Of a stretch of 64,000 nucleotides of DNA, positions 1 to 64,000 are shown piece after piece. The notes under the pieces are model-generated. The model saw nothing but the letters and a program-made list of their open reading frames with translations, did no database searches and had not been told where the DNA came from. Made by a program: the position numbers and the translations under genes. The stretch is taken from positions 486,847-550,846 of the forward strand of contig CAWHAA010000004.1 of the NCBI GenBank assembly GCA_963827275.1, written 5' to 3'. Every line of letters starts with the position of its first letter. Positions within the stretch are counted from its first letter, which is position 1. The stretch is from an uncultured Spirochaetota bacterium (lineage in GTDB: Bacteria > Spirochaetota > UBA4802 > UBA5550).

Positions 1-884
1 CCATCGGGGACGGCGCGCTCACTTCTTTTGAAATTGCGGAACGGATCAACGCGAAGCCCCGGTCCACCGAGCGGCTGCTGAACGCGCTATGCGCGCTGGG
101 ATTTATTGAAAAAAAAGAGGGCCGCTATTCCAATTCAATGGTCTCTGCGCGTTACCTTGTGAAAGGATCAAAAGAGTATCTGTCACGGATAGGCCATATG
201 ATCGGCCTCTATGCCTCCTGGGGGACGCTCACCGGCGCGGTGAAGGCGGGAGCTTCCGTACACGTGCGTGAACATGACCCGGTTACCCTCTCGCATTTCA
301 TCGAAGCGATGCACTATCGGGCTAAAAAGACCGCCGGAGAACTCGTGTCGCATATCGACCTGTCGGGCGTGAAAACGGTGCTTGACGTGGGCGGGGGATC
401 AGGCGTGTATTCCATGGCCTTCGTGAAGGCGAAGCCCGGCCTGAAGGCAGTGGTTTTCGACCTGGCGGATGTGACGGCGCTCGCTCGGACCTACATCGCG
501 GAGAGTGGCCTCTCCGGCAGCATCTCGACTATGGACGGTGATTACAACAGCGACAGCTTCGGCGCAGGATATGACCTCGTCTTCATGTCTGCAATCGTGC
601 ATATTAACTCGTATGATGAGAATGTCGCCCTCATGAAACGGGCCCGTCAATCACTGGCGAAGGGGGGCAGGATCGTGATACAGGACCACATCATGGACGA
701 GGACCGTACCTCGCCGGCGCGGGGCGCTATCTTCGCGCTTAACATGCTGGTCAATACGCGCGGGGGGGATACCTATACGGAACGGGAAATGCGGGAATGG
801 CTGGAAAAGGCCGGATGCACCTCGATTGAGCGCATCCCCACCGGCATGGAAAACGACCTCATGGTCGGCAGGGTCCCCGCCTGA
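1..884 (+). CDS. SAM-dependent O-methyltransferase (class I, COMT/family-2 type), 5'-partial (continues upstream of window)
   Basis: Frame is open from nt 3; translation upstream of the listed ATG (138) reads ...IGDGALTSFEIAERINAKPRSTERLLNALCALGFIEKKEGRYS..., the winged-helix dimerisation domain of plant-type OMTs; SAM-binding glycine motif LDVGGGSGVYS; stop at 882-884. Confidence 0.8.
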   Translation, partial: IGDGALTSFEIAERINAKPRSTERLLNALCALGFIEKKEGRYSNSMVSARYLVKGSKEYLSRIGHMIGLYASWGTLTGAVKAGASVHVREHDPVTLSHFIEAMHYRAKKTAGELVSHIDLSGVKTVLDVGGGSGVYSMAFVKAKPGLKAVVFDLADVTALARTYIAESGLSGSISTMDGDYNSDSFGAGYDLVFMSAIVHINSYDENVALMKRARQSLAKGGRIVIQDHIMDEDRTSPARGAIFALNMLVNTRGGDTYTEREMREWLEKAGCTSIERIPTGMENDLMVGRVPA

Positions 885-888
885 CCGG

Positions 889-2235
889 TCACGCCGTCGC
901 GGGCTGGATCCGGGCGGGGAAGGTGATTTCCCAGGAGGTACCGCTCTCCCTGTCGATACGGTAGGTGCCATGGATCTGCTTGATCAGGACGCTCACCAGC
1001 TGCAGGCCGAGCGTCGCAGTCGTGCCGACATCAACGTGCGCCGGCAGCCCGATGCCGTTATCGCTGATGGTGAGAATGATGGCGTCGGTCCCGGCCCGCC
1101 GCATTGCCACCCTGATCTTATACCCGCCGCCGCCCGACGGGAATGCGTATTTAAGCGAGTTCGTCACCAGCTCATTCAGAATAAGCCCGCAGGGTATGGC
1201 CTGGTCGATGCCGAGAAAGATGTCCTGGCTGTCAATGATCAGCTCCGGCTTGTTCGGGCCTGATGCGTAGCTGGCGTACAGCTCTTCGGAAATCCTGCTG
1301 ATGTAGGCGCTGAAATCAATGTCCGATATGCTGCTGGACTGATAGAGCTCTTCATGAACGAGAGCCATCGCCCTGATCCGGTTTATCGATTCATTGAAGA
1401 GACGGAGCAGGTTGTCGTCCGCGATGCCGCTTGACTGCAGGTTGAGCAGGCTGATGATGATCTGGAAATTATTTTTAACCCGGTGGTGGATCTCTTTGAG
1501 CAGTACTTCTTTTTCGCTGAGAGAGATGGTGAGTTGTTGCTCCGCCCTTTTCTTCTCGGCGATTTCGGTTTCAAGGTTCAGGTTGGTCTCGCTCAATTCG
1601 GAAGCGATCTCCTCAAGTTCTCTCGTCATTGACCGGGCCTGTACAAGCGCGGTCCGGTATTGCGCGGTAATGAACCAGATAAGCATTGTTATGCCGGTAA
1701 AGCTCGCGGTAACGATGATTACCCGGTTAAGAAACGCAGTGTCAGGGAAACGGAGCTGGGGTATGATCCCCATGACATGCCCGGTGCCGATCACCGCATA
1801 TGTTGCCACGCACACTGCGAACATGATCCACTGGGCCCTCAGTCCCTGCAGGATGGCGGTCATGATGGTTGCCAGGGCGTATATCAGCATGGCGGGCGCG
1901 CCGGGCCCTCCTATATAACTGCCGTAGACGGCGGTGGCGTAGATGATCGCGGGAGGCAGAAATCCGGCAGGGCGCCAGTACCCCTTGTAGGTCAGCCACA
2001 TGCCGATTGACATGATTAATGTTATGGCGCTCACTATGATGAATGAATCAAGTGGCAGGTAATCCAGAAGCCAGCCGAATAAGAAAATGATGCTGAATAA
2101 TAGCGCGATGATGCCGGTGATAAGAATTATGACCCTCGTCATATATTCCCGGCGCGCTATGTCGGGATTATCCGCATGCGGAGCGGTTAGTTTTTTCCAT
2201 AATTTGATAAGGCGGTAATCTTTCATCGGGATCAC
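889..2235 (-). CDS. membrane sensor histidine kinase (HisKA_2/HWE-type H-box + HATPase_c)
   Basis: N-terminal ~6 predicted TM helices, coiled coil, H-box EIHHRVKNNFQIIISLL, ATPase boxes ILNELVTNSLKYAF / DNGIGLP / GLQLV; convergent with the OMT gene, 4-nt gap. Confidence 0.8.
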   Translation of the reverse strand: MIPMKDYRLIKLWKKLTAPHADNPDIARREYMTRVIILITGIIALLFSIIFLFGWLLDYLPLDSFIIVSAITLIMSIGMWLTYKGYWRPAGFLPPAIIYATAVYGSYIGGPGAPAMLIYALATIMTAILQGLRAQWIMFAVCVATYAVIGTGHVMGIIPQLRFPDTAFLNRVIIVTASFTGITMLIWFITAQYRTALVQARSMTRELEEIASELSETNLNLETEIAEKKRAEQQLTISLSEKEVLLKEIHHRVKNNFQIIISLLNLQSSGIADDNLLRLFNESINRIRAMALVHEELYQSSSISDIDFSAYISRISEELYASYASGPNKPELIIDSQDIFLGIDQAIPCGLILNELVTNSLKYAFPSGGGGYKIRVAMRRAGTDAIILTISDNGIGLPAHVDVGTTATLGLQLVSVLIKQIHGTYRIDRESGTSWEITFPARIQPATA

Positions 2236-2320
2236 GTAATGGAAAAGTATTTGAATTATTTATTTTGTTCAAAATTATGGGGACAAGTCAAGTAAATAAA
2301 AGATTAATATGCGGGATCAT

Positions 2321-2347
2321 AATAAAAGACCCCGGGAGCACCCGGGG
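2321..2347 (-). terminator. rho-independent terminator downstream of the rod-protein gene
   Basis: minus strand reads CCCCGGG-tgct-CCCGGGG followed by TCTTTTATT; a copy of the TTACTCTGACCCC repeat (2344-2357) overlaps the 5' arm of the stem. Confidence 0.5.
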
Positions 2348-2373
2348 TCAGAGTAAGATTCATTTTATGATTG

Positions 2374-3204
2374 TTATCGTGCAACTTCATTGATGAGCCT
2401 GCCGAGCTCGGTGTCATGGGTCTGTACCGCTTTCTGGTTGGCTTCATAGCTGCGCTGGACTTCGATCATGTCCACCATCTCGCGGATCATGTTGACATTC
2501 GACTTTTCCAGGAATCCCTGGACTACCTTGACATTTTGCGGAGGCAATGGCGGCCCGGAGTATTCCGTTTCCTTCCAGAGGGAATCCCCTTCTTTTTTGA
2601 GCTCGCGGATCTTTTCGAAATCCACAAGCTTCAGCCGATCAAGGACCACCGGCTGGCTCCAATCGTTGTTTGCCATGCCCACGACGGTATTGGGATCGAC
2701 GGCGCTGTTAACCAGGATTTCGCCGCGCTCGTTCACGATGAAGTTGTTATGCTGGACCCGGACAATCCCGTTCTCGCCCATGACCGGATACCCGTTGTGG
2801 TTCATGAGGATGCCGTCCTGGTTGATGGTAAAGGACCCGTTCCGGGTATAGCGCTCGCCCCGCTCGGTCATAACGGTTAGGAAGCCGCGTCCATCCAGGG
2901 CCAGATCAAAGTTGTTCTCCGTGCGCTGGAGTGCGCCCTGATCGAAATCGGTGTAGACCTCGTTCACTTCCACGCCGGTTCCGAGCTTGCCCACGTTGGG
3001 CATGGTGTCATACGAGCCGGCAGGGGTCACGCCAAGCCCGTTGTCGCTGATCCGGCGGATCAGCATGTCGGGGAAGGCCTTGAATATGGCCAGGTCCTTC
3101 TTGAACCCGGTCTTGTCGACGTTGGCCAGGTTGTTGGCCACCACGTCCAGTCTCGCCTGTTGCGCTATCATGCCGCTTGCGCCGGTGTATATTCCTCGAA
3201 GCAT
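2374..3204 (-). CDS. flagellar basal-body rod protein, FlgF/FlgG family
   Basis: N-terminus MLRGIYTGASGMIAQQARLDVVANNLANVDKTGFK and C-terminus SNVNMIREMVDMIEVQRSYEANQKAVQT are the conserved rod/hook family termini; 276 aa. Confidence 0.85.
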   Translation of the reverse strand: MLRGIYTGASGMIAQQARLDVVANNLANVDKTGFKKDLAIFKAFPDMLIRRISDNGLGVTPAGSYDTMPNVGKLGTGVEVNEVYTDFDQGALQRTENNFDLALDGRGFLTVMTERGERYTRNGSFTINQDGILMNHNGYPVMGENGIVRVQHNNFIVNERGEILVNSAVDPNTVVGMANNDWSQPVVLDRLKLVDFEKIRELKKEGDSLWKETEYSGPPLPPQNVKVVQGFLEKSNVNMIREMVDMIEVQRSYEANQKAVQTHDTELGRLINEVAR

Positions 3205-3274
3205 ACCGTGCCCCCTTGTACTATGTCGCTTTTATTATCGGCAGGGATGAATGAGGGGTATAATGAAAAATTTA

Positions 3275-3727
3275 TTATACGATACGGGATTCGGGTAGAA
3301 TGCGTGCTATATTGGGTGGATAGCCCCAGATGAATTTCCAGTATGTGATATTATCTATCATATCTTTTATTATAACATAATTTTTATAACGATAGTTATC
3401 GGTATTAGCCTCTTTTAGAATGCTATTTAAGTATTTCGATACAGCATATGAAAGAATCAATGAAACCGACATTTTAAGCAGTTTCCTCAAATCCAGCATG
3501 TACTCATAATCATCAACCCGCAGCTGGATATGAAAAATGCGCCAGTCCTCCGGGTTGCTTCGTTCCTGGTATCTAACCATAGAGCCGAATCGTCCCGGAT
3601 CGGGAATATCATCCATAACCAGTTTTATGAGCGTAACAATTACATCCGACCGTGAAACACCCTTTAATTGTGCCGCCAGAGTGATCCTTTGTAAAGTCTC
3701 AGCATGAATATTAAGGGTTGTTTCCAT
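3275..3727 (-). CDS. hypothetical protein in AT-rich island (no recognisable motif)
   Basis: 150-aa ORF with I/K/N/Y-rich composition in a ~640-bp AT-rich segment that contrasts with the ~60% GC flanks. Confidence 0.4.
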   Translation of the reverse strand: METTLNIHAETLQRITLAAQLKGVSRSDVIVTLIKLVMDDIPDPGRFGSMVRYQERSNPEDWRIFHIQLRVDDYEYMLDLRKLLKMSVSLILSYAVSKYLNSILKEANTDNYRYKNYVIIKDMIDNITYWKFIWGYPPNIARILPESRIV

Positions 3728-3808
3728 GTCGTTTACATCCTCGATAATGGTTTTATGAGGATTAACGAATTATGCAGCAAGGCTGATAAAATTTTTTATC
3801 CGGTCTGT

Positions 3809-3844
3809 GATAAAAAACAAGAAAGCGGGATGTTGCCATCCCGC
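3809..3844 (-). terminator. bidirectional hairpin terminator downstream of murA
   Basis: GCGGGATG-ttgc-CATCCCGC perfect 8-bp stem with T-runs on both strands (TTTCTTGTTTTTT on minus). Confidence 0.5.
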
Positions 3845-3882
3845 CTTCTTGTTTTTACTGGGATAAAATAGGTAAGGATGAA

Positions 3883-5151
3883 TTACAGTCCGCCGCCTTT
3901 CACGCGCGATATGGAAGCGCCAAGGGACGTAAGCTTTTCGTCGAGCCGCTCGTAGCCGCGGTCGCAGTGATAGATGCGCCGGATCTCGGTCTCGCCCTGC
4001 GCGGCAAGGGCGGCCACCACCAGTGCCGCGCCGGCCCTGAGGTCGGACATCATAACAGGGGCCGACATGAGTTTTTTTACGCCTTTTACTATGACGACGC
4101 TCCCTTCGATTGTTATATCGGCTCCCATGCGGCGAAGTTCCGCCACGTGGGTGAAGCGCCGCTCAAATATGGTCTCTACAATAACATTGATGCCGGGCAG
4201 TATCGTCGCGAGCGCCATGATGGGCGCCTGGAGGTCGGTAGGGAATCCAGGGTATGGCATGGTGCGCACCATCGCGCCTTTGAGCGCTTTTGATGGTTTT
4301 ACAGAGACCCAGTCCCTGCCAGACTCGATGATGAACCCCATCTCGGAGAGGGTGGTCATGCACGCACCCACGTGTTCGGGCACGGCGCCGGTTATGGTGA
4401 CCGCCCCCCCGGTGGCGGCACCGGCGATGAGATACGTGCCGGCCTCGATCCGGTCGGGGATGATCGAATAGGCGACGGGCTGGAGCTTCTTCACGCCGTC
4501 TATTTCGATGCGCTCGGTGCCGAGTCCCGAGATTTTCGCGCCCATCTTCATCAGGAAGTTCCCGAGATCGACCACGTCCGGTTCCATGGCGCAGTTGTCA
4601 AGAACGGTCTTTCCCTTCGTGAGGACTGCCGCCATCATGAGGTTCGCAGTGGCCCCGACGGATACCGCCCTCATTTTGAATTCGTTTCCCTTCAGCGAGG
4701 ATGCCCTGGCCTTGATATACCCATGGTCAAGGGTGATTTCCGTGCCCAGCGCCTCGAAGCCGGAGAGGTGTATGTCCATCGGCCGTTCGCCGATCGCACA
4801 TCCGCCGGGGAGAGAGACGTCGGCCTCGCCGATGCGGGCAAGGAGCGGACCCATGACGTAGTATGACGCCCGCATGGTCTTGACCAGTTCATAGGGGACT
4901 TCCGCGTTTTTGATGGAATTGACCCTGATGCGGAGGGTGTTCTTGTCGGTATTGAATTCGTATTCCGCGCCGAGGCACTGAATGACCTCGAGCATCGTGC
5001 GTATATCCTTCAGATCGGGGACGTTCTTCAGGGTGGTCTCGCCGTCGGCCAGCAGGCTGGCGACGATAATGGGGAGGGCGGCATTTTTTGCCCCGGATAT
5101 TCTAACTTCTCCCGACAGCGCCCTGCCGCCTTTTATCCTGTACATGTCCAT
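3883..5151 (-). CDS. murA: UDP-N-acetylglucosamine 1-carboxyvinyltransferase
   Basis: Full-length (422 aa) match by eye to MurA: KNAALPIIVASLLA, active-site Cys region LPGGCAIGERPMDIHL, C-terminal RGYERLDEKLTSLGA. Confidence 0.95.
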   Translation of the reverse strand: MDMYRIKGGRALSGEVRISGAKNAALPIIVASLLADGETTLKNVPDLKDIRTMLEVIQCLGAEYEFNTDKNTLRIRVNSIKNAEVPYELVKTMRASYYVMGPLLARIGEADVSLPGGCAIGERPMDIHLSGFEALGTEITLDHGYIKARASSLKGNEFKMRAVSVGATANLMMAAVLTKGKTVLDNCAMEPDVVDLGNFLMKMGAKISGLGTERIEIDGVKKLQPVAYSIIPDRIEAGTYLIAGAATGGAVTITGAVPEHVGACMTTLSEMGFIIESGRDWVSVKPSKALKGAMVRTMPYPGFPTDLQAPIMALATILPGINVIVETIFERRFTHVAELRRMGADITIEGSVVIVKGVKKLMSAPVMMSDLRAGAALVVAALAAQGETEIRRIYHCDRGYERLDEKLTSLGASISRVKGGGL

Positions 5152-5255
5152 GGACGTTCAGTCTCCCGCATTTGTTGTCACAGGTGTAACAGCGATGGCT
5201 TTGTTGACAAGATATTTTTTATATTTTTTGAATGCTTCCCCGGGGAGGAAGGCTT

Positions 5256-6455
5256 TCAATTCGGGATATAGAGTATCCGACCGGTTTTGAGGGTTCGAGC
5301 GTTTTTGATCCCGTTCAGCCGCAGTATCGGGCCTGTTTTTTTATTGTAGCGACGTGCGATTTTTGAAATTGTATCGCCTTTTTTAACCCGGTGCTCGATG
5401 ACGCCGCCGAGCCCGTTTTTGTACAGGTCCTCCGCGTTTTCATCGATCTTGTCCCTGGCATCGGCGGGCACCCTGAGCCTGTATGGCTTCATGAATGGCG
5501 GGGTCTTCGCGGTGGCAAGTTCGGGATTCAGCTCCCGCAGTTTCTGTACCGGTATGCCTGAAAACCGCGCAACATCGTGGAGGTCCGCCGGGCGCCGGAG
5601 CTCAACGGTCGTTGTCGCACAGGTGTCCGGCCGAATGATATCATCCTGTATGCCGAAGAGGCGCTGGTTTTTGTAGATCAGCATGAGGGCGATGAATTTC
5701 GGGACATAGTCACCCGTCTCTTCCCTTATGAGCTTCTGCTCCGCCAGTTTCCAGTAATCAGAGACGCCGGTGCGGTTCATGGTGCGCTGCATGTATCCGG
5801 CACCGCCGTTGTAGGCGGCCAGCGCCAGGTCCCACCGGGGGAAGATTGTGCGCATCGTTCGCAGGTGCCGGAGCGCCGCCTCGGTCGATTTCTCCACGCT
5901 GCGCCGCTCGTCGATCCACCGGTCACACTTCAGCCCCAGGGGCCGGGAGGTGTTTTCCAAAAACTGCCACAGGCCGACGGCTCTGCTTACCGATACCGCA
6001 TGGGGGTTGAAGCAGCTTTCCAGGAGCGGGAGGAGCCACAGCTCCTCCGGCAGGTCGCTATTATTTTTTATGATTTCGGCGATTGCGGCCTCATAGCGGT
6101 ATGATCGGTTGATGGCGCGCAGCAGGTATTCACGCTTGGTTGTCAGGTAGAGGTAGAGATGTTTCCTGACCGCGCTGTTTCTGCAGATCGACAGGTCGCG
6201 TGAGGCCTCAAAAATGTCTCTGCCTGAAATTTCGGGAAGATAAAGGATATCGCGTCCGGGATCAAACGTGCCGGCCGTGTCCGGTCCCCCGGCGGGATGA
6301 GCCGCATCGGTGAATATATCGACGAGGCCCCAGGAGAGGAGCCTCGTGGCGGCGCCTGTTACCATCGACATTGACAGCAGGGCGATGATTATACAGCGTG
6401 ATAGGGCGGTGGTATGTTTCATCTGCATAATGGAATTTTGGATAGCTGAACGCAC
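5256..6455 (-). CDS. membrane-bound lytic murein transglycosylase D-like (SLT domain + LysM repeats)
   Basis: SLT catalytic region LLPLLESCFNPHAVSVSRAVGLWQF...AYNGGAGY; C-terminal LysM motifs (HRVKKGDTISKIARRY..., DLHDVARFSGIPVQKLRELNP); signal peptide. Confidence 0.85.
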   Translation of the reverse strand: MRSAIQNSIMQMKHTTALSRCIIIALLSMSMVTGAATRLLSWGLVDIFTDAAHPAGGPDTAGTFDPGRDILYLPEISGRDIFEASRDLSICRNSAVRKHLYLYLTTKREYLLRAINRSYRYEAAIAEIIKNNSDLPEELWLLPLLESCFNPHAVSVSRAVGLWQFLENTSRPLGLKCDRWIDERRSVEKSTEAALRHLRTMRTIFPRWDLALAAYNGGAGYMQRTMNRTGVSDYWKLAEQKLIREETGDYVPKFIALMLIYKNQRLFGIQDDIIRPDTCATTTVELRRPADLHDVARFSGIPVQKLRELNPELATAKTPPFMKPYRLRVPADARDKIDENAEDLYKNGLGGVIEHRVKKGDTISKIARRYNKKTGPILRLNGIKNARTLKTGRILYIPN

Positions 6456-6595
6456 GGAATACGTAAAAGCAAGTAAATTTTAATTTTCACCGGATCATGC
6501 CCGCTTCCGCGGTGAAGCGGGTTGAAATTTAATTATTGAAAAAAATCAATTTGATTTCTATCGTTGTCATTATTATGGAATGAAAGGGACGTGGC

Positions 6596-6862
6596 ATGAA
6601 TATCGCGGTCAAACTCCATATCAAGAATCACTGTATTGAGGCGGAGGCCCGGAAGGAGTATTCACGCCTGATGGATACCTATTTCAGCACTGACGATGTT
6701 GAGGGAGAACTTGATGAGAGGATCGTGCTGCTGAGGGATTTCCTTGAAAAAAGCGATTTCCGAAAACTGAGGTCATCGGACCAACGGCTTTCAGGGGAAC
6801 GGGAATCCGAAGTCGTGATAACAAGGAACGCCGGGGGTTCAATCAATCTCGAGGTCTATTGA
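6596..6862 (+). CDS. hypothetical small protein
   Basis: 88-aa ORF only; moderate-GC region; no motif. Confidence 0.3.
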   Translation: MNIAVKLHIKNHCIEAEARKEYSRLMDTYFSTDDVEGELDERIVLLRDFLEKSDFRKLRSSDQRLSGERESEVVITRNAGGSINLEVY

Positions 6863-7011
6863 TCGGCTGTGACGATCAACGGAGCAGCGTCTATTGCAGG
6901 CAAGGGCGGCAGTGCAGGCAAATATCGGCAGTCAATCCAATTATTCCAAAAAAGTAGTTGTAATTTTAATTGCCGTGAATGTATATTTCATATAAGTCAA
7001 GCGGTGGGGAT

Positions 7012-7893
7012 ATGGAAATGGAAAAAGTTACCATATGGTACCTTAAGGACAATGATACCGGTGCGAAGCTCTTAACTGCCATTACGGGACTCGGCCTGAC
7101 GGTCAATGTCGTCGCCGGCCACAAACTGACCCACGCCAATATCATAGAAGAAGAGATTAATATCTTCATCTATGATATCGCCTCCACTGACCCGGAACTG
7201 CTGGTGGACGAAATTACGAAAGACGAGCGCCTCCGCAGCTGCCTGAAGTTCCTGATGGTGAAGAAAAGCCAGGTCAAGGGAATTACGCGTCTGAATTACA
7301 ACCTGATGCACCTCGAGTTCCTTAACAGGCCCGTTGACAAGAGGGAATTCATGCTGCTTCTTGAAAAATCTATAATCGTCGAGCGGTATCGCGAAATAAT
7401 GAAGTTCATATCACGAGAGGCTGAGTCGAGGATCGAGGCGTATGAAGGCCTGATGGATATTAACCGCAAAAATGTGTTTGAATCTGAAAAAGAGAAAGAA
7501 GCATTTGAAAAGATACTCGACTTTGAAAAAAACCTGATACGGCAGCAGTCCAACCTGAGTACGGCCATCCGGGACTTCACGCTCCTGAGGCAGATGAACC
7601 TTTTCGATATGCGCGATCGCATCAAGGCAGAGGAGATGCTCGCCGATCTGAGGCGCAAGGAGCTGATGGACGCCCGTGATGTCATTAAGGCCCAGGAATC
7701 GGTCATAGATTATTCCGCGCGCGAGCTCGACGATGCGAAGAAAATCATCGACGCGCGCGAGAAGGTGGAAGAATTATCGCGCAGCGAGCTTATTGAGCTG
7801 CATAAGGAGATTGATCGCCAGAAGGATCTCAACAAGCAACTGGCTGAACAGGTCAACCGCCTTCTTGCAGATGTCCGGAAGGACAAGGAGTAA
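7012..7893 (+). CDS. atypical receiver-like domain protein with long C-terminal coiled coil
   Basis: ORF 6979-7893; GGTGGGGA RBS favours ATG 7012; N-terminus KVTIWYLKDNDTGAKLL...IFIYDIASTDPELLVDEI...KFLMVKKS follows the receiver-domain pattern (DD pair, phospho-acceptor D, K); remainder is E/K/R-rich heptad coiled coil. Confidence 0.5.
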   Translation: MEMEKVTIWYLKDNDTGAKLLTAITGLGLTVNVVAGHKLTHANIIEEEINIFIYDIASTDPELLVDEITKDERLRSCLKFLMVKKSQVKGITRLNYNLMHLEFLNRPVDKREFMLLLEKSIIVERYREIMKFISREAESRIEAYEGLMDINRKNVFESEKEKEAFEKILDFEKNLIRQQSNLSTAIRDFTLLRQMNLFDMRDRIKAEEMLADLRRKELMDARDVIKAQESVIDYSARELDDAKKIIDAREKVEELSRSELIELHKEIDRQKDLNKQLAEQVNRLLADVRKDKE

Positions 7894-7982
7894 TACGGCG
7901 TCATCGGGTGAAATACCGGCATTGCGTTGACATACGCGGCGCCGTCCACGATCAAAATTTTTTCCGGAGTCTTCTCGCTATG

Positions 7983-8258
7983 CCGATGGAATGGGAAACG
8001 ATATTAGCTGATTCCGTGCAGAACGGCAAGATCCGGGAATTGCATCTGAGCAAGATCCCGCTGCTCAAAACCACGACCAACTGGAAGAAAGTGGAGCTCC
8101 TCGGCTGGATCGACCACCAGTTGAAATATACACACTACCGGGGCGCGCTGGTAAAACTGAACGGCAAGCTGTTTTTCGTTAGGGAGAACACCATTAAGGC
8201 GCTTCAGGAGTTCATCAACTGGAAGGCCAAGAATGTCATACAGGTGATTAAGGATTAA
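7983..8258 (+). CDS. hypothetical protein
   Basis: ORF 7908-8258, likely start MPMEWETIL; no motif recognised. Confidence 0.3.
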   Translation, partial: PMEWETILADSVQNGKIRELHLSKIPLLKTTTNWKKVELLGWIDHQLKYTHYRGALVKLNGKLFFVRENTIKALQEFINWKAKNVIQVIKD

Positions 8259-8295
8259 AAACGAAACATGGCCGGCTTGACCGTTCGGACCGGCG

Positions 8296-10158
8296 TCAAT
8301 CTTCTTCTTCAAGCTCGTTAAACAACGAAATGACCGCGTCTTTTTTCCTGCCGATTTTTATAATTTCATCAATATAGTCTTTGCGTACCAGGGCGTGCGT
8401 CTCGCCAATGCGCTCCACGATCCCTTCTTTTGCGATGCCCAGCAGCAATTCGTCGATGAATTCCGGGTGGCTCGTCGTAAGGAGAATTCGCTGAGAAATG
8501 TTTATGTTGATGGTCTGGCTCGACCATTCGCGGAGCAGAAAGTCGAGGTTCTGCGGCAGGTCGTTTTTCGAAAATAATTCCAGGGCGTTAAGGAACTTGG
8601 TGAGCGACATGCCGCGTTTTTGCGCCCTCACGATTGCGGATTTGCTTATGACCGCGTTGATAATGACGTCGTGCTTCGTGATATCCGTATGGGTGAGCAG
8701 GTGATAGAGCGTCTCCGATGCCAGCTCGTGCGCCGGAATGATCAGGCTGAAGTCCGGATTGATGTATATGTTTTTTTTCGGGGTGACCGACTCTTCTGCC
8801 GGGTATGTCTTCAGCATGTGGTTCGCGAGGTCCCTGCCGATGTCTGATAGCGAGATCCTGTCTCCGTCGATGTCGACAATGCCCATGATGCAGAGTAAAT
8901 TCATAACGGTGCCGAAGCGCTCCATCTCCTCTTCCATGTCGATAAGGCTGTCGGCGAAGGACCGCTCGTCCGATTCGGAGAGAGTCCTGGTCAGTATGGT
9001 TATCTTCAGGTATGCGTGCGTGACCGACTTGAGCTTGTGCAGGAGCTTGATGATCGATTTGCTGAACTCGTAGGATGGTATTTCGAAGGGCGGTTTGAAA
9101 TATGTTTCGTACGCGCCTGACCCGCCCACGCTTTTCAATACCCGTTTCAGCAGCATGAGCGGCTGTTCGATTTCATTCCTTATTTCAAAAAGAGATATGC
9201 CGGCGATGTCCTTGTTCAGTTTGAGGCACCCCAGCCGGTTTAAAATGAACATTGACAGCTGGGCCGATTCCTCGGGCGGCAGGTCGGCCCCGTTGATGTC
9301 CTTCAGGGGGAGCATTGCCTCGGAGATCCGCCTGATGTCGATTTTCCTGAATTCCTGCTGCTTGGTCAGGAAAAGCCCGAATGTTGAAATGATGTCAAAG
9401 GTGTTCAGGAGGTTCAAAACCTGGAAAAACCGGTTGCGGACCCGTGATTTTTTATGCGTGTCATCCTGCCCGGCCATCATTGCCACGGACGGGCTGATTT
9501 TTTCCTGTAAAACGAGGTATGAATTGAACTCCGGCCGGTAGCAGTGATACAACTGCACCAGGTTCTGCGCTATGATGCCATGCACTGTTTTTTCAGCGGA
9601 TTTCTGCGGCAGCCGGTCACGCGCCGCGTCCAGGGTCACAATGCAGCCGGACGCTGCCATGAATTTCAGCAGGGTCTGCACGTCACGGTCGCGTACCGTT
9701 TTTTCCACCTCCTGGTTCTGCTTTTGCATCTCGAGGTGGATAAAATTTTTATGGAGCCGGTCTGTCAGGGTTTTCGGCTCGACGATGCGGAGAAGGTGGG
9801 CGATCTCCGATATCCCATGGGCCTTGTCCATCTTGGTGTTCAGCATCTGCCGGTTTTTTATCGTGTAGATGAGCAGGTTGCGGGTAAGGGTATCCGCCGT
9901 TTTTTCAATGACGGGAATATCAAGTTTCAGCTCCTTCTGTATTTCGACGAAGGTCGCCCCGTCCGGCGCGGCGTAGACCGCCATAAGGACCCGGTGACAG
10001 TTGGCATCCAGGCTCTTGAGAAGCACATGCAGGCCCGTCACCGTCGTGAGGGCGGCCAGCAGGTCCCTTTTTGATTTGTTCTTAAGATTGAGCCTTGCTG
10101 TCAGCTCACGGATGTCATCCGGAGTAAGTTTTTTAAACGCTTCGGTTATTTCTTTCAT
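8296..10158 (-). CDS. large conserved hypothetical protein (620 aa) with winged-helix-like N-terminal repeats
   Basis: Long uninterrupted ORF with coding-like composition; no catalytic motif recognised by eye. Confidence 0.55.
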   Translation of the reverse strand: MKEITEAFKKLTPDDIRELTARLNLKNKSKRDLLAALTTVTGLHVLLKSLDANCHRVLMAVYAAPDGATFVEIQKELKLDIPVIEKTADTLTRNLLIYTIKNRQMLNTKMDKAHGISEIAHLLRIVEPKTLTDRLHKNFIHLEMQKQNQEVEKTVRDRDVQTLLKFMAASGCIVTLDAARDRLPQKSAEKTVHGIIAQNLVQLYHCYRPEFNSYLVLQEKISPSVAMMAGQDDTHKKSRVRNRFFQVLNLLNTFDIISTFGLFLTKQQEFRKIDIRRISEAMLPLKDINGADLPPEESAQLSMFILNRLGCLKLNKDIAGISLFEIRNEIEQPLMLLKRVLKSVGGSGAYETYFKPPFEIPSYEFSKSIIKLLHKLKSVTHAYLKITILTRTLSESDERSFADSLIDMEEEMERFGTVMNLLCIMGIVDIDGDRISLSDIGRDLANHMLKTYPAEESVTPKKNIYINPDFSLIIPAHELASETLYHLLTHTDITKHDVIINAVISKSAIVRAQKRGMSLTKFLNALELFSKNDLPQNLDFLLREWSSQTININISQRILLTTSHPEFIDELLLGIAKEGIVERIGETHALVRKDYIDEIIKIGRKKDAVISLFNELEEED

Positions 10159-10452
10159 TGGTATAAAAAAATTGTAGACACTAAAATTAATCTATTTTAT
10201 ATAGACGCAGTAATTTTAGCAATACATTTTATTGTAAAATAGGGCCCGGGGCGAAATATCGTAAAAAAATCGTCTTTACCGCCCTGCCGGCTCATACTGA
10301 CAGTGCAGAACGGGCTTTTGCACAGACCTGAAATCGGTTGAGACGTATCAGGCCATCTGACGTCCTTTTTTTTATATGCCGGTTAAAATTGAGGGCGAAT
10401 AGCCGGATATCCTTCACCCCTTATCCCGAGATACTTTGCAAGGAGTTTCCCC

Positions 10453-11547
10453 ATGATACAGTTTTTGCGTTTCGACGGTTCATCTATAGAAGACTCGCGG
10501 TTCAATATTATTACCGGCAAAGACGTGGCGCTCTTTTTCCTGAAACAGGCGGTGTATTTCGTGCTGTTCATCTATTCCACCCTGTTTCTTGCCGCTGCGA
10601 TCCCCTTCGTCAAGACGCCGTTTGTCCCGATCTACTTCATCGGCGGTTTTGCGACGATGGTGCTGGTTATCCGGCTTGCCAATCACGCCATCAAGTACTT
10701 CCGTTATCGTAACGGATCGATCGCGGTCAGCCAGGCAGGACTGGAGCTTGCGGAGAAGGACGTGAGGATAAAGATACCCGGGTCCGAAATTACCTATATG
10801 GAGCGGAATTTTCTCGGGAACCTTCTCATCCGCCAGAAGTACGACAAGTTCTCGTTTCCCCTGATGCTCCTTTCGGGCGATGACCGCGAAAAGCTCGTTT
10901 CCCTCTTCCAGGACCTGGCGCCGCGCCGGAGTTACATTTTCGCCAAGACATGGGACTTCATCGATGCCATCGTCGTCGCGCTGGTGCTCGCGGTCCATAT
11001 CATCCAGTTCATTATCCAGGCCTACTATATCCCTACCGGCTCCATGGAGGATACGCTGAAGGTGGGCGATCATCTCTTCGTGGAAAAGATCACCTACGGG
11101 CCGATGATACCCCGGATGATCTGCATGGATAAGCCGGTCCACCTCTCCTTCCTCGGCCTGCGGGGCATTGAGAGGGGGGATATCGTGATTTTCAGGCCAC
11201 CCCATGACGAGGACAAGGACTATATCAAGCGCTGCATCGCGGTGCCGGGCGACCGGTTCGAGATGAAAAACGGCGCGGTCTATATCAACGACAAACCCGT
11301 CGAGGAACCCTATGTCAAGGGCATCACCAGGCCGTTCAATTTCGGCCCCACGCGGCAGAACGAGATCCAGGGCGTCGTCCCGCCGGGCAAGGTGGTGGTG
11401 CTCGGGGACAACCGCGAGAACTCACAGGACAGCCGCTTCTTCGGGTACCTTGAAATCGAGCGGATCAAGGGAAAGGCCTTTGTCCTCTACTGGAATACGG
11501 CGCAGGTTTTCAAGCTTGACTTTTCGAGGTTCGGCCTGATACGGTAA
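10453..11547 (+). CDS. lepB: signal peptidase I (S26) with ~190-aa N-terminal membrane/PH-like extension
   Basis: Catalytic Ser box YYIPTGSMEDTL, Lys box KRCIAVPGDRFE, box E VVLGDNRENSQDSRFFG; preceding region has 2-3 TM helices and a bPH-like segment. Confidence 0.85.
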   Translation: MIQFLRFDGSSIEDSRFNIITGKDVALFFLKQAVYFVLFIYSTLFLAAAIPFVKTPFVPIYFIGGFATMVLVIRLANHAIKYFRYRNGSIAVSQAGLELAEKDVRIKIPGSEITYMERNFLGNLLIRQKYDKFSFPLMLLSGDDREKLVSLFQDLAPRRSYIFAKTWDFIDAIVVALVLAVHIIQFIIQAYYIPTGSMEDTLKVGDHLFVEKITYGPMIPRMICMDKPVHLSFLGLRGIERGDIVIFRPPHDEDKDYIKRCIAVPGDRFEMKNGAVYINDKPVEEPYVKGITRPFNFGPTRQNEIQGVVPPGKVVVLGDNRENSQDSRFFGYLEIERIKGKAFVLYWNTAQVFKLDFSRFGLIR

Positions 11548-11643
11548 GGAGGGGCCCGTATGCCTTGTCGCCGGGACGGAACTGCCCGCCGCCCGCTTTC
11601 GCGGCGCCGTCGGCCCGGGTACCCCGCATAAACATACTCCGGG

Positions 11644-13491
11644 TTGTATATGAACCAGAAGGTATTCAAGCGGCGGGTTATAATCGCCGGTCTGCTTTTT
11701 GCCGCGCTCTCCCTCGTTTTCATCGTGAGGCTTTTTAATCTTCATTTTTCAGGCAGGATCACGGTGTCGGACGGTGACGGCAACCCGGCGCGCCGCGGGA
11801 TCATCAGGGACCGCGGCGGGTACATCCTGGCCATTTCCCTTGAAAAGAACTCCCTCTTTGCCAATCCCGAGGAGATCACCAATCCGGAGGGGACCGCGCG
11901 CGCGCTGTCCGGGCCGCTGCAGCTTACGCCTGAAGCGATCCTGAAAAAAATTAAAAAGAAAAAGCGTTTTGTCTGGATCAAGCGGAAGATAGACGATGCT
12001 GCCGCGGAGCAGATCGGGAAACTGGACATGCCGGGCATCTATTTTAAAAAAGAGTACCGGCGCATGTATCCCCATGAGGAGCTCGCGGCGAACATCATCG
12101 GGTTCACGGGTATCGACAACGACGGCCTTGCCGGAATAGAATACGGCTTTGACCGTATCCTGGCGTCGCGGCCCGAGAGGGAGGCGGCCGGGCCGGGCGC
12201 GGGGAACTTCGGCGGGAACATCACCCTCACCATCGACCGGTTCATACAGCACGAGGCGGAACAGGAGATCGGACGCGCGGTCGCGCTTTACCGCGCCAAG
12301 CAGGGCGCCGTGCTGGTCATGGAAGTGAAAACCGGCCGGATACTCGCCCTTGCGAAGGCGCCGGGATTCAACCCGAACCGGTACTACGAATATTCTTCAT
12401 TCGATCTCAGAAATTTTTCCTTCATCGATTCGTTCGAGCCGGGCTCGACGCTGAAGATACTGTCCCTGGCGTCCATGCTCGAGCACAATCCCCCGGTAGC
12501 GGACCGCCGCTATGATTGCAAAGGCGCGATCGACATCGCCGACGTGCGGATCAACTGCACCGGGGTCCATGGCTCCGTCTCGATGAAGGACATCATCCGT
12601 CATTCCTGCAACGTCGGGGTCATCGAGGCGATGCGCGGCGTAAAAAAGAAAAACCTCTATGACACGCTCGCACGGTTCAGGTTCGGCCGCAAGACCGGCA
12701 TCGAGCTGCCGGGCGAATCGGAGGGAATTTTCCGTCACTGGAGCAGGTGGTCCGGGCTGTCAAAATACTCGATGGCTATAGGGCACGAAATCTCGGTGAC
12801 GTCGGTACAGCTTGCGGCCGCCTTCTGCGCGGTCGCCAACGGAGGGGTGTACATCTCTCCCTCGATCATTGAGTCGATTGAGGACGGCAACGGCACGGTG
12901 CTGAAAAAGTTCAGCCCCGCGGTCAGGGGGCGGGTCATCAGCAGGGATATCAGCAGGAAGCTGATGGCAATGATGCGGGGCGTGGTCGAGGGAGGGACCG
13001 GGCAGCGCGCCGGGTCGCTCTACTACTGCGTTGCGGGAAAGACCGGCACATCGCAGAAGTTCGTGCGGGCGCGTGGATATTCCGACCGCGTGCTCGCTTC
13101 ATTCGTCGGCATCGCGCCCTGCGAGGACCCCGAGGTGTGCATGCTCGTCATCATCGACGACCCGGCCGACAGGCTTTCTGGCGGCCAGATCGCTACCCCG
13201 GTCTTTGCAAATTTAATCGACAAGGTCCTGGTACGGCAGGGCGTGGTGAAAAAACGCCTCACACCGGCAGACCCGCTCCGCAGAGCCAATCCGAAGGTCG
13301 AATTCGACGGCGGCGCCATGCCCGATTTCAGGGGGCGGGGGCTGGCTGAATCGCTCTCCGCCCTTGTGGAGATGAAGAAACAAAATGATATCGTCTACTC
13401 GCTGCAGGGATCCGGCAAGGTGTATGCCCAGCAGCCGGCCCCCGGGGCACGGCTTGAAAAAGCGGGTGAGATAAAATTATTTCTGAAATAA
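11644..13491 (+). CDS. penicillin-binding protein (class B transpeptidase, FtsI/SpoVD-like) with C-terminal PASTA domain
   Basis: N-terminal TM anchor, dimerisation domain, SxxK (FEPGSTLK), SxN (SCN), KTG (KTGTSQK) motifs; C-terminal PASTA-like segment MPDFRGRGLAESLSALVEM...GEIKLFL. Confidence 0.9.
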   Translation: MYMNQKVFKRRVIIAGLLFAALSLVFIVRLFNLHFSGRITVSDGDGNPARRGIIRDRGGYILAISLEKNSLFANPEEITNPEGTARALSGPLQLTPEAILKKIKKKKRFVWIKRKIDDAAAEQIGKLDMPGIYFKKEYRRMYPHEELAANIIGFTGIDNDGLAGIEYGFDRILASRPEREAAGPGAGNFGGNITLTIDRFIQHEAEQEIGRAVALYRAKQGAVLVMEVKTGRILALAKAPGFNPNRYYEYSSFDLRNFSFIDSFEPGSTLKILSLASMLEHNPPVADRRYDCKGAIDIADVRINCTGVHGSVSMKDIIRHSCNVGVIEAMRGVKKKNLYDTLARFRFGRKTGIELPGESEGIFRHWSRWSGLSKYSMAIGHEISVTSVQLAAAFCAVANGGVYISPSIIESIEDGNGTVLKKFSPAVRGRVISRDISRKLMAMMRGVVEGGTGQRAGSLYYCVAGKTGTSQKFVRARGYSDRVLASFVGIAPCEDPEVCMLVIIDDPADRLSGGQIATPVFANLIDKVLVRQGVVKKRLTPADPLRRANPKVEFDGGAMPDFRGRGLAESLSALVEMKKQNDIVYSLQGSGKVYAQQPAPGARLEKAGEIKLFLK

Positions 13492-13567
13492 TTGCCCGGA
13501 CCCGCTCCCCGGTGTCCTCTGCGGCCCTGGCGCTTTAAAATATTAAAATGTATGAAAGGAGCAGCCA

Positions 13568-14140
13568 ATGCGCACCATGAGATCGGCCCGGATTTTCCTG
13601 CTCGCCCTGCCGGGGGCGGCCATTGCCACGGTGTGCGACGGGATCCATGTTCATACCCGGACGCTGTCATATCCCGATCCGCTCCTGTTTGGCCAGGCCT
13701 GGTGGGTTTTCCCCGGGTTTCTTCTGGTGTTCCTCTTCATGGGACATGCCTATCAGTTCATCGCCCGGCGTCTTCCTGACGGTATCCCCGTGCGGCAAAG
13801 CACTTCGAAAGGGAACCCGCGCGAAGTGGTTGAAGCCGCGGCGGCCTTTGCTTTTGTGTACCTGCTCAGCGGGTACGGTAATTTTGATCCGGTGCTGCTG
13901 TCGGTGGTTTTCTACTGTGCGTTCGCGGTGCGCTGGCTGTTCAGCTATGACCGTGGCTGGCTGTTCCTCCTCGCGGTCCTGATGGCATTCGGCGGGATGG
14001 CCGCGGAAGGCGCCATGTCGGCCGCAGGGCTGGTGACGTATCGCCATGTCGATCTGTTTTACGTGCCGTTCTGGCTGGGGGGCCTGTACCTGCACGGCGC
14101 GTTCGCGCTGCGTGAAGGGATGCGCTATTTTGCTTATTGA
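13568..14140 (+). CDS. hypothetical integral membrane protein
   Basis: 190 aa, ~5 hydrophobic helices, aromatic-rich; no catalytic motif. Confidence 0.45.
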   Translation: MRTMRSARIFLLALPGAAIATVCDGIHVHTRTLSYPDPLLFGQAWWVFPGFLLVFLFMGHAYQFIARRLPDGIPVRQSTSKGNPREVVEAAAAFAFVYLLSGYGNFDPVLLSVVFYCAFAVRWLFSYDRGWLFLLAVLMAFGGMAAEGAMSAAGLVTYRHVDLFYVPFWLGGLYLHGAFALREGMRYFAY

Positions 14141-14183
14141 TATTTTCATTGAAATTTCACGCCACTCATACGATAGGTAATCC

Positions 14184-16061
14184 ATGGGGCATTTTGAAAA
14201 AAACATCTCCATCATCAAATCCCGCTTTCCCGCGGTGCATGAACTGATTTCCGCCTGCGCCGATGACGCTTCCATCGAAGCGGTCGAGACAAAACAGGGG
14301 GATTTCGTGCCGGCAGTGACGAAAGAGGGGAAGCGAATATTCGTCCACAGCAGGTTTGACCCGGTGAAAGAAGCGGCGCGTTTCCTCGGCGAGGTCGATA
14401 CCGCAGCCCATGACCTGTTCATCGTGTTCGGCTTCGGTTTCGGCTACCACGTGGAGGGGATACTCGCGGGGATGGGAGCGGGTTCTCTTCTCCTGGTGAT
14501 CGAGAAAAGCCCCCTCATGCTGAAGCGCGCTGCGGAGAGCAGGGACCTTGCCCGGGTCTTCGGTGACGAGCGCCTTCTGCTCCTTGTCGCACCCGGCGAA
14601 GATGCCATGGCCGGGGTGCTGAAGGGAAAGTCATCCCGGCGCACCAGCCTTGTCCTGCACCGCGGCTCGTTCCAGGCGGAGCCCGACTACTACGGCAACA
14701 TGCAGGAGATCGCGCGCTCCTACCTCTCCACCAAAGAGGTGAACATCGCCACCCTGGCAAAGTTCGAAAGGATATGGGCGGCGAACATAGCCCGGAACAT
14801 CGGCGCGTTCATTGACGCGCCGGGGGCGAACAGCTTCTTCGGCAGGTTCGAGCATATCCCGGCGATCGTCGTGGCCGCAGGGCCGTCACTCACGCATAGC
14901 CTTGGTTTTATCCGCGCGAACCGCGGCCGCGCGGTCATCGTCGCGGTTGACACCTCCTACCGCATCCTGATGAAACAGGGGATCGAGCCGCATTTTTGCG
15001 TCGTGGTGGACCCCCAGCTGATCAATGCCCGGTATTTCGAGGGAGCGGGTCAGAGCAGCACGGTACTGATCGCTGACCCGACCGTGCACCCCTCCGTCTT
15101 CCGCCTGTTCCGGGGCCGCGTGGCGATGACCGGCGTTGCGTTCGAACTCATGAAGTGGATCGAGCGGCAGTGCGGTGAAAAGGGAGAGATCACGCACGGC
15201 GGGTCCGTATCGACCAACGCCTATGATTTCGCCAAGCGTCTTGGCGCTTCGCCCGTGATCTTGGTGGGGCAGGACCTTGCCTTCACCGACGGCCTCGCGC
15301 ACGCCAGGGGATCATACCTTGATGAGCAGGTGTTCCTGCGGACCGGGAGGCTCTATACGCCGGAGATGCTGAACCGGTTCCAGCTCACTGCTCTGCCGAA
15401 AATTATGGTAAAGGGGATCCGGCAGCCGGCCGTGCATACCAACCAGAAGATGATGATATTCCACTCCTGGTTCCAGAAGCGCCAGGACCGGGAGCTGGTT
15501 AACGCGACCCATGACGGCGCGTATATCGCGGGGATCACGCATGTCCCTGCGGGCGAGATCACCCTCCCGGCGCACGATACCGGCATCGACCGCCTTGTCG
15601 ATGACATCTTCCGGGATGCGGCAGGCCATACCGCGCAGGACGCGCGGGAGCGCCTGAAGAGCAGGGTTGGCCTCATCCTGGGGGAAATCGATGCGCTTCT
15701 TCCGGTCCTGGGCAGGGCGGTGGGACTGGCCGGGGACCTCCAGACACTCATGCGGACCAGGGGCAGGGGGACGGGGGATGCCGGGGGTCAGAGCAAGCTT
15801 GACTATGTGCTGAAAAAACTCGCCGAAACCGACCGCATCGTGGAATCCCGGAAAAACGCGAAAGACATGATCAGCTTCACCATGCAGCGGGTGGTGCATA
15901 CCATAACCGAGGGACACGCGATTGACGAGGACGACGGCGCCTGCAGCGAGGATGAGCTTGTCGCAAAGCGGTCCCGCTACCTGTACCAGGGCCTGCTTGA
16001 CGGCGCCCGGTTCAACGCAAAGATCCTCAAAAAGATGGCGCGCCTTCTCAATGGACGCTGA
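14184..16061 (+). CDS. motility-accessory-factor-like protein (DUF115/MptE-like domain), putative flagellin glycosylation factor
   Basis: N-terminal FVHSRFDPVKEAARFL and central VVAAGPSL...AVDTSYRIL resemble the Campylobacter Maf/PseE family architecture; assignment by eye only. Confidence 0.55.
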   Translation: MGHFEKNISIIKSRFPAVHELISACADDASIEAVETKQGDFVPAVTKEGKRIFVHSRFDPVKEAARFLGEVDTAAHDLFIVFGFGFGYHVEGILAGMGAGSLLLVIEKSPLMLKRAAESRDLARVFGDERLLLLVAPGEDAMAGVLKGKSSRRTSLVLHRGSFQAEPDYYGNMQEIARSYLSTKEVNIATLAKFERIWAANIARNIGAFIDAPGANSFFGRFEHIPAIVVAAGPSLTHSLGFIRANRGRAVIVAVDTSYRILMKQGIEPHFCVVVDPQLINARYFEGAGQSSTVLIADPTVHPSVFRLFRGRVAMTGVAFELMKWIERQCGEKGEITHGGSVSTNAYDFAKRLGASPVILVGQDLAFTDGLAHARGSYLDEQVFLRTGRLYTPEMLNRFQLTALPKIMVKGIRQPAVHTNQKMMIFHSWFQKRQDRELVNATHDGAYIAGITHVPAGEITLPAHDTGIDRLVDDIFRDAAGHTAQDARERLKSRVGLILGEIDALLPVLGRAVGLAGDLQTLMRTRGRGTGDAGGQSKLDYVLKKLAETDRIVESRKNAKDMISFTMQRVVHTITEGHAIDEDDGACSEDELVAKRSRYLYQGLLDGARFNAKILKKMARLLNGR

Positions 16062-16201
16062 TTCATTTTTTTTCTTGCTTTTTCAAATGAAAATATTTTT
16101 ATACATGTATCAATACACCATGTGACTTGAACAAAAACGCACAAAAAGCAGTTTTTTTTGTCACATGGGCGTCATGCGTGACGCTAATCCAGTAGAACGG
16201 G

Positions 16202-16732
16202 TTGCCCGATACCATGTTTGCGAAAAACAGGGACTTTGCCGAGACATACAGCGACCTGTACCCGGTTGTCTTCAGTGCGGTATACCGCAAGGTGAGGAGC
16301 CGCGAAGACGCGGAAGACATCAGCCAGGAGCTTTTCATCAAGCTGTATGATAAGCTTGGCGAGGTCGAAAACAGGAGGAAATGGCTCTACGGCGCCCTGA
16401 AGCTGGAGGTGATGGCCTATTACCGGAAAAAGAAGCCGGGTGCCGTCGATATTGACGAGGTCTTTGACGATGTTGCCCTCACGTTCGTTAACGGCTTCCG
16501 CGACACGCGGATCATGATCAGCGATGCCCTCGAAGACCTGGATAATTTCAGCGACAGGACGGACCAGGCCCTCTTTGACCTTGTTGCGGTGCGCAGTTTT
16601 TCTTACGAGGAGGCGGGGGCGCAGCTCGGCCTGTCAAAGCGGCAAGTACGGTACCGGTATGGCCTGATCGTAGACCGGCTGGTTGATTATTTTAAGAAGA
16701 AGGGGATCAATAGCCTGGAGGAACTCTTATGA
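16202..16732 (+). CDS. ECF-type RNA polymerase sigma factor (sigma-70 regions 2 and 4)
   Basis: Region 2 ...DAEDISQELFIKLY...; region 4 HTH SYEEAGAQLGLSKRQVRYRY; true start may be ATG 16214. Confidence 0.8.
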   Translation: MPDTMFAKNRDFAETYSDLYPVVFSAVYRKVRSREDAEDISQELFIKLYDKLGEVENRRKWLYGALKLEVMAYYRKKKPGAVDIDEVFDDVALTFVNGFRDTRIMISDALEDLDNFSDRTDQALFDLVAVRSFSYEEAGAQLGLSKRQVRYRYGLIVDRLVDYFKKKGINSLEELL

Positions 16733-17472
16733 ATGAAAGCCCGAACATTTTGCTGTTCGGCGAGGTCCTGCACAAGTACCGTTTTACGGAACCTGCGCCG
16801 GCGGACATACAGCACTTCATCAGGGAGAACAAGCGGAAGCAGTTTCAAAAGATCATGAAACGCACAGCCGGCTATTCTGTCCTGTTCGCGCTTATATCGC
16901 ACATGTTTTTTACAATCAGGAAATACGGCATTGCGATTACGATCGTCAAGAGCGCGATACTTCTCGGGGTCCTCTCGCTCATCACGGCCGCCGCGGTTAC
17001 GACAGGCGTCTACCTCTTTGTCGTGCGCGGCGCGCAGGACGCGGTCATGGCGCCCGCGATGGAATTTATCAGGGGCGCCGTCCGGGAAGGCAATGCCGGG
17101 GACCATGACGACTACCTGAAGGAGCCCCCGGCGGTCATCGAAGACCGGCTGGGCATACAGCCCTTTGCCGGCGTACATATGCCCGATGCGCGGGCAGCGC
17201 GCCTGTCCGACCGGATGGCGAAGACGCTCTCCTCCCTGCGCGGCAACGACCGCGTGGTGAACCTGCGGCTCGGCCGCGGCGGCAGGAAATCAGGCATGAT
17301 GCTTTTCGGGAGCGTTGAATCGTCCGCCGGGACCTGGATTGTGTCCGCACGCGTTGCGAGCGTGAAGGATTCCAGGATACTGTTTTATGACACCGAGACG
17401 GCAGGCTCGGAGCCGGATCTGGAGGGTGCCTGCGACCGGCTGGCGCGCAGGATATATGATGCCATCAGGTAG
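16729..17472 (+). CDS. putative membrane-anchored anti-sigma factor
   Basis: Start overlaps the sigma stop (ATGA); single TM; Ala/Arg-rich periplasmic tail; context-based call. Confidence 0.45.
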   Translation: MNESPNILLFGEVLHKYRFTEPAPADIQHFIRENKRKQFQKIMKRTAGYSVLFALISHMFFTIRKYGIAITIVKSAILLGVLSLITAAAVTTGVYLFVVRGAQDAVMAPAMEFIRGAVREGNAGDHDDYLKEPPAVIEDRLGIQPFAGVHMPDARAARLSDRMAKTLSSLRGNDRVVNLRLGRGGRKSGMMLFGSVESSAGTWIVSARVASVKDSRILFYDTETAGSEPDLEGACDRLARRIYDAIR

Positions 17473-18463
17473 AATCGCCGCATGCCTGGCGCTGGCCTTC
17501 CTGGCCGCGGGCCCCGCCGCAGCGCCTTCCGGCGCCGGGGAATCCGGCGCTGCCAGGCCCAGGATTGCCGTCGTCAGTTTCGCGGAGAATAACACGGACG
17601 CCGGCACGGGACGTGCGGTCAGGAACAGCGTCGAGATGAATTTTTTCAAAGACGGCTCATTCGTGATCCTGGAACAGAGCCAGATGGAAAGCATTATCCG
17701 GGAGCGCAAGCTCCAGACATCGGAATGCAGGGACGCACAATGCGCCGCGCGGCTGGGGCTGCTGATGAAGGCCGATTACGTCATCATCGGGAGCGTTGAT
17801 AAACTCAATACCTATACCGTGACCATGAAGGTGGTGAACGTAAGGGAGGGGAGCATTGTCATCTCCGAATCGGGCGAAGCGCGGGAAATTGCGGACCTGC
17901 GTCCGGCATCCGAAGAGCTGACCCGCAGGGTCGCGGAGAGGATCAAGGGGATCGGCGGCAAACGGCGCAGGTTCGAGTATCCCGTGTACATTACCGCCAA
18001 CTTCCAGTACGCGTTTCCCGTCGGCTACCTGCGGCGGCTCGCCGCTGCCGGGTATGGGGCTTCGGTGAGCGCCCGCCTCGAGGACATCTTCGTTAAAAAC
18101 GTGCTCGCCGGCGTCGAGGTCCAGTTTCTTTATTTTACCGGCAGAAAAACCATGCACCATGCCATGATGGTCCCGGTGACGGCTCAGTTCGGGTATGCCC
18201 TGGACGTGTGGCGGTTCTCTTTCGTTCCCCTGGTCTCGCTGGGGACCGTGTACTCAATGAACTATTATTACGCGGACATGCTGCGGCTCAGGAAGACCCA
18301 GCGGAGGGGCTTCCAGTTTATGCTTAAGGCCGGGATGACCGTTGATTGCATGGTGTATAAGAATTTCCACGTAAGGATCGGTGCGGAGTACGGGAGTTTG
18401 TTTGAGAAGGGCGGTGACGCCCCCTTTATCTCATGCGGCGCCGGCGTGGGGGTACAATTTTAA
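17456..18463 (+). CDS. secreted protein with CsgG/LpoB-like N-terminal domain and C-terminal beta-rich region
   Basis: Signal peptide MMPSGRIAACLALAFLAAGPAAA; RIAVVSFAENNTDAG...FVILEQSQMESIIRERKLQ...LGLLMKADYVIIGSV matches the CsgG-family pattern; 3rd gene of the ECF operon. Confidence 0.5.
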   Translation: MMPSGRIAACLALAFLAAGPAAAPSGAGESGAARPRIAVVSFAENNTDAGTGRAVRNSVEMNFFKDGSFVILEQSQMESIIRERKLQTSECRDAQCAARLGLLMKADYVIIGSVDKLNTYTVTMKVVNVREGSIVISESGEAREIADLRPASEELTRRVAERIKGIGGKRRRFEYPVYITANFQYAFPVGYLRRLAAAGYGASVSARLEDIFVKNVLAGVEVQFLYFTGRKTMHHAMMVPVTAQFGYALDVWRFSFVPLVSLGTVYSMNYYYADMLRLRKTQRRGFQFMLKAGMTVDCMVYKNFHVRIGAEYGSLFEKGGDAPFISCGAGVGVQF

Positions 18464-18498
18464 TGATGCCTGGTTCGCATGAAGAGCCCCGCGGCAGA

Positions 18499-19134
18499 TT
18501 ATGCGCCTGACGGGAAGAAGTCCCATGCCCTGAAGATAAGCTTCAGGGCGGCGATCGGCTCGAGCTTCGCTCTGGTGATGGTTGAGTCCGGCGAGCGGGT
18601 CAGATCAATGCCGAAACCCGACCTGAATCCGAATTCCACGCTTATCGTCATATTCTCTATGGTGTGTATGTTGGCTCCCACGACCGCGCCGAATTTGGTG
18701 TATAGTATCGGATCGTATATCCTGTTATTTTTGTTGATAAACTCATATGCGAGCGAAATCTGCGGTCCGGCCCAGAGCCTCAGGAAATGTGAGCGCATGA
18801 AACCAAAACCGAAAGTATTGGAAAATACAATAGTATTGGTGTCCCGGGAGCTATTCTCGTACAGGGTATTCAATCGTCTTGTAGTGGTATAGCATTCGAG
18901 ATTTGCGCGATAATTGAAGAGCTGGTCCTTCGCCACCGCGGTATCAAACACGAGATCGATCCCCTGCATCTTCCCAATGAGTCTGTCCATGAGCGTGGGA
19001 TGGGACGGCTGGAGCGGCCGGGCAGGCAAGGCCGCGACGGTCCTGTTCAGGCCCAGTCCGGCCGACGAGAGGGGCTGTCCCCCCAGGACCAGCAGCGCCA
19101 GCGCAAGAGTGCCATATGCCAATATCCTTTTCAT
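18499..19134 (-). CDS. outer-membrane beta-barrel protein (porin/OmpA-like family)
   Basis: ORF 18499-19176, start MKRILAYGTLALALLVLGG; alternating amphipathic beta-strands; C-terminal aromatic residue pattern. Confidence 0.5.
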   Translation of the reverse strand: MKRILAYGTLALALLVLGGQPLSSAGLGLNRTVAALPARPLQPSHPTLMDRLIGKMQGIDLVFDTAVAKDQLFNYRANLECYTTTRRLNTLYENSSRDTNTIVFSNTFGFGFMRSHFLRLWAGPQISLAYEFINKNNRIYDPILYTKFGAVVGANIHTIENMTISVEFGFRSGFGIDLTRSPDSTITRAKLEPIAALKLIFRAWDFFPSGA

Positions 19135-19437
19135 AACCGCCCTGTTCAAGATCACGCCACAAAAATAATAGTGCATTTCCCATCGTCAAGTATTTTAGTG
19201 ATTTTTGATAAAACGATTCCCGTGATTTCAGCCTGACCGGGTTGCTTTTCCGGTAGCGGAAGGGCTCGTAACAGTTGCTGCTGGACCCCTCATGAAATTT
19301 TTTTACAAAAATTTTGTCACTCCCGGCATGGTCCCGACGCGTCTCTATCAGGAAGCGATGCTTCATGCGGGCCGCGCCGGTGTTTTGCACTGACACGGTT
19401 CCGGGTATAATCTAAATCATTTTTCGGAGGAAATTTT

Positions 19438-21690
19438 ATGAAACGGATTTTTTGTATTATTCTGTCCGTTCTCTTTCTGGCGGGCATGATGGGATGTAAC
19501 GGCGACGGCGGGAGCATGCTGCCGTTGCTGGGATTGGGGGGGGCAGGAGAGTCGCCCGAACCAGATGCGTTGAAATACATGGAGTACATGTATGACAATC
19601 AAAACGGGAAACGGCTCAATGACCAGGCCGTGAGCGGCATGCCGGACTCGGATGAGTTCAAGGCTGAGCTGGGCGAATACATGAGCGCCCCCTTTATTGA
19701 AGAGCTTGGCAACAGCGGAGAAAATGCCGAGTCCGCCAACTGGTGGGAACGGCTCGATGTCAACGCCGATGAGGTCACTAATTACCTTGGTACAGCGGCA
19801 GGCCGGCAGGCGCTGCAAAATTACATGTCGCCTGATGGCGATATGAAAGCGAACATCATGCCCGGGGTTTCCATGGAAGGTCCCATGAAAAGCAGTGATG
19901 TCATGCTTGAGTGGGACACGTACAAATCGACCATCAGGCTTCTTAATGATATGCACGGGATATTGACGATGAACAATATCATCGGTGTGGGTTTGTGGGT
20001 ATTCAGCCAGATAAATGCCATAAATCAGAAACTTGATACAATACAGGCGACCATTGAGCTTGGTTTTGAGCAGACCCTCTATAAGCTGGACACGATAGAG
20101 GCGTGGCTGAAGGAGCAGGACCTCGTTGAAGCCAAAAACACCGTCAATGCCAAGATAAAATCATTCGCGAATCTCGAGGGTTATGATGATTCCTACAGGC
20201 GTTCAGTGGTCAAGGAATACTTTGCCACCGAGCATCAGGTCCTGTTTGAGCAGGCATATAAATCGGCCAAGGAGATAACCGCCCACCTGAATGCGAGGGA
20301 ATTCAGCGTTGATTATACAACGGTCCCGGGCAGCATGCTCTATTCTCACATGGTGTTCATGCGGCAGATGAGCGAACTCCGGCTCGCCTTCGCACCGGTG
20401 TTTTATTCGCGCCGCGATCTTCTCAGCTTCAGGGCCAACTGGGCCGAGTCGGACCTGGTGTGGCTGAAGGAGATAAAAGACGCCTTCCTGAGCGATCCTG
20501 ATTGCACTGCGGACGCGACGTATTATTCCCAGGTGTGCATCCTGCTCGCTTCGTGGGAGATCGAGCTCAGGGCCCATATCGGGCTTATGGGCGGAAACGA
20601 TATACGCGGCATCGACCTCGAAAACGCGAGCAACATCAGGAATGACGAGGCATTCGGGACCTTCGGTGATCTGGACGACATCGCGGACAGCGGTTCCTGC
20701 GGCGAGGCCCTTACCGGCAATGCAGGCGATTTCCTCTCGAAAATGTTTGCTCCGGGCGTATCACTTGAAGGCGTGTTCGATACCGGCAGGTCGGGGGAGC
20801 TGGCGGACGGCGCGTATCTCCGTATCGTGCACAGCGGCAGGAACCTCCTTTCTGATCTCAGGCTGGTGCCGGTCGTGAAGTCGCTGCTCAGGCCGATCGA
20901 CCAGGTCGCACCGGCAAAGGGCCAGTTTTTCATCGATCCGGCGCTGGGGCGGTTTGTGCTTCCCCGGCCCGATTACTGGTGCAAGATGGAAACGGCGGCG
21001 AGCATGACCGAACCTGAGCTTCGCGGGGATGTGAAGCCGGAGGTGACCCTGACAAGCGGCGCACTGGCGGCAGTGGCGGGAAAGTTCGGCAACTGCATTG
21101 AGCTTAATGGCAACGCCGCAAGCATATGGGACCTCTATGCCTTCGGCAGGTCCGGGGTTGCTCCCGAGGGCACGCTTTCCGCCTGGTGGAATCCCGACGG
21201 CTCGCTTGATTACTATTTCAGAGTTTTTATCGGCGGGGCCAACAGTTACGTGGATATTAAAAATAATTATGCAAGGATCGTCATCGACGGATCTGAGCGG
21301 ACAATAAAAACGGGCCTCGACCTGGACCGGAAGTGGAACCACATTTACGTGGTCTGGGACATCGCCCAATCGCTGTCAAACAACATCAAGACTGTCCGTG
21401 TGTTCATAAATGGTGTCGAACAGGCGTCGTGCTCTGATGTATTTACCCGCGGCGTGTTTTCTTGCAGGGCCGAGTCGCACATGGGGATTTTTGGCAGCAA
21501 TAACAAGGTGGACAATATAAAGATATGGAAACATGTTGTTTCAGAGGACCCGAACTGGGAATATAGAAACGGGATCGGCCGTGAGAAGGCGCTTCATGTT
21601 ATCTACGGCCCCGATGCCAATGCCGAATATGATTACCGCCCGAAGCTGACAGGGTCAGGAAATGGGGTCGGGTATTATTATATTCCGTAG
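19438..21690 (+). CDS. secreted lipoprotein, N-terminal all-helical domain + C-terminal concanavalin-A-like lectin/LamG domain
   Basis: Lipobox LFLAGMMGC; C-terminus LSAWWNPDGS...WNHIYVVWD...VRVFINGVEQA...DNIKIWKHVV is classic LamG/pentraxin-like; N-terminal half helical with weak Cry-toxin domain-I-like patterning. Confidence 0.7.
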   Translation: MKRIFCIILSVLFLAGMMGCNGDGGSMLPLLGLGGAGESPEPDALKYMEYMYDNQNGKRLNDQAVSGMPDSDEFKAELGEYMSAPFIEELGNSGENAESANWWERLDVNADEVTNYLGTAAGRQALQNYMSPDGDMKANIMPGVSMEGPMKSSDVMLEWDTYKSTIRLLNDMHGILTMNNIIGVGLWVFSQINAINQKLDTIQATIELGFEQTLYKLDTIEAWLKEQDLVEAKNTVNAKIKSFANLEGYDDSYRRSVVKEYFATEHQVLFEQAYKSAKEITAHLNAREFSVDYTTVPGSMLYSHMVFMRQMSELRLAFAPVFYSRRDLLSFRANWAESDLVWLKEIKDAFLSDPDCTADATYYSQVCILLASWEIELRAHIGLMGGNDIRGIDLENASNIRNDEAFGTFGDLDDIADSGSCGEALTGNAGDFLSKMFAPGVSLEGVFDTGRSGELADGAYLRIVHSGRNLLSDLRLVPVVKSLLRPIDQVAPAKGQFFIDPALGRFVLPRPDYWCKMETAASMTEPELRGDVKPEVTLTSGALAAVAGKFGNCIELNGNAASIWDLYAFGRSGVAPEGTLSAWWNPDGSLDYYFRVFIGGANSYVDIKNNYARIVIDGSERTIKTGLDLDRKWNHIYVVWDIAQSLSNNIKTVRVFINGVEQASCSDVFTRGVFSCRAESHMGIFGSNNKVDNIKIWKHVVSEDPNWEYRNGIGREKALHVIYGPDANAEYDYRPKLTGSGNGVGYYYIP

Positions 21691-21719
21691 CACTGATTGA
21701 AATCGATGGTTTTTTACAT

Positions 21720-21756
21720 GATGGGTGGGGTGAATTGCCCCATCCATCTTTATTAT
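21720..21756 (+). terminator. rho-independent terminator of the LamG lipoprotein gene
   Basis: GATGGGTGGGG-tgaattg-CCCCATCCATC (11-bp stem, 1 mismatch) followed by TTTATTAT. Confidence 0.55.
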
Positions 21757-21767
21757 ATGCAGTCACG

Positions 21768-24488
<2,721 letters not shown>

Positions 24489-24755
24489 GGATAGTATCCC
24501 TGTACAAAATATCTATCTTGTAATAAAAACGCGCTGTCCTTTTGTCAATAGTTAATTTGACCGCGGCGCACCGATCACGCCAGGATTACTTTCACACTGG
24601 CGGTTTTTTCAAAACGTACTGTCCACTTTGCGGCCATATGTCAGTTGCACCAACTATGTATAATCAGCAGGGCTGTTATTTATTCTTGACTTTTTCATGC
24701 AAGGGGGTATCTGTACATGCACGCCATACTTTACCATCTGCAAGGGGAGGAATTT

Positions 24756-25679
24756 ATGAAACGATTTTCATATGCAGCACTTATACCGTTGATCGTCATC
24801 AGCCTCTATTGTAAGAAAGAAACAAAGGTACAGCGGGAAGGCGTTGTGAACCTCCTGACAGGCGCTGTCACTGTCATCGACGGCGAAAAAAAGAGCACCG
24901 CCAGGGTCGGTGATGTTGTCAGGCAGGGGATGATAATCGAAACCGCGGACAACTCGTTCGCTGACATCTATTTTGATGATAGTGCGGTCAAGATCCTGGA
25001 AAACAGCGTGGTGGAAATCAGCGAGCTTGAATTAAACATACGTGAAGAATCAGAGAAGACGAGGTTCCATGTTACAAAAGGCAAGGTTTTCGCCAAGGTG
25101 GCGCGAAAGCTTTCCAAGAAGGACCGGTTTGTGGTAACCACACCGACCGCCACCGCCGGGGTCCGGGGCACGGAATTTCTTGTGGCGGAGGAGTTGAACA
25201 AAGGTCTGGTCGCCACTCTCAATGGAACGGTCGCGGTTACGAACGAAGTCTCCGCTGACAAGCAGGTTATAGACGTGACCGGTGGGAAAGAGGTAGTCAT
25301 CGAGATGGATAAATTGATGACTCTGCAGGACCTGTCCGCGGAGAACAGGAGGCTCCTCGAGGGTATAACACGGAATTTCCAGGACGCGAAGAAAGAGATC
25401 CGGGAACGGTTTGAAAAAAAGCGGGAAGAGATCCGCAAGGCGGTGGAGGACCAGCGCCAGAAGAACCTCGATTCGATTGAAAAACAAAAATCCATTGACC
25501 TGCAGAATGTGGAGGAACAGAAGGCGCTTGATAAGGCCAATGTCGAAAAATTGAAGATCAATGCCGAGAAAACCGCCGACCAAGCAAAGGAAAGTGTCTC
25601 CAGACAGCAGGAAGAAGCAGAGCAGAAACTTGAAAGCGTGAAGCCGGATATAAAGAAGTTCAAAGGGACTCTGGAATAG
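24756..25679 (+). CDS. FecR-domain protein with K/E-rich C-terminal coiled coil (lipoprotein)
   Basis: ORF from 24717; RBS AGGGGAGG before ATG 24756; lipobox ISLYC; FecR-like ...DVVRQGMIIETADNSFADIYFDDSAVKILENSVVEI...TATAGVRGTEFLV. Confidence 0.7.
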   Translation: MKRFSYAALIPLIVISLYCKKETKVQREGVVNLLTGAVTVIDGEKKSTARVGDVVRQGMIIETADNSFADIYFDDSAVKILENSVVEISELELNIREESEKTRFHVTKGKVFAKVARKLSKKDRFVVTTPTATAGVRGTEFLVAEELNKGLVATLNGTVAVTNEVSADKQVIDVTGGKEVVIEMDKLMTLQDLSAENRRLLEGITRNFQDAKKEIRERFEKKREEIRKAVEDQRQKNLDSIEKQKSIDLQNVEEQKALDKANVEKLKINAEKTADQAKESVSRQQEEAEQKLESVKPDIKKFKGTLE

Positions 25680-25737
25680 GTTCTCTTTTCATCAGGCGCG
25701 GCTGAATGGCCGCATTGTTAATGCGATTTGTACGGTT

Positions 25738-25790
25738 TTTACTCTGACCCCTCCCGGGGATATTGAAAAGTAGAATTTTACTCTGACCCC
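25738..25790 (+). repeat. two direct copies of TTT(T)ACTCTGACCCC
   Basis: tttACTCTGACCCC 25738-25751 and ttttACTCTGACCCC 25777-25790, 30 bp upstream of the GT4 gene. Confidence 0.75.
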
Positions 25791-25820
25791 CTTTGCGGGA
25801 ATATTTAACAGGCAAAGTGT

Positions 25821-27083
25821 ATGAAGAACGTTGGATTCATATCGACAAGAATATCTGGCACTGACGGAGTAAGCCATGAGATCGAAAAATGGGCCGCCGT
25901 GCTTGAGAAGAATGGCCTGTCCTGCTCCTATTGCGCCGGGGAAGTCGATCGGCCACGGGAACGCTGTCATGTTATCGATGAAGCCCATTTCAGGCACCCG
26001 GACATCGACACTATTAACCGGAGCGTATTTGGAAAAACAATCAGGCCGGAGAAGATAACCGACCTTATCCATGTGTTATCCGCACACTTGAAAAGCGAAC
26101 TATCAAACTATATTCGGCGTTTTGATGTCGATTGTATAATAGCCGAAAATGCGCTTGCCATTCCAATGAATATCCCTTTAGGGATAGCGTTGACAGAGCT
26201 GGTTGCAGAGACCGGTATTCCGGTTATAGCCCATCACCATGACTTTGCGTGGGAGCGTGAACGATTCCTGGTCAATGCCGCTGGTGACTACTTGCAGATG
26301 TGCTTTCCGCCTGTACTGCCCTCCGTGCTCCATGTGGTAATAAATTCGCTCGCGCGGAGGTCTCTTGCGCATCGTCGGGGCGTGACAAGCACCGTTATTC
26401 CCAATACCATTGATTACGCCAATCCACCCAAACCGGCTGATCCCGGGGCAATTAAAGGGGTCAGAGTAAATGCGGGAGTGTCCGATGGTGAAATTTTTGT
26501 TCTCCAGCCCACACGCGTGGTGCCGCGCAAATGCATTGAGCGCTCAATTGACCTTGTGAGTGGACTTGCCGGCGCGGGCAAAAGGCTTGTAATCTCACAT
26601 CCCTCCGGCGATGAGGGTGATGAGTACTATACACAATTGAAGGAATACGCGAATATGCGCCAGGTAAGTCTGGTCAGCATAGAATCGGTGGTATCGCCGG
26701 GCCGGTCGGTGTCAGAGCAACGGCCGTATACCATCGGTGAGGTATATCAGGCCGCTGATCTTGTTACATATCCTTCGGCGTATGAGGGATTCGGGAACGC
26801 CTTCCTTGAGGCAATTTATTTCAGGAAGCCAATTTTAATGAATCGCTACCCGATTTTCATAGCTGACATTGAGCCAAAAGGTTTTGAGTTATGTCTTATA
26901 AATGGGTTTGTTACCGTTGATGTGATCAGGTATGTAGAGCGAATTCTTTCAGATCCGGATGCTCGTAAGAAGATGGTAGATAAAAATTATAGTATAGCGA
27001 GCGAGTGTTTTTCTTATCAAAGGCTTGAAGATCTTTTAATGGGTGTGGTGGGCTGCCTCAGACCTCGATCTCCTTGCAGATGA
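25821..27083 (+). CDS. glycosyltransferase family 4 (GT-B, Glycos_transf_1)
   Basis: C-terminal GT4 signature ...VTYPSAYEGFGNAFLEAIYFRKPIL...; 420 aa; contains an intragenic copy of GGGGTCAGAGTAAAT at 26457-26471. Confidence 0.75.
   Translation: MKNVGFISTRISGTDGVSHEIEKWAAVLEKNGLSCSYCAGEVDRPRERCHVIDEAHFRHPDIDTINRSVFGKTIRPEKITDLIHVLSAHLKSELSNYIRRFDVDCIIAENALAIPMNIPLGIALTELVAETGIPVIAHHHDFAWERERFLVNAAGDYLQMCFPPVLPSVLHVVINSLARRSLAHRRGVTSTVIPNTIDYANPPKPADPGAIKGVRVNAGVSDGEIFVLQPTRVVPRKCIERSIDLVSGLAGAGKRLVISHPSGDEGDEYYTQLKEYANMRQVSLVSIESVVSPGRSVSEQRPYTIGEVYQAADLVTYPSAYEGFGNAFLEAIYFRKPILMNRYPIFIADIEPKGFELCLINGFVTVDVIRYVERILSDPDARKKMVDKNYSIASECFSYQRLEDLLMGVVGCLRPRSPCR
26457..26471 (-). repeat. intragenic copy of the repeat core (GGGGTCAGAGTAAAT)
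   Basis: exact 15-mer shared with 34591-34605; encodes K-G-V-R-V-N in the GT4 gene. Confidence 0.7.
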
Positions 27084-27771
27084 TCATTTCCGAGTCTTCT
27101 TCCTCCGGTCGAACTCGGTAGAGTATGCCATTTCTATCTGCTATTAAACTACGCGCTTGCAAGAAATTGCGAAATTCAGATTTGACACCGCAAACCTTGA
27201 CGATGACCGCATTCGCCATCGCTGCACCCCGGACATAAATATCAAGATCACGCTTGAATTTTTCATCCGCAGATTCCTCTCTCCTTGGTGAAAAAGTAGG
27301 GGCAAATATTAGGTGAGTTCCCTGCTCGCGCATGAAATGAAAAGCATCGTCTTCAAATACATCGGCGCAGATAATCACTCCAAAAGTAATTCCATGTGCA
27401 CTGAATACCTGATATAAGTCTCCTGGTGTTATCTTGCCCACTTCAGCAAAAAAGAGTCGTTTTTTACGATAACTACCCAATAGGATGCCATTATGAAACA
27501 CAAAACAGGTATTGTAAGTTACCCCATTTGCAAGTTCTGGCATTGTCCCACCGATAACAACGGTTGACAGTTCCTTGGATAATTTTGATATTCGCTGCAA
27601 TTGACGTTTTTGGTTGTGGGGCGTTTGGTTCTGTGTGCCCAGAGCAGTGTTTACGAAAAAATATTCGGGGAAACATATAAAGTGTGGCTTGAAACTTCGA
27701 AACAGGCTGGTGTCAGAGTGAGTTATAGGGACTCCAAGCGGTTTTTGAGATATTATAATTCGAAGTTTCAT
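27058..27771 (-). CDS. carbon-nitrogen hydrolase family protein (nitrilase/amidase superfamily)
   Basis: ORF 27058-27786, probable start MKLRIIISQ; catalytic Cys context GVIICADVFED; low-GC; 3' end overlaps the convergent GT4 gene by ~26 nt. Confidence 0.7.
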   Translation of the reverse strand: MKLRIIISQKPLGVPITHSDTSLFRSFKPHFICFPEYFFVNTALGTQNQTPHNQKRQLQRISKLSKELSTVVIGGTMPELANGVTYNTCFVFHNGILLGSYRKKRLFFAEVGKITPGDLYQVFSAHGITFGVIICADVFEDDAFHFMREQGTHLIFAPTFSPRREESADEKFKRDLDIYVRGAAMANAVIVKVCGVKSEFRNFLQARSLIADRNGILYRVRPEEEDSEMIICKEIEV

Positions 27772-27839
27772 GACTACGTTTCCCATGCAACTAGTAATCT
27801 TTTATTTAATAATATCAAGAGATTTTAGTGTCAGAGTAA
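27712..27839 (-). repeat. two copies of the repeat core (GTCAGAGT / GTCAGAGTAA) downstream of the transposase gene
   Basis: GTCAGAGTg at 27712-27719 and GTCAGAGTAA at 27830-27839. Confidence 0.5.
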
Positions 27840-28002
27840 CATTATTTTAGTACTGGAATAGCATAGTAGCAAAAATATCTAGTAATCTGGGATCTATGGA
27901 CTTTAAAGATAATCAGAACTGATTTGAATTTTAAGGAGAGAAGGCTTAATAAAATAAGCTAAATATTTGTACTTCTGGAATTCCAACTGTTGCGATAACC
28001 AA

Positions 28003-28602
28003 TTACCCAAACAGGCTTTCCGGGAAGATTCGCTTTCTATACCTTTCTTCGTATTCAAGAAATTTTCCGACCCGTTCCTCGAAGGTAGCCCCCAGCTTTA
28101 CAAAATATTCATGCAGGGTGATGGTTACCGGCGGAATGAATTCCTTGCTCAAATAGCAGCGGATAGACCCATACTTGTAATCTCGGGGATCTGCGACAGT
28201 TTTGCTTTTTACCGGATTATAGGCCATATAAAGCAATATTACGAAAAACGTCGAAACCGGGTCGTCAGTAAGTTCAATAATGGTATCGCTGAAGCGCTCA
28301 TTCCAGAAGGGGCCAATCCTGCCCATGATCCGGTTATATCGCCGTGCAAATTGTGACTTGATGAACTGCATGATACGAGAAATGGACTCGCCGCCATCAA
28401 GCGTACGGATAAGAAAATGGAAATGATTGGCCATGAGGGTATAGTTGATCAGCTCAAAATGGTATTTTTCAAGCGCCAGGTCTAAGACAAAAAGCATCAA
28501 GTCTTTCATCTCATCAGAATGCATGAGGTGTTTTTTCTCGATGCAGCGTGACATGGTGTGATAGGTATGTTCCGGCAGGCAGTTCCGTTGTTTTCGCGGC
28601 AT
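28003..28602 (-). CDS. REP-associated tyrosine transposase (RAYT; IS200/IS605-like Y1 HUH transposase, TnpA_REP)
   Basis: Aligns by eye with E. coli YafM/RAYT: HuH motif YTLMANHFHFLIRT (cf. LPEHMHCIWTL), GPFWNERFSD (cf. QPRFWEHAIRN), catalytic Tyr block FVILLYMAYNPVKSK (cf. YIYINPVKHG); single gene, low GC. Confidence 0.85.
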   Translation of the reverse strand: MPRKQRNCLPEHTYHTMSRCIEKKHLMHSDEMKDLMLFVLDLALEKYHFELINYTLMANHFHFLIRTLDGGESISRIMQFIKSQFARRYNRIMGRIGPFWNERFSDTIIELTDDPVSTFFVILLYMAYNPVKSKTVADPRDYKYGSIRCYLSKEFIPPVTITLHEYFVKLGATFEERVGKFLEYEERYRKRIFPESLFG

Positions 28603-28685
28603 GGCGTCCTCCTTTGCTTGTGGGATGTCTTGCTTGCGTTTGCTGTATATACGAATGGGAGGCCGCCTTCTGGTAATAATTTTAT

Positions 28686-28700
28686 GGGGTCAGAGTAAAA
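28686..28700 (-). repeat. copy of repeat core (GGGGTCAGAGTAAAA) just upstream of the RAYT gene
   Basis: exact core match. Confidence 0.6.
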
Positions 28701-28756
28701 AAGTTAAATATAAAAATAAATTTCATTCCAAGACTCTTTGCCGTTTATTCCCTCCC

Positions 28757-28793
28757 ACGTAGCTTTCATTCCACAAAACGTAGCATTCATTCC
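28757..28793 (+). promoter_or_regulatory. tandem direct repeat ACGTAGCwTTCATTCC x2 (21-bp period) upstream of the ECF sigma gene
   Basis: acgtagctttcattcc (28757-28772) and acgtagcattcattcc (28778-28793); third TTCATTCC at 28722-28729; candidate transcription-factor binding sites. Confidence 0.4.
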
Positions 28794-28920
28794 TCTTGGC
28801 TTGCGTATTTTTAAAAGATTCGGTATTAATTATTACAACAATATGCTTCCTTTGTTCTGGTCCCGGGATGGCCGGCATGGAAGGCGTATTGTGATTTTAT
28901 TGTTATGGTGAGGAGGGAAT

Positions 28921-29475
28921 ATGTCAGAATTAAATTATGCCGATGCCGGATTTGATGAGCAATTTTCCATTAATTATCGAAAGTTTTCTCTGGCGGTAGT
29001 GAGGTTCCTGAAAAAAATCATCTATGACAGAGACATCTGCGAGGAACTGTGTCAGGATGTATTTCTCAAAGTATACGAAAGAAAAGTTCGGCTTGATCCG
29101 GATGCGCCTCAGACGCTGAATTATTTATTTACCATGGCAAAGAATATGGCCATAGATTATCTGCGGCGCAGAAGGTCCGAAGAAGACAAATTGAAGTATT
29201 TGCGCCTTGATGAAGCGCACATGGACCGCCAATTTTATGAAAATATTGAAAACATATGTCTGCGCGGGGAGATTATCTCTACTTTAAGGGATACGATTGA
29301 TTCTTTTCCTCAAAAACAACGGACTCTATTTATCGCTAAGAATTTATTCAATATATCAAAAGCCACACTATCCAAAGACAGCGGCATTTCTTTGTATCTA
29401 TTGAGGCAGATGGAGGGTGAAATCGTTCGTAAGATAAAAAGCAATCTCGGGCATTTCTTTGGATATAATGATTAA
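28921..29475 (+). CDS. ECF-type sigma-70 family sigma factor (orphan, low GC)
   Basis: Region 2 CQDVFLKVYER..., region 4 QKQRTLFIAKNLFNISKATLSKDSGISLYLLRQ; no adjacent anti-sigma. Confidence 0.75.
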   Translation: MSELNYADAGFDEQFSINYRKFSLAVVRFLKKIIYDRDICEELCQDVFLKVYERKVRLDPDAPQTLNYLFTMAKNMAIDYLRRRRSEEDKLKYLRLDEAHMDRQFYENIENICLRGEIISTLRDTIDSFPQKQRTLFIAKNLFNISKATLSKDSGISLYLLRQMEGEIVRKIKSNLGHFFGYND

Positions 29476-29672
29476 CAGAATAATCTTGACAGGAAAAACA
29501 TAAAAAAGATAAAGAAAAAATTCGAGAACCGGGACTCCGCGTCCGTGGCGCGCGACGGCGGTACGTCCGTCTATCTATTTAAGAAGATAGAGCGTGAGTT
29601 CAACCGGCGGGTATGGGACTCCCTATGGCACTATTTTTCCGGCGCAGAATAATGTATTGACAAAAAAAGAGA

Positions 29673-29702
29673 CCGGGATATGTTGACCGAGCGCTCGTTC
29701 GG
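29673..29702 (+). promoter_or_regulatory. putative sigma-70 promoter with embedded palindromic operator (ACCGAGCGCTCGTTCGGT) for the tetR-icmF unit
   Basis: TTGACC (29673-29678), 18-nt spacer, TATATT (29697-29702); perfect 10-bp palindrome CGAGCGCTCG (29678-29687) inside the spacer. Confidence 0.45.
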
Positions 29703-29729
29703 TATTATATTATAATCATAAGGGGGGTC

Positions 29730-30410
29730 ATGGCGCCCGCGCAAGGGGCTCCGGAAGCCATGGAAACAAAAAAAAGGGGGAAAAACGTACCGACACAGAT
29801 CAAGAACCAGGACCTGGTCGCGAAGCGACGGCGGCAGATTATAGACGCGGCCGTGCGTCTGTTCATAGAAAAAGGTTTTCACAAAACGACCACCCGTCAG
29901 ATCGCCGCCGCGGCCGGTCTGCCGATCGGCTCCATGTATGAATACGTGGCCTCAAAGGAGGACATCCTCTACCTTGTCTGCGACGCGATACACGCCGAGG
30001 TCGAGAAGGGCGTGATCGAAGCCATGGCCCGGGCCAGCAAGGGGAAGAACATCCTGGCCGGGGCTATCCGGGAATACTTCCTGGTGAGCGACCGTATGAG
30101 CGACCACATCCTGCTTATCTATCAGGAGACGCAGTCACTCCCCCGCCAGTGGCGCCGCAAGGTGCTGGAGAACGAGGTACGCATTACCGGGATCTTCATT
30201 ACCCTGATCAAGCTCCTGATATCCTCCGGCGATCTGCCGCCGCGCGGTGACCGCGCAGTAGAAGTGGCGGCACACAATATCGCTGTGCTGGGACACATGT
30301 GGACCTTCAGGCGATGGTTCTTCACCCGGCACTACAGCATCGAGGAATATATCAAACTCCAGACCGAGTTCATCCTTGGATCGTATAAAATGAAGGAAAA
30401 GAAACAATAA
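29730..30410 (+). CDS. TetR/AcrR family transcriptional regulator
   Basis: N-terminal HTH RRRQIIDAAVRLFIEKGFHKTTTRQIAAAAGLPIGSMYEYVASKEDIL. Confidence 0.85.
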   Translation: MAPAQGAPEAMETKKRGKNVPTQIKNQDLVAKRRRQIIDAAVRLFIEKGFHKTTTRQIAAAAGLPIGSMYEYVASKEDILYLVCDAIHAEVEKGVIEAMARASKGKNILAGAIREYFLVSDRMSDHILLIYQETQSLPRQWRRKVLENEVRITGIFITLIKLLISSGDLPPRGDRAVEVAAHNIAVLGHMWTFRRWFFTRHYSIEEYIKLQTEFILGSYKMKEKKQ

Positions 30411-30476
30411 AAAGACTTGATAAAAAATGGAGCGCTTCATTAATCAACGGGATTACGCAGGGAGAATATTCAGGCC

Positions 30477-33400
30477 ATGAAACAAACGACCGCAACCAAA
30501 ACTGAAAAAAGCCCTTCGGGGGCATCATCACATGTGCACGGGATATACAGGCCGAAGAACAGGGTCCGGGTCGTAACCGCGACGTCTCTCTTTGATGGCC
30601 ATGACGTGGCCATCAATATGTTCAGGAGGATCCTTCAGGAAACAGGCGTTGAGGTGATTCATCTGGGTCACAACCGATCCGTCGATGAGATCGTAAGCGC
30701 AGCAATAGAAGAGGATGTGCAGGGGATTGCCGTTTCCTGTTATCAGGGCGGGCACGTCGAATTTTTCAAATATATAATCGATCTCCTGAAAGAGCGGGGG
30801 GGCCCGCATATCCGGGTCTTCGGCGGCGGGGGCGGCGTGATCGTACCGGAGGAAGCGAGCGAGCTCGAGGAATACGGCGTGGCAAAAATCTATACGCCTG
30901 AACATGGCGCGCAGATGGGCCTTCAGGGCATTATCAACCACCTTGTAAGTGAAATTGATTTTCCGATTCCGGACGCTGTCGCGACTGATATCTCTCTACT
31001 TTCATATGATAATAAAGCTGCGATCGCCCGGCTCATCACCATGGCGGAGACGGTTGATCCCCGTGGTTCTGATAATTACGCGTCGATTCGCCAGCTTGTC
31101 CGCAAGGCTGCCGGTGAAAGAAAGATGCCGGTCATCGGGATCTCCGGCACCGGTGGCGCAGGCAAGTCGTCAATAATCGACGAGATCATTGTGCGCTTTC
31201 TGCATGATTTTAGTGATCTGCGCGCGGCGGTGCTCTGCAGCGATCCTGCAAAACGCAGGAGCGGTGGTGCGCTGCTGGGCGATCGTATCCGGATGAACGC
31301 GATCACGAATCCCCGTGTATATATGCGCTCGTTTGCCGCCGGCCAATCCAATATTGATTTTTCTGAATCGCTGTCCGATGCGCTCGCCGTTGTAAGGGCG
31401 GCCGGCTTTGATCTCGCGATAGCGGAGACGGCGGGCGTGGGCCAGGGAAGCGCCGGTCTTACCGATCTCGCCGATGTGTCGGTCTACGTGATGACCAGCG
31501 AGTACGGCGCGGCATCGCAGCTCGAAAAAATCACCATGCTCGATTATGCCGATGTGGTTATCGTGAATAAATTCGAAAAAGAGGGCGCGGATGATGCCCT
31601 CCGCGACGTACGGAAACAGGTCCAGAGGAACCACAAGGCATTCGACAGGTCGCCTGATGAGATGCCGGTATTCGGTACCATCGCTTCCCGGTTTAACGAC
31701 GACGGCCTTACCGCCCTCTATCATTTTCTGCTCGATTGTATCAATGAGAAAACAGGGAGCAACCTGGTTTCGGGCCTGCCGCGACCGGATCGGCGGACAT
31801 CGTCATCCAAGACAATAATAATTCCGTCCCGTCGCACCCGCTACCTGTCAGAGATAGCCGATACGGTGCGTGACTACCATAAACGCACCGTGGAGCAGGC
31901 GGATATCGTGCGCGCCATATGGCACCTGCGGGAATCTGCGACGCGGCTGGCGGAACGGGGCGATGCCGCTGGTGCGGTTGAACGGCTTACCGAGGAAGCG
32001 GCGCGCATGGAACCGCTGATCGAAAGCGAGACAACGTATCTCCTGTACCAGTGGGACGTCATCAGGGAGGATTACCGGAAGGATGAGCTCGTGTATCTCG
32101 TGCGCGACCAGGAGGTCAGGACGCCCCTGTATTACGAGTCCCTTTCCGGCAAGAAGATCCCCAAAATCGCCCTCCCGCGTTTCACCGACCCTGGCGAGGT
32201 GTATCGCTGGATGCGCGAGGAAAATATCCCCGGCTGGTTTCCCTATACGGCGGGCGTATTCCCGTTGAAGCGGATGAACGAGGACCCCACCCGCATGTTC
32301 GCGGGCGAGGGAAACCCGGAGCGGACCAACGCGCGCTTCAAGCTCCTGTCCGCCAATTTCGCAGCGAAGCGCCTCAGCACCGCATTTGACTCGGTCACGC
32401 TCTATGGCCGTGATCCTGAGACAAGGCCGGATGTCTACGGCAAGGTGGGGACTTCCGGCGTGAGCGTGTGTACGCTTGACGATGTGAAGGTCCTCTACGG
32501 CGGGTTCGACCTTACAGCGCCCGCGACCTCGGTTTCAATGACCGTAAACGGCCCGGCGCCGATGATGCTCGCAATGTTCCTGAACGCGGCGATTGACCAG
32601 CAGGAAGAACGGTTCGCGTCTCAGACGGGGCGGCAGCCGAATGCGGAAGAGCATGCAAGGATACGCACCGATGTGCTTTCGAACGTACGTGGAACGGTGC
32701 AGGCCGATATATTAAAAGAAGACCAGGGCCAGAATACCTGTATTTTTTCTATCGACTTTGCCCTCAAGATGATGGGAGATATACAGCAGTTTTTTATTGA
32801 TAATAACGTGCGCAATCTTTACTCCGTGTCGATATCCGGCTATCATATCGCAGAGGCGGGAGCAAACCCGATCACACAGCTGGCCTTCACGCTGGCCAAC
32901 GGATTCACCTATGTGGAATACTATCTCTCGCGCGGCATGCCCATTGACAGCTTTGCGCCGAACCTCTCCTTTTTCTTCTCAAACGGCATGGACCCGGAAT
33001 ACACGGTCATCGGTCGGGTGGCGCGTCGTATATGGGCAGTTGCCATGAGGGAGAAATACCGTGCCGCGCCGCGGTCGCAGATGCTCAAATATCACATCCA
33101 GACATCAGGCCGGTCGCTTCACAGCCAGGAGATACAGTTTAACGATATCCGTACCACGCTGCAGGCACTCTGCGCGGTGTACGATAACTGCAATAGCCTC
33201 CATACCAATGCCTATGACGAGGCCATCACGACACCCAGCCGCGAATCGGTACGCCGTGCTCTGGCGATACAGCAGATCATCAACAGGGAATGGGGTCTGG
33301 CGCGGAACGAAAACCCGGAGCAGGGGAGCTTTATCGTTGAAGAGCTCACCAGTCTTGTCGAGGAAGCGGTGCTCGCGGAATTCGACCGCATCACGGAGCG

Positions 33401-33794
33401 GGGCGGGGTGCTCGGCGCGATGGAAAAGGGCTACCAGCGGAGCCAGATACAGGAAGAATCGATGCACTATGAACACCTGAAGCACTCCGGGGGGCTCCCC
33501 ATCGTGGGGGTGAACGCGTTCCTTGACGGCGAGACGTCTCATGGCGGCGAGATAGCCACCGTTGAGCTCGCTCGCGCCACCGAGGAAGAGAAGCGCTCAC
33601 AGCTCCGGCGCCTGGACGAATTTCACCGCCGCAATGCACATGAAGCGCCGCGTGCGCTGAAAAAACTTATGGAGACGGCATTGTCGGGAGGAAACGTTTT
33701 TGCAGAAATGATGAACACCGTCCGCTACTGCTCCATAGGCCAGATCACGAATGCGCTTTACTCTGTGGGCGGCCAGTACCGGAGAAGCATGTAG
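30477..33794 (+). CDS. icmF: fused isobutyryl-CoA mutase (B12-binding domain + MeaB-like GTPase + acyl-CoA mutase catalytic domain)
   Basis: 1105 aa; N-terminal cobalamin-binding DxHxxG (SLFDGHDVAINM...); P-loop GISGTGGAGKSS and MeaB/ArgK G-domain; C-terminal methylmalonyl-CoA-mutase-like TIM barrel; domain order as in IcmF. Confidence 0.9.
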   Translation: MKQTTATKTEKSPSGASSHVHGIYRPKNRVRVVTATSLFDGHDVAINMFRRILQETGVEVIHLGHNRSVDEIVSAAIEEDVQGIAVSCYQGGHVEFFKYIIDLLKERGGPHIRVFGGGGGVIVPEEASELEEYGVAKIYTPEHGAQMGLQGIINHLVSEIDFPIPDAVATDISLLSYDNKAAIARLITMAETVDPRGSDNYASIRQLVRKAAGERKMPVIGISGTGGAGKSSIIDEIIVRFLHDFSDLRAAVLCSDPAKRRSGGALLGDRIRMNAITNPRVYMRSFAAGQSNIDFSESLSDALAVVRAAGFDLAIAETAGVGQGSAGLTDLADVSVYVMTSEYGAASQLEKITMLDYADVVIVNKFEKEGADDALRDVRKQVQRNHKAFDRSPDEMPVFGTIASRFNDDGLTALYHFLLDCINEKTGSNLVSGLPRPDRRTSSSKTIIIPSRRTRYLSEIADTVRDYHKRTVEQADIVRAIWHLRESATRLAERGDAAGAVERLTEEAARMEPLIESETTYLLYQWDVIREDYRKDELVYLVRDQEVRTPLYYESLSGKKIPKIALPRFTDPGEVYRWMREENIPGWFPYTAGVFPLKRMNEDPTRMFAGEGNPERTNARFKLLSANFAAKRLSTAFDSVTLYGRDPETRPDVYGKVGTSGVSVCTLDDVKVLYGGFDLTAPATSVSMTVNGPAPMMLAMFLNAAIDQQEERFASQTGRQPNAEEHARIRTDVLSNVRGTVQADILKEDQGQNTCIFSIDFALKMMGDIQQFFIDNNVRNLYSVSISGYHIAEAGANPITQLAFTLANGFTYVEYYLSRGMPIDSFAPNLSFFFSNGMDPEYTVIGRVARRIWAVAMREKYRAAPRSQMLKYHIQTSGRSLHSQEIQFNDIRTTLQALCAVYDNCNSLHTNAYDEAITTPSRESVRRALAIQQIINREWGLARNENPEQGSFIVEELTSLVEEAVLAEFDRITERGGVLGAMEKGYQRSQIQEESMHYEHLKHSGGLPIVGVNAFLDGETSHGGEIATVELARATEEEKRSQLRRLDEFHRRNAHEAPRALKKLMETALSGGNVFAEMMNTVRYCSIGQITNALYSVGGQYRRSM

Positions 33795-33878
33795 TCATAT
33801 CCCTCTGTTTTTATGGTAAAATTCTCTTCCTGCTGTGAATTAAACTGAAGCTGGCCAGCCTGATTTGATAATAAGACT

Positions 33879-33967
33879 GCTCTGACACCTCGTTTTCAGA
33901 ATATTTTACTCTGACCCCGGTTTCCCATTTTCAATTTACTCTGACACCAAATATTTACTCTGACCCC
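33879..33967 (+). repeat. tandem array of four ACTCTGAC(C/A)CC repeat cores
   Basis: gCTCTGACACC 33879-33889; ttttACTCTGACCCC 33904-33918; tttACTCTGACACC 33935-33948; tttACTCTGACCCC 33954-33967; lies between icmF and the convergent sulfatase gene (last copy overlaps its 3' end). Confidence 0.75.
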
Positions 33968-35892
33968 AGGCCTTTCCTTCGTGGCGGTTCAGATGTAGGC
34001 CAGAGTCTGTTTGAATTCAGTATTTTCTGATTAATGTAAATATCCATGAGCCTTTTTCGCAGACGCTTCATCACTGCGGGCTTCCCTCTCCCGGCAAGAT
34101 TGTGCTCCTCCCGGGGATCGGTCGTGAGGTTAAAGAGATATTCTTTGCCGGTTTCGGAATGATGAATGTATTTCAATGGATATTCCACAATGCCAAGGAA
34201 CAGGCCATTATACGGTTGTATCAAGTATACCGGTCCTGTTTTTACGCCAGGTGACACCAAAGATTGCCCGAGAAAATGCGTTTTCACGCCTGATATGCCC
34301 GCAATGTCGAGTATGGTGGGTGCGATATCGAGCTGGGAATAGGCCTCGTTGAGGATGCGTGGCCCAATTCTGCTGTTCCATAGTATCAGCAGGGGGGTCC
34401 GGAAGACCTCATCGTAGAACCCGACTTCATTGTGCGAGATTCCATGTTCATTAATTGGAAAACTGTGATCGCCGGTGATAATTACAGCTGTGTTGGCGTG
34501 TTGCGGTCGTTTGGCTATTCCTTTCAACAGGTCTCGAAGACCCTGATCGGATAAATGGATGGAATTGGCGTAGCGCTGATCGATCGTAGTGGGGTCAGAG
34601 TAAATCAAACACTTATCTTTCGGTACGTAATCGAACCACATATGGTTCGATGTCGTTGCCAGGAGAGCGAAGACCGGCCTGCCGCCGTTCCGCTGCCTGA
34701 TGCGTTCCATCTGGCGGAGGCATAGTTTATAGAAGAGGCCGTCCTCGGGGCCCCAGCCCCATACCTGCGGGGCGTCCGCATCAGTCAAAAATTCGTAGGC
34801 GGAATGGATATGCCGGAAGCCGGCCTTTTTCATAAAGGCCCTGGTGTTATCGAAATCGAGCTCGCGGGCGGCCTGCATGAACAGTGTGTCATATCCGGCA
34901 TCGTGCAGTAGCTCCGGGAGCGCCCTGAAGGAAAGCTCGGGGAATGACGTGAAGATTTTTCCGCGAATGCTCGGTAGCACGGACAGCAAGACCGCGGCCT
35001 GTCCCTTGCATGTCTGGACGGAATTGCCGTAGAAGCGCTCGACGTAGAGGCCGCGGGGGATGAGTGAATTGAATACCGGCGTTATCTCCTTTCCCTCCGG
35101 GGACTTCTTCCTGACTACATTGGCGTTATATGATTCAACCATTACCAGGACAATATCCGGCCTGGATGATCCCCTCGGAAGGGCCGGCGACGCGTTGAAT
35201 GTTGTCAGGTACGGGTATCCGCTAACGCTGATGCCGGCCATGGGGTCCTGGAAGGGATAGCGGAGGATTCCCCGCAGGAGGCCGGTGAATTCATCATGGG
35301 TCTTGACCGGCAGCAGCAGTATCACCGCATAGAGCAGAGCGGCCACGACTGTTTTTTTCGCCGCATGCGGGTATTCTGGCGGGGATACCAGAATTTTTTT
35401 CCGCCAGTGAAGCATGAGCAGGAGTACGAGAGATATCCCGATTATGATGAAGAACCAACGGGGAAAAATTCCGATGATGGTGTACCAGGATTCCTTGTAA
35501 AAGCCGAGGGTGAAATTATCGATAATGATGGAACAGTTGAGCGGGATGTGTGTTATGAGATAGTAGGTGTGTATCATTGTAAACAGCGTTAAAAAGAGCA
35601 TGTTGATGACAAGCCGTACCGCCCGCACCCTGCTGGCCGCAAGGTTGATAAGCTGGACCGCGACAGTGGCCGTGAATATGCTGTAACAGATATACAGTGC
35701 CGATGTTATGGAGAGATCGAAAGGCCGTATGCCGTAACGCCGCTGGAATCCGTATAAAAAAAATATCATGAGGATGACTGTCAGGGTATTCATGCAGCCA
35801 AGATCCAGGGGGAGCCACTCACGTACCAGCTCGCGATATCTGCGGGCTCTCTTTGTGATTATGTCTAACGTGGTGGTATCGCTCCTTGTCAT
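33955..35892 (-). CDS. LTA-synthase/sulfatase family membrane protein (alkaline-phosphatase superfamily)
   Basis: 5 N-terminal TM helices; extracytoplasmic sulfatase domain (DIVLVMVESYNAN..., ITGDHSFPINEHG); contains intragenic repeat copy 34591-34605. Confidence 0.8.
   Translation of the reverse strand: MTRSDTTTLDIITKRARRYRELVREWLPLDLGCMNTLTVILMIFFLYGFQRRYGIRPFDLSITSALYICYSIFTATVAVQLINLAASRVRAVRLVINMLFLTLFTMIHTYYLITHIPLNCSIIIDNFTLGFYKESWYTIIGIFPRWFFIIIGISLVLLLMLHWRKKILVSPPEYPHAAKKTVVAALLYAVILLLPVKTHDEFTGLLRGILRYPFQDPMAGISVSGYPYLTTFNASPALPRGSSRPDIVLVMVESYNANVVRKKSPEGKEITPVFNSLIPRGLYVERFYGNSVQTCKGQAAVLLSVLPSIRGKIFTSFPELSFRALPELLHDAGYDTLFMQAARELDFDNTRAFMKKAGFRHIHSAYEFLTDADAPQVWGWGPEDGLFYKLCLRQMERIRQRNGGRPVFALLATTSNHMWFDYVPKDKCLIYSDPTTIDQRYANSIHLSDQGLRDLLKGIAKRPQHANTAVIITGDHSFPINEHGISHNEVGFYDEVFRTPLLILWNSRIGPRILNEAYSQLDIAPTILDIAGISGVKTHFLGQSLVSPGVKTGPVYLIQPYNGLFLGIVEYPLKYIHHSETGKEYLFNLTTDPREEHNLAGRGKPAVMKRLRKRLMDIYINQKILNSNRLWPTSEPPRRKGLGSE
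34591..34605 (-). repeat. intragenic copy of the repeat core (GGGGTCAGAGTAAAT)
   Basis: identical 15-mer to 26457-26471; encodes L-I-Y-S-D-P on the sulfatase coding strand. Confidence 0.7.
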
Positions 35893-36011
35893 GCGTATAA
35901 GTTAACATGGAATCATTGTGTCCTGTCAATAGTTTATCATGGATGCCGGTGGTTCCCGCGGGCTTAAAATTATCATTGACGGATAATGGGATGTTTTAAG
36001 ATGATCATTGA

Positions 36012-38240
36012 GTGATGGACGTGATCCGCAAAATCCGCTGTTTGAGAGGGCTTATGAAACGATTGATTTCTGCTGCTCTTCCGACCCTCCTGCTTGTTCT
36101 CTTTTTTGCGATTTTATCTGCGAATCCTGCGAGTGCCGGGCCGGTCACGCTGGATCCATCTATCGATCAGTATGTTTTTACAAAACAGGTTGAATATATC
36201 GAAGACCCGGACAGGACACTGACCATTGAAGATGTATCGCAGGCGACAGGGCAGTGGACCCGTCAAACAGAAAACGCGTTTAACTTCGGATTTACAAAAT
36301 CGGCATACTGGTTTAAATTTTCGGTGAAGAACCCCCTGGATTCCGCCATCAGCTGGTTCCTTGAAATAAATTATCCGATGCTGGATTCGATAAAGCTCTA
36401 CATCCCCCTCGAGAAAGGCGGCTTTACCCTGAAGGAAACCGGCGACCACCTGCCTTTTTCACACCGGGATGTCGCTGATAAAAATTTCATATTCCTGCTC
36501 AACGAGGAACCGGGCACCCATACGTATTACATGCACGTCGATACTACCAGTTCTGCAAATTTTTCCATGATCATGTGGTCCACGAAAGGGGACCGCAACC
36601 GGCTTACCGCCGAGCTGCCCGTCATATGGATCTATTACGGCCTTATGATGATCATGGTCTTTTATAACCTGTTTATCTTTTTTTCTGTCCGGGATATCAG
36701 TTATGTGTTTTACGTGCTCTTTATCTCGTCGTGGATACTTATGCAGCTGACCCTGAATGGTTTCGCGTTTCAGTATCTCTGGCCGAACTGGATCTGGTGG
36801 GCCAACAACTGTCTTCCATTTTTTACTTCAAACATCAATCTCTGGTCCGCTTTTTACCTGCGTTCGTACCTGCAGACCAGGGATAATCATAAAATAATCG
36901 ATAAAATAGCGCTCTATGGCATCGCGCTTCCCTCTGCTGCGATGATTCTCATATCACTCGTCGCGCCGTACCGTATAGCAATGATGGCGGCCACGATGTC
37001 ATCTCTGGTCATAACTATCTTTTATTTTACTGTGGGGACCATACTGGTGCTGCGAAAAAACCGTGCCGCGCGGTTTTATCTGATAGGTTTTTTGGCGTTA
37101 ATGATCGGCATCGTAGCATTTACCCTGAAGACCTTCGGGGTGGTGCCTTCTGTCTTTATCACCAACTGGGGCATGCAGATCGGATCGGCGGCCATGGTCT
37201 TCTTCCTGTCTCTGGGATTGGCCGACAGGATCAGCTCCATGCGTAAAAACCTGGAGGTGCTCTTCAAGGAGCAGCAGGAAAATGAAAGGCTGGCGCTCGA
37301 ACGGGCGAAGTTCCTCGAGGGTGTTGTGCGTACGGCGAACTCCATTTCCGATGAATTCACGAGGATGAGCCGGGAGCTGGACTCGGTTAGCGGGACCCTT
37401 GCCATGCTTTCTTCCGAGCAGGCGTCAAGCAGCGAGGAATTCTCGGCAACCTTCGAGGAGCTGACGGCGGCGACGGAGCATATCCATAAATCATCGGTCC
37501 GGCAGAAGGATGAGGGCGACAAGTCCAGGCACATGATTGATGAATTGAGCGGCGCCCAGAAAAACATGGTTGACGAGAGCATGAAGGTCGCGGAGAGCGT
37601 CAGCGAGATTTCGAAGTCCGCCACCAGCACCGAGGCGAGCCTCAAGCGGATGAATGAAAAGATGACGATGATCAACGCCGGGGGCAATGAAATCAGCGAA
37701 TTCGTCACGATCATCGATGACATCTCCGACAGGATCAACCTCCTCAGCCTGAACGCGGCGATAGAGGCGGCCCGTGCCGGCGAATACGGGCGGGGGTTTG
37801 CGGTGGTCGCGGACGAGATCGGGAAGCTCGCCCAGGCGACGTCCGATAACTCAAAGCAGATCGCGGAGAAGATCAGGAAGATCATCGGGGACATCGAAGA
37901 GGGTGCCACAATAGTCGGCAGCACGAAGCAATCGACCGATGTCATTTTCAGCATGCTCGGCGATATCCAGCAGCGTATCGACCAGGTCAAAAAAATCATG
38001 GAGGTTCAGTCAAGGGGAGTGCATATGGTTGTCAAGCAGACCGCCGTCACCGACGAGGTGTCCCGCGGTATTGCGGCCGCAACGACCGAGCAGATGACCT
38101 CAATGAACCAGTCCCTCAAGACGATTGAACGGCTTTCAGAAATGGCGGTTGAAGTGTCCAGGGTGAACGACAGGATAATACAGATGACCAGGACGATTAT
38201 GCAGAAATCGGACGAGCTTTCTCGCGTTGTAAACGCATAA
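36012..38240 (+). CDS. methyl-accepting chemotaxis protein with 7TMR-DISM extracellular and 7TM domains
   Basis: Signal peptide, periplasmic domain, 7 TM helices, C-terminal MCP signalling domain ...[31 protein letters not shown]... Confidence 0.85.
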
Positions 38241-38301
38241 CGAAATCCGCTCCTCCCGGCGCCGGGGTTCGGATCGATGTCAGCAGTATGCTCCGCGGTT
38301 G

Positions 38302-38685
38302 CTATTTATGGCATCCGGCGCACTGCGCCTGCTTCGGCGCCGCTGCAGCGGTCAGGTGACATTCGCCATAGCATTTCTTGTGCACGAGCTTTTCCGCCCC
38401 GGGCCCGAAGTGGCATCCCTGGTTGGAGCACTTGTCGTTGATTTTTCCTTTATGATGGCAGGTCTTGCAGGCCTTCCCCTGTGACGCGGCCTTTTTTTTA
38501 TGCGCGGAATGGTCGAATGCCACGGCCTTCTGCTGCGGGGCGGCGGATAGTTTTGTAATTACAAGGGGGGCGTTAGTTGTTACGGCCTGCTGCTCCGGTT
38601 CCTTCGGGGCCTCCTCCTTCTTGCAGGCGACCGTGAGGGCAATACACGCGGTGATGACGAAAAAAATCGGAACATACTTTTTCAT
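38302..38685 (-). CDS. cytochrome c3 family multihaem lipoprotein
   Basis: ORF 38302-38724, start MKKYVPIFF with lipobox LTVAC; haem motifs CKTCH, CSNQGCH, CYGECH, CAGCH (four, class-III spacing). Confidence 0.7.
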   Translation of the reverse strand: MKKYVPIFFVITACIALTVACKKEEAPKEPEQQAVTTNAPLVITKLSAAPQQKAVAFDHSAHKKKAASQGKACKTCHHKGKINDKCSNQGCHFGPGAEKLVHKKCYGECHLTAAAAPKQAQCAGCHK

Positions 38686-38811
38686 GGTCCTTCTCCTGGC
38701 GGCGCTTATATTGTAAACAATCATGCAGCCGTTTATTGATAAAAAGCAAGAGTTTTTTCGATCGGGCCGGATAGCGTGTGATCGTCTGTCGTGTGCGCGC
38801 GGCGGGTCCTT

Positions 38812-39975
38812 CTATCTCACCGGCAGGGTGAGACGCGCCTTCCATTCGTCCAGGACCGGCCGGGCAATGCCGTCCTGGTCATAGAAGCCGGTGTCCCGCC
38901 AGGCCTTGAGGATGTCTTCCGGGGACCCCAGGCCCCCCGGGACCGGAGTGGACCAGAGCACGTCATAGTCGCGTACGAGAAAATTTACCACGAAGAGCAG
39001 GTCGTGCTCCTGCGCCTCGTCCAGGAGGAGGTTGAAATAATAGCGCTGTTTCTCCGCTGTTCCGGCGAGAGTAATGTCGGGCTCGTAGGCGGTCATGGTG
39101 AGCTCCTCCGCCGGAAAGCTTGTCTCGGTGATGCACGCCGGTTTGGCGCTCAGGGCGAATATCCTGTCAAACATGTCCGCCGGCAGTGTCCCGCCGGAGA
39201 CCTCGGCAAAAAATGGGTGGAGCGAAATGGCGTAGTAATCGGTGTAATCGATGATATCGGACAGGGCGTTCATCTGCTCCGTGTGGTCCGCGCCAGAGTA
39301 ACCCTCAACGAGGTCAATCCCGGTAAGGGTGACGAAGATGGGGAGGGACGGGTATTCGGCTTTGAGAGTGGCATAGACATCCTGCTGGAGACTGACGTAC
39401 GCGTTCCAATCATCCGCTCCCATTTTTTCCATGACCAGGTTCACCTCGACGCCTACCGCGATGTAATCGGGATTGAAATATTCGATAACGCGTCTGCAGT
39501 AATTGAGATACGCGGTTTTTACCTCAGCATTGTCGAAGGCGTATCCGCTCCAGGGAGCGGTGAGGGGCTGGTTGTCGCCGGTGGCATTCCAGATCGGCGC
39601 GAGCCCGTCGCGCATGCTGTTGATGGGGGTGATGGCGACGTAGAGCTTATGGCCGGCCGGCGTGCGGCTTTTGCGGATATCCCAGTCATCCATGATTTTC
39701 GTCGTGTAGGGATATGTATCAGTCAGGGCGTCGTCCCATGGAATGCCGTTGTCAAAGTGGTGGGCCATCAGGTCCGCGTCGGTCCGGATCTTGCTGTACA
39801 CGTACTCAATTTTATCCATGCCCGATATATCATAGGGGAAGGGCGTCAGGCCCATGTAGTAGCTCCGGGACGCGAGGAGGAAGGGCAGGGCCCCTGAATC
39901 ACCGGCGCCTGTTTTGCCGGCACATGATAGTGAGAAAAATATCCCGCAAAGAATAACGATGCATGATTTGCGCAT
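38812..39975 (-). CDS. lipoprotein, putative TIM-barrel glycoside-hydrolase-like
   Basis: Lipobox FSLSCAG; alternating beta-alpha pattern and acidic residues (ITETSF, VGVEVN) suggest a GH-like TIM barrel; family not assigned. Confidence 0.5.
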   Translation of the reverse strand: MRKSCIVILCGIFFSLSCAGKTGAGDSGALPFLLASRSYYMGLTPFPYDISGMDKIEYVYSKIRTDADLMAHHFDNGIPWDDALTDTYPYTTKIMDDWDIRKSRTPAGHKLYVAITPINSMRDGLAPIWNATGDNQPLTAPWSGYAFDNAEVKTAYLNYCRRVIEYFNPDYIAVGVEVNLVMEKMGADDWNAYVSLQQDVYATLKAEYPSLPIFVTLTGIDLVEGYSGADHTEQMNALSDIIDYTDYYAISLHPFFAEVSGGTLPADMFDRIFALSAKPACITETSFPAEELTMTAYEPDITLAGTAEKQRYYFNLLLDEAQEHDLLFVVNFLVRDYDVLWSTPVPGGLGSPEDILKAWRDTGFYDQDGIARPVLDEWKARLTLPVR

Positions 39976-40203
39976 ACCGGCATCTCCCTTGATAATCCTG
40001 ATAATAATACAGGAAATTTTATGTCAGGGCAAATATTTTTTGTCAAAATACCTCTTTTGCTCAGGTAATTCGCAGATTGACGTGGGCCGGGGTGCTTTTT
40101 TAAAAATACAATGCCCCCGTAACCGGATCCTGATCGGACATAAGGTGCCAGCGGGAAGTCGCATGGCGACATTCAGGTCTGAAAATTTCTTATTGAAAAA
40201 AAT

Positions 40204-40243
40204 AGGGCATTTTATAAGGTGTGCCCTAACTTTAAAAAGGGCA
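40204..40243 (+). promoter_or_regulatory. nested inverted repeats AGGGCA-N12-TGCCCT-N10-AGGGCA immediately upstream of korD
   Basis: seen directly; ends 13 nt before the ATG; alternative-hairpin or operator candidate. Confidence 0.3.
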
Positions 40244-40256
40244 CAAACAAGAAAAC

Positions 40257-40481
40257 ATGACCAAAACAGCGGTAAAGCATTCTGTTAAGATAAATTATGA
40301 AATGTGCAAGGGGTGCGGCCTCTGCATCGCCTATTGCACGAAAAAAGTCCTCAGAGAGTCGGAGCACCTGAACAAGTCGGGCTATCATTATGCCGAGCCG
40401 GACGATGCGGCCCAGTGCTCCGGGTGCATGATCTGCACGATGGTCTGCCCGGAGGTCGTGATAGAGGTATATGATGAGTAA
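40257..40481 (+). CDS. korD: 2-oxoacid:ferredoxin oxidoreductase delta subunit (2 x [4Fe-4S] ferredoxin)
   Basis: CKGCGLCIAYC and CSGCMICTMVCP cluster motifs; 74 aa; overlaps the alpha start. Confidence 0.85.
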   Translation: MTKTAVKHSVKINYEMCKGCGLCIAYCTKKVLRESEHLNKSGYHYAEPDDAAQCSGCMICTMVCPEVVIEVYDE

Positions 40482-41541
40482 AGTATTCATGAGCGGGAAC
40501 CACACCTTCGCCGAGTCCGCCATCCGGGCCGGCTGCAGGTGCTATTTCGGCTATCCCATTACCCCGCAGAACGAGCTTGGCGAGTACATGGCCGACCACA
40601 TGCGGAAGGCCGGCGGCGTGTTCATCCAATCCGAAAGCGAGACCGCGGCCATCAACATGGTGATCGGCGCGGCGGCGACCGGGACCAGGGCAATGACCTC
40701 CTCCTCGAGCCCGGGCATCAGCCTGAAGCAGGAGGGCATCTCCTTCCTCGCCGGGTTTGAGCTCCCCGCGGTCATCGTGAACGTGATGCGCGGCGGCCCG
40801 GGACTGGGCAACATCGCGCCGGCCCAGGGCGACTACTTCCAGGCGACCCGCGGCGGCGGGCACGGCGACTACCGGACGCCGGTGTTCGCGCCGGCCTCGG
40901 TGCAGGAGATCGCCGACCTCACGCTGCATGCCTTCAACGTCGCTGACAAATATCGCACGCCGGTCATGCTCCTTTCCGACGGCATGATGGGCCAGATGAA
41001 GGAGCCGGTCGTGTTCCCCGAGCCGGTCAAAGAACTGCCGGCAAAGGAGTGGGCGCTGAAAGGAAGGGGCGAGGGCCCCAGCCGGTACCTCTGCTCCCTC
41101 ATCCTTGACGCGCTGGAGATGGAGCGCCACAACTGGAAGCTGGTGCGCAAGTATAACGAGATCGAAAAGAATGAAGTGAAGTTCGAAGAATACATGATCG
41201 ATGACGCCGAAATTGTCGTCATAGCGTACGGCACCACCGCGCGCATCGCCAAGGGCGCGATCAAGCGGGTGCGCAAGGACGGCGTCCGCGCGGGTATGAT
41301 ACGGCCCATCTCCCTCTGGCCCTTTCCCAAGAAGGTGCTGAACGATCTTGCGGGCCGGATCAGGCAGTTCATCGTGTTCGAGATGAGCACCGGCCAGATG
41401 CTGGAGGATGTCCAGATCGCCCTCGAGGGAAAGGCGGACATCACGTTCCACGGCCGGCCCGGGGGCACGGTGCCCACACCGGTTGAGTTCGCGCGGATAA
41501 TATACCGTGAATACCAGAAAACAGCGAAGAAAGAAAAATGA
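40471..41541 (+). CDS. korA: 2-oxoacid:ferredoxin oxidoreductase alpha subunit
   Basis: GNHTFAESAIRAGCRCYFGYPITPQNE...ETAAINMVIGAAATGTRAMTSSS typical KorA/VorA N-terminus. Confidence 0.9.
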   Translation: MMSKVFMSGNHTFAESAIRAGCRCYFGYPITPQNELGEYMADHMRKAGGVFIQSESETAAINMVIGAAATGTRAMTSSSSPGISLKQEGISFLAGFELPAVIVNVMRGGPGLGNIAPAQGDYFQATRGGGHGDYRTPVFAPASVQEIADLTLHAFNVADKYRTPVMLLSDGMMGQMKEPVVFPEPVKELPAKEWALKGRGEGPSRYLCSLILDALEMERHNWKLVRKYNEIEKNEVKFEEYMIDDAEIVVIAYGTTARIAKGAIKRVRKDGVRAGMIRPISLWPFPKKVLNDLAGRIRQFIVFEMSTGQMLEDVQIALEGKADITFHGRPGGTVPTPVEFARIIYREYQKTAKKEK

Positions 41542-42290
41542 AACTGAAAAACGCATGGCCCCGGTATTATAAAAAGGACGTGGTCACCCACTACTGCCCC
41601 GGGTGCGGCCACGGCATCGTGCACCGCATCGTCGCCGAGGTGCTGGAGGAGATGGACCTTGGCAAGCGCGCCATCTGCGTGAACCCTGCCGGGTGCGCGG
41701 TGCTCGCTTATCTCTATTTTGATTTCGACGTGATCGAATCCGCCCACGGCCGGGGCACGGCCATCGCCACCGGCGTCAAGCGCTCGCGGCCCGACCTGTT
41801 CGTGTTCACCTACCAGGGCGACGGGGACCTCTCCGCCATCGGCACCGCCGAGACCATACACTCTGCCAACCGGGGCGAGAACATCTGCGTTATTTTCATC
41901 AACAACGCGGTGTACGGCATGACCGGCGGGCAGCTCGCCCCCACCTCGCTCATCAATATGAAGACGACCACCACGCCCGCGGGGCGTGACCCGAAATATG
42001 ACGGCTATCCCCTTCACATAACTGACGTTGTGGCGCAGTTCCCCGGCGTTGTCTACGCCGAACGGGTGGCCGTGGACGGCCCTGCCGGCATCAGGAAGAC
42101 GAAGAAAGCGATCGCCAACGCCTTTCAAACGCAGGTTGACGGGCTCGGGTATTCGATCATCGAAGTCCTGTCACCCTGCCCGACGAACTGGAAGCTTTCC
42201 CCGGTGGATTCCTTCAAGTGGATCACCGAGGTGATGGCGAAGGAATATCCTACGGGCGTGCTGACCGACAAGAGGAGCAAGAAGGAATAA
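41538..42290 (+). CDS. korB: 2-oxoacid:ferredoxin oxidoreductase beta subunit (TPP-binding)
   Basis: HYCPGCGHG Cys motif, TPP fold GDGD...NN (QGDGDLSAIG...FINNAVYGMTGGQ). Confidence 0.9.
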   Translation: MKLKNAWPRYYKKDVVTHYCPGCGHGIVHRIVAEVLEEMDLGKRAICVNPAGCAVLAYLYFDFDVIESAHGRGTAIATGVKRSRPDLFVFTYQGDGDLSAIGTAETIHSANRGENICVIFINNAVYGMTGGQLAPTSLINMKTTTTPAGRDPKYDGYPLHITDVVAQFPGVVYAERVAVDGPAGIRKTKKAIANAFQTQVDGLGYSIIEVLSPCPTNWKLSPVDSFKWITEVMAKEYPTGVLTDKRSKKE

Positions 42291-42291
42291 T

Positions 42292-42831
42292 ATGCTGGTA
42301 AGAATATTAGCGGCCGGTTCCGGGGGGCAGGGGGTCCTGACCATCGGCAATACCCTCGGTAACGCGGCGATGATGGATGACTACTTCGTGACCTACCTCC
42401 CATCGTACGGCGCGGCCATGCGGGGCGGAACGGCCAACTGCACGCTCTGCATTTCGGACGAGGAGGTGGCGTCGCCCGTTGCGTCTGCGCCGGACATCCT
42501 CGTGGCAATGAACCAGCCGTCTCTCATGGCCTTCATCACCAGGCTCGAGGCGGGCGGCCAGCTCCTCTATAACGCTGATCTTGTCGATTTTGTGCCCGAG
42601 CGGGGCGACATTGACATGTTCGCGGCGCCGGTGAACCGCCTGGGCCGCGAGCTGGGGAGCGAGCGTTCGGCCAACATGGTCATGCTCGGGGCCCTGGTAA
42701 AGATGACGGATATAATCAAGATCGATACGATATTCAAGAGCGTCGAGATGATGATGGGGTCTAAAAAGAAGCTTGCCGAATCGAGCATCCATGCTATAAA
42801 GGCCGGATACGACGGGTTTCCGTTTAAATGA
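42292..42831 (+). CDS. korC: 2-oxoacid:ferredoxin oxidoreductase gamma subunit
   Basis: ILAAGSGGQGVLTIGNTLGNAAM...SYGAAMRGG typical gamma-subunit N-terminus. Confidence 0.85.
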   Translation: MLVRILAAGSGGQGVLTIGNTLGNAAMMDDYFVTYLPSYGAAMRGGTANCTLCISDEEVASPVASAPDILVAMNQPSLMAFITRLEAGGQLLYNADLVDFVPERGDIDMFAAPVNRLGRELGSERSANMVMLGALVKMTDIIKIDTIFKSVEMMMGSKKKLAESSIHAIKAGYDGFPFK

Positions 42832-42869
42832 CCTCCGGCGATTAAAGCATTATTAAAAGGATACACACC

Positions 42870-43298
42870 ATGTCAATAACCCAGGTCTCAATCGCGGTTG
42901 ACAACGCACCCGGCAGCCTCTACCGGGCGAGCTCGATCCTCGAGAAAGAGCAGATAAACATTAAGGCCATCATGGCGGCCACTGATCTGAGCCCCGTGCA
43001 GGTGCATATGGTCGTTGACGATCCGGACAGGGCGGTGAAAGTGCTGGAGATGAACCGTTTCACGGTTACCACCAAAGAGGTCATCGCCGTGGCCGCTCCC
43101 GATCATCCCGGCGGGCTCAACGCCATCCTCAGGCCGCTCATCGAGGCGAAGGTCAACATCGACGCCATGTATCCCTTTATCTATCTCAAGGGCGATGAGG
43201 CGGTCCTGATCCTTGATGTTGATAAGATAAAGGAAGCCAGGGAGGTGCTGAAAAAGCACTGGGTGAAGACTTACGGCGGCGAGATATACAAGTCATAG
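42870..43298 (+). CDS. tandem ACT-domain protein
   Basis: two beta-alpha-beta-beta-alpha-beta ACT-like units (VSIAVDNAPGSLYRASSIL...; IAVAAPDHPGGLNAILRPL...). Confidence 0.75.
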   Translation: MSITQVSIAVDNAPGSLYRASSILEKEQINIKAIMAATDLSPVQVHMVVDDPDRAVKVLEMNRFTVTTKEVIAVAAPDHPGGLNAILRPLIEAKVNIDAMYPFIYLKGDEAVLILDVDKIKEAREVLKKHWVKTYGGEIYKS

Positions 43299-43307
43299 GG
43301 CGGGTTG

Positions 43308-43439
43308 CCGATAGTTATCGGTACTGTTTAAGTATTAATTTACTCTGACCCTGCGACGTCACACATTAATTCCGATAGTTATCGGTAATAAAGTTACTCT
43401 GACCCCGCAATCACATGCAAGAATCCCGATAGTTATCGG
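43308..43439 (+). repeat. composite repeat array: 3 x CCGATAGTTATCGG(TA) palindrome interleaved with 2 x TT(T)ACTCTGACCC(C)
   Basis: palindromes at 43308-43321, 43372-43385, 43426-43439; cores at 43339-43351, 43394-43406; spacer 43407-43425 (gcaatcacatgcaag...) recurs at 48698-48715. Confidence 0.8.
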
Positions 43440-43499
43440 TAAAAAGGCAGAAAACGCTGGTTCTATCTTCCCGGTCTGTCCCGCTCCACCGACCGCAAT

Positions 43500-45350
43500 T
43501 CAGCGTATTATTTCGTTTCTGTTCCGCAGGGATTCAATCTCTCGGTTGATCATGGCCTTGATTTCCCGGTCCTTTCCCCCGCGCATGTATCCGAGCATCT
43601 CGATGATGTTCCTGGCGGACAGGACCCGCGGGACAAACACGTAATCGGCCCCTTCCGCGTACATCTTCAGGGCCCGCTCTATGCTCTCGGCGGTAACGAT
43701 TATTTTCGCCTCCGGGCAGATTTCTTTCATATGCCTGATGATCCTCAGGTTATCGGTCCCAACGAGTATCGTGTCAGGTATGGTTGATATGACGATTTTC
43801 GCGTCATGGATGCCCGCGTGATGCAATGTGTCAGGGTGGCTGATGTCCCCGTACACGACCTTGATCCCCATGCTCTGGAGTGACTCGTGTATCTCCGGAT
43901 TGAAATCCACGACTATTATCTTGTTCTTCAGCGGGATCCCGTCTGCGTCGTTGCCGGTTTCAATTATATCATGCAGCAGGGAGCTTGCGGTGCGGAAGAA
44001 TCCGAGTATGGCGATCTCCCTGCTGTGTGCCGCTCCATCCTTCTCTTCCGCGGATTTGATCTCCCTGAATCCGATTTTTTTCAGCAGGGACGCCCCGCCT
44101 TTCTGGATGGCGTCGCTGTATTTAATCATGTAGGTCGATACGATCGAGGTGATGACGAAGACGAATATTATTATCGACATCGTGTCGCGTGAAATATGGC
44201 CGGCCGTCACGCCGAGGGCGGCGATGACCAGCGAGAATTCGCTGATCTGGGCGAGGTTGATGGGCGTCAGGAGGCTTACGCGAAGGCCGTTTTTCAATGA
44301 ATAGAGTACGGGGAAGACGGCCAGGAACCGGGACGCTATTAAAAACAGCGATACAACCGCGGCCGTTGCGAGTATCGCGGTATTATCGAGCGGGTTGGGT
44401 ATCTGCATGCCCAGCGACACGAAAAAGAGCGTGACGAAAAAATCCCTGATATTGACCACCTTCGCAATAACGTCGAGGTTGTAGGGAAAGGTTGATATCG
44501 AAACGCCCGCGATCAGCGCCCCCATTTCGAGGGAGAGGTTCAGGAAATTCGCCGCGCCGCAGACCAGGAAGCACCATCCAAGCGAGGAAACAAGCACAAG
44601 CTCCGGGACCTTTGCGACCGACTTGAATACCCGGGGTAATATATATTTGCTGATCAGCATGCTGACTGCGACGAGGAGCAATCCCCTGCCGAAGGAGAGC
44701 AGAATCTGGACAATGTCGGGGTTTGCCAGGTTCGGCTGTATGCCCAGAAGAAGTATTGCCCAGAGGTCCTGGAACACGAGGATCCCCAGCGTAAGCCTGC
44801 CGGCCAGCGTGTCCAGCTCGAATTTTCCATACAGAAGCTTGACGACTATCGCGGTACTGCTGAGGCCGCAGCACGTGGCCAGGTAAAGGAGGTCATAGGT
44901 GCCCGTGCCCAGAGTGTAACCCATCAGGAGGAAAAATCCAATGCCGAGGGCCAGCGTTAAAGGGAATTGGGTGAGTCCACCGATGATGAGTGATTTTCCC
45001 GATTCTTTCAGCTTCTTAATGTCTATCTCGAGTCCGATCAGGAAAAGGAGCAGTATGAGGCCGAAATGGGATATTGTTTCGATGTCATGAGCGTTCTGTA
45101 TGAGCCCCAACCCCATGGCGGGCCCGATCACTATTCCGGCTGCCAGGTATGCCAGGAGGAGCGGCTGCTTGAGAAGGTGGCCGAGGTACGCCATGACAGT
45201 AGCCGCAAGTATTGCTATGCCGACGCCGCTGATCATGGTGTCGCCCCTGCCGCCCTCCGATTCGGCTGCGGTCAGTGATGCAGCCAGGGTCAGTAGCATT
45301 ATTATTGTATATAAAAGGCAATAACGGATCGGTTCTGATGTTGTCCTCAT
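43500..45350 (-). CDS. monovalent cation:proton antiporter-2 (CPA2, Kef-type) with C-terminal TrkA-N/TrkA-C regulatory domains
   Basis: 12-13 TM Na_H_Exchanger-like core; Rossmann-like gate IIVVDFNPEIHESL... Confidence 0.85.
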   Translation of the reverse strand: MRTTSEPIRYCLLYTIIMLLTLAASLTAAESEGGRGDTMISGVGIAILAATVMAYLGHLLKQPLLLAYLAAGIVIGPAMGLGLIQNAHDIETISHFGLILLLFLIGLEIDIKKLKESGKSLIIGGLTQFPLTLALGIGFFLLMGYTLGTGTYDLLYLATCCGLSSTAIVVKLLYGKFELDTLAGRLTLGILVFQDLWAILLLGIQPNLANPDIVQILLSFGRGLLLVAVSMLISKYILPRVFKSVAKVPELVLVSSLGWCFLVCGAANFLNLSLEMGALIAGVSISTFPYNLDVIAKVVNIRDFFVTLFFVSLGMQIPNPLDNTAILATAAVVSLFLIASRFLAVFPVLYSLKNGLRVSLLTPINLAQISEFSLVIAALGVTAGHISRDTMSIIIFVFVITSIVSTYMIKYSDAIQKGGASLLKKIGFREIKSAEEKDGAAHSREIAILGFFRTASSLLHDIIETGNDADGIPLKNKIIVVDFNPEIHESLQSMGIKVVYGDISHPDTLHHAGIHDAKIVISTIPDTILVGTDNLRIIRHMKEICPEAKIIVTAESIERALKMYAEGADYVFVPRVLSARNIIEMLGYMRGGKDREIKAMINREIESLRNRNEIIR

Positions 45351-45359
45351 GGTGCCTCC

Positions 45360-45770
45360 TCAATGCAGGTTCGGGTTTTCTTTTTGCTTCATCAGAAATG
45401 ACTTGAATCGTTCAGATTGCACTATGGCCCTGCAGGTAAAGAGCGAAATGGTAAAGGCCAGGTAGAAATACCCGAAAAAAACCTGTGTTGCTGCGATGAT
45501 CTTGCCGCCCATGGTCGCCGGTATTATATCACCGTATCCCACGGTCGTCTGGGATGTTATGCTGAAGTAAAAATGGTCCAGGTAGGAGGTCGTGTGGCTT
45601 AGTGCCGGCTCGCAGGTGTTGTATTTCAGCGATGGGGCCCCCTCAAAAAAGGGGAGCATCAGGTAATAGCAGAGTGAATAGATCACCGCTGTGCCGAGAT
45701 ACAAACAGATTACCAGGTATGTGCTCCGGGGATTATTGATGATATTCCACGCATTGATCTTCATGGTCAT
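45360..45770 (-). CDS. two-TM potassium channel (pore-loop, TVGYGD selectivity filter)
   Basis: FYFSITSQTTVGYGDIIPAT selectivity-filter signature between two TM helices; 136 aa; low GC. Confidence 0.75.
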   Translation of the reverse strand: MTMKINAWNIINNPRSTYLVICLYLGTAVIYSLCYYLMLPFFEGAPSLKYNTCEPALSHTTSYLDHFYFSITSQTTVGYGDIIPATMGGKIIAATQVFFGYFYLAFTISLFTCRAIVQSERFKSFLMKQKENPNLH

Positions 45771-45990
45771 GCTTCCTGTTTTGTGGATTGTTTTCTATAG
45801 TATCTATCGTCAGGCGGTGAAAAGTGATTAATATACAAAAATAAAATAATAGACATTAATGTCCTGATATATTAATTTGTTTGTATGGCTTCCTTGTGTT
45901 AATGAGGAAGGCCATCTTGTCGCAATGTTCTCTTGGTTTTTCATGCAGCCGGTTCAGGTAATGATTAAAATCAATTACAAAGGAGCAAGC

Positions 45991-46857
45991 ATGCTGCTGC
46001 CTCCGCGAAGAATCCTGCTCGCAACAGACCTGAGCGCTCGAAGCGATCGGGCACAGGACCGGGCCGTATCGCTCATGAAGATGTGGAATTCCGAGCTTGT
46101 GGCCCTCCATGTCCTGGAGGCGCCGAATGAAATCGGCGGAATCGCCCACATCCCTTTTTTCCCCTATCACAGGCCCAATGACCGGCGCATATTTAAGGCG
46201 CGGAATCAATTGCTTGAATCCATTGGCGATATCGGTCCGCGCATAACCGTGCGCATCGAGGAAGGCGTGCCGCATGAGGCTATCATCCGGATTTCAGAGG
46301 AGGAGGGGTGTGATCTCATCGTCTGCGGCGTCGCGCGCAACGAGGTCCTCGGGCGCTTCACGCTGGGGAAAACGGCCGATCGTCTCATGCGCAAATCGGA
46401 CAGGTCTATGCTGGTGGTGACCGAGCGTGTTCTGGCGCCCTACCGGAAAATCGTGGCAATAACCGACTTGTCGGAAGAATCGAAAAGGGCGATCGAGGTC
46501 GCTTCGAACTGGTTTCCCGAGCAGATGCTATCGGTATTGTACGCGTATTCCGCTCCCCGCTCGTCCTCGGTTGATAATATCGACGACTATCGAGAAAAGA
46601 TGCGTCAGGTGGCGCAGCGCGATCTCATAAAATTTCTTGATTCGGCTGACGTGGCCGTTGAACGGCGCGCGCGCATCACTATGCTGGTCGAATTCGGGAA
46701 GGCAACAACCCTCATCAATGGCCTGCTTCAATTTTCCGATGTGGGGCTGGTTGTCGCGGGTCTGCACAGACGCGGTTTTTTATTCGATGCCGTTTTCGAC
46801 AGTGAGGCAAAGCGCATCATATCCTCCCTTTCCTGTGATGCCTTGATCGTCCGATGA
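45991..46857 (+). CDS. universal stress protein (tandem UspA domains)
   Basis: ORF from 45877; RBS AAAGGAG before ATG 45991; two Usp-like halves (ILLATDLSARSD... and KIVAITDLSEES...). Confidence 0.75.
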   Translation: MLLPPRRILLATDLSARSDRAQDRAVSLMKMWNSELVALHVLEAPNEIGGIAHIPFFPYHRPNDRRIFKARNQLLESIGDIGPRITVRIEEGVPHEAIIRISEEEGCDLIVCGVARNEVLGRFTLGKTADRLMRKSDRSMLVVTERVLAPYRKIVAITDLSEESKRAIEVASNWFPEQMLSVLYAYSAPRSSSVDNIDDYREKMRQVAQRDLIKFLDSADVAVERRARITMLVEFGKATTLINGLLQFSDVGLVVAGLHRRGFLFDAVFDSEAKRIISSLSCDALIVR

Positions 46858-46983
46858 AACTGCATGTGGAGTGCTGCTATACGGCCCATGCGTGGGTCTG
46901 TGCGCCAGCTGCCGATTGTAACGGTCGTCGGTCCAGGAAGCAATAATACGTTTTGCCTTTTTGCTGTCACGGATATAATCGGA

Positions 46984-48678
46984 ATGACTATGAACGAATA
47001 CAATGTATTGATGACATTCGTCGGAAGCCTGGCGGCCGCACTGGTTCTCGGATATTTGGCCCAGTGGCTGAAAATATCACCCATCGTCGGCTACCTCCTG
47101 GCCGGCATAGCCGTTGGCCCGTTTACTCCCGGCTTCACGGCACAGCAGGCGATTGCCCATCAGTTCGCGGAAATCGGCGTGATCCTTCTGCTTTTCGGCA
47201 TAGGGCTGAGGTTCCATCTCCGCGAGCTGGCCGCCGTATGGCGGATCGCGGTGCCGGGCGCAATAATCCAGAGCGCTTTTTCAACTGCGGTGATGGCGGG
47301 CTTGTTGCACCTGCTTGGCTGGAGCTGGAGCTCCGGGGTCGTCCTCGGCCTCGCGATTTCTGTCGCGAGCACTGTCGTCATGGCCCTTGTGCTTGCGGAG
47401 CGGCACGACCTGCACGCGCCCATAGGACACATCGCCATTGGGTGGACGGTCGTTGAGGACATCCTCACCGTTGCATACCTTCTTCTCCTTCCGATTGTTT
47501 TTTCCGGCGATGGCGCTGGCGGCAGGGAGGCGGGATGGGCGCTCGCGATAACCGCGCTAAAAATTATCGGTTTGGCCGGCTCTGTTGTTGTCCTCGGCCG
47601 CTGGGTTATTCCATGGGCGCTGGAACGAATAGCGGTTACCCGTTCGCGTGAATTGTTTACTCTGTCAGTCCTGGTCATTGCCATGGGCATTGCTGTCGGG
47701 TCCTCGAAACTTTTCGGTGTTTCCATGGCCCTAGGGGCTTTTCTTGCGGGACTCGCGGTCGGCCGATCGGAATTCGCCGCCCGGGCCGGCGGTGATGCCC
47801 TGCCGATGCGCGACGCTTTCGCCGTGCTCTTCTTTGTTTCCATCGGTATGATGTTTGATCCCCGAAGTCTCGTAAACGAGGCGTTGGTCATTGTCGTTGT
47901 TCTATCGGTAGTGCTCGTCGGCAAGCCGCTTTCCACCTTGCTTACGGTACGCATCCTTGGCAGACCGCTGTCAACAGCAATTCCCGTCGGCGCGGCCCTT
48001 TCGCAGGTGGGGGAATTCAGCTTCATTCTCGGGGTCGTCGCCAGGGATCTCAACCTGTTGAGTGAAGCCGGCTGGAATGCAATGATAGCCGCGTCAATTA
48101 TATCAATTGCTCTTAATCCATCAATTTACCGGTTTGCGCGGCGTATCTCTTCACGGGCGGCAAAAAGCGTGCCTCCCGCCGGTGAGCGGCCGGCGGTCGA
48201 TCCCCGGAAGTGCATTCTGGTCGGCTACGGGCCGGTCGGCAAAACCGTGCACCGCCTCCTGGCCGAACGCGGCGCGGTACTAACGGTAATAGAATTGAAT
48301 CTTGATACGGTCCGCCGCCTGAAGGCCGAAGGATGCAATGCTCTCTATGGCGACGTATTAAGACAGGGGACGCTGGAAGAGGCGGGCATAGCCGAGTCAG
48401 GAAGTCTCATTATTTCAGCCGATGTCGATGATGCGGCGGAGATCGTCAGACGGGCGTGCATTCTGAACAAGGACCTGCGTATTCTCGTGCGGTGCGCGCA
48501 TCTCCGCGATGTCCCGGCTATCCGGAAAGCGGGGGCGACGGTTGTGGCTGCGGGTGAAGTTGAAGTGGCGGTTGCGCTTGCCGAAGCGGTTATCGAGGAG
48601 CATGGTTTGGATAACGGTGTTATGGCCGTGCGGCGTAAGGACATTCGCAGGGGCCTGTATGAGCCCTCTTCTGACTGA
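46984..48678 (+). CDS. CPA2 cation:proton antiporter (KefB/KefC-like) with C-terminal TrkA-N (KTN) domain
   Basis: ORF from 46864, likely start MTMNEYNV; 12-13 TM; KTN NAD-binding KCILVGYGPVGKTVHRLLAERG. Confidence 0.85.
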   Translation: MTMNEYNVLMTFVGSLAAALVLGYLAQWLKISPIVGYLLAGIAVGPFTPGFTAQQAIAHQFAEIGVILLLFGIGLRFHLRELAAVWRIAVPGAIIQSAFSTAVMAGLLHLLGWSWSSGVVLGLAISVASTVVMALVLAERHDLHAPIGHIAIGWTVVEDILTVAYLLLLPIVFSGDGAGGREAGWALAITALKIIGLAGSVVVLGRWVIPWALERIAVTRSRELFTLSVLVIAMGIAVGSSKLFGVSMALGAFLAGLAVGRSEFAARAGGDALPMRDAFAVLFFVSIGMMFDPRSLVNEALVIVVVLSVVLVGKPLSTLLTVRILGRPLSTAIPVGAALSQVGEFSFILGVVARDLNLLSEAGWNAMIAASIISIALNPSIYRFARRISSRAAKSVPPAGERPAVDPRKCILVGYGPVGKTVHRLLAERGAVLTVIELNLDTVRRLKAEGCNALYGDVLRQGTLEEAGIAESGSLIISADVDDAAEIVRRACILNKDLRILVRCAHLRDVPAIRKAGATVVAAGEVEVAVALAEAVIEEHGLDNGVMAVRRKDIRRGLYEPSSD

Positions 48679-48682
48679 TTAT

Positions 48683-48729
48683 TTACTCTGACTCCCGCAA
48701 TCACCTGCAATGATACCGATAGTTATCGG
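48683..48729 (+). repeat. composite repeat unit TTTACTCTGACTCCC-N18-CCGATAGTTATCGG
   Basis: 5 nt after the antiporter stop; near-identical to the unit at 43394-43439. Confidence 0.75.
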
Positions 48730-48886
48730 TAAGAAAAGCAGCAGTACTGTCATAAACCTGATTGTTTCGAATAAAATGTCGGTTATTTGGGACAGTTATA
48801 AAATACTTCTTGAAAATTCACCTTATACGCTGACCATCACCCCTGTCATTAAGAATCCATCAGACGGCCACGGCCGCGGAGAAAGC

Positions 48887-49654
48887 ATGATCACACTCGG
48901 CATCGACATCGGTTCAATCACCACCAAGGCGGCGGTCGTAAAGGACGGGAAGCTCCTCGGGACGCGGGTGGGCTTTACCGGCTACAATATCGAAAAGGCC
49001 TGGCGGCACGTCACGGAAGAGCTCCTCGGCGGGCTGGGGCTTGAATTTTCCTCACTGGAGAAGATCGTCTCCACCGGTTACGGCAGGGCAAGTGTCGAGC
49101 CGGCCCACAAGTCTGTCACCGAGATCACCTGTCATGCCGCGGGGGCGCATTTCTGCGCGCCGCACATCCGTTCCATCATTGATATCGGCGGCCAGGACTC
49201 GAAATCGATCGTCCTCGACGAGAATGGGAAAGTAAAGGATTTCGTCATGAATGACAAGTGCGCGGCCGGCACCGGTCGCTTCCTCGAGGTCATGGCGCGG
49301 GCGCTGCAGATTGATCTTGAGGATTTCGGCGATATCTCCCTCATGGCGGAAAAGCCGGGGAAGATATCGAGCCTCTGCACGGTGTTTGCCGAGTCGGAGG
49401 TCATCTCCCTCATCTCCCGGGGGGAGTCGCGTGAAAATATCGTTGCCGGCATCCACGAGTCGATCGCGATGCGGATCTCGGCCATGGCCAACCGTGTGGG
49501 CGTGCGGCCGCCGCTCATGATGACCGGCGGCGTGGCCAAGAATGTCGGCGTGGTGAGGGCGCTGGAGAAGAAGCTCGGCATGCCGATTGAAGTGTCGGAG
49601 CACGCGCAGGTGATGGGCGCCATCGGCGCGGCGGTGCTGGCCAGGGATGTGTGA
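48887..49654 (+). CDS. acyl-CoA dehydratase activase-type ATPase (BadF/BadG/BcrA/BcrD / HgdC-like, CoA-substrate-specific enzyme activase)
   Basis: ORF from 48710; start ATG 48887 (MITLGIDIGSITTKAAV); actin-like ATPase phosphate-1 motif; bridging Cys pair context ...KCAAGTGRFLE...; 255 aa. Confidence 0.8.
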   Translation: MITLGIDIGSITTKAAVVKDGKLLGTRVGFTGYNIEKAWRHVTEELLGGLGLEFSSLEKIVSTGYGRASVEPAHKSVTEITCHAAGAHFCAPHIRSIIDIGGQDSKSIVLDENGKVKDFVMNDKCAAGTGRFLEVMARALQIDLEDFGDISLMAEKPGKISSLCTVFAESEVISLISRGESRENIVAGIHESIAMRISAMANRVGVRPPLMMTGGVAKNVGVVRALEKKLGMPIEVSEHAQVMGAIGAAVLARDV

Positions 49655-51226
49655 TTACTCCGGGTACCCGGTGATTTCGTGGATCCTCCTGAAGAGCGGC
49701 TTCAACCGCGGGTATATGTCCCGGTACACCTTCCGGTAGAGCTCGTCGTAGAGGCGGTGGTTTTCCGGTATCGGATCGAACACGTCCCGGAGACGCGTCA
49801 TGGCCCTCACCGCTTCCGGGAAGCCGGGATAGAGACGGAGCCCCACGGCCGCGTTGATGGCCGCACCCAGCGCCGATGTCTCGTAGGTGTGGGGGCGCTC
49901 CGCCGGGAGGCCGAATACATCGGCCGTTATGCGCATCGCCATGTCGCTCTGCGACCCGCCGCCCGAAACCCGGAGGCGTGAGATGGGCGTCTTCGTTTTC
50001 TTTACCGTGAACTCCGATCCTTCGCGCAGGGCGTACACCAGTCCCTCGAGTATAGAACGGTAGAGGTACGCGCGGTTGTGCACGTCGCCGAAGCCTATGA
50101 TCGAACCTTTCGCGTAGGGGTCCATGTTCGACCCGGGCGACCAGTAGGGCTGGAGCATAAGCCCCATTGACCCGGCCGGCGTGTTCCGTATCAATTCGTC
50201 GAAGAGCTTTTCCGGCGCGACGCGCTTCTTCTCCGCGATCTCCTTTTCCCTGAGGCCGAATTCCTCCCTGAACCAGCTCACCATCCAGAACCCGCGGTAT
50301 ACCATAACCTCCGTGTAATACGCGCCCGGCATCGCCGCAGGGTAAGGCGGCACCATGGGAACAAGCTCGATATACCGGTTTGACACCGTGTTGAAGGTCG
50401 CGGTGGTGCCGAAGCTCATGCAGCCGATATCCGGCGTGAGGCTTCCTCCGCCGAGGATCTCGCATCCTTTGTCAGTCCCCGCGGCGAAGACGGGAAGGCC
50501 TGCCGGGATGCCGGTCTCGTGCGACGCGCGCCGGGTGATGCGCCCCATTTTCTCCGACGGCTTCACAAGGCAGGGCAGCTTTTCCCGCTCCACCTGGAAG
50601 AGCCGCCACTTGATGTCGTGCGGTCCGGCCCAATTGTATGTTTTACTGTTGAACGGCAGGTAGCCGACGTTGTTGCTGGTAGAATCGGTGTACTCGCCCG
50701 TCAGCATGTAGGTGAAGAAGCCGGAGAGGTAAAGGTACTTGTGCGTCTTCTCCCATATGTCCGGCTGGTGCTGGCGGATCCAGTTCGCCTCGCAGATTTC
50801 AGCAACGCCCTGGACAAGGTCAAGCTTGTTCACCGCGCGGAGCAGGGGCCGTGCGGCCGCGGGTATGATCCCGCTTGCGTCCGCCTTTCTCTGGTCCAGC
50901 CAGGTGATGGCCGGGCGGAGAGGCCTGCCGTCCGCGCCGAGATTAATCATCGTGGCGCGCTGGGTGGTAAGAGTGACGCCCGCTATCCGCTCTTTTGCCC
51001 GTCCGGCCTTTTTGAGGAGGCCGCGGCATGATGCGCAGAGCATGCGCCAGTAATAGTCAGGGTCCTGTTCCGCCCATCCCGGATGTTCGGCGTAATAAGG
51101 CACGATAGTAGTCTTTACAATATTTACGATGTTCCCGCCGGTATCGATCAGAGCCGCCCGTATCGACTGGGTCCCGGCGTCGATGGCGAGTATCAGTTCT
51201 CCGCTCGTGGTCTTTTGTCCCTTCAT
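49655..51226 (-). CDS. FGGY-family carbohydrate kinase
   Basis: ORF to 51301; RBS AAGGAGA before ATG 51226; N-terminal LILAIDAGTQSIRAAL; C-terminal VSGGGSQSDMAMRITADVFGLP. Confidence 0.8.
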   Translation of the reverse strand: MKGQKTTSGELILAIDAGTQSIRAALIDTGGNIVNIVKTTIVPYYAEHPGWAEQDPDYYWRMLCASCRGLLKKAGRAKERIAGVTLTTQRATMINLGADGRPLRPAITWLDQRKADASGIIPAAARPLLRAVNKLDLVQGVAEICEANWIRQHQPDIWEKTHKYLYLSGFFTYMLTGEYTDSTSNNVGYLPFNSKTYNWAGPHDIKWRLFQVEREKLPCLVKPSEKMGRITRRASHETGIPAGLPVFAAGTDKGCEILGGGSLTPDIGCMSFGTTATFNTVSNRYIELVPMVPPYPAAMPGAYYTEVMVYRGFWMVSWFREEFGLREKEIAEKKRVAPEKLFDELIRNTPAGSMGLMLQPYWSPGSNMDPYAKGSIIGFGDVHNRAYLYRSILEGLVYALREGSEFTVKKTKTPISRLRVSGGGSQSDMAMRITADVFGLPAERPHTYETSALGAAINAAVGLRLYPGFPEAVRAMTRLRDVFDPIPENHRLYDELYRKVYRDIYPRLKPLFRRIHEITGYPE

Positions 51227-51348
51227 GGCATTCTCCTTATAATCCCTCCCCCTTGAAGAGGGAGGGCAGGGTGGGGGCGGGTCCACCTCGCTTTTTTTCA
51301 CCCTCTCCCGGCCCCTCCCGTCAAGGGAGGGGAAACGGCGGCTTTAGC

Positions 51349-53040
51349 TTAATCGAGTCCGAGCGTGCCGCCCGGGTTCATGATTTTATTCGGGTCAAAG
51401 TGCTTCTTAAGTGTGCGGATCACGGCCATCTGATTCTTCCCGATGTGGGACTCAAGCCAGGGAGCGATCATCCTCCCCATGCCATGGTGGTGGCTCGGGG
51501 AACCGCCGTGCCTGGTGATGGCTTCTATCACGTTGCGCTGGAAGTCAATGTATGATTTCACGCTGTCCATCTTCATGATGAATATGAAATAGAGGTTCGT
51601 GCCCTGGGGATAGAAATGGGACGCGTGGGTCATGCAGATGGTGCCGGGCCGCTTCTTGATGAAGGCCCGCACCCCCTGGTGCAGCCGGTGCAGGTTGTCC
51701 CAGGTCACGGCTGTTTCAAGGGTATCGGTTACGATGCCGAAATCGCTTAAATCCTCCCGCATGTAGGGCTTGTGGAAGCGGGTCTTTTCCCATTTCTTTG
51801 TCGCGAAACCGGTAAGGGACATGGCGCCGTGCCTTGAACAGATTTTTCCTATCATTTTTTTCACATGGCGCGCATATCCTTTCTCGCCTTCTGCCGTGGC
51901 GATCAGCATGCACCGCTGCATCGGCTTATAGCCGCGCAGGCGCATGAAGTGGTCGATGGCAGTGCCGTGGATGCCGAAGAGCTTTAGTCCCACGTCGGTC
52001 TCTTCCGGGTCGGATATGCGGTACACGGCGGGCATGCCGAACTCGCCCTGCATCACTTCGCGGCTCGCATCGACCGCCGCCTCCCAGGTCGGGAACATGT
52101 AGGAGAGGCGCTGACGGTTCGCCGGCATGTACCGGAATATCTTCATGGTTACTTCCACCAGGATGCCGAAGGTCCCCTCGCTTCCTTTCATGACGTCGTT
52201 TACCTTGGGGCCCGTGGCAGTGCCGGGGTAGTCGAGGGTCCTGATATCGCCGACCGGCGTCACGTATTCGCCGCTCAGCATGATGTCGCAGGCATCACCG
52301 TAGTAGGTCGATGCCTGGCCTGAACCCAGGGTCACGACCCATCCTCCGACCGAGGAGTATTCAAAGGACTCGGGGAAGTGTCCGCAGGTGTAGGCGTGCT
52401 TCGTGCCGTACTGCTCGCGCGCCCGGTTCAGCGCCTCTTCGTATGCGGGCCCGAACATGCCGGCCTGGACAACGGCGGTGTGGTTCGTTTCGTTGATGCT
52501 GATGAGCTTGTTCATGTGGGTCCCCGTCACCAGGGTCACGCCGCCGCGCCTGGGCCTGAGGCCCAGTGTCACGGATGACCCGCCGCCGTAGACATAGACG
52601 GGGATCTTCCTTTTATTGCAATGGGCCACGATCGCGCGAACGTCATCCTTGGAGCGGGGATGGAGCACCACGTCGGTCACGGTGCCGATCTTTTTGCTGC
52701 GGAGTTCCAGGGCCTCCTCCATGGTCTTGCCCCGGCTGTAGCGGAGGCGGCTGTAGGCATCGAGGGCCACGTTTTCCTTTCCGACGATCCTCTCGAAGGC
52801 CCTGATGTCCGTCAGGGCGATCCGCATCTTCTGCGTGACCGATACCTGCTCCAGGCCCTCCTGCTTTTTTTTTCTGAACTCGTCGTCGGTCATGCCGAAC
52901 TCTTCTTTCATCATGCTGTACCAGGCGTTGCTCGGGTGTTCGAAGCCGTCCGGCGCGCCCCATTTGAATATCGAGCGGTAGGACCCTTTCGGCGGCGCGG
53001 TCTCGGTCCAGTCCGGGATAAATCCATTATGCTTTGACAT
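51349..53040 (-). CDS. FAD-linked oxidase (FAD_binding_4 + FAD-oxidase_C; alkyl-DHAP-synthase/GlcD-like)
   Basis: FAD-binding ...VYGGGSSVTLGL...; conserved C-terminal HHHGMG histidine block (SPSHHHGMGRM). Confidence 0.8.
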   Translation of the reverse strand: MSKHNGFIPDWTETAPPKGSYRSIFKWGAPDGFEHPSNAWYSMMKEEFGMTDDEFRKKKQEGLEQVSVTQKMRIALTDIRAFERIVGKENVALDAYSRLRYSRGKTMEEALELRSKKIGTVTDVVLHPRSKDDVRAIVAHCNKRKIPVYVYGGGSSVTLGLRPRRGGVTLVTGTHMNKLISINETNHTAVVQAGMFGPAYEEALNRAREQYGTKHAYTCGHFPESFEYSSVGGWVVTLGSGQASTYYGDACDIMLSGEYVTPVGDIRTLDYPGTATGPKVNDVMKGSEGTFGILVEVTMKIFRYMPANRQRLSYMFPTWEAAVDASREVMQGEFGMPAVYRISDPEETDVGLKLFGIHGTAIDHFMRLRGYKPMQRCMLIATAEGEKGYARHVKKMIGKICSRHGAMSLTGFATKKWEKTRFHKPYMREDLSDFGIVTDTLETAVTWDNLHRLHQGVRAFIKKRPGTICMTHASHFYPQGTNLYFIFIMKMDSVKSYIDFQRNVIEAITRHGGSPSHHHGMGRMIAPWLESHIGKNQMAVIRTLKKHFDPNKIMNPGGTLGLD

Positions 53041-53053
53041 GGTTTGTTCTCCC

Positions 53054-54496
53054 CTATGTTAGTTTTATCAGGTGTGACAGCGGGTTGACCAGCTTCCCGT
53101 GTGTTTTATTCATGAAAGCCCTCGTCAAAAGGTAGAGCGATCGTAACGGATTGATGGGCGCGAGCTTCATGGGGTTCACTTTCATGAGATGGCACATCGA
53201 TTCCGTGGTGGCGCGCAGGTCGTTGCAGACGCCGCTCCGGTACACGCGCCGCGCGCCGAGCCGCCGCTCCAGGCCTTCGGCCAGCTCCTCGATGGCGCAG
53301 TGGCCGGCAATCAGGACCGGCCCGCTGATCGAGTCGATCTCCCCGCGGTCGAATCCCTTGCCCATCACCAGCGTCCATCCCCCCCTGCCGTTAAAGTCTT
53401 TCACGAGGGACTGCAGCACGGCGAGGGGATTGTTGACGCACCCCTCGCGGCAGGCCATCTCCCTGCCGCGAATGATCCTGACGCTTTCCGGAAATTCCGG
53501 ATAGAGATCGAAGGGGTATTTGCCGCCGAATTTTTTCAGGTCCCCGATGATGTCGATGTTCTTCATGTCCCGGTAATCGCCGCGCAGCGTTATATCGCCG
53601 GGCTTTTCCACGCCGTCACCCAGGCCGCGCTCGATGGCCAGCCTGAGGTGCGGCACGTCGGCGACGTCGTAGCCGAATACCTGCGCCCCGACGATATCCG
53701 CCGCGACCACGTTGGGGCTCCCGATGAGGATGCGGAATGGCTTGACGCAGGTATCGGCGAGCGCGAGGGCGTTGTAGTGGCCGTAGATGCTCCCCTCGAC
53801 CCCCTCAATCAGGGTGAAGTCGGGCCGCACGCGCGCGAGCACGTCGACGAGCTTGCTGTGGAGATTGTAGTTGTGGTCGTAGCCCCGGTCTTCGTGGCGC
53901 GGGAAAGCCCACTGGTTCTTGATGCCCAGGGTCACGACGCCCATGGAGTGGGTCTTCAGCTTGGGGAGGTTGATGTAGAGGTTCTCATCGCGCTTCGCGA
54001 TGAGCTTGTCGGCCACGGTTTTCGATATGCGGAGGGTGTTCCAGTCGTATCCGCGGGGCCGGTCCGTGAAGGTGGTCTCTGTCGTTTTTTCCTCGTCGAG
54101 GTAGACCGGCACCGCTCCGAGTTTCCTGCATATCTTCGCATAGCCCGTAATCGCGAAGACGAGCCGGGTGATGTTGCACTGGGTGGAATTTTCGAAGACG
54201 TAGATATTCCTGGCTCCCGCTTCCTTCCAGTAGCGAATCACCGCCTCCAGCGCTTCGGGACGTGTATGCGCATACGGCTTCGAATCGACCGCGTTTGGCT
54301 TGATGTACACGTCTCCGCTCGATTTCAGCATTTTCTTTCCGCCGTACGCGTCGAAGATCTCCTTCACGCCGGCGGTAAGCTCCTTTTTCATTAATTCGCC
54401 GAGGGGCCGGTATGCCTTGAAGGTGCCGTCACCGTGCGGGGCGGCGAGTTTTTTTATGTACACGCTTGTTCTGTCTTCCGGTGTCGTGCCGCTCAT
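53054..54496 (-). CDS. DUF362-like domain protein (uncharacterised, Cys-rich)
   Basis: 480 aa; motifs GDVYIKPN, LKTHSMGVVTLGIKN and Cys cluster MACREGCVNNP resemble DUF362 proteins; by eye only. Confidence 0.5.
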   Translation of the reverse strand: MSGTTPEDRTSVYIKKLAAPHGDGTFKAYRPLGELMKKELTAGVKEIFDAYGGKKMLKSSGDVYIKPNAVDSKPYAHTRPEALEAVIRYWKEAGARNIYVFENSTQCNITRLVFAITGYAKICRKLGAVPVYLDEEKTTETTFTDRPRGYDWNTLRISKTVADKLIAKRDENLYINLPKLKTHSMGVVTLGIKNQWAFPRHEDRGYDHNYNLHSKLVDVLARVRPDFTLIEGVEGSIYGHYNALALADTCVKPFRILIGSPNVVAADIVGAQVFGYDVADVPHLRLAIERGLGDGVEKPGDITLRGDYRDMKNIDIIGDLKKFGGKYPFDLYPEFPESVRIIRGREMACREGCVNNPLAVLQSLVKDFNGRGGWTLVMGKGFDRGEIDSISGPVLIAGHCAIEELAEGLERRLGARRVYRSGVCNDLRATTESMCHLMKVNPMKLAPINPLRSLYLLTRAFMNKTHGKLVNPLSHLIKLT

Positions 54497-54557
54497 CGCG
54501 ATCCTCCCTGCAAAAAGTGCGCGCCGCTCCCGGCGCGTTCCGTGTCCGCATTCCGCT

Positions 54558-56192
54558 TCATATAACGGGCAGCGTCAGCAGCGCGGACAGTTTCTCAATC
54601 TCCGCGGCTGTTTTCGCGCCGTCCCAGTTCAGTTCGCGCGCGGCCGCCTCCGCGGTCTTCCGTATAACGTCGACGCCGGGATGCCCGAGCGTGCCGAGCC
54701 CTGTCCTCCGGAGCATGATGTCCGGAAGAGTACGGGCCATTTCATGGCGTACCGCGTATACAACCTCCGCCAGTATCTCTCCGTCGTTGTTAAGGGGCCG
54801 GGCGAGGGTGGCGTCGTCCCTGGCGATATCGCAGACCAGGCGGTAGTCGCTTCCGTAGGCCATGCCGAGATAGTTCATCGTATTGCCGGGGAGTATGTTC
54901 TCCGTTCCGAGCGCCGAGGCGAAGGCCTGCAGGTCGGGGATTTCGCATCCTTTTAAAAATTCATCCGCCGTTGTGCAGTGTTTCATCTTTCGTCCCGATT
55001 TTTTCCGGACCTCCGCCATCACCTTCTCCGCGAGATTCCTGCTGGTGGTGTATTTGCCGCCTTCGACCGTGATCAGGCCGTCGAGTCCGTCAGCCGCGTT
55101 GTCGTATATCTCGTAGCGGCGCGACGAGCCGTAGGTGCCGGCGGTCTGTGTCTCAACGAGGGGGCGGAGGCCGCCGTAGGCATGGCGCACGTCGCCGTAC
55201 CCGAGCGTGCCGCTTCCGAACGACTCGTTCACCTCGTCGATCAGCTCCTGTATGCTCTGTCGCGACACGCGGTAGCCGTCGGGCCCGCCGGTGTATTCCT
55301 TGTCGGTGGTGCCGACGAGGGTGTGCCCCCGCCAGGGAACGAAGAAGATGTGCCTGCCCCGCGTGGTCCTGAGTCCCACCATGTGGCTGTTGACCGTTTT
55401 GTCGGTAATGATGTGAATTCCCTCTGAGCGGGTAATATGACGCGCGGTGTCGCGGTGAAGGGCCTTTGCCAGGAGGATGTCGGCCCAGGGCCCGGCGCAG
55501 TTTATGACCAGCGACGCCCTGATCTTCAGCGTGGAGCCGCCCAGCTCATCGGTTACCACGACGCCCCGGACTGATTTGCCCTCGACGATGAAATCGTCAA
55601 CACGGGCGTAGTTCGCGACCCTGGCGCCATGGTGCGCCGCGGACCGGATAAAGGCGAGGGTGAGGCGCTCCGGGAAGGAGCTCAGGCAATCGTAATACAC
55701 AAACCCGCCGTTCAGCCTGGCGGGCCGCACGCCCCCCTCCGCCGCGAGCACCTCCTTGCCCGACATCGAGCGGTGGCCCGGAAGCCGCTTGGCATGGTCC
55801 CGCGTCCTCCCTTTATCGAAGGAGAGGATGTCGTAGAGGATCATGCCGGCCCTCATTACCTCTCTGCTGTTCATGAGGCCCTGGCCCGTGTAGGTCGCGA
55901 TCAGGCAGGGAAGGGGGAGCACCAGGTTCGGCGCTATATTTTCCAGGATCCGCCGCTCGCGCAGCGACTCCCGGACCAGGGCCACCTCGCCGTTCGCGAG
56001 GTAGCGCAGGCCGCCGTGTATCAGCTTTGATGTCGCGGATGACGTGGCCGCGCCGAAATCGCCTTTTTCAACGAGGGCCACTGAAAAGCCCCTGCTCGCC
56101 GCGTCATAGGCAACGGCGGCGCCGGTGATGCCGCCGCCGATAATCACCATGTCGAATGTTTCTCCGTTGTACTGTTCGATAAATCGTTTCAT
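54558..56192 (-). CDS. FAD-dependent glycerol-3-phosphate dehydrogenase (GlpD/GlpA family)
   Basis: N-terminal FDMVIIGGGITGAAVAYDAASRGFSVALVEKGDFGAATSSATSKLIHGGLRY; 544 aa with DAO_C-like C-terminus. Confidence 0.85.
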   Translation of the reverse strand: MKRFIEQYNGETFDMVIIGGGITGAAVAYDAASRGFSVALVEKGDFGAATSSATSKLIHGGLRYLANGEVALVRESLRERRILENIAPNLVLPLPCLIATYTGQGLMNSREVMRAGMILYDILSFDKGRTRDHAKRLPGHRSMSGKEVLAAEGGVRPARLNGGFVYYDCLSSFPERLTLAFIRSAAHHGARVANYARVDDFIVEGKSVRGVVVTDELGGSTLKIRASLVINCAGPWADILLAKALHRDTARHITRSEGIHIITDKTVNSHMVGLRTTRGRHIFFVPWRGHTLVGTTDKEYTGGPDGYRVSRQSIQELIDEVNESFGSGTLGYGDVRHAYGGLRPLVETQTAGTYGSSRRYEIYDNAADGLDGLITVEGGKYTTSRNLAEKVMAEVRKKSGRKMKHCTTADEFLKGCEIPDLQAFASALGTENILPGNTMNYLGMAYGSDYRLVCDIARDDATLARPLNNDGEILAEVVYAVRHEMARTLPDIMLRRTGLGTLGHPGVDVIRKTAEAAARELNWDGAKTAAEIEKLSALLTLPVI

Positions 56193-56193
56193 T

Positions 56194-56913
56194 TTATTTT
56201 TCCCCTGTACGGTGTTCTGTCAGGTAGTGTATCGTTTTACGCTCGGCGTATACGAGGAGGTCATACATGATCCTCCTGGATTTTTCCGGTTCCTGGCCTT
56301 TTATCGACTCGTATATGTCCCTGTAGAAGTTCATGGTGCGCCTGACGTTGGCCTGCTCCTCGAAATAGTAGGTCAGCAGCTGTGCGACCATGCCGCTGTT
56401 GTTGAAGAAGTTCAGCACGATAAGAAAGGGGATGTTCCTGCTCGCCCGGGCGATGAGCCGGTACAGCATCATGTCCCTGTCATTCAGGGGAATGTCGTTG
56501 TCTTGTATGATGCGGTCCATCTCAACGAGGTCCTCCTCCGTCCTGTTCAGGGCCGCCTGATAGGCCACATCCGGCAGGATGAGCCTGCGGAGGTCAAGAA
56601 GGCCCTTCAGTATTTCGATATTGATGCCGCCGCCCGCGGTTGCCAGGGCCCGCAGGAGGTCCATGTTCCCGCTGTCAAGGTAGTCCTTGACATAGACGCC
56701 GTCGCCATGGCGGATTTCAACAAGGTCGAGCATCTCGAGTTTTTTGAATGCTTCACGCACAGTCGCTCTGTTGACGTTCAGCCTTTCGGCGAGGTCGCGC
56801 TCCGGCGGGAGCTTGTCCCCTTCCCTGAATTCTCCGGATAGTATCTGTTCCTGGAGCTGGGTAACGATCCCTTCGTGCAGCCTGGTTTTCTGAAGCGGGT
56901 TGAGTATTGCCAT
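56194..56913 (-). CDS. GntR-family (FadR/FCD subfamily) transcriptional regulator
   Basis: wHTH LPPERDLAERLNVNRATVREAFKKLEMLDLVEIRHGDGVYV plus all-helical FCD ligand domain. Confidence 0.85.
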   Translation of the reverse strand: MAILNPLQKTRLHEGIVTQLQEQILSGEFREGDKLPPERDLAERLNVNRATVREAFKKLEMLDLVEIRHGDGVYVKDYLDSGNMDLLRALATAGGGINIEILKGLLDLRRLILPDVAYQAALNRTEEDLVEMDRIIQDNDIPLNDRDMMLYRLIARASRNIPFLIVLNFFNNSGMVAQLLTYYFEEQANVRRTMNFYRDIYESIKGQEPEKSRRIMYDLLVYAERKTIHYLTEHRTGEK

Positions 56914-57164
56914 GATCTATTCACCTTTTGTGGTCGGGTGGTCCGACCAATTTTAATATACTCAATCCCGTCCAGTCAGTCAAGGCGGGAGGCAAAAAAA
57001 ATCAACAACAGGGGAATTTTGTAAGGTGTCTGTTGATCGGGGGGAGATGGGTATGCCGGGATAATAATAAAAAAATTATATCAAAAAGTGGTTGAAATTT
57101 TTTATGTCTCATATATTATGTCTCTTAGGCTATAATTCAATACCTCCTTTTGATAACGTATATT

Positions 57165-57196
57165 TATCCCCCCCAGGGGCACGGGGGGATTTTTTA
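57165..57196 (+). terminator. strong hairpin + T-run in the gntR/SNF2 divergent region (terminator of a short transcript or leader attenuator)
   Basis: ATCCCCCC-aggggcac-GGGGGGAT followed by TTTTTT; preceded by TTGAAA(57092)-16 nt-TATTAT(57114). Confidence 0.45.
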
Positions 57197-57229
57197 CCGC
57201 TTATCCAAAAAAAAATCCGGTGACAGACG

Positions 57230-60067
57230 GTGGCTCCAGAAACGGATTCTTCGACAGGTGATTTTTTTTCCGATGAGACCGGGGAAGGGCCCGATCTTTT
57301 TGCGACGCCGGCGGCGGAGCCGCGCAGAGGGCCCCGTGATGCCGTCAGCGGCGCCGGCCATATCCTGGGGCTCATCAAATCGGCGATACCGGAATACAAT
57401 CCCCGCTTCCCGCTCCGCGTGGAGGCGTACGCGCTCCAGCTCGCCTATTCCCACAACAAGATTCTCTCCCTGTCAAATTCGCGCACGAGGATACTCGCGC
57501 ACCAGGTCGCGTGCGCCCACCGGGTCATGAGCGCGCTGAACCACCGGTTCCTCATCGCCGACGAGGTGGGCCTCGGAAAGACGATAGAGGCAGGCCTGAT
57601 CGTCAAGGAGCTCGAGTACCGGCACCGCTACCGCCGCATGCTCATCATATGCCCCGCCTCCCTCATGTACCAGTGGCAGAACGAGATGCGGAGCAAGTTC
57701 AACGACCGCTATGTCATCATGGACCGGAGGGAGATGAACCGTGTCCAGGCCGCGCGCCCTGGCGCCAACCCGTGGGAGGCGCACGAAAAGATGATCTGCT
57801 CCCTCGATTTTATCAAGAACCGCCGCTACCTGAAGCTCCTCCAGAGCTCCTCGTGGGACGCGGTCATTTTCGACGAGGCGCACCGCCTGCGGCGGGATTC
57901 CCGCAGGGCAACGCTCGCCTACGAGGCGGCGCAGGTCATAGCGGAGCGGGCACGGGCGCTCCTTCTCCTCACGGCCACCCCGTTCAGGGGGAACCTCGAC
58001 GAGCTCTATTTCCTCATCGCGCTCCTCGACCGCAACGTCCTGGGGCCCTTCCAGTCCTATTATAACGATTTCTGCGTCGACAACGCCGATCTTTCGCACC
58101 TTCGTAAAAAAATCGCGCCGGTGCTGATACGCCGCACCAAGCGCGAGGTGGGCGGGTTCACCAGGCGATGCGCGCGGACCGTACGGTTCGATCTCTACCC
58201 GGATGAGCGCGCGCTCTACGACGAGACCACGCGGTACGTGGCCGAGGAATTCAACCGCGCCATGCAGAGCGAGAACCGTGCCGTCGGCTTCGTCATGACC
58301 ATATTCCAGAAGCTCCTCGATTCCTCGACCCGCGCCCTGGGGCGGGCGCTTGAGCGGCGGATGCGCCGGCTCGAGGAGCTTGCTGACCGCGCCGATATCG
58401 AGCGCCGGGTCGACCGTGAGGCCGCCATCGACGAGCCTGACATGATCGACGACGTCGATGACGTCGATGACCTGGTCTGCATTGCCGCAAGGAAAACGGT
58501 CGCCGAGATGAGGAAGGAGGTCGAGACCCTGCGCCGCCTTGTCGGCATGTCGGAGGCGATCAGGGTCAACAAGAAGGCGGAGAAGCTCGTCCGCCTTATA
58601 GGCGAGTTGAAGAAGAAAGGCCGCCGCAAGTTCCTCATCTTCACGCAGTTCAGGACGACGCTGGAATACCTGTCCGAGGCCCTGTGCGGGTATGACGTCG
58701 AGGTGTTCCACGGCTCCCTGAACCGCGATGAGAAGGAGCGCGCCATGGCCCGCTTTAAAAACGAAGCCGAGATCCTCATCTCCACCGAGGCGGGCGGCGA
58801 GGGGCGCAACATGCAGTTCTGCAATATCATCGTGAACTACGACCTGCCGTGGTCGCCCCTCAAGATCGAGCAGCGGATCGGCAGGCTCCACCGCTTCGGC
58901 CAGGCGGAAGATGTCTTCATCTATAATTTTTCCACCAGGGACACCGTGGCGGAGCGGGTCCTGGAGATCCTCAATAACAAGCTCCGGCTCTTTGAAGAAT
59001 CGATCGGCGCGCCTGACGTGCTCCTCGGAAAGATGGAGGACGAGCTGAAGCTCGGATCGCTTTTCATGGAGATGGCGGCCGGCCTCAGGACCGGACCCGC
59101 GCTCGACGACGAGGTGGAGCGCCGGATCGAGACCGCCAGGCATGAATATGAAAAGATCTCGGAGCTCGAGGTGGCGGACCACATCGATTTCAACTACGAC
59201 GAGTACTACCGGATCACCATGAAGGAGCGGACGTTCTCGAACATGCGGATTGAGCGGTTCGCGGCAGCCCTCATGCGGGAAGACGGCTCCGCGTTGCAGG
59301 TCTGCGCCCCGGAGGGGGGCGGGCTGTACCGCGTCCCCCGCGATGAAGGCGGGACCGCAGCCATGCGGCTCGGTACCTTCGACAGCGGCATGGCGCTGGA
59401 GAACGAGCAGCTCGAATTCCTCGCATTCGGCCACCCGGCGATCGACCGGCTGGCGGCGTCCTGCCGGGAAGGCTCCTTCGGCGGTTTCACCGGCATCCGG
59501 TATGTCCGGTCTGACCTTCCCGTGGAGGGCATGGTGTTCTACTTCATGACGACCTACAGTACGGTGACCGAGACCCGTGAGCTCGTCACGGTGGCTGTTA
59601 TGCGCGACGGCGATCCGGACGGGGATTCCCTCGAATCGCTTGAATCGGAGCTCTGCTGCCAGGATTTCAGCGTGCCGCCGCGCGGGCCGGACCCGCGCGC
59701 AGCGGCAATCGCCGCGGACGCCGATCATTATTTCGACCGCGCCCTGGAGCGGCTCAACCGGAAGATCGCCGCGCGGAAGGAGTCCATGAGCGAGAACCTG
59801 GATATCGGCATTGACCCGGAGATGGACAGGGTCAGGGAGTCTTACGACAGCAGGATCGCGGAGCTCGAGGAGAAGCTCGGGCTCCTCGAGGCGCAATTCA
59901 AGTGGTACGGGAGAAACATGAAGGGCGTCATCACGCGCACGAAGAACCAGATCGATAAAGCGCGTTCCGAGCGCGAATCGCTCCTCAGAAAATACCGGGG
60001 CTACCTGGGTATCAGGCACGAGACGGGGCTCCTCTGCGCCGGCATATTCCTGTCGCGGCCCGTCTGA
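57230..60067 (+). CDS. SNF2-family helicase, RapA/HepA-like (RNA-polymerase-associated ATPase)
   Basis: Motif I LIADEVGLGKTIEAG, motif II FDEAHRLR, C-terminal helicase motifs LIFTQF..., QRIGRLHRFGQ; 945 aa; start codon uncertain (GTG 57230). Confidence 0.8.
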   Translation: MAPETDSSTGDFFSDETGEGPDLFATPAAEPRRGPRDAVSGAGHILGLIKSAIPEYNPRFPLRVEAYALQLAYSHNKILSLSNSRTRILAHQVACAHRVMSALNHRFLIADEVGLGKTIEAGLIVKELEYRHRYRRMLIICPASLMYQWQNEMRSKFNDRYVIMDRREMNRVQAARPGANPWEAHEKMICSLDFIKNRRYLKLLQSSSWDAVIFDEAHRLRRDSRRATLAYEAAQVIAERARALLLLTATPFRGNLDELYFLIALLDRNVLGPFQSYYNDFCVDNADLSHLRKKIAPVLIRRTKREVGGFTRRCARTVRFDLYPDERALYDETTRYVAEEFNRAMQSENRAVGFVMTIFQKLLDSSTRALGRALERRMRRLEELADRADIERRVDREAAIDEPDMIDDVDDVDDLVCIAARKTVAEMRKEVETLRRLVGMSEAIRVNKKAEKLVRLIGELKKKGRRKFLIFTQFRTTLEYLSEALCGYDVEVFHGSLNRDEKERAMARFKNEAEILISTEAGGEGRNMQFCNIIVNYDLPWSPLKIEQRIGRLHRFGQAEDVFIYNFSTRDTVAERVLEILNNKLRLFEESIGAPDVLLGKMEDELKLGSLFMEMAAGLRTGPALDDEVERRIETARHEYEKISELEVADHIDFNYDEYYRITMKERTFSNMRIERFAAALMREDGSALQVCAPEGGGLYRVPRDEGGTAAMRLGTFDSGMALENEQLEFLAFGHPAIDRLAASCREGSFGGFTGIRYVRSDLPVEGMVFYFMTTYSTVTETRELVTVAVMRDGDPDGDSLESLESELCCQDFSVPPRGPDPRAAAIAADADHYFDRALERLNRKIAARKESMSENLDIGIDPEMDRVRESYDSRIAELEEKLGLLEAQFKWYGRNMKGVITRTKNQIDKARSERESLLRKYRGYLGIRHETGLLCAGIFLSRPV

Positions 60068-60091
60068 GCCCATGACGGCATCTTTTTTTTT
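60058..60091 (+). terminator. rho-independent terminator of the SNF2 gene
   Basis: CCGTC-tgagcccat-GACGG followed by nine T; overlaps the stop codon. Confidence 0.5.
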
Positions 60092-60149
60092 ATTGACATT
60101 ATTCCTGACGGATATGTATTGCTTGTAATATTTTTTATGCAGGGGCGCC

Positions 60150-61781
60150 ATGCATTTCGTATCCCTAAAATACCTGTTATTTTTCATCGCGGTCGTTTCG
60201 GTCTTCTTCGCGATCCCTCAGCGGTTCCGGTGGATGTTCCTCCTTGCCACGAGCTATTTTTTCTACATGACATGGGACCCGAAGTATGCCCTCCTCCTCC
60301 TTACGACGACCACCATCGTGTACGGCACCGGCCTGCTGATGCAGGACCGCCCGCAAAATCAGAAGAAAACGCTGGCCGCCTTCAGCCTGGTTGCGAACCT
60401 GGGCGTCCTTTTTGCATTCAAGTATTATAACTTTTTCAATAACAGCATCAAAGACCTGTTCGGCCTCTTCGGCACGACCTATGATGTGCCGGCCATGACG
60501 CTGCTCATGCCGGTGGGGATATCCTTTTACACCTTCCAGGCCCTCAGCTATACCATCGACGTGTACCGGGGCACGCGGAAGGCGGAGCGTAATTTCGGGA
60601 TGTTCGCCCTGTACGTGAGCTTTTTTCCCGTGATCCTTTCAGGACCTATCGAGCGCTCGACAACGCTCCTTCCCCAGTTCTACGAAAAGACGGAATTCAA
60701 CTACGACCGTGTCGTCAACGGACTTCTGCTCATGGCGTGGGGCTTCTTCCAGAAGCTGGTCATTGCCGACCGGCTGAACGCATACACCAGCCTGGTGTAC
60801 GGGAGTATCGGCGTTTCGTACGGCGAGTTCGGCGCGCTCAAGGGTCTGCCCCTTCTGGCGGCAGCGTACCTCTACCCGATACAGATCTTCTGCGATTTCT
60901 CGGGATATACCGATATCGCCATCGGCACCGCGCAGGTGATGGGGTACAAGCTCCTCCCCAATTTCCGCCGGCCTTTTCTCTCGGTCTCCATCGGGGAGCT
61001 GTGGCGGCGATGGCACATGTCGCTCATCTCCTGGATACGGGACTACCTGTACATTCCGCTGGGAGGCAGCCGGGTCTCGCGGCTGCGGTGGTATTTTAAC
61101 CTCGTTTTTGTTTTCACGATGAGCGGCCTCTGGCACGGCGCGCAGTGGACCTTCGTGACCTGGGGCGCAATGAACGGCGCCATGATAGCGGTAAGCCGGC
61201 GCACCCAGACGATACGGGAGCGGGTGCGCGACGGGATTTTCGGCGCCATGGGTGCGGTGCCTGCCGGCGCGTTTTTTGCCCTCTGCGCGGCCATGGCGCT
61301 CATCGCGGCGCTGGGCGGCAGGGCGGGGATAGCCGGCATCGGCGGCAGGGCGGCGGCCGGGGCCGGGGTGCTCCTGTTCCTTGCGCTGGGCATCATGAAG
61401 AAGCGGGGAGCGCCGTACCTGGCGTTTATTCTGAAGCTCAAGCGTTTCTGGCTGATGTTCGCCACCTTCAACCTTTTTGCATTCGGCGGCGTGTTCTTCA
61501 GGGCAAAGAGCATGTCGGACGCCTGGTATATCCTGACCCATTTCCTCGGGACGAATGTCCTGCACCTCTTCATTGCGGTCAAACCCCTGGATTTTTTAAT
61601 CATGCTCCTGCTGATCGTCTTTCTTCTCGTTATCCACAACATACAGGAAAAGCGCGGGAGCATACGCGCGATTATACGCTCAAAACCCTTTCCGGTGCGC
61701 TGGGCGTTCTATTATCTCCTGGTCATGTCGATATTCGCCGGGATGCGCCAGACAGGCGGATTCGAGTATTTCAGGTTTTGA
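60150..61781 (+). CDS. MBOAT-family membrane-bound O-acyltransferase (AlgI/DltB-like)
   Basis: ~11 TM; conserved His region WRRWHMSL...YLYIPLGG; Ala/Gly-rich insertion 61250-61400. Confidence 0.85.
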   Translation: MHFVSLKYLLFFIAVVSVFFAIPQRFRWMFLLATSYFFYMTWDPKYALLLLTTTTIVYGTGLLMQDRPQNQKKTLAAFSLVANLGVLFAFKYYNFFNNSIKDLFGLFGTTYDVPAMTLLMPVGISFYTFQALSYTIDVYRGTRKAERNFGMFALYVSFFPVILSGPIERSTTLLPQFYEKTEFNYDRVVNGLLLMAWGFFQKLVIADRLNAYTSLVYGSIGVSYGEFGALKGLPLLAAAYLYPIQIFCDFSGYTDIAIGTAQVMGYKLLPNFRRPFLSVSIGELWRRWHMSLISWIRDYLYIPLGGSRVSRLRWYFNLVFVFTMSGLWHGAQWTFVTWGAMNGAMIAVSRRTQTIRERVRDGIFGAMGAVPAGAFFALCAAMALIAALGGRAGIAGIGGRAAAGAGVLLFLALGIMKKRGAPYLAFILKLKRFWLMFATFNLFAFGGVFFRAKSMSDAWYILTHFLGTNVLHLFIAVKPLDFLIMLLLIVFLLVIHNIQEKRGSIRAIIRSKPFPVRWAFYYLLVMSIFAGMRQTGGFEYFRF

Positions 61782-61798
61782 AAACGTGAGGACGGGAA

Positions 61799-62728
61799 AT
61801 GATAAAATTAATATATAAATCCGCCATCCTCGCAGGGCTCGCGTTTGTTACGATTTTCGCCGTCATATACCTGCAGCCGGTTGACCAGAACAAGTATCTT
61901 GCGGCGACCATCGACAAGCACCGCCTCCTTGAAACGACGCCGCAGCCGCGGATCATATTCGCCGGCGATTCGAACCTCGCGTTCGGCCTCAACAGCGAAA
62001 TGGTGAAAGCGGCGACCGGCTGCAATGTCATCAACATGGGGCTCCATGGCGGGCTCGGGCTCAACTACTACATGGACGAGCTGAAGCCGCACCTGAAAAA
62101 AGGCGATATCGTAATCATCGTCATCGACTACCAGAATTATTTCTTCGACGGCAGCGGCGCCAACACCCTGGTGGAGATCACCATCTTCAATCCCGGCATC
62201 ATCCGCTATTATTCAACGGATTCGCTCTATAACTTCATCGTCGCGGTGCCGCTTGCGTTCCAGCGGCGTCTCCAGGGCGCCTTTTCCTCCGTGGGCGACG
62301 ATATGGCGTTCATGCGCTCGGCCTTCAATGAATACGGGGACAACGTCGCGCACCTGAAGCTTCCGCAGCCGAAGCTCCTGGCGCCCGAGCGGCCGATGCC
62401 GGAGAAGGTGAGTGACGGAGTGCTCCGCCTCTATAACGGGTTCTATGATGAATGGCACCCCCGGGGCGTCCGCATATACCTTTCCTTTTCGCCCCTCCTG
62501 ATACAGGACCGGGCCAAACAGGTGAAGGCCCTGGGCCTGCTCTATAAAGACATGGTAAACAGGGTGAAGATACCCCTGATAGGCCTGCCGACGGATTTCA
62601 TGTATCCGGCGGATATGTTTTATGATAATATTTTCCACCTCAACGGCAGGGGACGCGAGCTCCGCACCAGGGCGCTGATCCGGCAGATGAAAAAGATCCC
62701 CGAGCTTGCCGCCGCACCCAGGAAGTAG
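61799..62728 (+). CDS. AlgJ/DltD-like SGNH-hydrolase partner of the MBOAT (periplasmic, N-terminal anchor)
   Basis: N-terminal TM; RIIFAGDSNLAFGL (GDS-type Ser block); gene pairing MBOAT + SGNH as in AlgI-AlgJ / DltB-DltD / PatA-PatB. Confidence 0.55.
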   Translation: MIKLIYKSAILAGLAFVTIFAVIYLQPVDQNKYLAATIDKHRLLETTPQPRIIFAGDSNLAFGLNSEMVKAATGCNVINMGLHGGLGLNYYMDELKPHLKKGDIVIIVIDYQNYFFDGSGANTLVEITIFNPGIIRYYSTDSLYNFIVAVPLAFQRRLQGAFSSVGDDMAFMRSAFNEYGDNVAHLKLPQPKLLAPERPMPEKVSDGVLRLYNGFYDEWHPRGVRIYLSFSPLLIQDRAKQVKALGLLYKDMVNRVKIPLIGLPTDFMYPADMFYDNIFHLNGRGRELRTRALIRQMKKIPELAAAPRK

Positions 62729-63002
62729 CCGGTCACGAAGCGTCTGCTTCTGCCGGTCTGGCCCCCCCATCAGGGCGGCAGCAGGGCCCTGAAAATTAAA
62801 AATGAGAACTATATATGCTTTTGCGCGGTCAAAACCGGAGGATACGGCTCGCATGCCGCATGGAAGAAAAAATCACGCTCATGAAAAAAAAGTTTGCCTT
62901 GCCCTGTTCTTATTGTACAAGGAACAAACGGCTCTGCAAGCATGCCGGCAGGGGCCGGGTTCATGAAAAAATTGACGTACTGGTGTTGAAAGGGGAACGG
63001 TG

Positions 63003-64000
63003 ATGAAGGGAAAAGCTGCCTCGAAATATCGCGTGCTGTATGTCTGCGCCGCCGTGCTGGCCCTGGCGATGTTGCCGGGCGGTATGGTTCGGCCCGGCGG
63101 GCCGTTTGCGGCTTCAGCGGAGGTGCCGTCGGTGCAGGCCGATGTCCGGCAGAAGAAGGACGAAATAGTAAAGAGGTACAGGGATAAAAAGGAAGAGCTT
63201 GTTCGCAGTCCGGATGAGATGAAGCAGATGCTCGCGGACATCCAGAAAAACATAAAAGAAAAGAACCTGCATTTCGTCGTCGGGATCAATGATATGATGA
63301 AGTACAAGATCTCCCGGATCACCGGAGCACAGGTGCCCGGGAACCTCGAACAGGACGCCAGGGTGCAGTCTGAGCTGGGCAGCAGGCTGTGGAATGATTT
63401 CATGAAAAAATACCGTGACCATCTCGGAAAAAAAGGCGATGACGGGGAACGCGGCCGGAACGGGACAAAGGGCGAAAGCGAATATTATGAAGATATCGAC
63501 ATGGACCGGCAGACAGAAGAGGACCGGAAAGAGGAATATCAAAAAGAGAAGGAAGAATCCGCTTTCAAAGAAGAAAAAAAGATAGAAGAGGAGAAAAAAG
63601 AAGGAAAACCGGAAGAAGTGCGGACTGACATAGAAAACGCGCCTTCCCCCGATTCCTCGGCGTTTAACTGGGTCAGCAGAAACGTGGTCTCGCCTGCCAA
63701 ATTACAGGGCGTATGCGGAAGCTGCTGGGCGTTCTCCCCGGCGGCCGCCCTTGAGGCGAATTTCATGATCAGGAAAAACTGGAACCTTGACCTTTCCGAG
63801 CAGCACATGCTTGACTGCGCGGAGGTGGAGCAGCCGGCATACCGGGGCGGCAGGGTGGTGGCCATAAAGAGCAAAGCGGGGACCTGCGGGGGGGGATGGT
63901 ACGGGCCGGTGTTCGAGTATTACCGGACGCACAGCGTGCCCCTGGAGAGCCAGGTGCCCTACCGGTTCAAGGAGTCGACCTGCGTCGCTTCCGGGACGTC
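63003..64000 (+). CDS. papain-like (C1 family) cysteine peptidase precursor, 3'-partial (runs off window)
   Basis: Signal peptide; catalytic Cys signature QGVCGSCWAFS; E/K-rich low-complexity linker; frame open to nt 64000. Confidence 0.75.
   Translation, partial: MKGKAASKYRVLYVCAAVLALAMLPGGMVRPGGPFAASAEVPSVQADVRQKKDEIVKRYRDKKEELVRSPDEMKQMLADIQKNIKEKNLHFVVGINDMMKYKISRITGAQVPGNLEQDARVQSELGSRLWNDFMKKYRDHLGKKGDDGERGRNGTKGESEYYEDIDMDRQTEEDRKEEYQKEKEESAFKEEKKIEEEKKEGKPEEVRTDIENAPSPDSSAFNWVSRNVVSPAKLQGVCGSCWAFSPAAALEANFMIRKNWNLDLSEQHMLDCAEVEQPAYRGGRVVAIKSKAGTCGGGWYGPVFEYYRTHSVPLESQVPYRFKESTCVASGT

Follow-up and report, generated by a model that had tools for sequence, protein, structure and literature searches.

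The LamG domain, covered in Pfam by Laminin_G_3 (PF13385), is a jelly roll of the concanavalin A (ConA)-like superfamily, which includes glucanases and lyases. In uncultured spirochaetes, few surface proteins have known ligands. The protein described here is the 750-aa product of a gene in a 64-kb stretch of DNA from such a spirochaete (the window), and it shares with Laminin_G_3 the jelly-roll fold, the motif W-x-H-x-Y-x-V-W-D and a D-N-h-K-I-W motif followed by an acidic helix. Unlike in the described family, this core lies inside a unit of ~370 aa, the head, with a beta subdomain of ~130 aa before it and a tail of 48 aa after it. Foldseek also finds LamG proteins of phage virions and tails. 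Phage tail-fibre or receptor-binding proteins with distal LamG-like domains are a further near system, since true homologues of the head are encoded in large phages beside tail-fibre, tail-collar, fibre-assembly and baseplate genes. In contrast to the phage genes, the spirochaete gene is chromosomal, encodes a Sec/lipoprotein signal and belongs to a regulatory cluster; it is not a virion gene.

The clostridial neurotoxins and their NTNH partner supply the best PDB structural matches of the jelly roll, in HCN, the lectin-like subdomain at the N-terminal side of their receptor-binding domain (E ~3e-7, 180-240 aligned columns). In these toxins the jelly roll also comes after a domain of long helices, which is the order of the translocation and receptor-binding domains in BoNT. 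However, the sequence identity is 8-16% and the target-normalised TM-score is ≤ 0.37, the zinc protease light chain and the beta-trefoil are absent (Pfam, model), and the helical domain of the spirochaete protein has no match to the BoNT translocation domain. Since alignments over the whole toxins have an rmsd of ~25 Å (22-27 Å) and E-values no better than those of the jelly roll alone, the neurotoxin likeness is that of a generic LamG fold. With the Cry delta-endotoxins only a broad idea is common, namely a helical domain joined to a beta domain of carbohydrate-binding type. The two differ in the number and lengths of their helices, no HMM or fold match links them, and the spirochaete protein is a predicted lipoprotein, with a single jelly roll and a small beta subdomain; it lacks the beta-prism domain II and matches neither Endotoxin_M nor Endotoxin_C.

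For the neighbouring genes, the closest described systems are the ECF sigma factor modules, of which groups have been described for Spirochaetes (PMC7826278). As in modules of the FecI-FecR type, an ECF sigma factor gene is found together with a co-transcribed candidate for a membrane anti-sigma factor, and an AT-rich tract with a motif of the -35/-10 type precedes both the sigma operon and the neighbouring lipoprotein gene. Unlike in the FecI-FecR type, the partner here resembles CsgG/LpoB, has a probable beta-barrel and is not a TonB-dependent receptor. Such a sigma/CsgG-like gene context is not mentioned in the main text of PMC7826278.

The gene and the helical part of its product

The lipoprotein gene occupies positions 19438-21690 of the forward strand. 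A ribosome binding site, GGAGG (19426-19430, +), is visible in the sequence itself, 7 nt ahead of the ATG, and is also present in the related loci L001 and L003 in an alignment of upstream regions. An intrinsic terminator with a stem of 13 pairs, followed by TTTATT, lies at 21720-21748 (+), and the L001 orthologue has a homologous hairpin after the gene. With this ribosome binding site, this terminator and an invariant lipobox cysteine, the 750-aa ORF of the original prediction is a real, conserved gene, and the terminator of its own that had been proposed for it is present. Full-length homologues of 47-99% identity were found only in uncultured Spirochaetota (MAGs or metagenomes), and the family is called 'hypothetical protein' in every source that gives a name.

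The product begins with a signal peptide and lipobox (aa 1-20, MKRIFCIILSVLFLAGMMGC; 19438-19497, +), in which Cys20 is the predicted lipidation site. This cysteine is preceded by a hydrophobic signal sequence, MKRIFCIILSVLFLAGMMG-C20 fits the lipobox pattern, and in the alignment Cys20 is invariant within the close family, which bears out the earlier lipoprotein assignment. Among the distant members aligned, seven of eight have an (S/G/A)C lipobox opposite Cys20 and the eighth has no signal peptide at its start. The lipoprotein signal was judged by inspection; the Pfam model LPAM_1 gave no significant match on the protein (E = 6.5). A Gly/Pro-rich flexible tether (aa 21-43; 19498-19566, +) follows, with low pLDDT and with a length that varies through many indels across homologues; in the AlphaFold model the pLDDT of aa 1-37 is < 50. 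Read in this way, the protein is a predicted cell-envelope lipoprotein of an uncultured spirochaete, and it would be exposed at the cell surface.

The full-length AlphaFold model (mean pLDDT 84.1, pTM 0.69) has helices until residue 385, and its jelly roll occupies 513-697. The helical part forms a lineage-restricted domain (aa 44-380; 19567-20577, +). In the models, residues 46-130 make a small helical subdomain and 137-159 a disordered loop; next come a hydrophobic stretch (~163-190) and a 64-residue helix of heptad repeats (181-244), and four more long helices follow. When modelled alone, the domain has a pLDDT of 78.5. The N-terminal ~450 aa had been predicted to be all-helical and without a family; the helices and the absence of an assignment hold, and the extent has to be reduced, the helices spanning aa ~44-385. 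Residues 386-510 consist of beta strand and coil, and both the model and the homologue alignments group them with the LamG domain.

No family was found for the helical part in Pfam, NCBIfam, PHROGs or a PDB sequence search, and the domain alone had zero matches at E ≤ 0.001 in Foldseek against the PDB, where the top match was a fungal five-helix lipid-binding bundle (E = 0.26). In a search of 1.84 billion proteins, the domain occurred in only ~20 of the 152 representatives listed. The residues Y52, A273, S276, P297, F307, S312, R315, L328, R332 and D339 are invariant in the alignment, and the polar ones among them (Y52, S276, S312, R315, R332, D339) suggest that the domain is more than a passive stalk. 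If the reading favoured below holds, it would be a new domain confined to one spirochaete clade.

Two segments of this domain, SMLYSHMVFMRQMSELR (aa 299-315) and DLLSFRANWAESD (aa 327-339), are present as quoted in the original prediction, which had likened them to the pore-forming bundle of delta-endotoxins. This likeness could not be upheld. At a threshold as loose as E ≤ 10, neither the protein nor any of 19 relatives matched Endotoxin_N (PF03945) or another pore-former family, and the helical domain had no fold match at E ≤ 0.001. Among the 50 best Foldseek matches of the helical domain there is no Cry domain and no BoNT/TeNT translocation domain; ClyA (2wcd_A) is among the fold matches, at rank 22 with E = 3.4, probability 0.13 and an rmsd of 30 Å. 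The likeness to pore formers is thus absent, and assignment to a common scaffold is likewise absent. The Gly/Ala-rich hydrophobic stretch before the long helix is modelled at low confidence. In P0049, P0017 and P0015 it resembles a transmembrane segment, but it is not conserved in the family, being polar or absent in others (P0004, P0008, P0011).

The head module in spirochaetes and phages

Residues ~381-750 form one conserved module of ~370 aa. The boundary was set by the start of the alignments with phage and Big_5 homologues, at query positions 380-393. The module opens with a beta-rich subdomain (aa 381-510; 20578-20967, +), seen as strands in the model and marked by the start of the homologue alignments, with the sequence GLMGG..LENASN..FGTFGD..FDTGxSG..YLRIVHSGRN..FIDPALGRFVLPRP. 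Stand-alone modules all share D500, P501, P509 and P511 (alignment A7).

The LamG/ConA-like jelly roll itself (aa 511-702; 20968-21543, +) was recognised by Pfam, the AlphaFold model and Foldseek. Laminin_G_3 matches aa 578-702 marginally (28.0 bits vs a cutoff of 27.6, E = 2.9e-6) and also matches nine of 20 relatives. In the model, the region has ~14 strands between residues 513 and 697, mostly with pLDDT > 90. With the full-length model as query, Foldseek returned 157 PDB and 168 viral matches at E ≤ 0.001. The best of these are LamG/ConA-like jelly rolls of the lectin or binding type, not glucanases, and the matches include the lectin-like jelly roll of BoNT, TeNT and NTNH, the lectins Emp47p and VIP36, phage LamG proteins and a GH43 arabinanase. 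The jelly roll assigned earlier to the C-terminus is therefore confirmed by a marginal Pfam match, a confident model and the 157 PDB matches, and the motifs quoted for it all occur in the protein: WNPDGS (aa 584-589), WNHIYVVWD (633-641), VRVFINGVEQ (653-662) and DNIKIW (692-697). The module ends with a conserved 48-aa tail (21544-21687, +), SEDPNWEY..GxGREKALHVIYG..YDYRPKLTGSGNGVGYYYIP, which is near-identical from phage to spirochaete proteins and whose last strand (743-748) goes back into the jelly roll in the model.

An exhaustive search with the protein gave 172 relatives, most of which align only to aa ~380-750 and which are ~400 to 2,535 aa long. In neighbouring paralogues, an Ig-like (Big_5) region is combined with the head (P0006, 61% identity; P0023, P0024, P0030), and FN3-like and triple-Big_5 N-terminal regions precede it in other lipoproteins. 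By these alignments the head is a portable unit that moves as a whole, and none of Pfam, NCBIfam and PHROGs has a named family for it.

Large phages also encode homologues of the head, with one to three copies per protein, in their tail-fibre or baseplate loci. The phage and spirochaete heads are 30-45% identical over ~370 aa with near-identical C-terminal motifs, and the homology covers query positions ~380-750 with E-values of 1e-37 to 1e-122. One of these proteins (P0059) sits between Phage_fiber_rpt proteins and adjoins tail-collar-fibre and tail-fibre-assembly genes, another (P0025) comes after baseplate hub and wedge genes, and a third (P0007) carries three copies of the module on a 252,876-bp contig in IMG/VR. 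The head had no match in the GenBank phage collection or PHROGs, and the phage link therefore rests on metagenomic contigs.

The ECF sigma factor cluster and its promoter motif

The ECF sigma factor gene (16202-16732, +; 176 aa) matches Sigma70_r2 and Sigma70_ECF in Pfam and TIGR02937 (sigma70-ECF) in NCBIfam (47.9 bits vs a cutoff of 42.9). Its stop overlaps by 4 nt with the gene of a 247-aa membrane protein (16729-17472, +). Since family searches (Pfam, NCBIfam) gave no match for this protein, we infer a putative anti-sigma factor from its position, its hydrophobic segments and the fact that every relative keeps it immediately downstream of the sigma gene. The third gene (17459-18463, +) encodes a CsgG/LpoB-like periplasmic domain and a probable outer-membrane beta-barrel, as found with Pfam and NCBIfam: CsgG is matched at 1.3e-9, LpoB and DUF3280 are matched too, and the model of the TP0733 family outer-membrane beta-barrel is matched weakly. 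Its start was taken from the 334-aa call in 99%-identical relatives (L009), the longest ORF starting at 17387.

Between the CsgG-like gene and the lipoprotein gene lies a divergent ORF for a 225-aa secreted protein with a signal peptide (18499-19176, -). The gene is kept in close relatives at 209-225 aa and is absent in L008 and L006. The lipoprotein gene had been described as divergent from an outer-membrane protein gene; a divergent gene with a signal peptide is indeed there, and the outer-membrane identity is not borne out by a family match in the searches run.

In relatives, the conserved order is ECF sigma factor, anti-sigma factor, CsgG-like protein, the lipoprotein and a Big_5 paralogue, and this order is kept in L008, at 35% identity, despite different flanking genes. 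The paralogue is a 608-642-aa Big_5 lipoprotein with the same head, whose gene stands between the lipoprotein gene and the next gene; in L006 it lies between the CsgG-like gene and the next gene. A Leptospirales MAG keeps the cluster without the helical member. Neither the window nor the relatives that are 99% identical to it have the Big_5 paralogue, and at its site (21691-21839) a short intergenic region takes the place of the ~1.9-kb gene of other relatives.

A motif of the ECF promoter type, TGTCAC-N15-GACGC, stands before the sigma gene (16159-16184, +), where it is probably an autoregulated promoter, and again before the lipoprotein gene (19315-19340, +), 98 nt upstream of the ATG. These are the only two matches in the window, against 0.11 expected. 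The first copy is conserved in L001, L008 and L009-L011 and has a variant form in L006. The second copy is found at the corresponding place in L003, L008 and L009-L011; it is invariant across four orthologues in the upstream alignment, one of which has only 35% protein identity, and it is preceded by a conserved A/T-rich tract. From the shared motif, the expression of the lipoprotein would depend on the neighbouring ECF sigma factor. This dependence may be partial, since a match to a sigma-70-like promoter (19384-19411) lies nearer the ATG than the ECF-type motif.

Candidate roles and the downstream region

Taken together, these observations favour, with moderate confidence, an ECF-sigma-induced and adhesin-like envelope lipoprotein that probably binds glycans and is built of anchor, tether, stalk and head. 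The lipidated Cys20 would anchor the protein to the envelope, and the tether of ~25 residues, flexible in the model, would join the anchor to the helical domain (aa ~44-380), in which the 64-residue heptad-repeat helix is probably a stalk and possibly an oligomerisation element. The head (aa ~381-750), composed of the beta subdomain, the LamG jelly roll and the tail, would bind a ligand, most likely a glycan. The ECF sigma factor would switch on the gene by a promoter design common to it and the sigma/anti-sigma/CsgG-like operon. The portability of the head across Ig-like and FN3-like lipoproteins and phage tail loci argues for ligand binding and an adhesin-like role, and we infer a binding protein, not an enzyme or a toxin. 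Of the earlier suggestion of an adhesin or toxin, the adhesin half is supported by the homology of the head to phage tail-locus proteins and by its presence on other lipoproteins, and the toxin half is not.

If this is correct, a previously unnamed portable binding module of ~370 aa connects envelope lipoproteins of spirochaetes with giant-phage tail fibres, and a new helical domain together with this module is tied to an ECF cluster that is compact and conserved and whose promoter motif can be read. Envelope regulation and surface recognition in uncultured spirochaetes could then be approached through one sigma factor, one promoter and a set of two or three target genes, and the head could help to predict the hosts of phages that bear it. 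The protein reveals no new toxin class and gives no sign of an unprecedented mechanism.

A sensor or regulator of the ECF pathway, which would bind an external or periplasmic ligand and relay the signal to the anti-sigma factor by way of the CsgG-like outer-membrane protein, on the model of cell-surface signalling systems or lipoprotein sensors, is unlikely, though less so than the other alternatives. The linkage of the gene to the sigma factor, the anti-sigma factor and the CsgG/LpoB-like protein with the probable beta-barrel is tight and wide, and the common promoter motif would put such a sensor under feedback control. However, the genome of the window is without the Big_5 paralogue and the Leptospirales relative without the helical one, and both retain the regulatory genes. 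The lipoproteins therefore seem to be expendable and exchangeable for one another, which is more in keeping with outputs. Phage tail-fibre proteins, which play no part in signalling, carry this head too.

For an envelope enzyme that acts on polysaccharide, with the helical or the ConA-like domain as the catalytic part (a lyase, glucanase or phage depolymerase), the chance is small. No glycoside-hydrolase or lyase family was matched in Pfam or NCBIfam, the best folds are binding jelly rolls, with GH16, PL7 or similar not recognisable among the 50 best, and Foldseek against the PDB gave no alpha/alpha-toroid or lyase fold for the helical domain alone. Against these results stand the invariant Arg, Asp, Ser and Tyr residues of the helical domain, the glucanases and lyases within the ConA-like superfamily and the one high-ranking fold match in GH43 arabinanase. 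Phage tail-fibre proteins often carry depolymerases, which was also counted in favour of an enzyme.

A similarly small chance is given to the idea that spirochaetes and the large phages preying on them have exchanged the head as a unit for receptor recognition. In one version, the spirochaete protein would be an ECF-controlled mask, decoy or tool of cell-cell recognition; in the other, phages would have captured the head of a host adhesin. In a more radical variant, the Gly/Ala-rich stretch and the heptad repeat would be a membrane-active element like that of viral fusion proteins, delivered by the head.

Very improbable is a phage-related decoy or receptor mask, in which a domesticated phage head, shown on the host envelope, would occupy or compete for the receptor of phages with this module or, alternatively, phages would have copied the host head. 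The identity between spirochaete and phage modules and their near-identical C-terminal motifs are consistent with it, and the LamG region of adjacent paralogues shows a lineage-specific co-variation that suggests selection or gene conversion on specificity. Nevertheless, the PADLOC defence models gave zero matches for the protein, its three neighbours and the Big_5 paralogue, and the cluster is conserved and chromosomal, with housekeeping neighbours, not a prophage or defence island. The least credible alternative is a membrane-active toxin with a latent pore-forming or translocation bundle (Cry domain I, ClyA, BoNT-like) targeted by the head, for which the neurotoxin-like domain order, the ClyA match and the occasionally transmembrane-like stretch speak, and against which, besides the missing pore-former matches and the poor conservation of that stretch, the protein is predicted to be lipid-anchored to its producer and a paralogue swaps the helical domain for Ig-like domains with the head retained.

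The lipoprotein gene is followed in the window by repeats, which had been described as an array. The repeats are present and amount to two copies of a 35-nt unit with 83% identity. Members of this 35-nt family are dispersed through intergenic regions of the window and are thus not a feature of the lipoprotein gene. The repeats that come after the Big_5 gene in L001 come after the terminator of the lipoprotein gene in the window.

Gene and domain anatomy

The 750-aa lipoprotein is encoded on the + strand by a window ORF at 19438-21690, with a ribosome-binding site (GGAGG) 7 nt before its ATG. At 21720-21748, 30 nt 3' of the stop codon, a strong hairpin runs into a stretch of T, which bears out the original prediction of a terminator of its own; the peptide motifs quoted in that prediction were also all recovered from the translation in their places. 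Full-length relatives are 99, 70, 53 and 47% identical to it. The sole taxonomic label given to them by any source is Spirochaetes/Spirochaetota, and family members, wherever named in databases, are called 'hypothetical protein'. The gene is real and conserved.

In the N-terminus (MKRIFCIILSVLFLAGMMG-C20), Cys comes after a hydrophobic core. In the alignment, Cys20 is invariant in the close family and is matched by (S/G/A)-C in seven of eight distant members, the remaining one starting without a signal peptide. The spirochaete lipobox is loosely defined, and this N-terminus appears consistent with it. The tether after Cys20 is Gly/Pro-rich and rich in indels. AlphaFold, run on a 50-sequence alignment, gave a confident model (mean pLDDT 84.1, pTM 0.69). 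It comprises the disordered signal peptide and tether (aa 1-37), a small helical subdomain (aa 46-130), a disordered loop (aa 137-159), a hydrophobic stretch of low confidence (aa ~160-183), a single 64-residue helix (aa 181-244), four further long helices (aa 251-385), short strands and loops (aa 390-510), a jelly roll (aa 513-697, pLDDT mostly >90), a short helix (aa 706-712) and a final strand (aa 743-748). The N-terminal domain is helical and unassigned, as predicted, but in the model it ends near residue 385, not 450.

The LamG-type C-terminal domain is confirmed by Pfam, by the modelled jelly roll and by Foldseek. Laminin_G_3 at aa 578-702 is the sole Pfam match of the protein and a marginal one (28.0 vs a cutoff of 27.6 bits), and searches of NCBIfam, PHROGs and PDB sequences yielded nothing beyond it. 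With the full model, Foldseek returned 157 PDB and 168 viral matches at E ≤ 0.001. The top matches each span ~180-250 columns. They belong to clostridial neurotoxins and NTNH (lectin-like subdomain of the receptor-binding domain), to the L-type lectins Emp47p and VIP36, to a GH43 arabinanase and to numerous 'LamG/ConA-like' proteins of phages.

Gene cluster and promoter motif

In every relative with DNA or gene calls, the gene belongs to the same cluster. The cluster encodes an ECF sigma factor, a ~245-aa membrane protein presumed to be its anti-sigma factor, a protein combining a CsgG/LpoB-like domain with a probable beta-barrel, a small secreted protein encoded divergently (close relatives only), the lipoprotein, and a ~610-640-aa lipoprotein in which an Ig-like Big_5 domain is joined to the same head. 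No similarity was found between the anti-sigma candidate and the CsgG-like protein, or between the 225-aa divergent protein and the barrel region. The cluster is kept at L008, the locus of a distant relative, despite 35% identity of the lipoprotein orthologue and different flanking genes, and in a Leptospirales MAG with the Big_5 member only; a genome-collection scan with the single lipoprotein sequence found one Leptospirales locus only. Surface proteins with LamG domains and envelope genes under ECF control are already well known. Literature searches on LamG lipoproteins in Leptospira and on ECF factors in a CsgG context gave nothing specific. The conserved five-gene cluster and its promoter motif are new.

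The Big_5 gene lies directly 3' of the lipoprotein gene in all more distant relatives (L001 7769-9888, L003 5549-7426 and L008 10358-12232) and is absent from the corresponding region of the window genome (21691-21839) and from its 99%-identical relatives, so loss is the simplest explanation for its absence here. Directly after the terminator, the window has the short repeats that in L001 come behind the Big_5 gene, and it contains no second copy of the head. In some genomes the two adjacent heads are more alike than their orthologues. P0003 and P0023 have idiosyncratic LamG stretches in common (50% identity), and P0002 and P0006 are 61% identical, P0004 and P0024 only 36%. Such likeness is a hint of gene conversion, or of specificity being co-selected.

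Upstream regions of the lipoprotein gene from four genomes were aligned, as were those of the sigma gene in a separate alignment, and both show one conserved element, an A/T-rich tract, TTTTGTCAC, 15 nt and GACGC. In the 64-kb window there are exactly two matches to TGTCAC-N14-17-GACGC (0.11 expected by chance), one at 16159-16184, 18 nt upstream of the sigma ORF, the other at 19315-19340, 98 nt upstream of the lipoprotein ATG. Among the loci of relatives, L008 and L009-L011 have the motif at both corresponding positions, and L001, L002 and L003 have it at one of them. In the usual ECF promoter, a -35 element of 'AAC' type is separated by about 16-17 nt from a -10 element of 'CGT' type, an architecture that the motif layout seems to match, and ECF sigma factors typically autoregulate. 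From the shared motif, its ECF-like layout and such autoregulation, we infer that the lipoprotein belongs to a small regulon of the neighbouring sigma factor, so that activation of the ECF pathway would raise its production. A sigma-70-like match nearer the ATG (19384-19411) may add basal expression. The cluster with a sigma factor and a presumed anti-sigma factor could also be read as making the lipoprotein the sensor of this pathway; that role is unlikely.

Head module and helical domain

An exhaustive search of 1.84 billion representative proteins found 172 relatives of the lipoprotein. The helical domain is covered by only ~20 of the relatives listed; most match aa ~380-750 only, in proteins of widely differing size. 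On reading the homologue sequences, one conserved unit of ~370 aa is evident, with the motifs, in order, LE(D/N)ASN..G.G.FG, (Y/F)D.G.SG, (Y/F)(L/I)RIV.NG.N, (Y/F)(I/V)DP..G.F.LPRP.YWSK.E, GKFGN, GT.S.W, W.H.Y.VWD, R.F.NG, DN.K.W.HVV.EDP.WEYN.G.GRE.A.H.IYG, Y.P and GVGYY. A profile search with the alignment of this module gained no annotated proteins. The module has three settings. The first is after the helical domain, in the family of the lipoprotein. In the second, lipoproteins carry it behind other N-terminal regions, with at least one Big_5 Ig-like domain or FN3-like repeats (Big_5 by Pfam in P0006; further cases are P0048 and P0069). The two stand-alone modules P0086 and P0131 also have a signal peptide with a lipobox-like Cys. 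The third consists of proteins without signal peptide, which have one copy (~400 aa), two (~780-850 aa) or three (P0007, 1,150 aa), or carry it within chains of up to 2,535 aa.

The proteins without signal peptide are phage-encoded. P0059 lies between two Phage_fiber_rpt proteins on a 115-kb contig, near genes matching the PHROG tail-collar-fibre and tail-fibre-assembly families; P0025 follows baseplate hub and wedge genes; and P0007 is on a 252,876-bp contig (L005) listed in IMG/VR as a viral genome, IMGVR_UViG_3300033143_006101. One to three tandem copies were observed in tail-fibre or baseplate regions of large uncultured phages (L005 10001-13453, L004 10001-11239, L007 9417-16154), and the stand-alone versions share the conserved N-terminal peptide M.K..I.KQ...V.Y.G.W.GLAGG.EVQLEDAS. 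Since neither GenBank phages (tblastn with the module) nor PHROGs gave a match, the module is an undescribed family, in phages as in bacteria. IMG/VR scans with a single protein and with one long motif pattern returned nothing, and another pattern returned a single viral genome, which is contig L005 again. Literature searches on LamG in jumbo-phage fibres gave nothing specific; recognition of a head common to the lipoprotein and tail-fibre loci of giant phages is new.

The main reason to regard the module as a binding head is that it occurs on many different N-terminal regions and also has a place in tail-fibre loci; its predicted ligand is a glycan because its fold neighbours are of lectin type. 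The lipoprotein would be lipid-anchored and held off the membrane by its tether and a helical stalk, displaying a phage-type LamG head, presumably at the cell surface, to bind a ligand. It is quite doubtful that it is a polysaccharide-active enzyme, the GH43 arabinanase among the fold matches standing beside lectins and receptor-binding subdomains. A phage decoy or receptor mask, which the phage copies of the head might bring to mind and for which a PADLOC search with the module gave no match, is more improbable still.

The helical domain (aa ~44-380/385) of this proposed binding protein is new and has no detectable relatives outside the clade; a profile search for further ones returned one fragment and nothing more. 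Ile and Leu follow a clear 3-4 heptad spacing through the first half of the 64-residue helix, and a stronger one in homologues; the helix may therefore oligomerise. The polar residues Y52, S276, S312, R315, R332 and D339, invariant in the family alignment, are unaccounted for by a pure stalk role.

The original prediction had tentatively likened segments of this domain to the pore-forming bundle of delta-endotoxins. Scanned against Pfam at E ≤ 10, neither the protein nor any of 19 relatives matched Endotoxin_N or another pore-former family. Modelled separately (aa 40-389; pLDDT 78.5, pTM 0.74), the domain had no PDB fold match with E ≤ 0.001, the best being the five-helix lipid-binding domain of fungal Mp1p (E = 0.26, target-normalised TM-score 0.48). 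The ClyA pore ranked 22 (E = 3.4, rmsd 30 Å), and Cry domain I, colicin and the BoNT translocation domain were not among the best 50. Aligned with whole BoNT or TeNT, the full model gave ~525 columns at rmsd 22-27 Å, with E-values no better than those of the jelly roll alone. The family profile against PDB sequences gave weak coiled-coil matches on the long helix only (E ≥ 0.006; BAG domain, influenza HA2, coronavirus spike, paramyxovirus F), which were treated as noise from heptad composition. Given no family match, no significant fold match and uninformative whole-toxin alignments, claims of membership among Cry-like or BoNT-like toxins fail. A Cry/Endotoxin_N identity was rejected for want of HMM and fold support, a BoNT-like architecture as homology because the generic jelly roll alone matches and the helical part adds nothing, and a ClyA-type pore former because the fold match is not significant.

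The stretch before the long helix is GILTMNNIIGVGLWVFSQI in the lipoprotein; in some homologues, such as P0049 (VIVVGAAIVGVMLSAL) and P0017 (SVSIGTAFAAVSAIAGIY), it resembles a transmembrane segment or a fusion peptide. It is polar or absent in P0004, P0008 and P0011, and this lack of conservation argues against an essential role in membrane insertion. That the lipoprotein is a membrane-active toxin is highly improbable. It is more ordinary than the toxin hypothesis implied; compared with a mere 'hypothetical lipoprotein', it is still better defined and lends itself better to testing.

Repeats and other genes in the window

The 'repeat array' described after the lipoprotein gene does contain repeats (21769-21846), but they are part of a dispersed intergenic family. 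Its small arrays, with a period of ~43-54 nt, are formed by two short units in alternation and lie between genes that are convergent or adjacent. Unit 1, (TT)TACTCTGACCCC, has 15 copies at ≤ 1 mismatch vs 0.17 expected, and the core of unit 2, the palindrome CCGATA-(AC/GT)-TATCGG, has 7 copies vs 0.68 expected. The family is also present at 2344-2355, 3390-3401, 25740-25790, 26457-26468, 28686-28697, 33907-33967, 34591-34602, 43309-43440 and 48684-48728, and outside the window at L001 9905-9995. The pattern is REP- or MITE-like; Rfam had no match in the window, the repeat family included.

The homoserine dehydrogenase gene at 23192-24488 (- strand) is split into two overlapping ORFs of 368 aa (23382-24488) and 121 aa (23192-23557). 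In the 99%-identical relatives it is a single 431-aa gene with an ACT domain, and the split is probably a frameshift, due to sequencing error or marking a pseudogene; on the contig of the 70%-identical relative, the gene call is also split (365 aa + 39 aa). A FecR-domain protein at 24717-25679 (+ strand), whose gene adjoins thrC and hom in all relatives, has below-cutoff matches to the models of Lsa33, a Leptospira surface adhesin (E = 5e-37), and LipL45 (E = 2e-22), which is in line with a Leptospira-related spirochaete origin. Directly upstream of the ECF sigma operon, in a position kept in close relatives, a 625-aa MptE-like/Maf-type protein (14184-16061, + strand) partially matches the flagellin modification protein PseD.

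Follow-up and report, generated by a model that had tools for sequence, protein, structure and literature searches.

A short DNA word associated with a RAYT-type transposase gene recurs between and inside neighbouring genes of Spirochaetota

An identical 15-mer in two unrelated genes

The window, i.e. the whole 64-kb stretch of DNA analysed here, contains a gene for a RAYT-class transposase and, on either side of it, two unrelated genes that each carry an exact copy of the 15-mer GGGGTCAGAGTAAAT:

25821-27083, plus strand: host gene 1, family 4 glycosyltransferase (GT4), 420 aa, Pfam Glycos_transf_1, mannosylglucosylglycerate-synthase-like
26457-26471, plus strand: exact 15-mer in the GT4 gene, codons 213-217 GGG GTC AGA GTA AAT (GVRVN, preceded by K)
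28003-28602, minus strand: RAYT-class Y1 HUH transposase gene, 199 aa, with NHFHF at residues 59-63 and YMAYNP at 125-130
33955-35892, minus strand: host gene 2, sulfatase-fold LTA-synthase-like membrane protein, 645 aa, Pfam Sulfatase
34591-34605, plus strand: exact 15-mer in the sulfatase-like gene, antisense, codons 430-434 ATT TAC TCT GAC CCC (IYSDP, preceded by L)

A sequence-only reading of this DNA had pointed to the same 15-mer inside two unrelated genes, and this is confirmed: the copies at 26457 and 34591 are exact, both hosts are genuine genes, and the encoded peptides are those proposed, KGVRVN in GT4 and, antisense, LIYSDP in the sulfatase. The different strands that it reported apply to the genes, which are oppositely oriented, but not to the copies, both of which lie on the plus strand. 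The third and last exact copy in the window, at 33953-33967 on the minus strand, had not been singled out there; the sulfatase-like ORF takes its final six codons and its TAA stop (KGLGSE-stop) from this copy, an end that makes the ORF longer than its orthologues.

Such recurrence is not due to chance, as the same reading had argued, since exact copies were expected in neither dinucleotide nor codon shuffles: GGGGTCAGAGTAAAT was absent from 100 dinucleotide shuffles, and the coding sequences of the window hold two exact 14-mers against zero expected after codon shuffling. Allowing up to two mismatches, the window contains 14 copies of GGGGTCAGAGTAAAT versus 0.08 expected, and the 9-mer core GTCAGAGTA occurs 15 times. 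Two near-copies with three mismatches, at 26708 and 27709, are explained by amino-acid conservation. The consensus derived from 15 copies in the window and 143 in relatives is (T)TTACTCTGAC(C/A)CC with unconserved flanks, a short and non-palindromic word in which TTTACTCTGAC(C/A)CC is the reverse complement of GGGGTCAGAGTAAA. It can also be written TTTACTCTGACCCC; a GACACC variant exists, and ATCTACCCTGATCCC is an example of a near-match. Position counts over the copies in the window and in relatives revealed no shared sequence beyond the 13-15-mer and, in the 15 and 143 copies, no visible conserved hairpin or longer element around it; their consensus lacks a GTAG tag, and Rfam gave no matches in the window. 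In-gene copies occur only in those four reading frames of the motif that are free of stop codons. The GT4 copy is present in independent assemblies (L001-L003) and the sulfatase copy also in a 98.4%-identical strain (L007/L008); an assembly artefact is unlikely because both in-gene copies occur in independent assemblies and in the second strain. Our literature search on the sequence and on RAYTs in spirochaetes found nothing relevant.

Copies between genes

Other copies in the window lie in intergenic DNA, often as clusters of short direct repeats rather than inverted pairs:

2344-2358, plus strand: copy GGGGTCAGAGTAAGA, matching at 13 of 15 bases, downstream of a flagellar rod gene
21766-21823, minus strand: direct pair with 43-nt spacing where two genes converge, interleaved with a CGATAACTATCG palindrome
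25737-25790, minus strand: direct pair with 39-nt spacing, between FecR and GT4
33877-33967, minus strand: four direct copies, at 33953-33967 (exact), 33934-33948, 33904-33918 and, degenerate, 33877-33889
43338-43406, minus strand: direct pair with 54-nt spacing, among which a CCGATAGTTATCGG palindrome is interleaved three times
48681-48695, minus strand: lone copy GGAGTCAGAGTAAAT, where 31 nt separate a Na+/H+ exchanger gene from the ORF that follows

The four-copy cluster, with periods of 19, 30 and 29 nt, separates the convergent MCM-fusion and sulfatase-like genes. The FecR-GT4 spacer measures only 17 nt in the sister species. A tandem array or CRISPR-like structure was rejected, as Tandem Repeats Finder returned nothing at the clusters and the spacers between clustered copies are unrelated. 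A copy at 2344-2357 had been described as built into a terminator stem; a terminator-like hairpin on the minus strand (2349 to 2328), reading GACCCCGGG TGCT CCCGGGGTC TTTTATT, does have the GACCCC of this copy as its 5' arm, but as a copy of the 15-mer it is only a partial match. Seven of the 10 copy clusters in the window are located within 6.5 kb of the RAYT gene.

A RAYT-type enzyme flanked by the motif

Two co-oriented copies bracket the RAYT gene, both at positions conserved in homologous loci, and 13 further core copies are found in the window:

28686-28700, plus strand: copy 84 nt upstream of the RAYT start, read as TTTTACTCTGACCCC on the RAYT sense strand
27827-27840, plus strand: degenerate copy AGTGTCAGAGTAAC, 163 nt downstream of the RAYT stop, co-oriented with the upstream copy

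The protein matches Pfam Y1_Tnp (PF01797; 3e-10) and, over the whole model, NCBIfam REP_Tyr_transpos (2e-20), with 73 bits that are slightly below the 80-bit cutoff. Its closest solved structure, by both sequence and fold, is E. coli TnpA_REP 4er8 (predicted model pLDDT 93). The HUH and Y---NP motifs are conserved in 26 homologues, and this conservation of the catalytic HUH and tyrosine residues suggests that nuclease or ligase activity has been retained. We found no clean fit of the protein to the published HUH/W/Y subclass consensus motifs. The window contains a single RAYT gene and no tnpB near it; in genomes with several RAYTs, the paralogues are 50-70% identical to each other, and hence diverged rather than identical. 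The Y1 HUH fold with Y---NP, the flanking dispersed repeat and the low-copy diverged paralogues place the enzyme in the RAYT class.

The same arrangement recurs at about 30 homologous loci in many Spirochaetota genomes, where TTTACTCTGAC(C/A)CC precedes the RAYT gene by about 80 nt and is met again 170-250 nt beyond its end. At loci L009-L042, whose RAYTs are 55-72% identical, the core TACTCTGAC occurs at about -80 and about +170 to +250, both copies in the same orientation, which is also the layout of the window locus. More distant RAYT paralogues are flanked by other words, GCTCTGACC or the palindromic GGCTCWGAGCC, and the genome MIBJ01 carries both types, TACTCTGAC (L010, L021) and GGCTCTGACC (L043). 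At 27 loci, 89 of about 131 copies are situated within 2 kb of the RAYT gene; motif density in relatives, in-gene copies included, drops within about 2.5 kb and is about 0.08 per kb beyond about 3 kb, values that apply to loci picked for containing a RAYT, the source genome being sampled over 64 kb only. Intergenic DNA carries the motif at about 40 times the density of coding DNA, with the ORFs of relatives called by a crude longest-ORF rule. A fixed orientation of intergenic copies relative to their flanking genes was rejected, as there is only a weak preference (50 vs 27 in tandem spacers) and divergent spacers are also occupied. Farther out there is an inverted trend, statistical only, in which copies at -1 to -2 kb are G-oriented and those at +1 to +2 kb T-oriented; an outer inverted pair exists in some loci only, where it lies within neighbouring genes at a distance of about 1 kb. 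The motif is thus associated with the RAYT gene, co-varies with it and decays in density with distance. Since it flanks the gene and shows this co-variation and decay, it appears to be the cognate repeat of a RAYT-type enzyme, and we take the RAYT at 28003-28602 to be its putative cognate enzyme.

Codons overwritten without change of length

Comparison with homologues indicates how the word came to lie inside genes. In the nearest available orthologue, the GT4 site reads TGC ATC AGG GAT ACG, so that 8 of the 15 bases differ, a lot for stepwise change, and the GVRVN peptide is restricted among GT4 homologues to the source lineage, with a variable alignment position. The nearest genome among the scanned GTDB species representatives is GCA_016928865.1. 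The sister species has the RAYT at the same locus, yet its GT4 gene is devoid of the motif, an observation on the order of events that speaks for the RAYT-linked explanation. In the orthologous sulfatase, ATC TAC CCT GAT CCC (IYPDP) differs at 3 of the 15 bases, one of these differences replacing a conserved proline by serine; the conserved IYxDP peptide explains the other 12 bases. This copy lies 6 kb from the RAYT gene, outside the 2.5-kb zone of the relatives, which counts against the RAYT-linked explanation, although the four-copy cluster is only 0.6 kb away. Neither the GT4 nor the sulfatase alignment, each with 60 homologues, has any length difference at the motif. A recombination junction at the motif was also discarded: GT4 identity to the orthologue has no step there, and SNPs relative to the 98.4% strain are evenly spread. 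The alignments show the GT4 and sulfatase copies to have arisen by base substitution and not by insertion.

Coding sequences of the relatives contain 8, 8 and 21 matches at zero, one and two mismatches, versus 0, 0.13 and 4.3 expected. These copies, several of which are orthologous copies of a single event, also concentrate near RAYT genes, with 17 in-gene copies of the TACTCTGAC type in 91 kb near RAYT vs 2 in 262 kb farther off, and 14 of the GCTCWGAGC type in 24.7 kb near RAYT (0.14 expected) vs 6 in 66 kb farther away. Their hosts are genuine genes, including those for MgsA, BamB/OmpA-like proteins, BrkB and aminotransferases, among others, and differ from genome to genome. Beside a GGCTCTGAGCC-type RAYT, the conserved MgsA peptide RGSDPDAA has become RGSEPDAA (Asp to Glu); no indels occur at the MgsA motif in six orthologues and three sites, and one to three substitutions are enough to derive the sulfatase and MgsA RGSDP sites from the ancestral codons. 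In BrkB, there is a length difference beside the motif relative to a 50%-identical orthologue. Codon choice follows the motif as well: 10 of 39 YSD tripeptides are coded TAC TCT GAC (0.8 expected), and in the orthologues of MgsA, BamB-like and BrkB the motif codons are conserved above other synonymous sites.

Origin of the in-gene copies

The least credible account of the exact copies, to which we give a negligible probability, is that they reflect chance or amino-acid conservation of the peptides. Conservation of IYxDP does provide most of the sulfatase bases and accounts for the two near-copies at 26708 and 27709; for the exact copies, however, both options are refuted by the shuffles, in which none is expected, by the orthologous codons, by the lineage-unique GVRVN at its variable position and by the strong codon bias towards the motif. 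The check proposed in the sequence-only reading, comparison with orthologues, thus comes out against amino-acid conservation. Because the 15-mer is due neither to chance nor to such conservation, a force acting at the DNA level is indicated, and to this extent the claim of selection or insertion at the DNA level stands, whereas its insertion part is at odds with the gap-free alignments. The uptake-signal or Chi-like nature that had been suggested fares worse. A role of the motif as a DNA uptake sequence, comparable to the Neisseria DUS or Pasteurellaceae USS and accumulating by biased uptake and recombination, is highly improbable, even though its in-gene copies arose by substitution at poorly conserved positions, near-matches are in excess (both being the known USS pattern) and one copy contributes a terminator arm. 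In many genomes, the motif occupies fixed positions flanking a Y1 transposase gene; several variants coexist per genome, each tied to its own paralogue; density decays steeply from the RAYT gene; and the copies have a large intergenic excess and form direct tandem clusters, not inverted pairs. In-frame insertion of a miniature mobile element, such as a Rickettsia palindromic element (RPE) or an intragenic REP, is more improbable still. Intragenic REP and RPE insertions are documented (PMC3733652) and the BrkB length difference would fit one, but the GT4, sulfatase and MgsA alignments have no gap at the motif, only one to three substitutions separate the sulfatase and MgsA RGSDP sites from ancestral codons, and the copies share nothing beyond the 13-15-mer; for the GT4 and sulfatase copies, insertion is contradicted.

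We favour local conversion or drive linked to the RAYT enzyme, with selection for binding sites as its main rival. It is reasonably probable, judging from the sequence comparisons, that the motif is cognate to the RAYT at 28003-28602, that its copies form a local cloud and that those inside genes arose by substitution under a local DNA-level bias. Two co-oriented copies bracket the RAYT gene and further copies thin out with distance, most of them intergenic, often in direct-repeat clusters, and able to provide a terminator arm or a stop codon; the copies inside GT4 and the sulfatase gene would be members of this RAYT-centred cloud, in which the overwritten positions were either motif-like already or tolerant of change. 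The bias would act locally around the RAYT gene. In the mechanism that we favour, the enzyme may bind and nick cognate or near-cognate single-stranded DNA sites near where it is produced, the near-match may then be rewritten from a perfect motif nearby through repair or template switching, and ongoing conversion may keep the copies intact. To our knowledge, no mechanism has been described that lets a Y1 enzyme replace 14-15 bases while leaving the length unchanged, which weighs against this explanation. The wider proposition, that RAYT-class enzymes write a 13-15-nt word around their own gene in a length-neutral manner, by nick-triggered templated short-patch conversion that overwrites even conserved codons, is possible but doubtful.

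Selection for binding sites would keep the same enzyme-motif pairing, with point mutation creating copies and selection fixing them as sites of a domesticated, sequence-specific DNA-binding protein; the site cluster around the protein's own gene, comparable to parS sites near parB and inside genes, would titrate or autoregulate the RAYT protein, or organise the local DNA. We consider this unlikely, although several observations agree with it: the conservation of motif codons above the synonymous background in three orthologue sets; the tolerance of Pro to Ser (sulfatase) and Asp to Glu (MgsA) at conserved residues, which needs strong pressure; the operator-like copy at a fixed position about 80 nt upstream; and the diverged RAYT paralogues, as expected for domesticated genes (bioRxiv 10.1101/119735). 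By contrast, the conserved catalytic HUH and Tyr suggest that nuclease or ligase activity persists; many redundant sites at variable positions in whichever genes adjoin are hard to justify; different genes are hit in different genomes, so that no particular site looks essential; and selection alone does not explain the orientation pattern around RAYT. Target-site mimicry of a mobile element, the closest of the alternatives raised in the sequence-only reading, comes near in relating the copies to a mobile element, but to call them insertion targets goes beyond the observations.

Comparison with known systems

Among the closest parallels are the REP/REPIN-RAYT systems (REPtrons; TnpA_REP, class 2 TnpA-Y1). 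They share with the present locus a Y1 HUH enzyme with Y---NP, whose closest solved relative is TnpA_REP, a gene flanked by its own short repeat, which is dispersed, mostly extragenic and often clustered and sometimes gives stop codons or terminator arms, and several diverged, co-varying enzyme-repeat pairs per genome. REP ends often supply stop codons (PMC3733652). Unlike REPs, which have a hairpin, a GTAG-type 5' tag and inverted pairs (REPINs), the repeat here is a 13-15-nt non-palindromic word without the hairpin and GTAG tag recognised by known RAYTs, a point against the explanation we favour. In contrast with REPtrons and TIRtrons, its two nearest flanking copies are direct and not inverted, which likewise counts against that explanation; its copies also stay within a few kb of the gene, and a measurable share lies in genes by substitution. 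TIRYT/RAYT genes can also have flanking non-REP repeats sharing GGGGWSAS, in dimers and clusters (Di Nocera et al. 2013, PMC3733652). With TIRYT/TIRtron systems (PMC3733652; subclass 2.1, Quentin et al. 2018, PMC6006769) the locus has in common that GGGGTCAG fits GGGGWSAS, i.e. GGGG[AT][CG]A[CG], together with moderately abundant repeat families in dimers and clusters, several diverged copies per genome and an HUH motif of the NH[YF]H type. However, TIRs are long inverted terminal repeats, whereas this locus has a short repeat whose nearest copies share one orientation, both in the window and at L009-L042; moreover, the protein, with 199 aa, is shorter than the median of 238, and the YIAYNP form of its Y motif departs from the published subclass 2.1 consensus.

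IS200/IS605 elements (IS608, ISDra2) resemble the locus in catalytic fold and in a strand-specific logic with direct recognition sequences at both ends, and the IS608 target TTAC is contained in the motif; they differ in that the locus has Y---NP instead of Y---Q, no subterminal or conserved hairpins, no tnpB nearby and no near-identical multicopy family, the gene being single-copy in the window. DUS and USS (Neisseria, Haemophilus) are likewise short oriented words that enter genes by substitution at tolerant positions and sometimes lie in terminators; here, the motif is centred on a transposase-like gene, has several variants per genome and direct clusters, and is of low overall density and strongly intergenic, and the RAYT-centred loci and the one 64-kb window do not have the even spread of one motif per genome, at about one copy per kb, of a DUS. 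Rickettsia palindromic elements and intragenic REPs also place in-frame repeat members inside functional genes, but they insert residues, whereas here codons are overwritten and length is unchanged. As for parS/ParB, its recognition sites cluster at the protein's own gene and may sit in coding sequences; the protein family is unrelated and parS is palindromic and bound as double-stranded DNA, which makes this an analogy only.

Significance

How RAYT enzymes propagate their repeats and what role these enzymes have in their hosts is unsettled, and the known systems consist of palindromic repeats kept extragenic. Unusual here are the short non-palindromic word, the centring of its copies on the gene and its repeated imposition, by substitution, on neighbouring coding sequences, sometimes at the cost of conserved residues. 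This provides a testable handle on the recognition site of the enzyme and on whether it acts in cis, as well as a case from nature in which pressure on the DNA outweighs constraint on the protein. For genome scans, the lesson is that a long word shared exactly by unrelated genes can point to a Y1 transposase close by and not to an uptake signal. Templated writing of the word, if true, would be a new, non-insertional route by which an enzyme derived from a mobile element spreads its site and edits the coding sequences of its host.

A motif clustered around a RAYT gene

The window has three exact copies of the 15-mer GGGGTCAGAGTAAAT (26457-26471, +; 34591-34605, +; 33953-33967, -), and 100 shuffles of the window sequence yielded none. 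The sequence-only reading that two real genes share an exact 15-mer is borne out. Allowing up to two mismatches brings the number to 14, where 0.08 would be expected, and no other word in the window is nearly as over-represented as the 9-mer core GTCAGAGTA, with 15 occurrences. The motif is a real, statistically strong feature. The copies in the family 4 glycosyltransferase (GT4) and sulfatase-like genes are seen again in assemblies made independently and in a strain of 98.4% identity; they share one window strand, not different ones as had been stated. The copy reported at 2344 does form a terminator arm, with 13 of 15 bases matching the motif. Within this 64-kb stretch, which is what was covered of the source genome, seven of the ten copy clusters lie within 6.5 kb of ORF 28003-28602 (-). 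This ORF is a RAYT-type Y1 HUH transposase: it matches Pfam Y1_Tnp and the full NCBIfam model for REP-associated tyrosine transposases (2e-20, slightly below the curated cutoff), its HUH (NHFHF) and Y---NP (YMAYNP) motifs are kept among homologues, and its closest solved relative, by sequence profile and by fold (a confident model), is Escherichia coli TnpA_REP (4er8). The sister species has the gene at the corresponding locus; one relative has the neighbours but lacks the gene between them. Its flanks and the two in-gene copies are as follows.

28686-28700: motif copy, TTTACTCTGAC.. on the RAYT sense strand, 84 nt before the RAYT start
27827-27840: degenerate copy, TTTACTCTGAC.. on the RAYT sense strand, 163 nt after the RAYT stop
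26457-26471 (+): copy in the GT4 gene, codons 213-217 GGG GTC AGA GTA AAT (GVRVN)
34591-34605 (+): copy in the sulfatase-like gene, antisense to codons 430-434 ATT TAC TCT GAC CCC (IYSDP)

GC content around RAYT is 0.44 (26001-30000) versus about 0.55-0.6 elsewhere, with AT-rich spacers on both sides. A box, (A/T)TCGTATA(T/C)A, is conserved about 45-50 nt upstream of RAYT starts (loci L009-L042 of relatives; window ~28648-28656), placed after the upstream motif copy and before the start codon, and a run of 6-8 T follows the motif; together they may form a promoter or operator region. Short-read assemblies of this and the sister species (L001-L004, L007) end at or beside RAYT, and many RAYT homologues lie on contigs about 1 kb long; repeats that hinder assembly could produce this.

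Among species-representative genomes, a scan recovered 80 homologous RAYT loci, in uncultured Spirochaetota. Where the RAYT is 55-72% identical to that of the window, the core keeps this direct orientation, at positions of about -80 and about +170 to +250. Remoter paralogues are flanked by variants GCTCTGACC or by palindromic GGCTCWGAGCC, and one genome carries two motif types, each beside its own RAYT paralogue; an enzyme and its site would be expected to co-vary in this way. In the 27 full-length loci, all picked around RAYT genes, 89 of about 131 copies are no more than 2 kb from RAYT. Their orientation is non-random: on the RAYT sense strand, copies 1-2 kb upstream predominantly read GGGGTCAGAG.. 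(9 vs 3) and those 1-2 kb downstream ..CTCTGACCCC (10 vs 2), making an outer inverted pair, often within neighbouring genes; several loci are orthologous, so these counts represent few independent events. About 2 kb downstream of one paralogue (L055, 12094-12800), at least six 34-nt units, each with GGCTCAGAGCC, form an intergenic tandem array.

A second repeat, the near-perfect palindrome TACCGATA(AC/GT)TATCGGTA, has seven window copies, six of them 9-20 nt from a 15-mer copy, and is interleaved with the 15-mer in clusters at 21.8 and 43.3 kb. Another protein may have its site there, or another RAYT paralogue encoded elsewhere in the genome.

3390-3401, 21791-21802, 21834-21845, 43309-43320: palindrome copies 1-4
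43373-43384, 43427-43438, 48717-48728: palindrome copies 5-7

At 48679-48730, the 31 nt that follow the stop of a Na+/H+ exchanger gene are taken up by a motif copy, and the palindrome at 48717 falls within the opening codons of ORF 48710-49654. The Pfam domain of this ORF starts only at residue 63, and the gene probably begins further downstream than called.

Copies inside genes

Copy density is about 40 times higher in intergenic than in coding DNA (1.38 Mb of loci, with crude ORF calls in the relatives). Even so, coding sequences contain 8 exact matches, 8 with one mismatch and 21 with two, where codon shuffling gives expectations of 0, 0.13 and 4.3, and these matches concentrate near RAYT.

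In-gene copies by distance from RAYT (near, up to 2.5 kb; expected numbers in brackets)
TACTCTGAC type: near, 17 in 91 kb (0.25); farther, 2 in 262 kb (0.47)
GCTCWGAGC type, one genome: near, 14 in 24.7 kb (0.14); farther, 6 in 66 kb (0.29)

The host genes are ordinary (mgsA, a BamB/OmpA-like gene, brkB, aminotransferases, a response regulator, gidB and others), and several cases are orthologous copies of one event. One set of stop-free frames recurs: xYSDP (TAC TCT GAC CC), GVRV (GGG GTC AGA GTA), FTLT (TTT ACT CTG ACC) and GQSK; 10 of 39 YSD tripeptides are coded TAC TCT GAC, against 0.8 expected. The replication-associated mgsA (rarA) adjoins a RAYT paralogue in several genomes (L025, L033, L037 and L063, ~8.1-9.4 kb); these RAYTs share only about 53% identity, and the in-gene copies are of the variant of the adjoining RAYT. 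FTLTP occupies a variable MgsA position in three close species, and distant orthologues differ there in residue but align without a gap; beside a GGCTCTGAGCC-type RAYT, the invariant RGSDPDAA has become RGSEPDAA. Intragenic REPs were earlier noted in replication and repair genes (PMC3733652).

The GT4 gene (25821-27083, +) has homologues in thousands. GT4 homologues have x[LI]R[RK][ED] in place of GVRVN, and the nearest orthologue with DNA (82% amino acid identity) has TGC ATC AGG GAT ACG, unlike the motif at 8 of 15 bases. Identity along the gene shows no step at the motif, ruling it out as a recombination junction. Lying 1.5 kb downstream of RAYT in the orientation of the RAYT-flanking copies, this copy fits the cloud around RAYT exactly. 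The sulfatase-like gene (33955-35892, -) encodes a sulfatase-fold, LTA-synthase-like membrane protein whose homologues have [IM]YP[DE]P at the site; an orthologue (73%) reads ATC TAC CCT GAT CCC, and one of its three base differences from the 15-base motif turns the conserved proline into serine. This copy is 6 kb from RAYT, yet 0.6 kb from a four-copy cluster. The copy at 33953-33967 (-) provides the final six codons and TAA stop of the same ORF (..RRKGLGSE*), which is about nine residues longer than its orthologues (33955-33990, -); with the extra residues ending at the motif's TAA, the repeat has replaced or extended the 3' end of the gene.

Origin of the in-gene copies

Chance is excluded for the GT4 and sulfatase copies, as is insertion, since neither protein shows a gap at the motif in alignments with 60 homologues each. 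Amino-acid conservation fails as the cause, given the base differences in both orthologues. These comparisons show a substitutional origin, and the copies appear to be maintained: in three sets of orthologues, conservation at motif codons exceeds that at other synonymous sites. The proposal of an uptake signal predicts one motif per genome, evenly spread, which is contradicted.

The genomic data show association of enzyme and motif, their co-variation and a decay of copies with distance. We infer that the motif on single-stranded DNA serves the RAYT enzyme as a recognition site and probably as a nicking site, and that a local DNA-level bias would make and keep the copies. We favour a nick-triggered, templated short-patch conversion of near-matches, with nearby perfect copies as template; this would be a form of template switching that changes several bases at constant length over a short range. 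The main rival keeps the same enzyme-motif pairing but would explain the copies by selection for binding sites around the RAYT gene, by analogy with parS.

Relation to known repeat systems

As an enzyme-repeat pair, the system would work like REP-RAYT, although the motif has neither the palindrome nor the GTAG tag that define REPs. It shares a GGGGWSAS head and clustering with the TIR families of TIRYT genes (PMC3733652, PMC6006769), whereas its nearest flanks are direct, not inverted, and the motifs of the window protein fit no published RAYT/TIRYT subclass cleanly. A literature search yielded neither an account of spirochaete RAYTs nor one of the motif word. Judged by sequence, the system is best placed among RAYT/TIRYT repeat systems, as a variant of them. 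Intragenic REPs and stop codons derived from repeats are known and were described as insertions (PMC3733652); what is unusual here is a motif put into neighbouring genes through base substitutions, with the enzyme gene at the centre of the cloud of copies.

Follow-up and report, generated by a model that had tools for sequence, protein, structure and literature searches.

The RAYT of an uncultured Spirochaetota bacterium, together with the 13-base motif found on both sides of its gene, constitutes an atypical variant of the REP/RAYT systems described so far. In the stretch of DNA analysed here (64 kb, hereafter the window), the gene lies in a cassette of about 0.88 kb that has recently moved, and the explanation that we consider probable is that of a RAYT-class enzyme whose cognate site, TTTACTCTGAC(C/A)CC, a non-palindromic sequence of 13-14 nt, also bounds the cassette that carries it.

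The RAYT gene, its product and its leader

The gene occupies positions 28003..28602 on the minus strand and encodes a protein of 199 aa, a Y1/HUH transposase of class 2 (RAYT/TnpA-REP) and not of the classical IS200 type. As had been reported in a preliminary description of the locus, the ORF carries the HuH, WNERF and tyrosine blocks (MANHFHFLIRT, FWNERF, and YMAYNPVK) and is a single gene, no TnpB-like ORF being found near 28003..28602. The profile check proposed at that time gave a significant match to Pfam PF01797 (Y1_Tnp), with 40.6 bits over residues 11-104 for a gathering threshold of 23 bits. No domain besides Y1_Tnp came out of the Pfam scan of the 199-aa protein; residues 140-199 form a conserved tail, which is helical in the AlphaFold model. 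By far the best NCBIfam model was the equivalog NF047646 (REP_Tyr_transpos; 73.2 bits, E=2e-20, model positions 2-145 of 146), whose curated cut-off of 80 the protein does not reach, and the score with NF033573 (transpos_IS200) was 23 bits for a cut-off of 55.

Searching the PDB with a profile built from 40 family members retrieved E. coli TnpA-REP (4er8, E=1.3e-5, residues 1-149), with ISDra2 TnpA at E ~0.2. The single sequence did not reach TnpA-REP; the alignment with E. coli YafM, initially announced as motif-for-motif, therefore holds with the family profile and not with the protein taken alone. The AlphaFold model (pLDDT 93.4) had 4er8_A as its top Foldseek match in the PDB (E=1.1e-7, 170 columns, target-normalised TM-score of 0.74), the matches to ISDra2 and IS608 being weaker (4e-5 or worse). 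Best family profile and best fold are thus both E. coli TnpA-REP (4ER8), which, with the Y---NP signature, bears out the assignment to the RAYT class.

The predicted active-site residues are H60-F-H62, Y125, and N129; in the 4er8 profile alignment, they correspond to H59/H61, Y115, and N119, the named active-site residues of TnpA-REP (PMC3479197). Across 40 homologues of constant length, H60 and N129 never vary, and H62 and Y125 are conserved in at least 90%. The stretch Y125-M-A-Y-N129-P130 displays the Y---NP signature of RAYT/TnpA-REP (class 2), as opposed to the Y---Q of IS200 (PMC6006769). Judging from its sequence, the encoded RAYT-class HUH/Y1 single-strand DNA nuclease-ligase looks active. 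The residues contacting GTAG in E. coli TnpA-REP, i.e., W94, Q95, E100, H101, and R104 (PMC6006769), are mostly replaced in the 4er8 profile alignment: only W94 is retained (W100 here), with N in place of Q95, T in place of H101, E in place of R104, and, at E100, a residue that varies in the family (D in the window protein). The window protein has no exact match on record in the assembly index, and its relatives on plasmids share at most 31% identity; none were found in phages.

Upstream of the gene, the putative leader/promoter region (28603..28685, minus strand) holds a family-wide conserved box, ATTCGTATATAC, at 28645-28656; when the 77 loci are aligned on the box, almost all of them retain CGTATA and, further upstream, a T-run/TTCAAT-like element. 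In the leader, whose predicted fold has an energy of -9.4 kcal/mol (z = -2.06), GGCGGCCTCC also pairs with GGAGGACGCC in a way that could mask the ribosome-binding site, and anti-SD/SD duplexes are stronger within a locus than between loci (p=0.013). The hits of a sigma-70 promoter scan were no more numerous than in shuffled sequence, and the promoter in 28603..28685 is putative.

Copies of the motif in the window

The motif TTACTCTGAC(C/A)CC, with GGGGTCAGAGTAAA as its fuller core, flanks the RAYT gene on the gene's own strand. The left (upstream) copy, at 28686..28699 (minus strand), reads TTTACTCTGACCCC on the coding strand and is a perfect 14-mer located 84 nt before the ATG; the right (downstream) copy, at 27828..27840 (minus strand), reads GTTACTCTGACAC on the coding strand, 163 nt past the stop. 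These are two of the three flanking copies initially listed (28686 and 27830). The third (27712), which corresponds to TCACTCTGACACC at 27709..27722 on the minus strand, is doubtful: being a match with one mismatch in the 10-mer core and lying inside the CN-hydrolase coding sequence (THSDT), it may be there by chance. It is common to three relatives in which the site is filled (the window, L088, and L089) and missing in three in which it is empty, and is indistinguishable from chance or shared ancestry.

Allowing at most one mismatch, GTCAGAGTAA has 21 matches in the 64-kb window for 1.43 expected, a count that none of 100 shuffles reached; the motif core is the most over-represented 10-mer of the window, and also the top 10-mer in most homologue loci. 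The RAYT gene is flanked by a many-copy dispersed repeat, as counted over the 64 kb of its genome that the window covers. The recurrence of the repeat at other intergenic sites, noted at the outset, was found again as 13 further copies at 8 sites, 11 of these copies being intergenic and 2 lying within genes; as solo copies or short arrays, the end motif occurs roughly once every 4 kb. Motif copies are on both strands (6 vs. 10) while GC skew is mostly positive, both being read over the 64-kb window only, a distribution that hints at no simple bias relative to the replication fork.

Many of these copies are arranged head to tail. Two-copy arrays are found at 21767..21823 (plus strand; 21767-21780 and 21810-21823), interleaved with the palindrome CGATAACTATCG, and at 25738..25790 (plus strand; 25738-25751 and 25777-25790), between the FecR-domain and glycosyltransferase genes, where both copies are perfect and the array is identical in strain GCA_964430645.1; a three-copy array at 33905..33967 (plus strand; copies at 33905, 33935, and 33954) lies downstream of an IcmF-like gene. 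Two more copies, at 43339..43406 (plus strand), belong to a tandem 54-nt composite unit made of the motif, 22 nt, and the palindrome CCGATAGTTATCGG, and a single copy at 48682..48695 (plus strand), 4 nt past a stop codon, is the first part of a third such unit. The copy at 2344..2357 (minus strand) stands between two minus-strand genes, its GACCCC forming the 5' arm of a 9-bp terminator-like hairpin (-13.3 kcal/mol, z = -4.77). The two copies within genes are perfect 14-mers: the one at 26457..26470 (minus strand) encodes GVRVN in a variable linker of the glycosyltransferase, whose length is the same as that of its L088 orthologue, and the one at 34591..34604 (minus strand) falls on the coding strand of a sulfatase ORF (33955..35892, minus strand).

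Interspersed among copies of the first motif is another repeat, the palindrome CGATA[AC/GT]TATCG, which looks like a protein-binding site. This second motif, CCGATAGTTATCGG, is enriched as well, with 7 sites (12 matches when both strands are counted, the motif being nearly palindromic) for 0.41 expected.

We folded 13 copies of the first motif as single-stranded DNA, and 11 of them did no better than shuffled sequence (z near 0); among the two exceptions, the motif itself is in a hairpin only at 2347. No significant structure was found at the left end of the cassette (28660-28725, z = +1.18), nor at its right end (27800-27865, z = +0.88; 27828-27970, z = -0.22). The motif is without a GT[AG]G tag, and neighbouring copies at most 150 nt apart are direct 34 times and inverted twice for TACTCTGAC, and 56 and 12 times, respectively, for GCTCTGAC. 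The REP/BIME reading given in the preliminary description has to be abandoned on these grounds: the motif is non-palindromic, untagged, and head-to-tail, and is not of the REP/BIME type.

Two ideas on the role of the motif were also dropped. One was a constant orientation relative to transcription: all 4 informative copies of the window are sense with the upstream gene, but the split over all loci is near even (15 sense vs. 13 antisense, and 66 vs. 59 for the wider core). The other was a hairpin or terminator role, given the z-scores near 0 of 11 of the 13 copies. An Rfam search of the whole window returned no match above gathering score.

The cassette, its boundaries and its relatives

Our comparison set consisted of 80 loci of uncultured Spirochaetota, and the tie between gene and motif is tight and oriented across the family. 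A same-strand motif lies upstream, ~80 nt away, in 33/33 close homologues (background 2.6%), and another downstream, 100-320 nt away, in 29/31 (background 7%); the preliminary description had made its reading depend on such an association in related genomes. Distant clades have other core variants, CTCTGAG and CTCTGGC, and in each genome the dispersed variant is the one adjoining its RAYT, it being understood that the loci are not phylogenetically independent. Even in co42_271 and Bin_56_1, which hold several families each, the variant dispersed far away is still the RAYT-adjacent one. The possibility that the adjacency is coincidental, or that the gene is a dead relic, i.e., an inert IS200-type remnant with an unrelated motif nearby, is hardly credible in view of these counts, which refute it (33/33 and 29/31 for backgrounds of 2.6% and 7%). 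The NCBIfam score under the cut-off would fit such a relic, as would the fact that one of the three flanking copies initially listed is a one-mismatch match in coding sequence; however, the ORF is intact, the catalytic residues are 90-100% conserved in 40 homologues of constant length, 0/100 shuffles reach the motif count, and a 99.3% identical copy exists at another locus.

In several distant clades (L029, L038, L059, L065, L075-77, and L080), an inverted copy lies 8-23 nt past the stop. Four of these loci (L059, L075, L076, and L077) combine a coding-strand upstream copy with the inverted downstream copy in a TIR-like bracket.

The mobile unit itself spans 27828..28715 on the minus strand (about 0.88 kb) and comprises, in this order, an AT-rich leader, the left motif, the promoter/leader, the RAYT gene, a 3' untranslated stretch of ~160 nt, and the right motif. 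A Logan contig from a related sample (L082) is 99.3% identical to the window over 27828-28715 and ends exactly at ...GTTACTCTGACAC; its left flank is not that of the window and is instead the YqeY-side flank of L001, at the YqeY/PriA locus. The unit is found, 99.3% identical, at two genomic locations, and the RAYT cassette has recently moved. Its right boundary, at the right motif copy, is exact to the base. Five independent assemblies break at 27828 or no more than 19-30 nt from it: four Logan contigs begin at 27857, exactly 30 nt (k-1) inside the right end, and one NCBI MAG contig begins at 27846. In L011, L013, and L042, identity is lost directly past ...TTTTACTCTGACAC, with no target-site duplication visible at the junctions. 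On the left, AT-rich sequence leaves an uncertainty of about 12-25 nt in the boundary; between near-identical copies in one genome, the 5' edge of identity is at the upstream motif or adjoins it. Many homologues are on contigs of about 1 kb. An exact-match metagenome scan with the right-end 26-mer gave no hits.

Two MAGs hold 5 and 6 RAYT copies, four of them at least 99% identical; the sequence shared by the four copies of at least 99% identity in one MAG starts at a motif copy, and three of the four end at ...TTACTCTGACAC. In other duplicates (L007 vs. L011, L021/L022, and L049/L050), the 5' motif is shared and identity is lost at or before the stop codon, so that gene conversion or recombination may contribute to near-identical duplicates, not clean end-to-end transposition only. 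The domesticated transposase of the preliminary description does not agree with up to 5-6 copies per genome and a 99.3% identical unit at a second locus. In its classical form, the REPIN, a single-copy, vertically inherited, and immobile RAYT disseminates palindromic REP/BIME elements, and we judge it improbable here. The protein is indeed of the RAYT class, the flanking repeat is the commonest oligomer of the genome region, and paralogue lineages in conserved synteny, one at the YqeY/PriA locus (L001, L020, L015, L025, and L009) and the other formed by the set L005/L008/L012, fit long vertical inheritance. The defining features of a REP are nevertheless contradicted by a non-palindromic repeat without a GT[AG]G tag; arrays are head-to-tail (34:2 and 56:12), the gene flanks are direct repeats and not inverted ones, and, in addition to the 5-6 copies per genome, of which some share at least 99% identity, the unit is present at two loci.

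Next to the cassette lie genes for a CN_hydrolase (58.7 bits with PF00795) and for an ECF-type sigma factor (59.9 bits with TIGR02937, whose cut-off is 42.9). It had been proposed that they form an AT-rich block with the RAYT gene, consistent with horizontal acquisition. The low GC is real (0.36-0.44 over 27001-29500 vs. 0.55 for the whole window); the acquisition of a 2.6-kb island is ruled out by conserved synteny and by a low GC found family-wide. The order FecR / glycosyltransferase / CN-hydrolase | sigma / TetR / IcmF is kept in relatives devoid of RAYT, the CN-hydrolase and the ECF sigma factor being ordinary core genes and conserved syntenic neighbours; moreover, the GC of the RAYT gene is below that of its surroundings in 67/68 loci, including copies in conserved synteny, and is therefore a family trait.

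These relatives provide the orthologous empty site. On a JGI contig, the sigma factor and CN-hydrolase genes are separated by 344 nt, and the RAYT is absent. Empty sites L090 and L092 have one solo motif each, and in L091 two motif-like copies enclose other repeats; the solo copy of L090 is 7 nt past a conserved GGAATGAAAT, and the left cassette motif of the window is 24 nt past the same GGAATGAAAT. A solo motif already present in empty sites is what one would expect of an autonomous IS200-like element inserting beside a pre-existing host motif, selected as a protein-binding or RNA site, without spreading this motif. REP-targeting by insertion sequences is known, as with ISPpu9 (PMC8450116). 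Stability of the copies also agrees with such targeting. In the orthologous pair L011/L017, motif copies are retained and the spacers between them have diverged, a sign of selection on the motif that also counts for the explanation considered probable above. Motif positions are conserved in four more distant orthologous pairs, where one possible extra 55-nt module (L025 vs. L015) was seen and indel alignments are too diverged for defining a mobile unit. Arrays are likewise stable between strains: comparison of the window with GCA_964430645.1 (98.9%, 6.8 kb) revealed SNPs and an N-run as the only differences, the arrays being free of indels and no movement of a solo copy being observed. The interleaved palindrome resembling a protein-binding site points in the same direction.

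We nonetheless regard targeting of a host motif as unlikely. Since co42_271 and Bin_56_1 each hold two motif variants, each adjoining its own RAYT paralogue, a single host factor is hard to invoke. As the cassette has a copy of the motif at its own right end, every insertion would add one, which by itself generates head-to-tail arrays. Finally, the absence of transcription-orientation bias (15 vs. 13, in co-directional intergenic regions) and of any Rfam match argues against an RNA or terminator role of the motif.

Known systems and a possible mechanism

The closest known kind of system is the TIRYT/TIRtron described by Di Nocera et al. in 2013 (PMC3733652) and equated with TnpA-Y1 subclass 2.1 of Quentin et al. 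(2018; PMC6006769). In both cases, a RAYT-like Y1 gene is flanked by short repeats that are not GTAG REPs; many TIRYT flanking repeats share GGGGWSAS (PMC3733652), a consensus that GGGGTCAG(AGTAA) of the window fits exactly, and some of them are moderately abundant dispersed families, in dimers or clusters. The HuH signatures are alike (NH[YF]H in TIRYTs, NHFH here), and the inverted copy past the stop is shared with the distant clades of the Spirochaetota family only. In contrast, the flanking copies of the window's clade are direct and not terminal inverted (29/31), and its dispersed copies are in head-to-tail arrays; the protein has 199 aa with no HTH/DnaA_C-type tail detected by Pfam, for a median of 238 aa with this tail in subclass 2.1; and the W and Y motifs differ (WN here vs. 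W[EQ], and Y[IM]xYNP here vs. YIELNP). In three published surveys, spirochaetes go without mention in connection with RAYTs or TIRYTs.

E. coli TnpA-REP (YafM/RayT, PDB 4ER8) is the best match by sequence profile and by fold, with conserved HUH, Y---NP, and metal-ligand Asn; as here, a single gene is flanked by the most abundant short repeat of the genome, and every paralogue comes with a repeat variant of its own, as in tnpA-REP (PMC6006769). It differs by the palindrome, GT[AG]G tag, and inverted pairs of its repeats, all missing here, and by the GTAG-contacting residues, mostly replaced in the window protein. REP-associated Groups 2 and 3 of Bertels & Rainey have 1.3-1.8 copies per replicon, with 0.8% duplicates in Group 3, whereas here several copies per genome, some near-identical, are found and the gene itself moves. 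As for IS200/IS605 elements (IS608, ISDra2), they share with our cassette the Y1/HUH catalytic fold, a discrete unit of ~0.9 kb in several near-identical copies, asymmetric ends in the same orientation with no visible target-site duplication (L011, L013, and L042 junctions), and a possible fold-back sequestering the ribosome-binding site. They differ by Y---Q where we find Y---NP (IS200 model at 23 bits vs. 55) and by subterminal hairpins, found at neither end of the cassette; conversely, the end motif is here also dispersed as solo copies or short arrays, and many copies are in conserved synteny across genomes. To our knowledge, REP-associated RAYT genes themselves no longer move, and the Y1 enzymes characterised so far recognise hairpins, of which the fold scan gave none that is consistent at the motif. 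Together with the replaced GTAG-contacting residues, the blurred left boundary, the loss of identity at or before the stop codon in some duplicates, the arrays unchanged between strains, the NCBIfam score under the cut-off, and the lack of phylogenetic independence in the co-variation, this counts against the explanation that we consider probable.

If it works as IS200/IS605 transposases and E. coli TnpA-REP do, the RAYT-class enzyme of the cassette would recognise the motif on one strand and cleave there. The nick would have a fixed offset, directly following ...GACAC on the 3' side at the right end and preceding the motif by ~12-25 nt on the 5' side at the left end, with a 5'-phosphotyrosine link via Y125 and a metal ion held by H60, H62, and N129, and the strand would then be rejoined at another site. 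Moving or copying motif-bounded segments in this manner could produce head-to-tail arrays of motif and short spacer in intergenic DNA, empty orthologous sites with a single motif copy, and a motif that changes in step with the RAYT clade; the solo copies would then have been spread by the enzyme, rather than used by it as targets. Going one step further, we tentatively suggest a REP system without palindromes, in which the RAYT enzyme would recognise a 13-nt linear sequence and move the DNA lying between two same-strand copies to another copy, a possibility that we hold with some reserve.

The locus bears on the question, still unresolved, of how RAYT repeats spread: E. coli TnpA-REP is monomeric and auto-inhibited, and its strand-transfer step is unclear. 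It combines a recently moved RAYT cassette having a base-exact right end, an orthologous empty site, and a short, linear motif co-varying with the protein over dozens of genomes, and the GAC, GAG, and GGC cores are natural specificity variants offering a simple in vitro substrate for studying DNA choice and joining by class-2 Y1 enzymes. One has to keep in mind that RAYT cassettes break short-read assemblies and that the low GC around them is not to be taken as evidence of horizontal transfer. RAYT-type systems are hereby extended to uncultured Spirochaetota. If the palindrome-free system suggested above is true, the gene would be a self-mobilising cassette and the intergenic motif-spacer-motif arrays its accumulated products, including those that carry other repeats, such as L091 and the 54-nt composite units, the whole amounting to a cassette-shuffling system driven by an HUH enzyme.

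A transposase of the TnpA-REP class

The gene under study is an ORF of 199 aa (28003..28602, − strand) that carries all the blocks by which the preliminary description had recognized a REP-associated tyrosine transposase (RAYT), namely MANHFHFLIRT with the HuH motif, FWNERF, and YMAYNPVK. As also claimed there, it is a single gene, with no TnpB at the locus; its neighbors code for a CN-hydrolase (27058..27771, −) and an ECF-type sigma factor (28921..29475, +). Profile searches confirmed the Y1/RAYT assignment: the protein passes Pfam Y1_Tnp (40.6 bits vs. 23), and its top NCBIfam model is REP_Tyr_transpos, matched near full length with 73.2 bits (E = 2e-20), below the curated cut-off of 80; the NCBIfam IS200 model gives 23 bits for a cut-off of 55. 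The motif-for-motif alignment with E. coli YafM held in part: a single-sequence search of the PDB did not reach E. coli TnpA-REP, whereas a profile of 40 homologues matched it (4er8; E = 1.3e-5, residues 1–149) and gave only E ~0.2 for IS200-family TnpAs. This alignment pairs H60/H62, Y125, and N129 with H59/H61, Y115, and N119, the active-site residues of TnpA-REP (PMC3479197). H60 and N129 do not vary across the 40 homologues; conservation is at least 90% at H62 and Y125. The AlphaFold model (pLDDT 93.4) has 4er8_A as its top PDB structure match (E = 1.1e-7, 170 columns), with ISDra2 and IS608 TnpA behind, and the residues reading GTAG in the E. coli enzyme are mostly replaced.

The Y---NP signature defines class 2 (TnpA-REP-like) in Quentin et al. 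2018 (PMC6006769), and on this signature our protein belongs to that class; none of the subclasses listed there fits exactly the combination of NHFH, WN, and Y[IM]xYNP at 199 aa. With 50% clustering, 73 representatives match the family profile at E ≤ 1e-30, with a smooth gradation from these into a superfamily of 27,496.

A dispersed repeat tied to the gene family

On its coding strand, the gene is preceded by a perfect motif copy (28686–28699, 84 nt before the ATG) and followed by the copy GTTACTCTGACAC (27828–27840, 163 nt past the stop), so that two of the flanking copies previously proposed stand (the latter having been placed at 27830); the one at 27712 has one mismatch and encodes THSDT within the CN-hydrolase coding sequence, and was left out of the count. 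The full core is GGGGTCAGAGTAAA (TTTACTCTGACCCC on the other strand). Allowing at most one mismatch, GTCAGAGTAA has 21 matches in the window vs. 1.43 expected, a number reached in 0 of 100 shuffles. The dispersal at other intergenic sites was likewise found, with 13 further copies at 8 sites; two are intragenic, and the majority are intergenic and arranged head-to-tail in pairs or triplets. Copies of the repeat have an approximately eleven-fold enrichment in non-coding DNA. Perfect 14-mers lie inside a glycosyltransferase gene (26457–26470 in 25821..27083, encoding GVRVN) and a sulfatase ORF (34591–34604 in 33955..35892); the former falls in a variable stretch of linker (about 60 nt), unchanged in length in the 82%-identical orthologue of the related locus L088, which reads KCIRDT there. 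No bias of motif orientation relative to transcription was found, and Rfam returned no match for the repeat.

Homologues of 48–88% identity, almost all of 196–200 aa, come from uncultured Spirochaetota and Leptospirales MAGs. The expected tie between repeat and gene family in related genomes is clear in the clade of about 60% identity or more: all 33 loci have the motif core on the coding strand 55–135 nt before the ATG, and 29/31 have a second same-strand core 100–320 nt downstream, vs. 2.6% (upstream) and 7% (downstream) of random windows of equal sizes. The upstream order is family-wide: a T-run comes first, then the motif, a TTTTTCAAT-like element a few bases on, (A)TTCGTATA after about 17 nt more, and, past a gap of about 35–45 nt, a ribosome-binding site and the ATG. 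Distant clades have an altered core (TGCTCTGACCCC, GGCTCTGACCCC, TTACTCTGAGCA, the palindromic GGCTCAGAGCC, ATCTCTGGCAC, or GGCTCTGGCC), and the top non-trivial 10-mer in most loci is the variant flanking the local RAYT. We compiled a table of genomes by variants, with copies up to 700 nt from a RAYT scored apart from farther ones; near and far variants are concordant in most genomes, and in two multi-family genomes, each variant family lies beside its own RAYT paralogue with this agreement kept. The agreement supports the gene–motif link, short of proof because related genomes are not independent.

The leader (28603–28670, −) has a CCTCC stretch just upstream of the TTCGTATA box, as do the matching regions of many homologue loci. 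This stretch can pair with the ribosome-binding site (GGCGGCCTCC/GGAGGACGCC in the window, duplex −18.1 kcal/mol), and pairing is stronger within loci (mean −8.1 kcal/mol) than between loci (−6.8 kcal/mol; p = 0.013). Some insertion sequences inhibit read-through transcripts by fold-back, which this putative pairing resembles.

The repeat had been taken for a REP/BIME-type element, a reading that did not survive: it is not a REP. The GT[AG]G tag is absent, and when folded as single-stranded DNA, 11 of 13 motif copies and both cassette ends do no better than shuffled sequence. The segment at 25710 folds well solely through an unrelated hairpin upstream of the motif, and only at 2347 is the motif itself part of a strong hairpin, formed by GACCCC and an adjacent complement (2344–2377, −; GACCCCGGG-TGCT-CCCGGGGTC then TTTT, terminator-like, −13.3 kcal/mol, z = −4.8); this hairpin sits between two same-strand genes. 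Neighboring copies at most 150 nt apart are 34 direct vs. 2 inverted (56 vs. 12 for the GCTCTGAC variant), the opposite of REPIN/BIME organization.

A second motif, CCGATAGTTATCGG, is likewise enriched, with 7 sites in the window vs. 0.41 expected (3389–3402, 21790–21803, 21833–21846, 43308–43321, 43372–43385, 43426–43439, and 48716–48729) and, as a near-palindrome, 12 matches counting both strands. It belongs to a dispersed palindrome of 18–20 nt, (TTAC)CGATA(AC/GT)TATCG(GTAA), which in arrays is interspersed with the main motif; a 54-nt composite unit of the two lies at 43.3 kb and at 48.7 kb. The repeat also occurs in L002, L007, L008, L012, L020, L026, L027, L042, and L088, and its 12-mer core has 16 occurrences in the fetched loci vs. 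about 0.2 expected from length alone; it was not found adjoining RAYT genes. By analogy with IHF sites in BIMEs, it may be a protein-binding site.

A mobile unit and its empty site

Several comparisons show that the gene is part of a discrete, recently moved unit. Logan contig L082 (966 bp) matches window positions 27828–28715 at 99.3% identity and terminates exactly at ...GTTACTCTGACAC; its left flank differs from that of the window, its homology being with the flank on the YqeY side of L001, an 88%-identical homologue sited between yqeY and priA. Contigs assembled by de Bruijn graph break at repeat edges, and four Logan contigs with a 100%-identical CN-hydrolase all start exactly 30 nt (k−1) inside the right end, which therefore lies at 27828; an NCBI MAG contig starts 19 nt inside it. 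The left boundary is known to about 12–25 nt only, in AT-rich sequence. MAG MFD02979.bin.1.65 holds four RAYT copies at least 99% identical, whose common sequence begins at a motif copy; in three of the four it ends at ...TTTTACTCTGACAC, with unrelated flanks and no target duplication. DNA similarity between the window and L001 spans 28001 to 28702 only, from the stop codon to the left motif. Elsewhere, in some duplicates, identity is already lost at the stop codon or ahead of it, which counts against a clean end-to-end model. Several paralogue lineages are kept in conserved synteny across genomes; the family has thus persisted vertically over long times and also moved now and then.

In public metagenome assemblies, many of the homologues lie on contigs of about 1 kb, which fits breaks at unit ends. 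In L002 (10870–11436), a 283-nt unit with the motif is repeated three times, and in L091 (about 620–1000), two motif copies at the orthologous site between sigma gene and CN-hydrolase enclose tandem repeats of about 45 nt, which suggests that other motif-bounded segments can accumulate besides the RAYT gene.

Without the RAYT, the gene order of the window recurs on a JGI contig whose CN-hydrolase is 79% identical: IcmF-like, TetR, sigma, 344 nt, CN-hydrolase, glycosyltransferase, FecR, homoserine dehydrogenase, and threonine synthase. The metagenome loci L090, L091, and L092 share this empty arrangement; in L088 and L089, the site is filled, as in the window. Past the conserved intergenic ...GGAATGAAAT, L090 has a solo TGCTCTGACCCC 7 nt on, and the window has the left motif of the cassette 24 nt on; L092 has a solo TTACTCTGACC, and in L091, two motif-like copies bracket other repeats. 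The filled site thus reads motif, cassette, motif, and the empty one has a single motif copy. The main rival reading, in which the motif is a host functional site merely targeted by the element, is favored by the solo copies in empty sites and by the stability of the arrays; we consider it unlikely, as paralogue-specific variants coexist in one genome and the cassette's own right end carries the motif.

The block at 27.0–29.5 kb is AT-rich as described, and the horizontally acquired island proposed from it is rejected, given the neighbor order conserved without the RAYT. RAYT genes have a lower GC than their surroundings in 67/68 loci (0.38 vs. 0.50, about 12 points), including copies held in conserved synteny, and low GC is therefore a family trait and no sign of recent import. 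Plasmids hold only relatives of at most 31% identity, and none were found in phages.

Between cassette and sigma gene (28715–28800), three to four GGAATGAA(N)GCTAC-like boxes point to the CN-hydrolase; conserved in the orthologous intergenic region of relatives, including L090 and L091, they may be promoter/operator elements, possibly ECF sigma factor-dependent, and the cassette now lies between them and the CN-hydrolase gene. A sigma-70-like match (27844–27872, −; TTGCTA, 17 nt, TAAAAT) is found a short way in from the right end, facing outward, and the CN-hydrolase start lies downstream, 57 nt past this end; this consensus match, of a kind at least as frequent in shuffled sequence, could replace the displaced native promoter.

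Proposed movement and relation to TIRtrons

By analogy with IS200/IS605 and TnpA-REP, the preferred reading is that the enzyme would recognize one strand of the motif, bind it, and nick at fixed offsets, at the right end directly 3′ of GACAC; Y125 would hold the 5′ end until this is rejoined at another site. Each insertion would leave a head-to-tail pair because the right end carries the motif and empty sites hold one; the same process with short segments would produce the observed arrays.

TIRYTs/TIRtrons, RAYT-like genes flanked by non-REP repeats sharing GGGGWSAS (Di Nocera et al. 2013, PMC3733652), are the closest described kind, and GGGGTCAG of the window fits this consensus. In distant clades, an inverted motif copy overlaps the 3′ end of the gene (L055/L056) or comes directly after it, 8–23 nt past the stop (L029, L038, L059, L065, L075–L077, and L080). 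This forms a TIR-like bracket, as in TIRtrons, in loci with a coding-strand upstream copy (e.g., L055/L056, L059, and L075–L077). The window's clade differs in that its flanks are direct, not inverted, its dispersed copies are arrayed head-to-tail, its protein is shorter and lacks a recognized HTH tail, and there is evidence of the gene-bearing unit itself being mobile. The surveys consulted do not mention Spirochaetes with RAYTs or TIRYTs, and a full-text literature search turned up no account of this family. How RAYT-class enzymes move DNA is an unresolved question, for which the family is a tractable system with natural variation.

Follow-up and report, generated by a model that had tools for sequence, protein, structure and literature searches.

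A direct M1 repeat array between icmF and a sulfatase gene in an uncultured Spirochaetota bacterium and its association with a RAYT/TIRYT-type Y1 transposase gene

The convergent icmF–sulfatase spacer and its repeat array

The window analysed here, the whole 64-kb stretch of DNA from an uncultured Spirochaetota bacterium, contains an array of short repeats, referred to as M1, in the spacer between icmF and a sulfatase gene. As originally predicted, this spacer is convergent, with icmF on the + strand and the sulfatase gene on the − strand. The product of the former carries the Pfam B12-binding, MeaB and MM_CoA_mutase domains and was therefore identified as the isobutyryl-CoA mutase IcmF, the name borne by its homologs; the same domains ruled out the type VI secretion IcmF as an identity for this ORF, and an exact-protein look-up with the window IcmF returned no record. 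The features of this region are the following:

30477–33794, + strand: icmF, fused isobutyryl-CoA mutase/MeaB GTPase
33879–33889, + strand: M1 array copy 1, GCTCTGACACC, A-type, one mismatch (position 1, G instead of A)
33908–33918, + strand: M1 array copy 2, C-type, core ACTCTGACCCC; extended form at 33906–33918, TTACTCTGACCCC
33938–33948, + strand: M1 array copy 3, A-type, core ACTCTGACACC; extended form at 33936–33948, TTACTCTGACACC
33957–33967, + strand: M1 array copy 4, C-type, core ACTCTGACCCC; extended form at 33955–33967, TTACTCTGACCCC
33955–35892, − strand: membrane sulfatase/LtaS-like gene with a Sulfatase domain, convergent with icmF

The prediction of four same-strand cores at 33879–33967 between these two genes was borne out, all of them being located on the + strand. 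The array core can be written as (TT)ACTCTGACMCC and is exact in three of the four copies, the remaining one having G for A. Copies 2–4 reach further 5′ to (T)TTAC, reading (T)TTACTCTGAC. The expected periodicity was recovered, with start-to-start distances of 29, 30 and 19 nt, and the array starts 85 nt and ends 173 nt beyond the icmF stop codon. Its last copy indeed runs into the 3′ end of the sulfatase ORF, the complement of copy 4 forming the codons for GSE and the TAA stop; M1 clusters are able to extend or terminate ORFs, and here the sulfatase stop codon falls within the repeat. The chance model consisted of 100 dinucleotide-preserving shuffles (mean 1.05 ± 1.0, maximum 4), and the core with at most one mismatch had 19 matches in the 64-kb window against 1.05 expected, an enrichment over shuffled sequence which confirmed that the array is far beyond chance.

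It had also been proposed that the array was not a simple hairpin terminator, and the structural analyses agreed with this. Neither an intrinsic terminator (a G+C-rich stem-loop with a T-run) nor a sigma-70-like promoter pattern was found in 33600–34200, and folding of the array compared with shuffles gave values of z near zero on both strands (+0.56 and −0.77 as RNA; +0.67 and +0.86 as DNA). Likewise, no Rfam covariance-model match at E ≤ 1 was obtained in 20000–50000.

Conservation of the array at orthologous positions was verified within the species and faded with distance. A same-species Logan contig (L209; IcmF 99% and DNA 98% identity) keeps the same gene order and the four copies, copy 1 reading ACTCTGACACC there, and in another Logan contig (L210; IcmF 89% identity) icmF is followed by two M1 copies, again direct but differing in their spacers. 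No M1 was found after icmF in relatives with 77–83% IcmF identity, in which the downstream sequence is unrelated. The absence concerns their icmF loci only: around the Y1 transposase gene described below, M1 is present in these MAGs too (L207, L204). In the L210 contig, the sulfatase and 7TMR-DISM methyl-accepting chemotaxis genes are missing between icmF and the cytochrome c3 gene (window 33955–38240 vs L210 4245–4887), and the left border of this indel is the M1 array. M1 copies as cassette borders of the sulfatase-MCP block were considered and rejected, M1 being present at the left border only, with none at 38240–38302 or 35893–36011.

The L210 contig begins with M1 upstream of the sigma gene, where the window likewise has M1. 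Both Logan contigs end a few nucleotides past the M1 upstream of this ECF sigma gene (L209, positions 1–25; L210, positions 1–35), the end of L209 lying 7 nt beyond the M1 copy. These contig ends suggest that M1 breaks short-read assemblies and that the Y1-sigma-icmF arrangement is common to these close relatives.

M1 and M2 as dispersed repeats

M1 (TTTACTCTGACCCC) is the most over-represented k-mer of the window and its commonest 9- to 14-mer, GGGTCAGAGTA and neighbouring words being the commonest 11- to 14-mers. Its consensus reads TTTACTCTGACCCC / GGGGTCAGAGTAAA, and the fuller consensus comprises a T-run followed by TTACTCTGAC[C/A]C[C/T]. Besides the array, M1 occurs at about ten sites of the window, which include spacers of all three kinds (convergent, tandem and divergent) and, in occasional cases, genes, a distribution that contradicts the idea of a locus-specific regulatory array; its density is approximately 0.2 per kb. 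The sites concerned, some of which also carry a second repeat, M2, include:

2344–2356, − strand: solo M1, its GACCCC end forming the 5′ arm of a 9-bp hairpin, then a T-run
21768–21823, + strand: two-copy direct M1 array (copies at 21768 and 21811, spacing 43), with an M2 palindrome after each copy
25739–25790, + strand: two-copy direct M1 array (copies at 25739 and 25778, spacing 39)
26457–26469, − strand: exact M1 13-mer inside a glycosyltransferase ORF, antisense, coding KGVRVN
34591–34603, − strand: exact M1 13-mer inside the sulfatase gene, sense strand, coding IYSDPT
43340–43445, + strand: two tandem composite units of 52–54 nt (at 43340 and 43394), each with M1, spacer and M2 hairpin
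48683–48735, + strand: third composite M1-spacer-M2 unit at a separate locus, with the M1 variant ACTCTGACTCC

A pooled sample of 285 kb, composed of the window and eleven loci from related Spirochaetota MAGs, revealed that 44 of 57 M1 copies (77%) were intergenic, while intergenic DNA amounted to 12%. These 44 copies were spread over 14 convergent, 19 tandem and 11 divergent spacers, and all 19 pairs of neighbouring M1 copies at most 120 nt apart were direct, i.e. head-to-tail, with none inverted. The proposal that the array could represent a REP cluster was thereby sustained in the sense that it is a cluster of a dispersed REP-like family, with its excess over chance in the window and its mostly intergenic location. 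Searching the searchable literature with the M1 array sequence in both orientations retrieved matches to mouse primers only.

Two sub-variants of M1, the C-type (..GACCCN, 72%) and the A-type (..GACACY, 28%), recur in several genomes, and they alternate in four of the five arrays having at least three copies, including that of the window. Because of this recurrence and alternation, the pattern was regarded as a recurrent feature and not as random drift; thus, the alternation of CCCC and CACC variants noticed at first was real, and its interpretation as simple divergence of the copies was not upheld. The alternation hints at array growth by a two-copy module or at differing roles of the variants. 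Alternating A-type (GACAC) and C-type (GACCC) arrays were located in four genomes, at window 33879–33967, L202 13850–13977, L204 16471–16677 and L207 3605–3681.

An exact 13-nt M1 within coding sequence would be expected by chance about 0.002 times per window, and two were seen (34591–34603 and 26457–26469). The one within the sulfatase gene, on the − strand, sits in the sulfatase domain and is also found in the same-species contig L209; its origin as an in-frame insertion was rejected, the alignment to 3LXQ revealing a length difference of at most 3 residues and no clear insertion. A replication-strand bias was rejected as well, with M1 loci distributed as 5 (+) vs 4 (−), a small sample, while the GC skew of the window is uniformly positive.

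Concerning secondary structure, M1 is not palindromic and no inverted-repeat structure was found within it, nor were conserved base pairs observed across six aligned upstream regions of the Y1 gene, M1 copies included. A stem with M1 as its loop was discarded as a candidate: the mean best stem was 3.55 vs 2.76 in controls for metagenome copies, and such a stem was absent from most window copies. A hairpin formed from the GACCCC end of M1 was similarly dismissed: the copy at 2344 has it and those at 26457 and 25741 have it in part, but no downstream motif was enriched over 61 copies.

Most M1 copies are followed by unrelated sequence. Each composite unit is a 52-nt module in which M1 is followed by the spacer GCAATCACATGCAAGAAT and then by the palindrome CCGATAGTTATCGGTAA. 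The three units (43340, 43394 and 48683), which occupy two loci 5 kb apart, align over precisely this extent, starting at the TTAC of M1 and stopping where the palindrome ends, with no alignment beyond. M2 (ACCGATAACTATCGGT) is itself a second dispersed repeat, with a 6-bp stem and a 4-nt loop, found in the window at 3390–3401, 21791–21802, 21834–21845, 43309–43320, 43373–43384, 43427–43438 and 48717–48728, and elsewhere at L001 19365–19505, L003 22380–22557 and L005 19484–19613. Across 292 kb of Spirochaetota loci M2 was counted 28 times, in 13 cases at most 70 nt from M1; it also forms arrays of its own and is conserved in relatives whose corresponding sites lack M1. Either a REP-like family distinct from M1 or an operator could account for it. 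In another Spirochaetes MAG (L009 20480–20640), the units GGGGTCTGACCCC and CTCTGACCTTTAATT are densely arrayed; they are the palindromic relative of M1, and the same form flanks a Rhodospirillum rubrum plasmid Y1 gene.

The Y1 transposase gene and its M1 flanks

The window carries one copy of a Y1 transposase gene, surrounded by M1 on the strand of the gene:

28003–28602, − strand: Y1/HUH tyrosine transposase of the RAYT/TIRYT type, 199 aa, Pfam Y1_Tnp, 5 kb from the array
28686–28698, − strand: M1 upstream of Y1, on the gene's strand, 94 nt before the start codon, preceded by a T-run
27827–27839, − strand: M1 downstream of Y1, TTACTCTGACACT, on the gene's strand, 164 nt past the stop
27709–27721, − strand: M1-like sequence further downstream of Y1, TCACTCTGACACC, on the gene's strand, approximately 280 nt past the stop

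The Y1 protein presents the HuH motif as H60-F-H62 and the tyrosine motif as Y125-x3-N129-P130, which are invariant or nearly so across 55 homologs. The NCBIfam REP_Tyr_transpos (RayT) model aligned with its whole length (E = 2e-20), with a score of 73.2 bits that falls under the 80-bit equivalog cut-off, while the NCBIfam IS200 model scored 23 bits against a cut-off of 55. The AF2 (AlphaFold) model (pLDDT 94.4) had as its top PDB match in Foldseek 4ER8 (E = 7e-8), ahead of ISDra2 and IS608 TnpA; 4ER8 is the structure of TnpA-REP, the REP-associated transposase of E. coli, in complex with a REP hairpin. C-terminal residues 147–198 are helical in the AF2 model, and no Pfam domain beyond Y1_Tnp was found in the protein, its C-terminal part being without a match; for subclass 2.1 of these enzymes, discussed below, an HTH/DnaA_C-like extension at the C-terminus has been described. 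The homologs are 199-aa proteins of Spirochaetota MAGs, almost always with one contig per cluster, and some of them bear the JGI name RayT. About 200 nt of markedly A+T-rich sequence lie between the Y1 stop and the downstream M1 (window 27790–28000); A+T-rich downstream stretches occur at other Y1 loci too, although these cannot be aligned.

Five further Y1 loci were compared (L201, L202, L204, L205 and L207, with homologs of 88, 72, 66, 63 and 62% identity, respectively). In all six loci, including that of the window, M1 is placed 76–97 nt before the Y1 ATG on the strand of the gene, and the five further loci also harbor one or two copies on this strand some 150–270 nt downstream. M1 was the top k-mer in four of these five 20-kb loci, L205 being the exception. 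Homology between the upstream regions starts at the T-run and M1 and extends to a conserved ATTCGTATA box. The genes adjacent to Y1 differ in five of the six genomes, whereas sigma-TetR-icmF is syntenic in all relatives. A conserved box of the form CCCATTCGTATA(T/C)A was noted in window 28603–28660 and in the aligned regions of the other five loci (L201, L202, L204, L205 and L207). It is situated some 40 nt beyond the upstream M1, leaving approximately 45 nt to the Y1 start codon, and may represent the −10 region of the Y1 gene or a second recognition element.

The association was also observed outside the Spirochaetota. A metagenome scan for two M1 cores 8–38 nt apart gave at least 120 contigs, selected by the double M1 alone and ranging from 38 to 72% G+C among the matches listed; in six of 120, again among the matches listed (642 kb in total for the six), a Y1 homolog was flanked by M1. 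These homologs have 220–250 aa and are 27–29% identical to the window Y1, and the adjoining M1 copies are mostly inverted. Moreover, plasmid Y1 genes detected by tblastn and annotated as 'transposase' are flanked by GCTCTGACCCC in Iodobacter fluviatilis and Skermanella, by GGTCTGACCCC in R. rubrum and by AATCTGTCCCC in P. aeruginosa.

These genes agree with what has been published on TIRYT genes, in which the terminal inverted repeats have GGGGWSAS in common and in some cases make up dispersed and clustered families (Di Nocera et al. 2013, PMC3733652). TIRYTs correspond to TnpA-Y1 subclass 2.1, beside whose genes hairpin-type REPs were searched for and none was found (Quentin et al. 2018, PMC6006769), and this subclass is RAYT Group 1 of Bertels et al. 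2017, for which 16-mer counts gave only a weak association (PMC5581495). The reverse complement of the C-type M1, GGGGTCAG-AGTAA, fits GGGGWSAS, and that of the A-type, GGTGTCAG, has one mismatch to it. In common with TIRtrons and TIRYTs, the Spirochaetota system has a low-copy RAYT-like Y1 gene with a flanking motif at tens of nucleotides, a G-rich end (GGGG-T-C-A-G), and a motif that is also dispersed and clustered elsewhere in the genome. However, inverted M1-type flanks were present in the distant homologs only (those of the metagenome contigs and of the Iodobacter, Skermanella, R. rubrum and P. aeruginosa plasmids), the flanks being direct in six of six Spirochaetota loci; in addition, the Spirochaetota Y1 protein is shorter (199 aa), and M1, at its density, appears denser than the 'moderately abundant' published families.

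Like the repeats of REP/BIME/REPIN systems, M1 is short, highly abundant and extragenic, gathers in spacers, particularly at 3′ ends, and has occasional intragenic copies; the Y1 gene is again single-copy and embedded among its own repeats (a 'REPtron'), and the Y1 fold is nearest to E. coli TnpA-REP (4ER8). M1 differs from those repeats in that it is non-palindromic, its consensus being without the GTAG/GTGG foot that was sought in it and without the hairpin, and in that its clusters are head-to-tail instead of alternating in orientation; the RayT score under the equivalog cut-off is a further difference from REP/RAYT systems. The likeness to the IS200/IS605 elements IS608 and ISDra2 lies in the Y1/HUH catalytic core, in both ends being on the same strand and not inverted, and in the TTAC at the start of M1, TTAC being the target and cleavage tetranucleotide of IS608. 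Unlike those elements, the M1 loci are without subterminal hairpins, the Y1 gene is apparently single-copy, and its tyrosine motif is of the RAYT type (Y-x3-NP). The characterized Y1 enzymes IS608, ISDra2 and E. coli TnpA-REP recognize hairpins and, to our knowledge, a hairpin is required by every characterized Y1 transposase. The M1-Y1 system thus works like REP/BIME-RAYT and TIRtron systems, but without a palindrome, a GTAG foot, alternating orientation or, in this clade, inverted termini, and it was classed as a variant and not as a member of either because the defining features of each fail.

Interpretation of the array

The array is very probably one local grouping of a dispersed repeat that is associated with Y1. 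The reading preferred here, with its mechanism included, is that the array represents a local accumulation of M1, a genome-wide and mostly intergenic repeat which would be the cognate motif of the RAYT/TIRYT-type Y1 transposase; a probability of roughly 0.6 is assigned to it. We infer, by association throughout, that the Y1 enzyme acts on M1. It would bind M1 and nick it on one DNA strand, and segments bounded by M1 would be moved or duplicated by strand-specific excision and re-inserted beside existing M1 copies. Strand-specific insertion at a site carried by the element itself would produce head-to-tail arrays with unrelated spacers, and the same mode of insertion would explain the Y1 gene lying between direct M1 copies and its changing neighbourhood. 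The icmF-sulfatase spacer would be a permissive convergent site where M1 accumulated, and any effects on the 3′ ends of icmF and the sulfatase gene would be secondary. Taken alone, the specific mechanism of M1-Y1 mobility is tentative, its odds falling somewhat short of even: no pair of an empty and a filled M1 site was found, and the balance of M1 between strands relative to the GC skew speaks against it, in that a mechanism using lagging-strand ssDNA might leave a strand bias. Also against it are the lack of a hairpin in M1, the unrelated sequence following most M1 copies, so that no common mobile unit emerges from them, and the presence of M1 at only the left border of the sulfatase-MCP block missing from L210. 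As for the suggestion that the array could bind a protein, this is plausible, the likely partner being the Y1 transposase encoded 5 kb away, whereas its role as a dedicated regulatory site was not supported.

A host transcription factor or nucleoid-associated protein unrelated to Y1 could also recognize M1, the array then serving icmF or the sulfatase gene as a cooperative multi-site operator or as a structural element. Same-strand repeats at 29–30 and 19 nt, near whole helical turns, would suit such a protein, as would a linear, non-palindromic motif without single-strand structure, and the fixed M1 at 76–97 nt before the Y1 start, beside the ATTCGTATA box, could be an operator or promoter element. 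This explanation is nevertheless improbable, considering that 14 of the 44 intergenic M1 copies lie in promoter-less convergent spacers, with no fixed relation to gene starts, that the array is absent after icmF at 77–83% identity though the sigma-TetR-icmF context is kept, and that M1 travels with Y1 across phyla, which a lineage-specific regulator would not explain. Growth of M1 arrays by local slippage or unequal recombination only, with Y1 merely located in a repeat-rich spacer, is decidedly improbable. The similar spacers within some arrays (25741 and 25780; 33879 and 33908) are what tandem duplication predicts, and the arrays are strictly direct, but slippage cannot seed dozens of unlinked spacers with M1 or bring one 52-nt unit to two loci separated by 5 kb. 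It also leaves unexplained both the similar spacing of M1 around Y1 in six genomes, despite the differing neighbours, and the flanked distant Y1 homologs in Proteobacteria.

A function at the RNA level, with M1 as a 3′ UTR signal for termination, processing or stability of convergent transcripts, is very unlikely. The M1 at 2344 is joined to a hairpin and a T-run, and E. coli REPs are reported as 3′UTR elements (bioRxiv 10.64898/2026.03.23.713779). Within the window, M1 has the sense orientation with respect to the upstream gene in 4/4 informative tandem spacers; co-orientation with transcription was, however, rejected in the larger 285-kb sample, where 12 co-directional and 7 opposite copies did not differ significantly, and the spacer of the array had neither a terminator-like site, nor folding better than shuffles, nor an Rfam match, within the ranges given above. 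Finally, a short motif at about 0.2 per kb, on both strands and kept across related genomes, would suit a role in DNA uptake during natural transformation. Uptake signals, though, are specific to a lineage and are not tied to a gene in this way, whereas the same core occurs beside Y1 genes in contigs of 38–72% G+C (among the matches listed) and in several proteobacterial classes; the strong intergenic bias and the tight head-to-tail arrays also argue against this function, which is extremely unlikely.

A more far-reaching version of the preferred reading holds that a domesticated Y1 recognizes a linear motif of 11–14 nt without a hairpin, that integron-like, strand-specific capture and excision take place between direct M1 sites, and that M1 is the missing substrate of RAYT Group 1, the largest of these groups and the least understood. 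It is unlikely as a whole; if true, the captured segments would be the Y1 gene itself, the M1-M2 units and short spacers, this would be hairpin-independent, cassette-type HUH recombination, and one motif reused across phyla would be the long-missing substrate of RAYT Group 1, subclass 2.1.

With the array read as a local pile-up of a dispersed, Y1-associated repeat, it requires no special regulatory explanation and is one of many transposase-linked repeat clusters. The findings suggest that RAYT Group 1 is partnered by a short linear motif, (A/G)CTCTGACCCC, whose conservation extends from Spirochaetota to Proteobacteria, and that in one clade this motif switched from inverted to strictly direct copies and attained REP-like density. 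RAYT Group 1, or subclass 2.1, exceeds all other RAYT groups in size and in breadth of distribution and is apparently an uncharacterized enzyme class in the literature, for which M1 would provide a concrete, testable oligonucleotide substrate.
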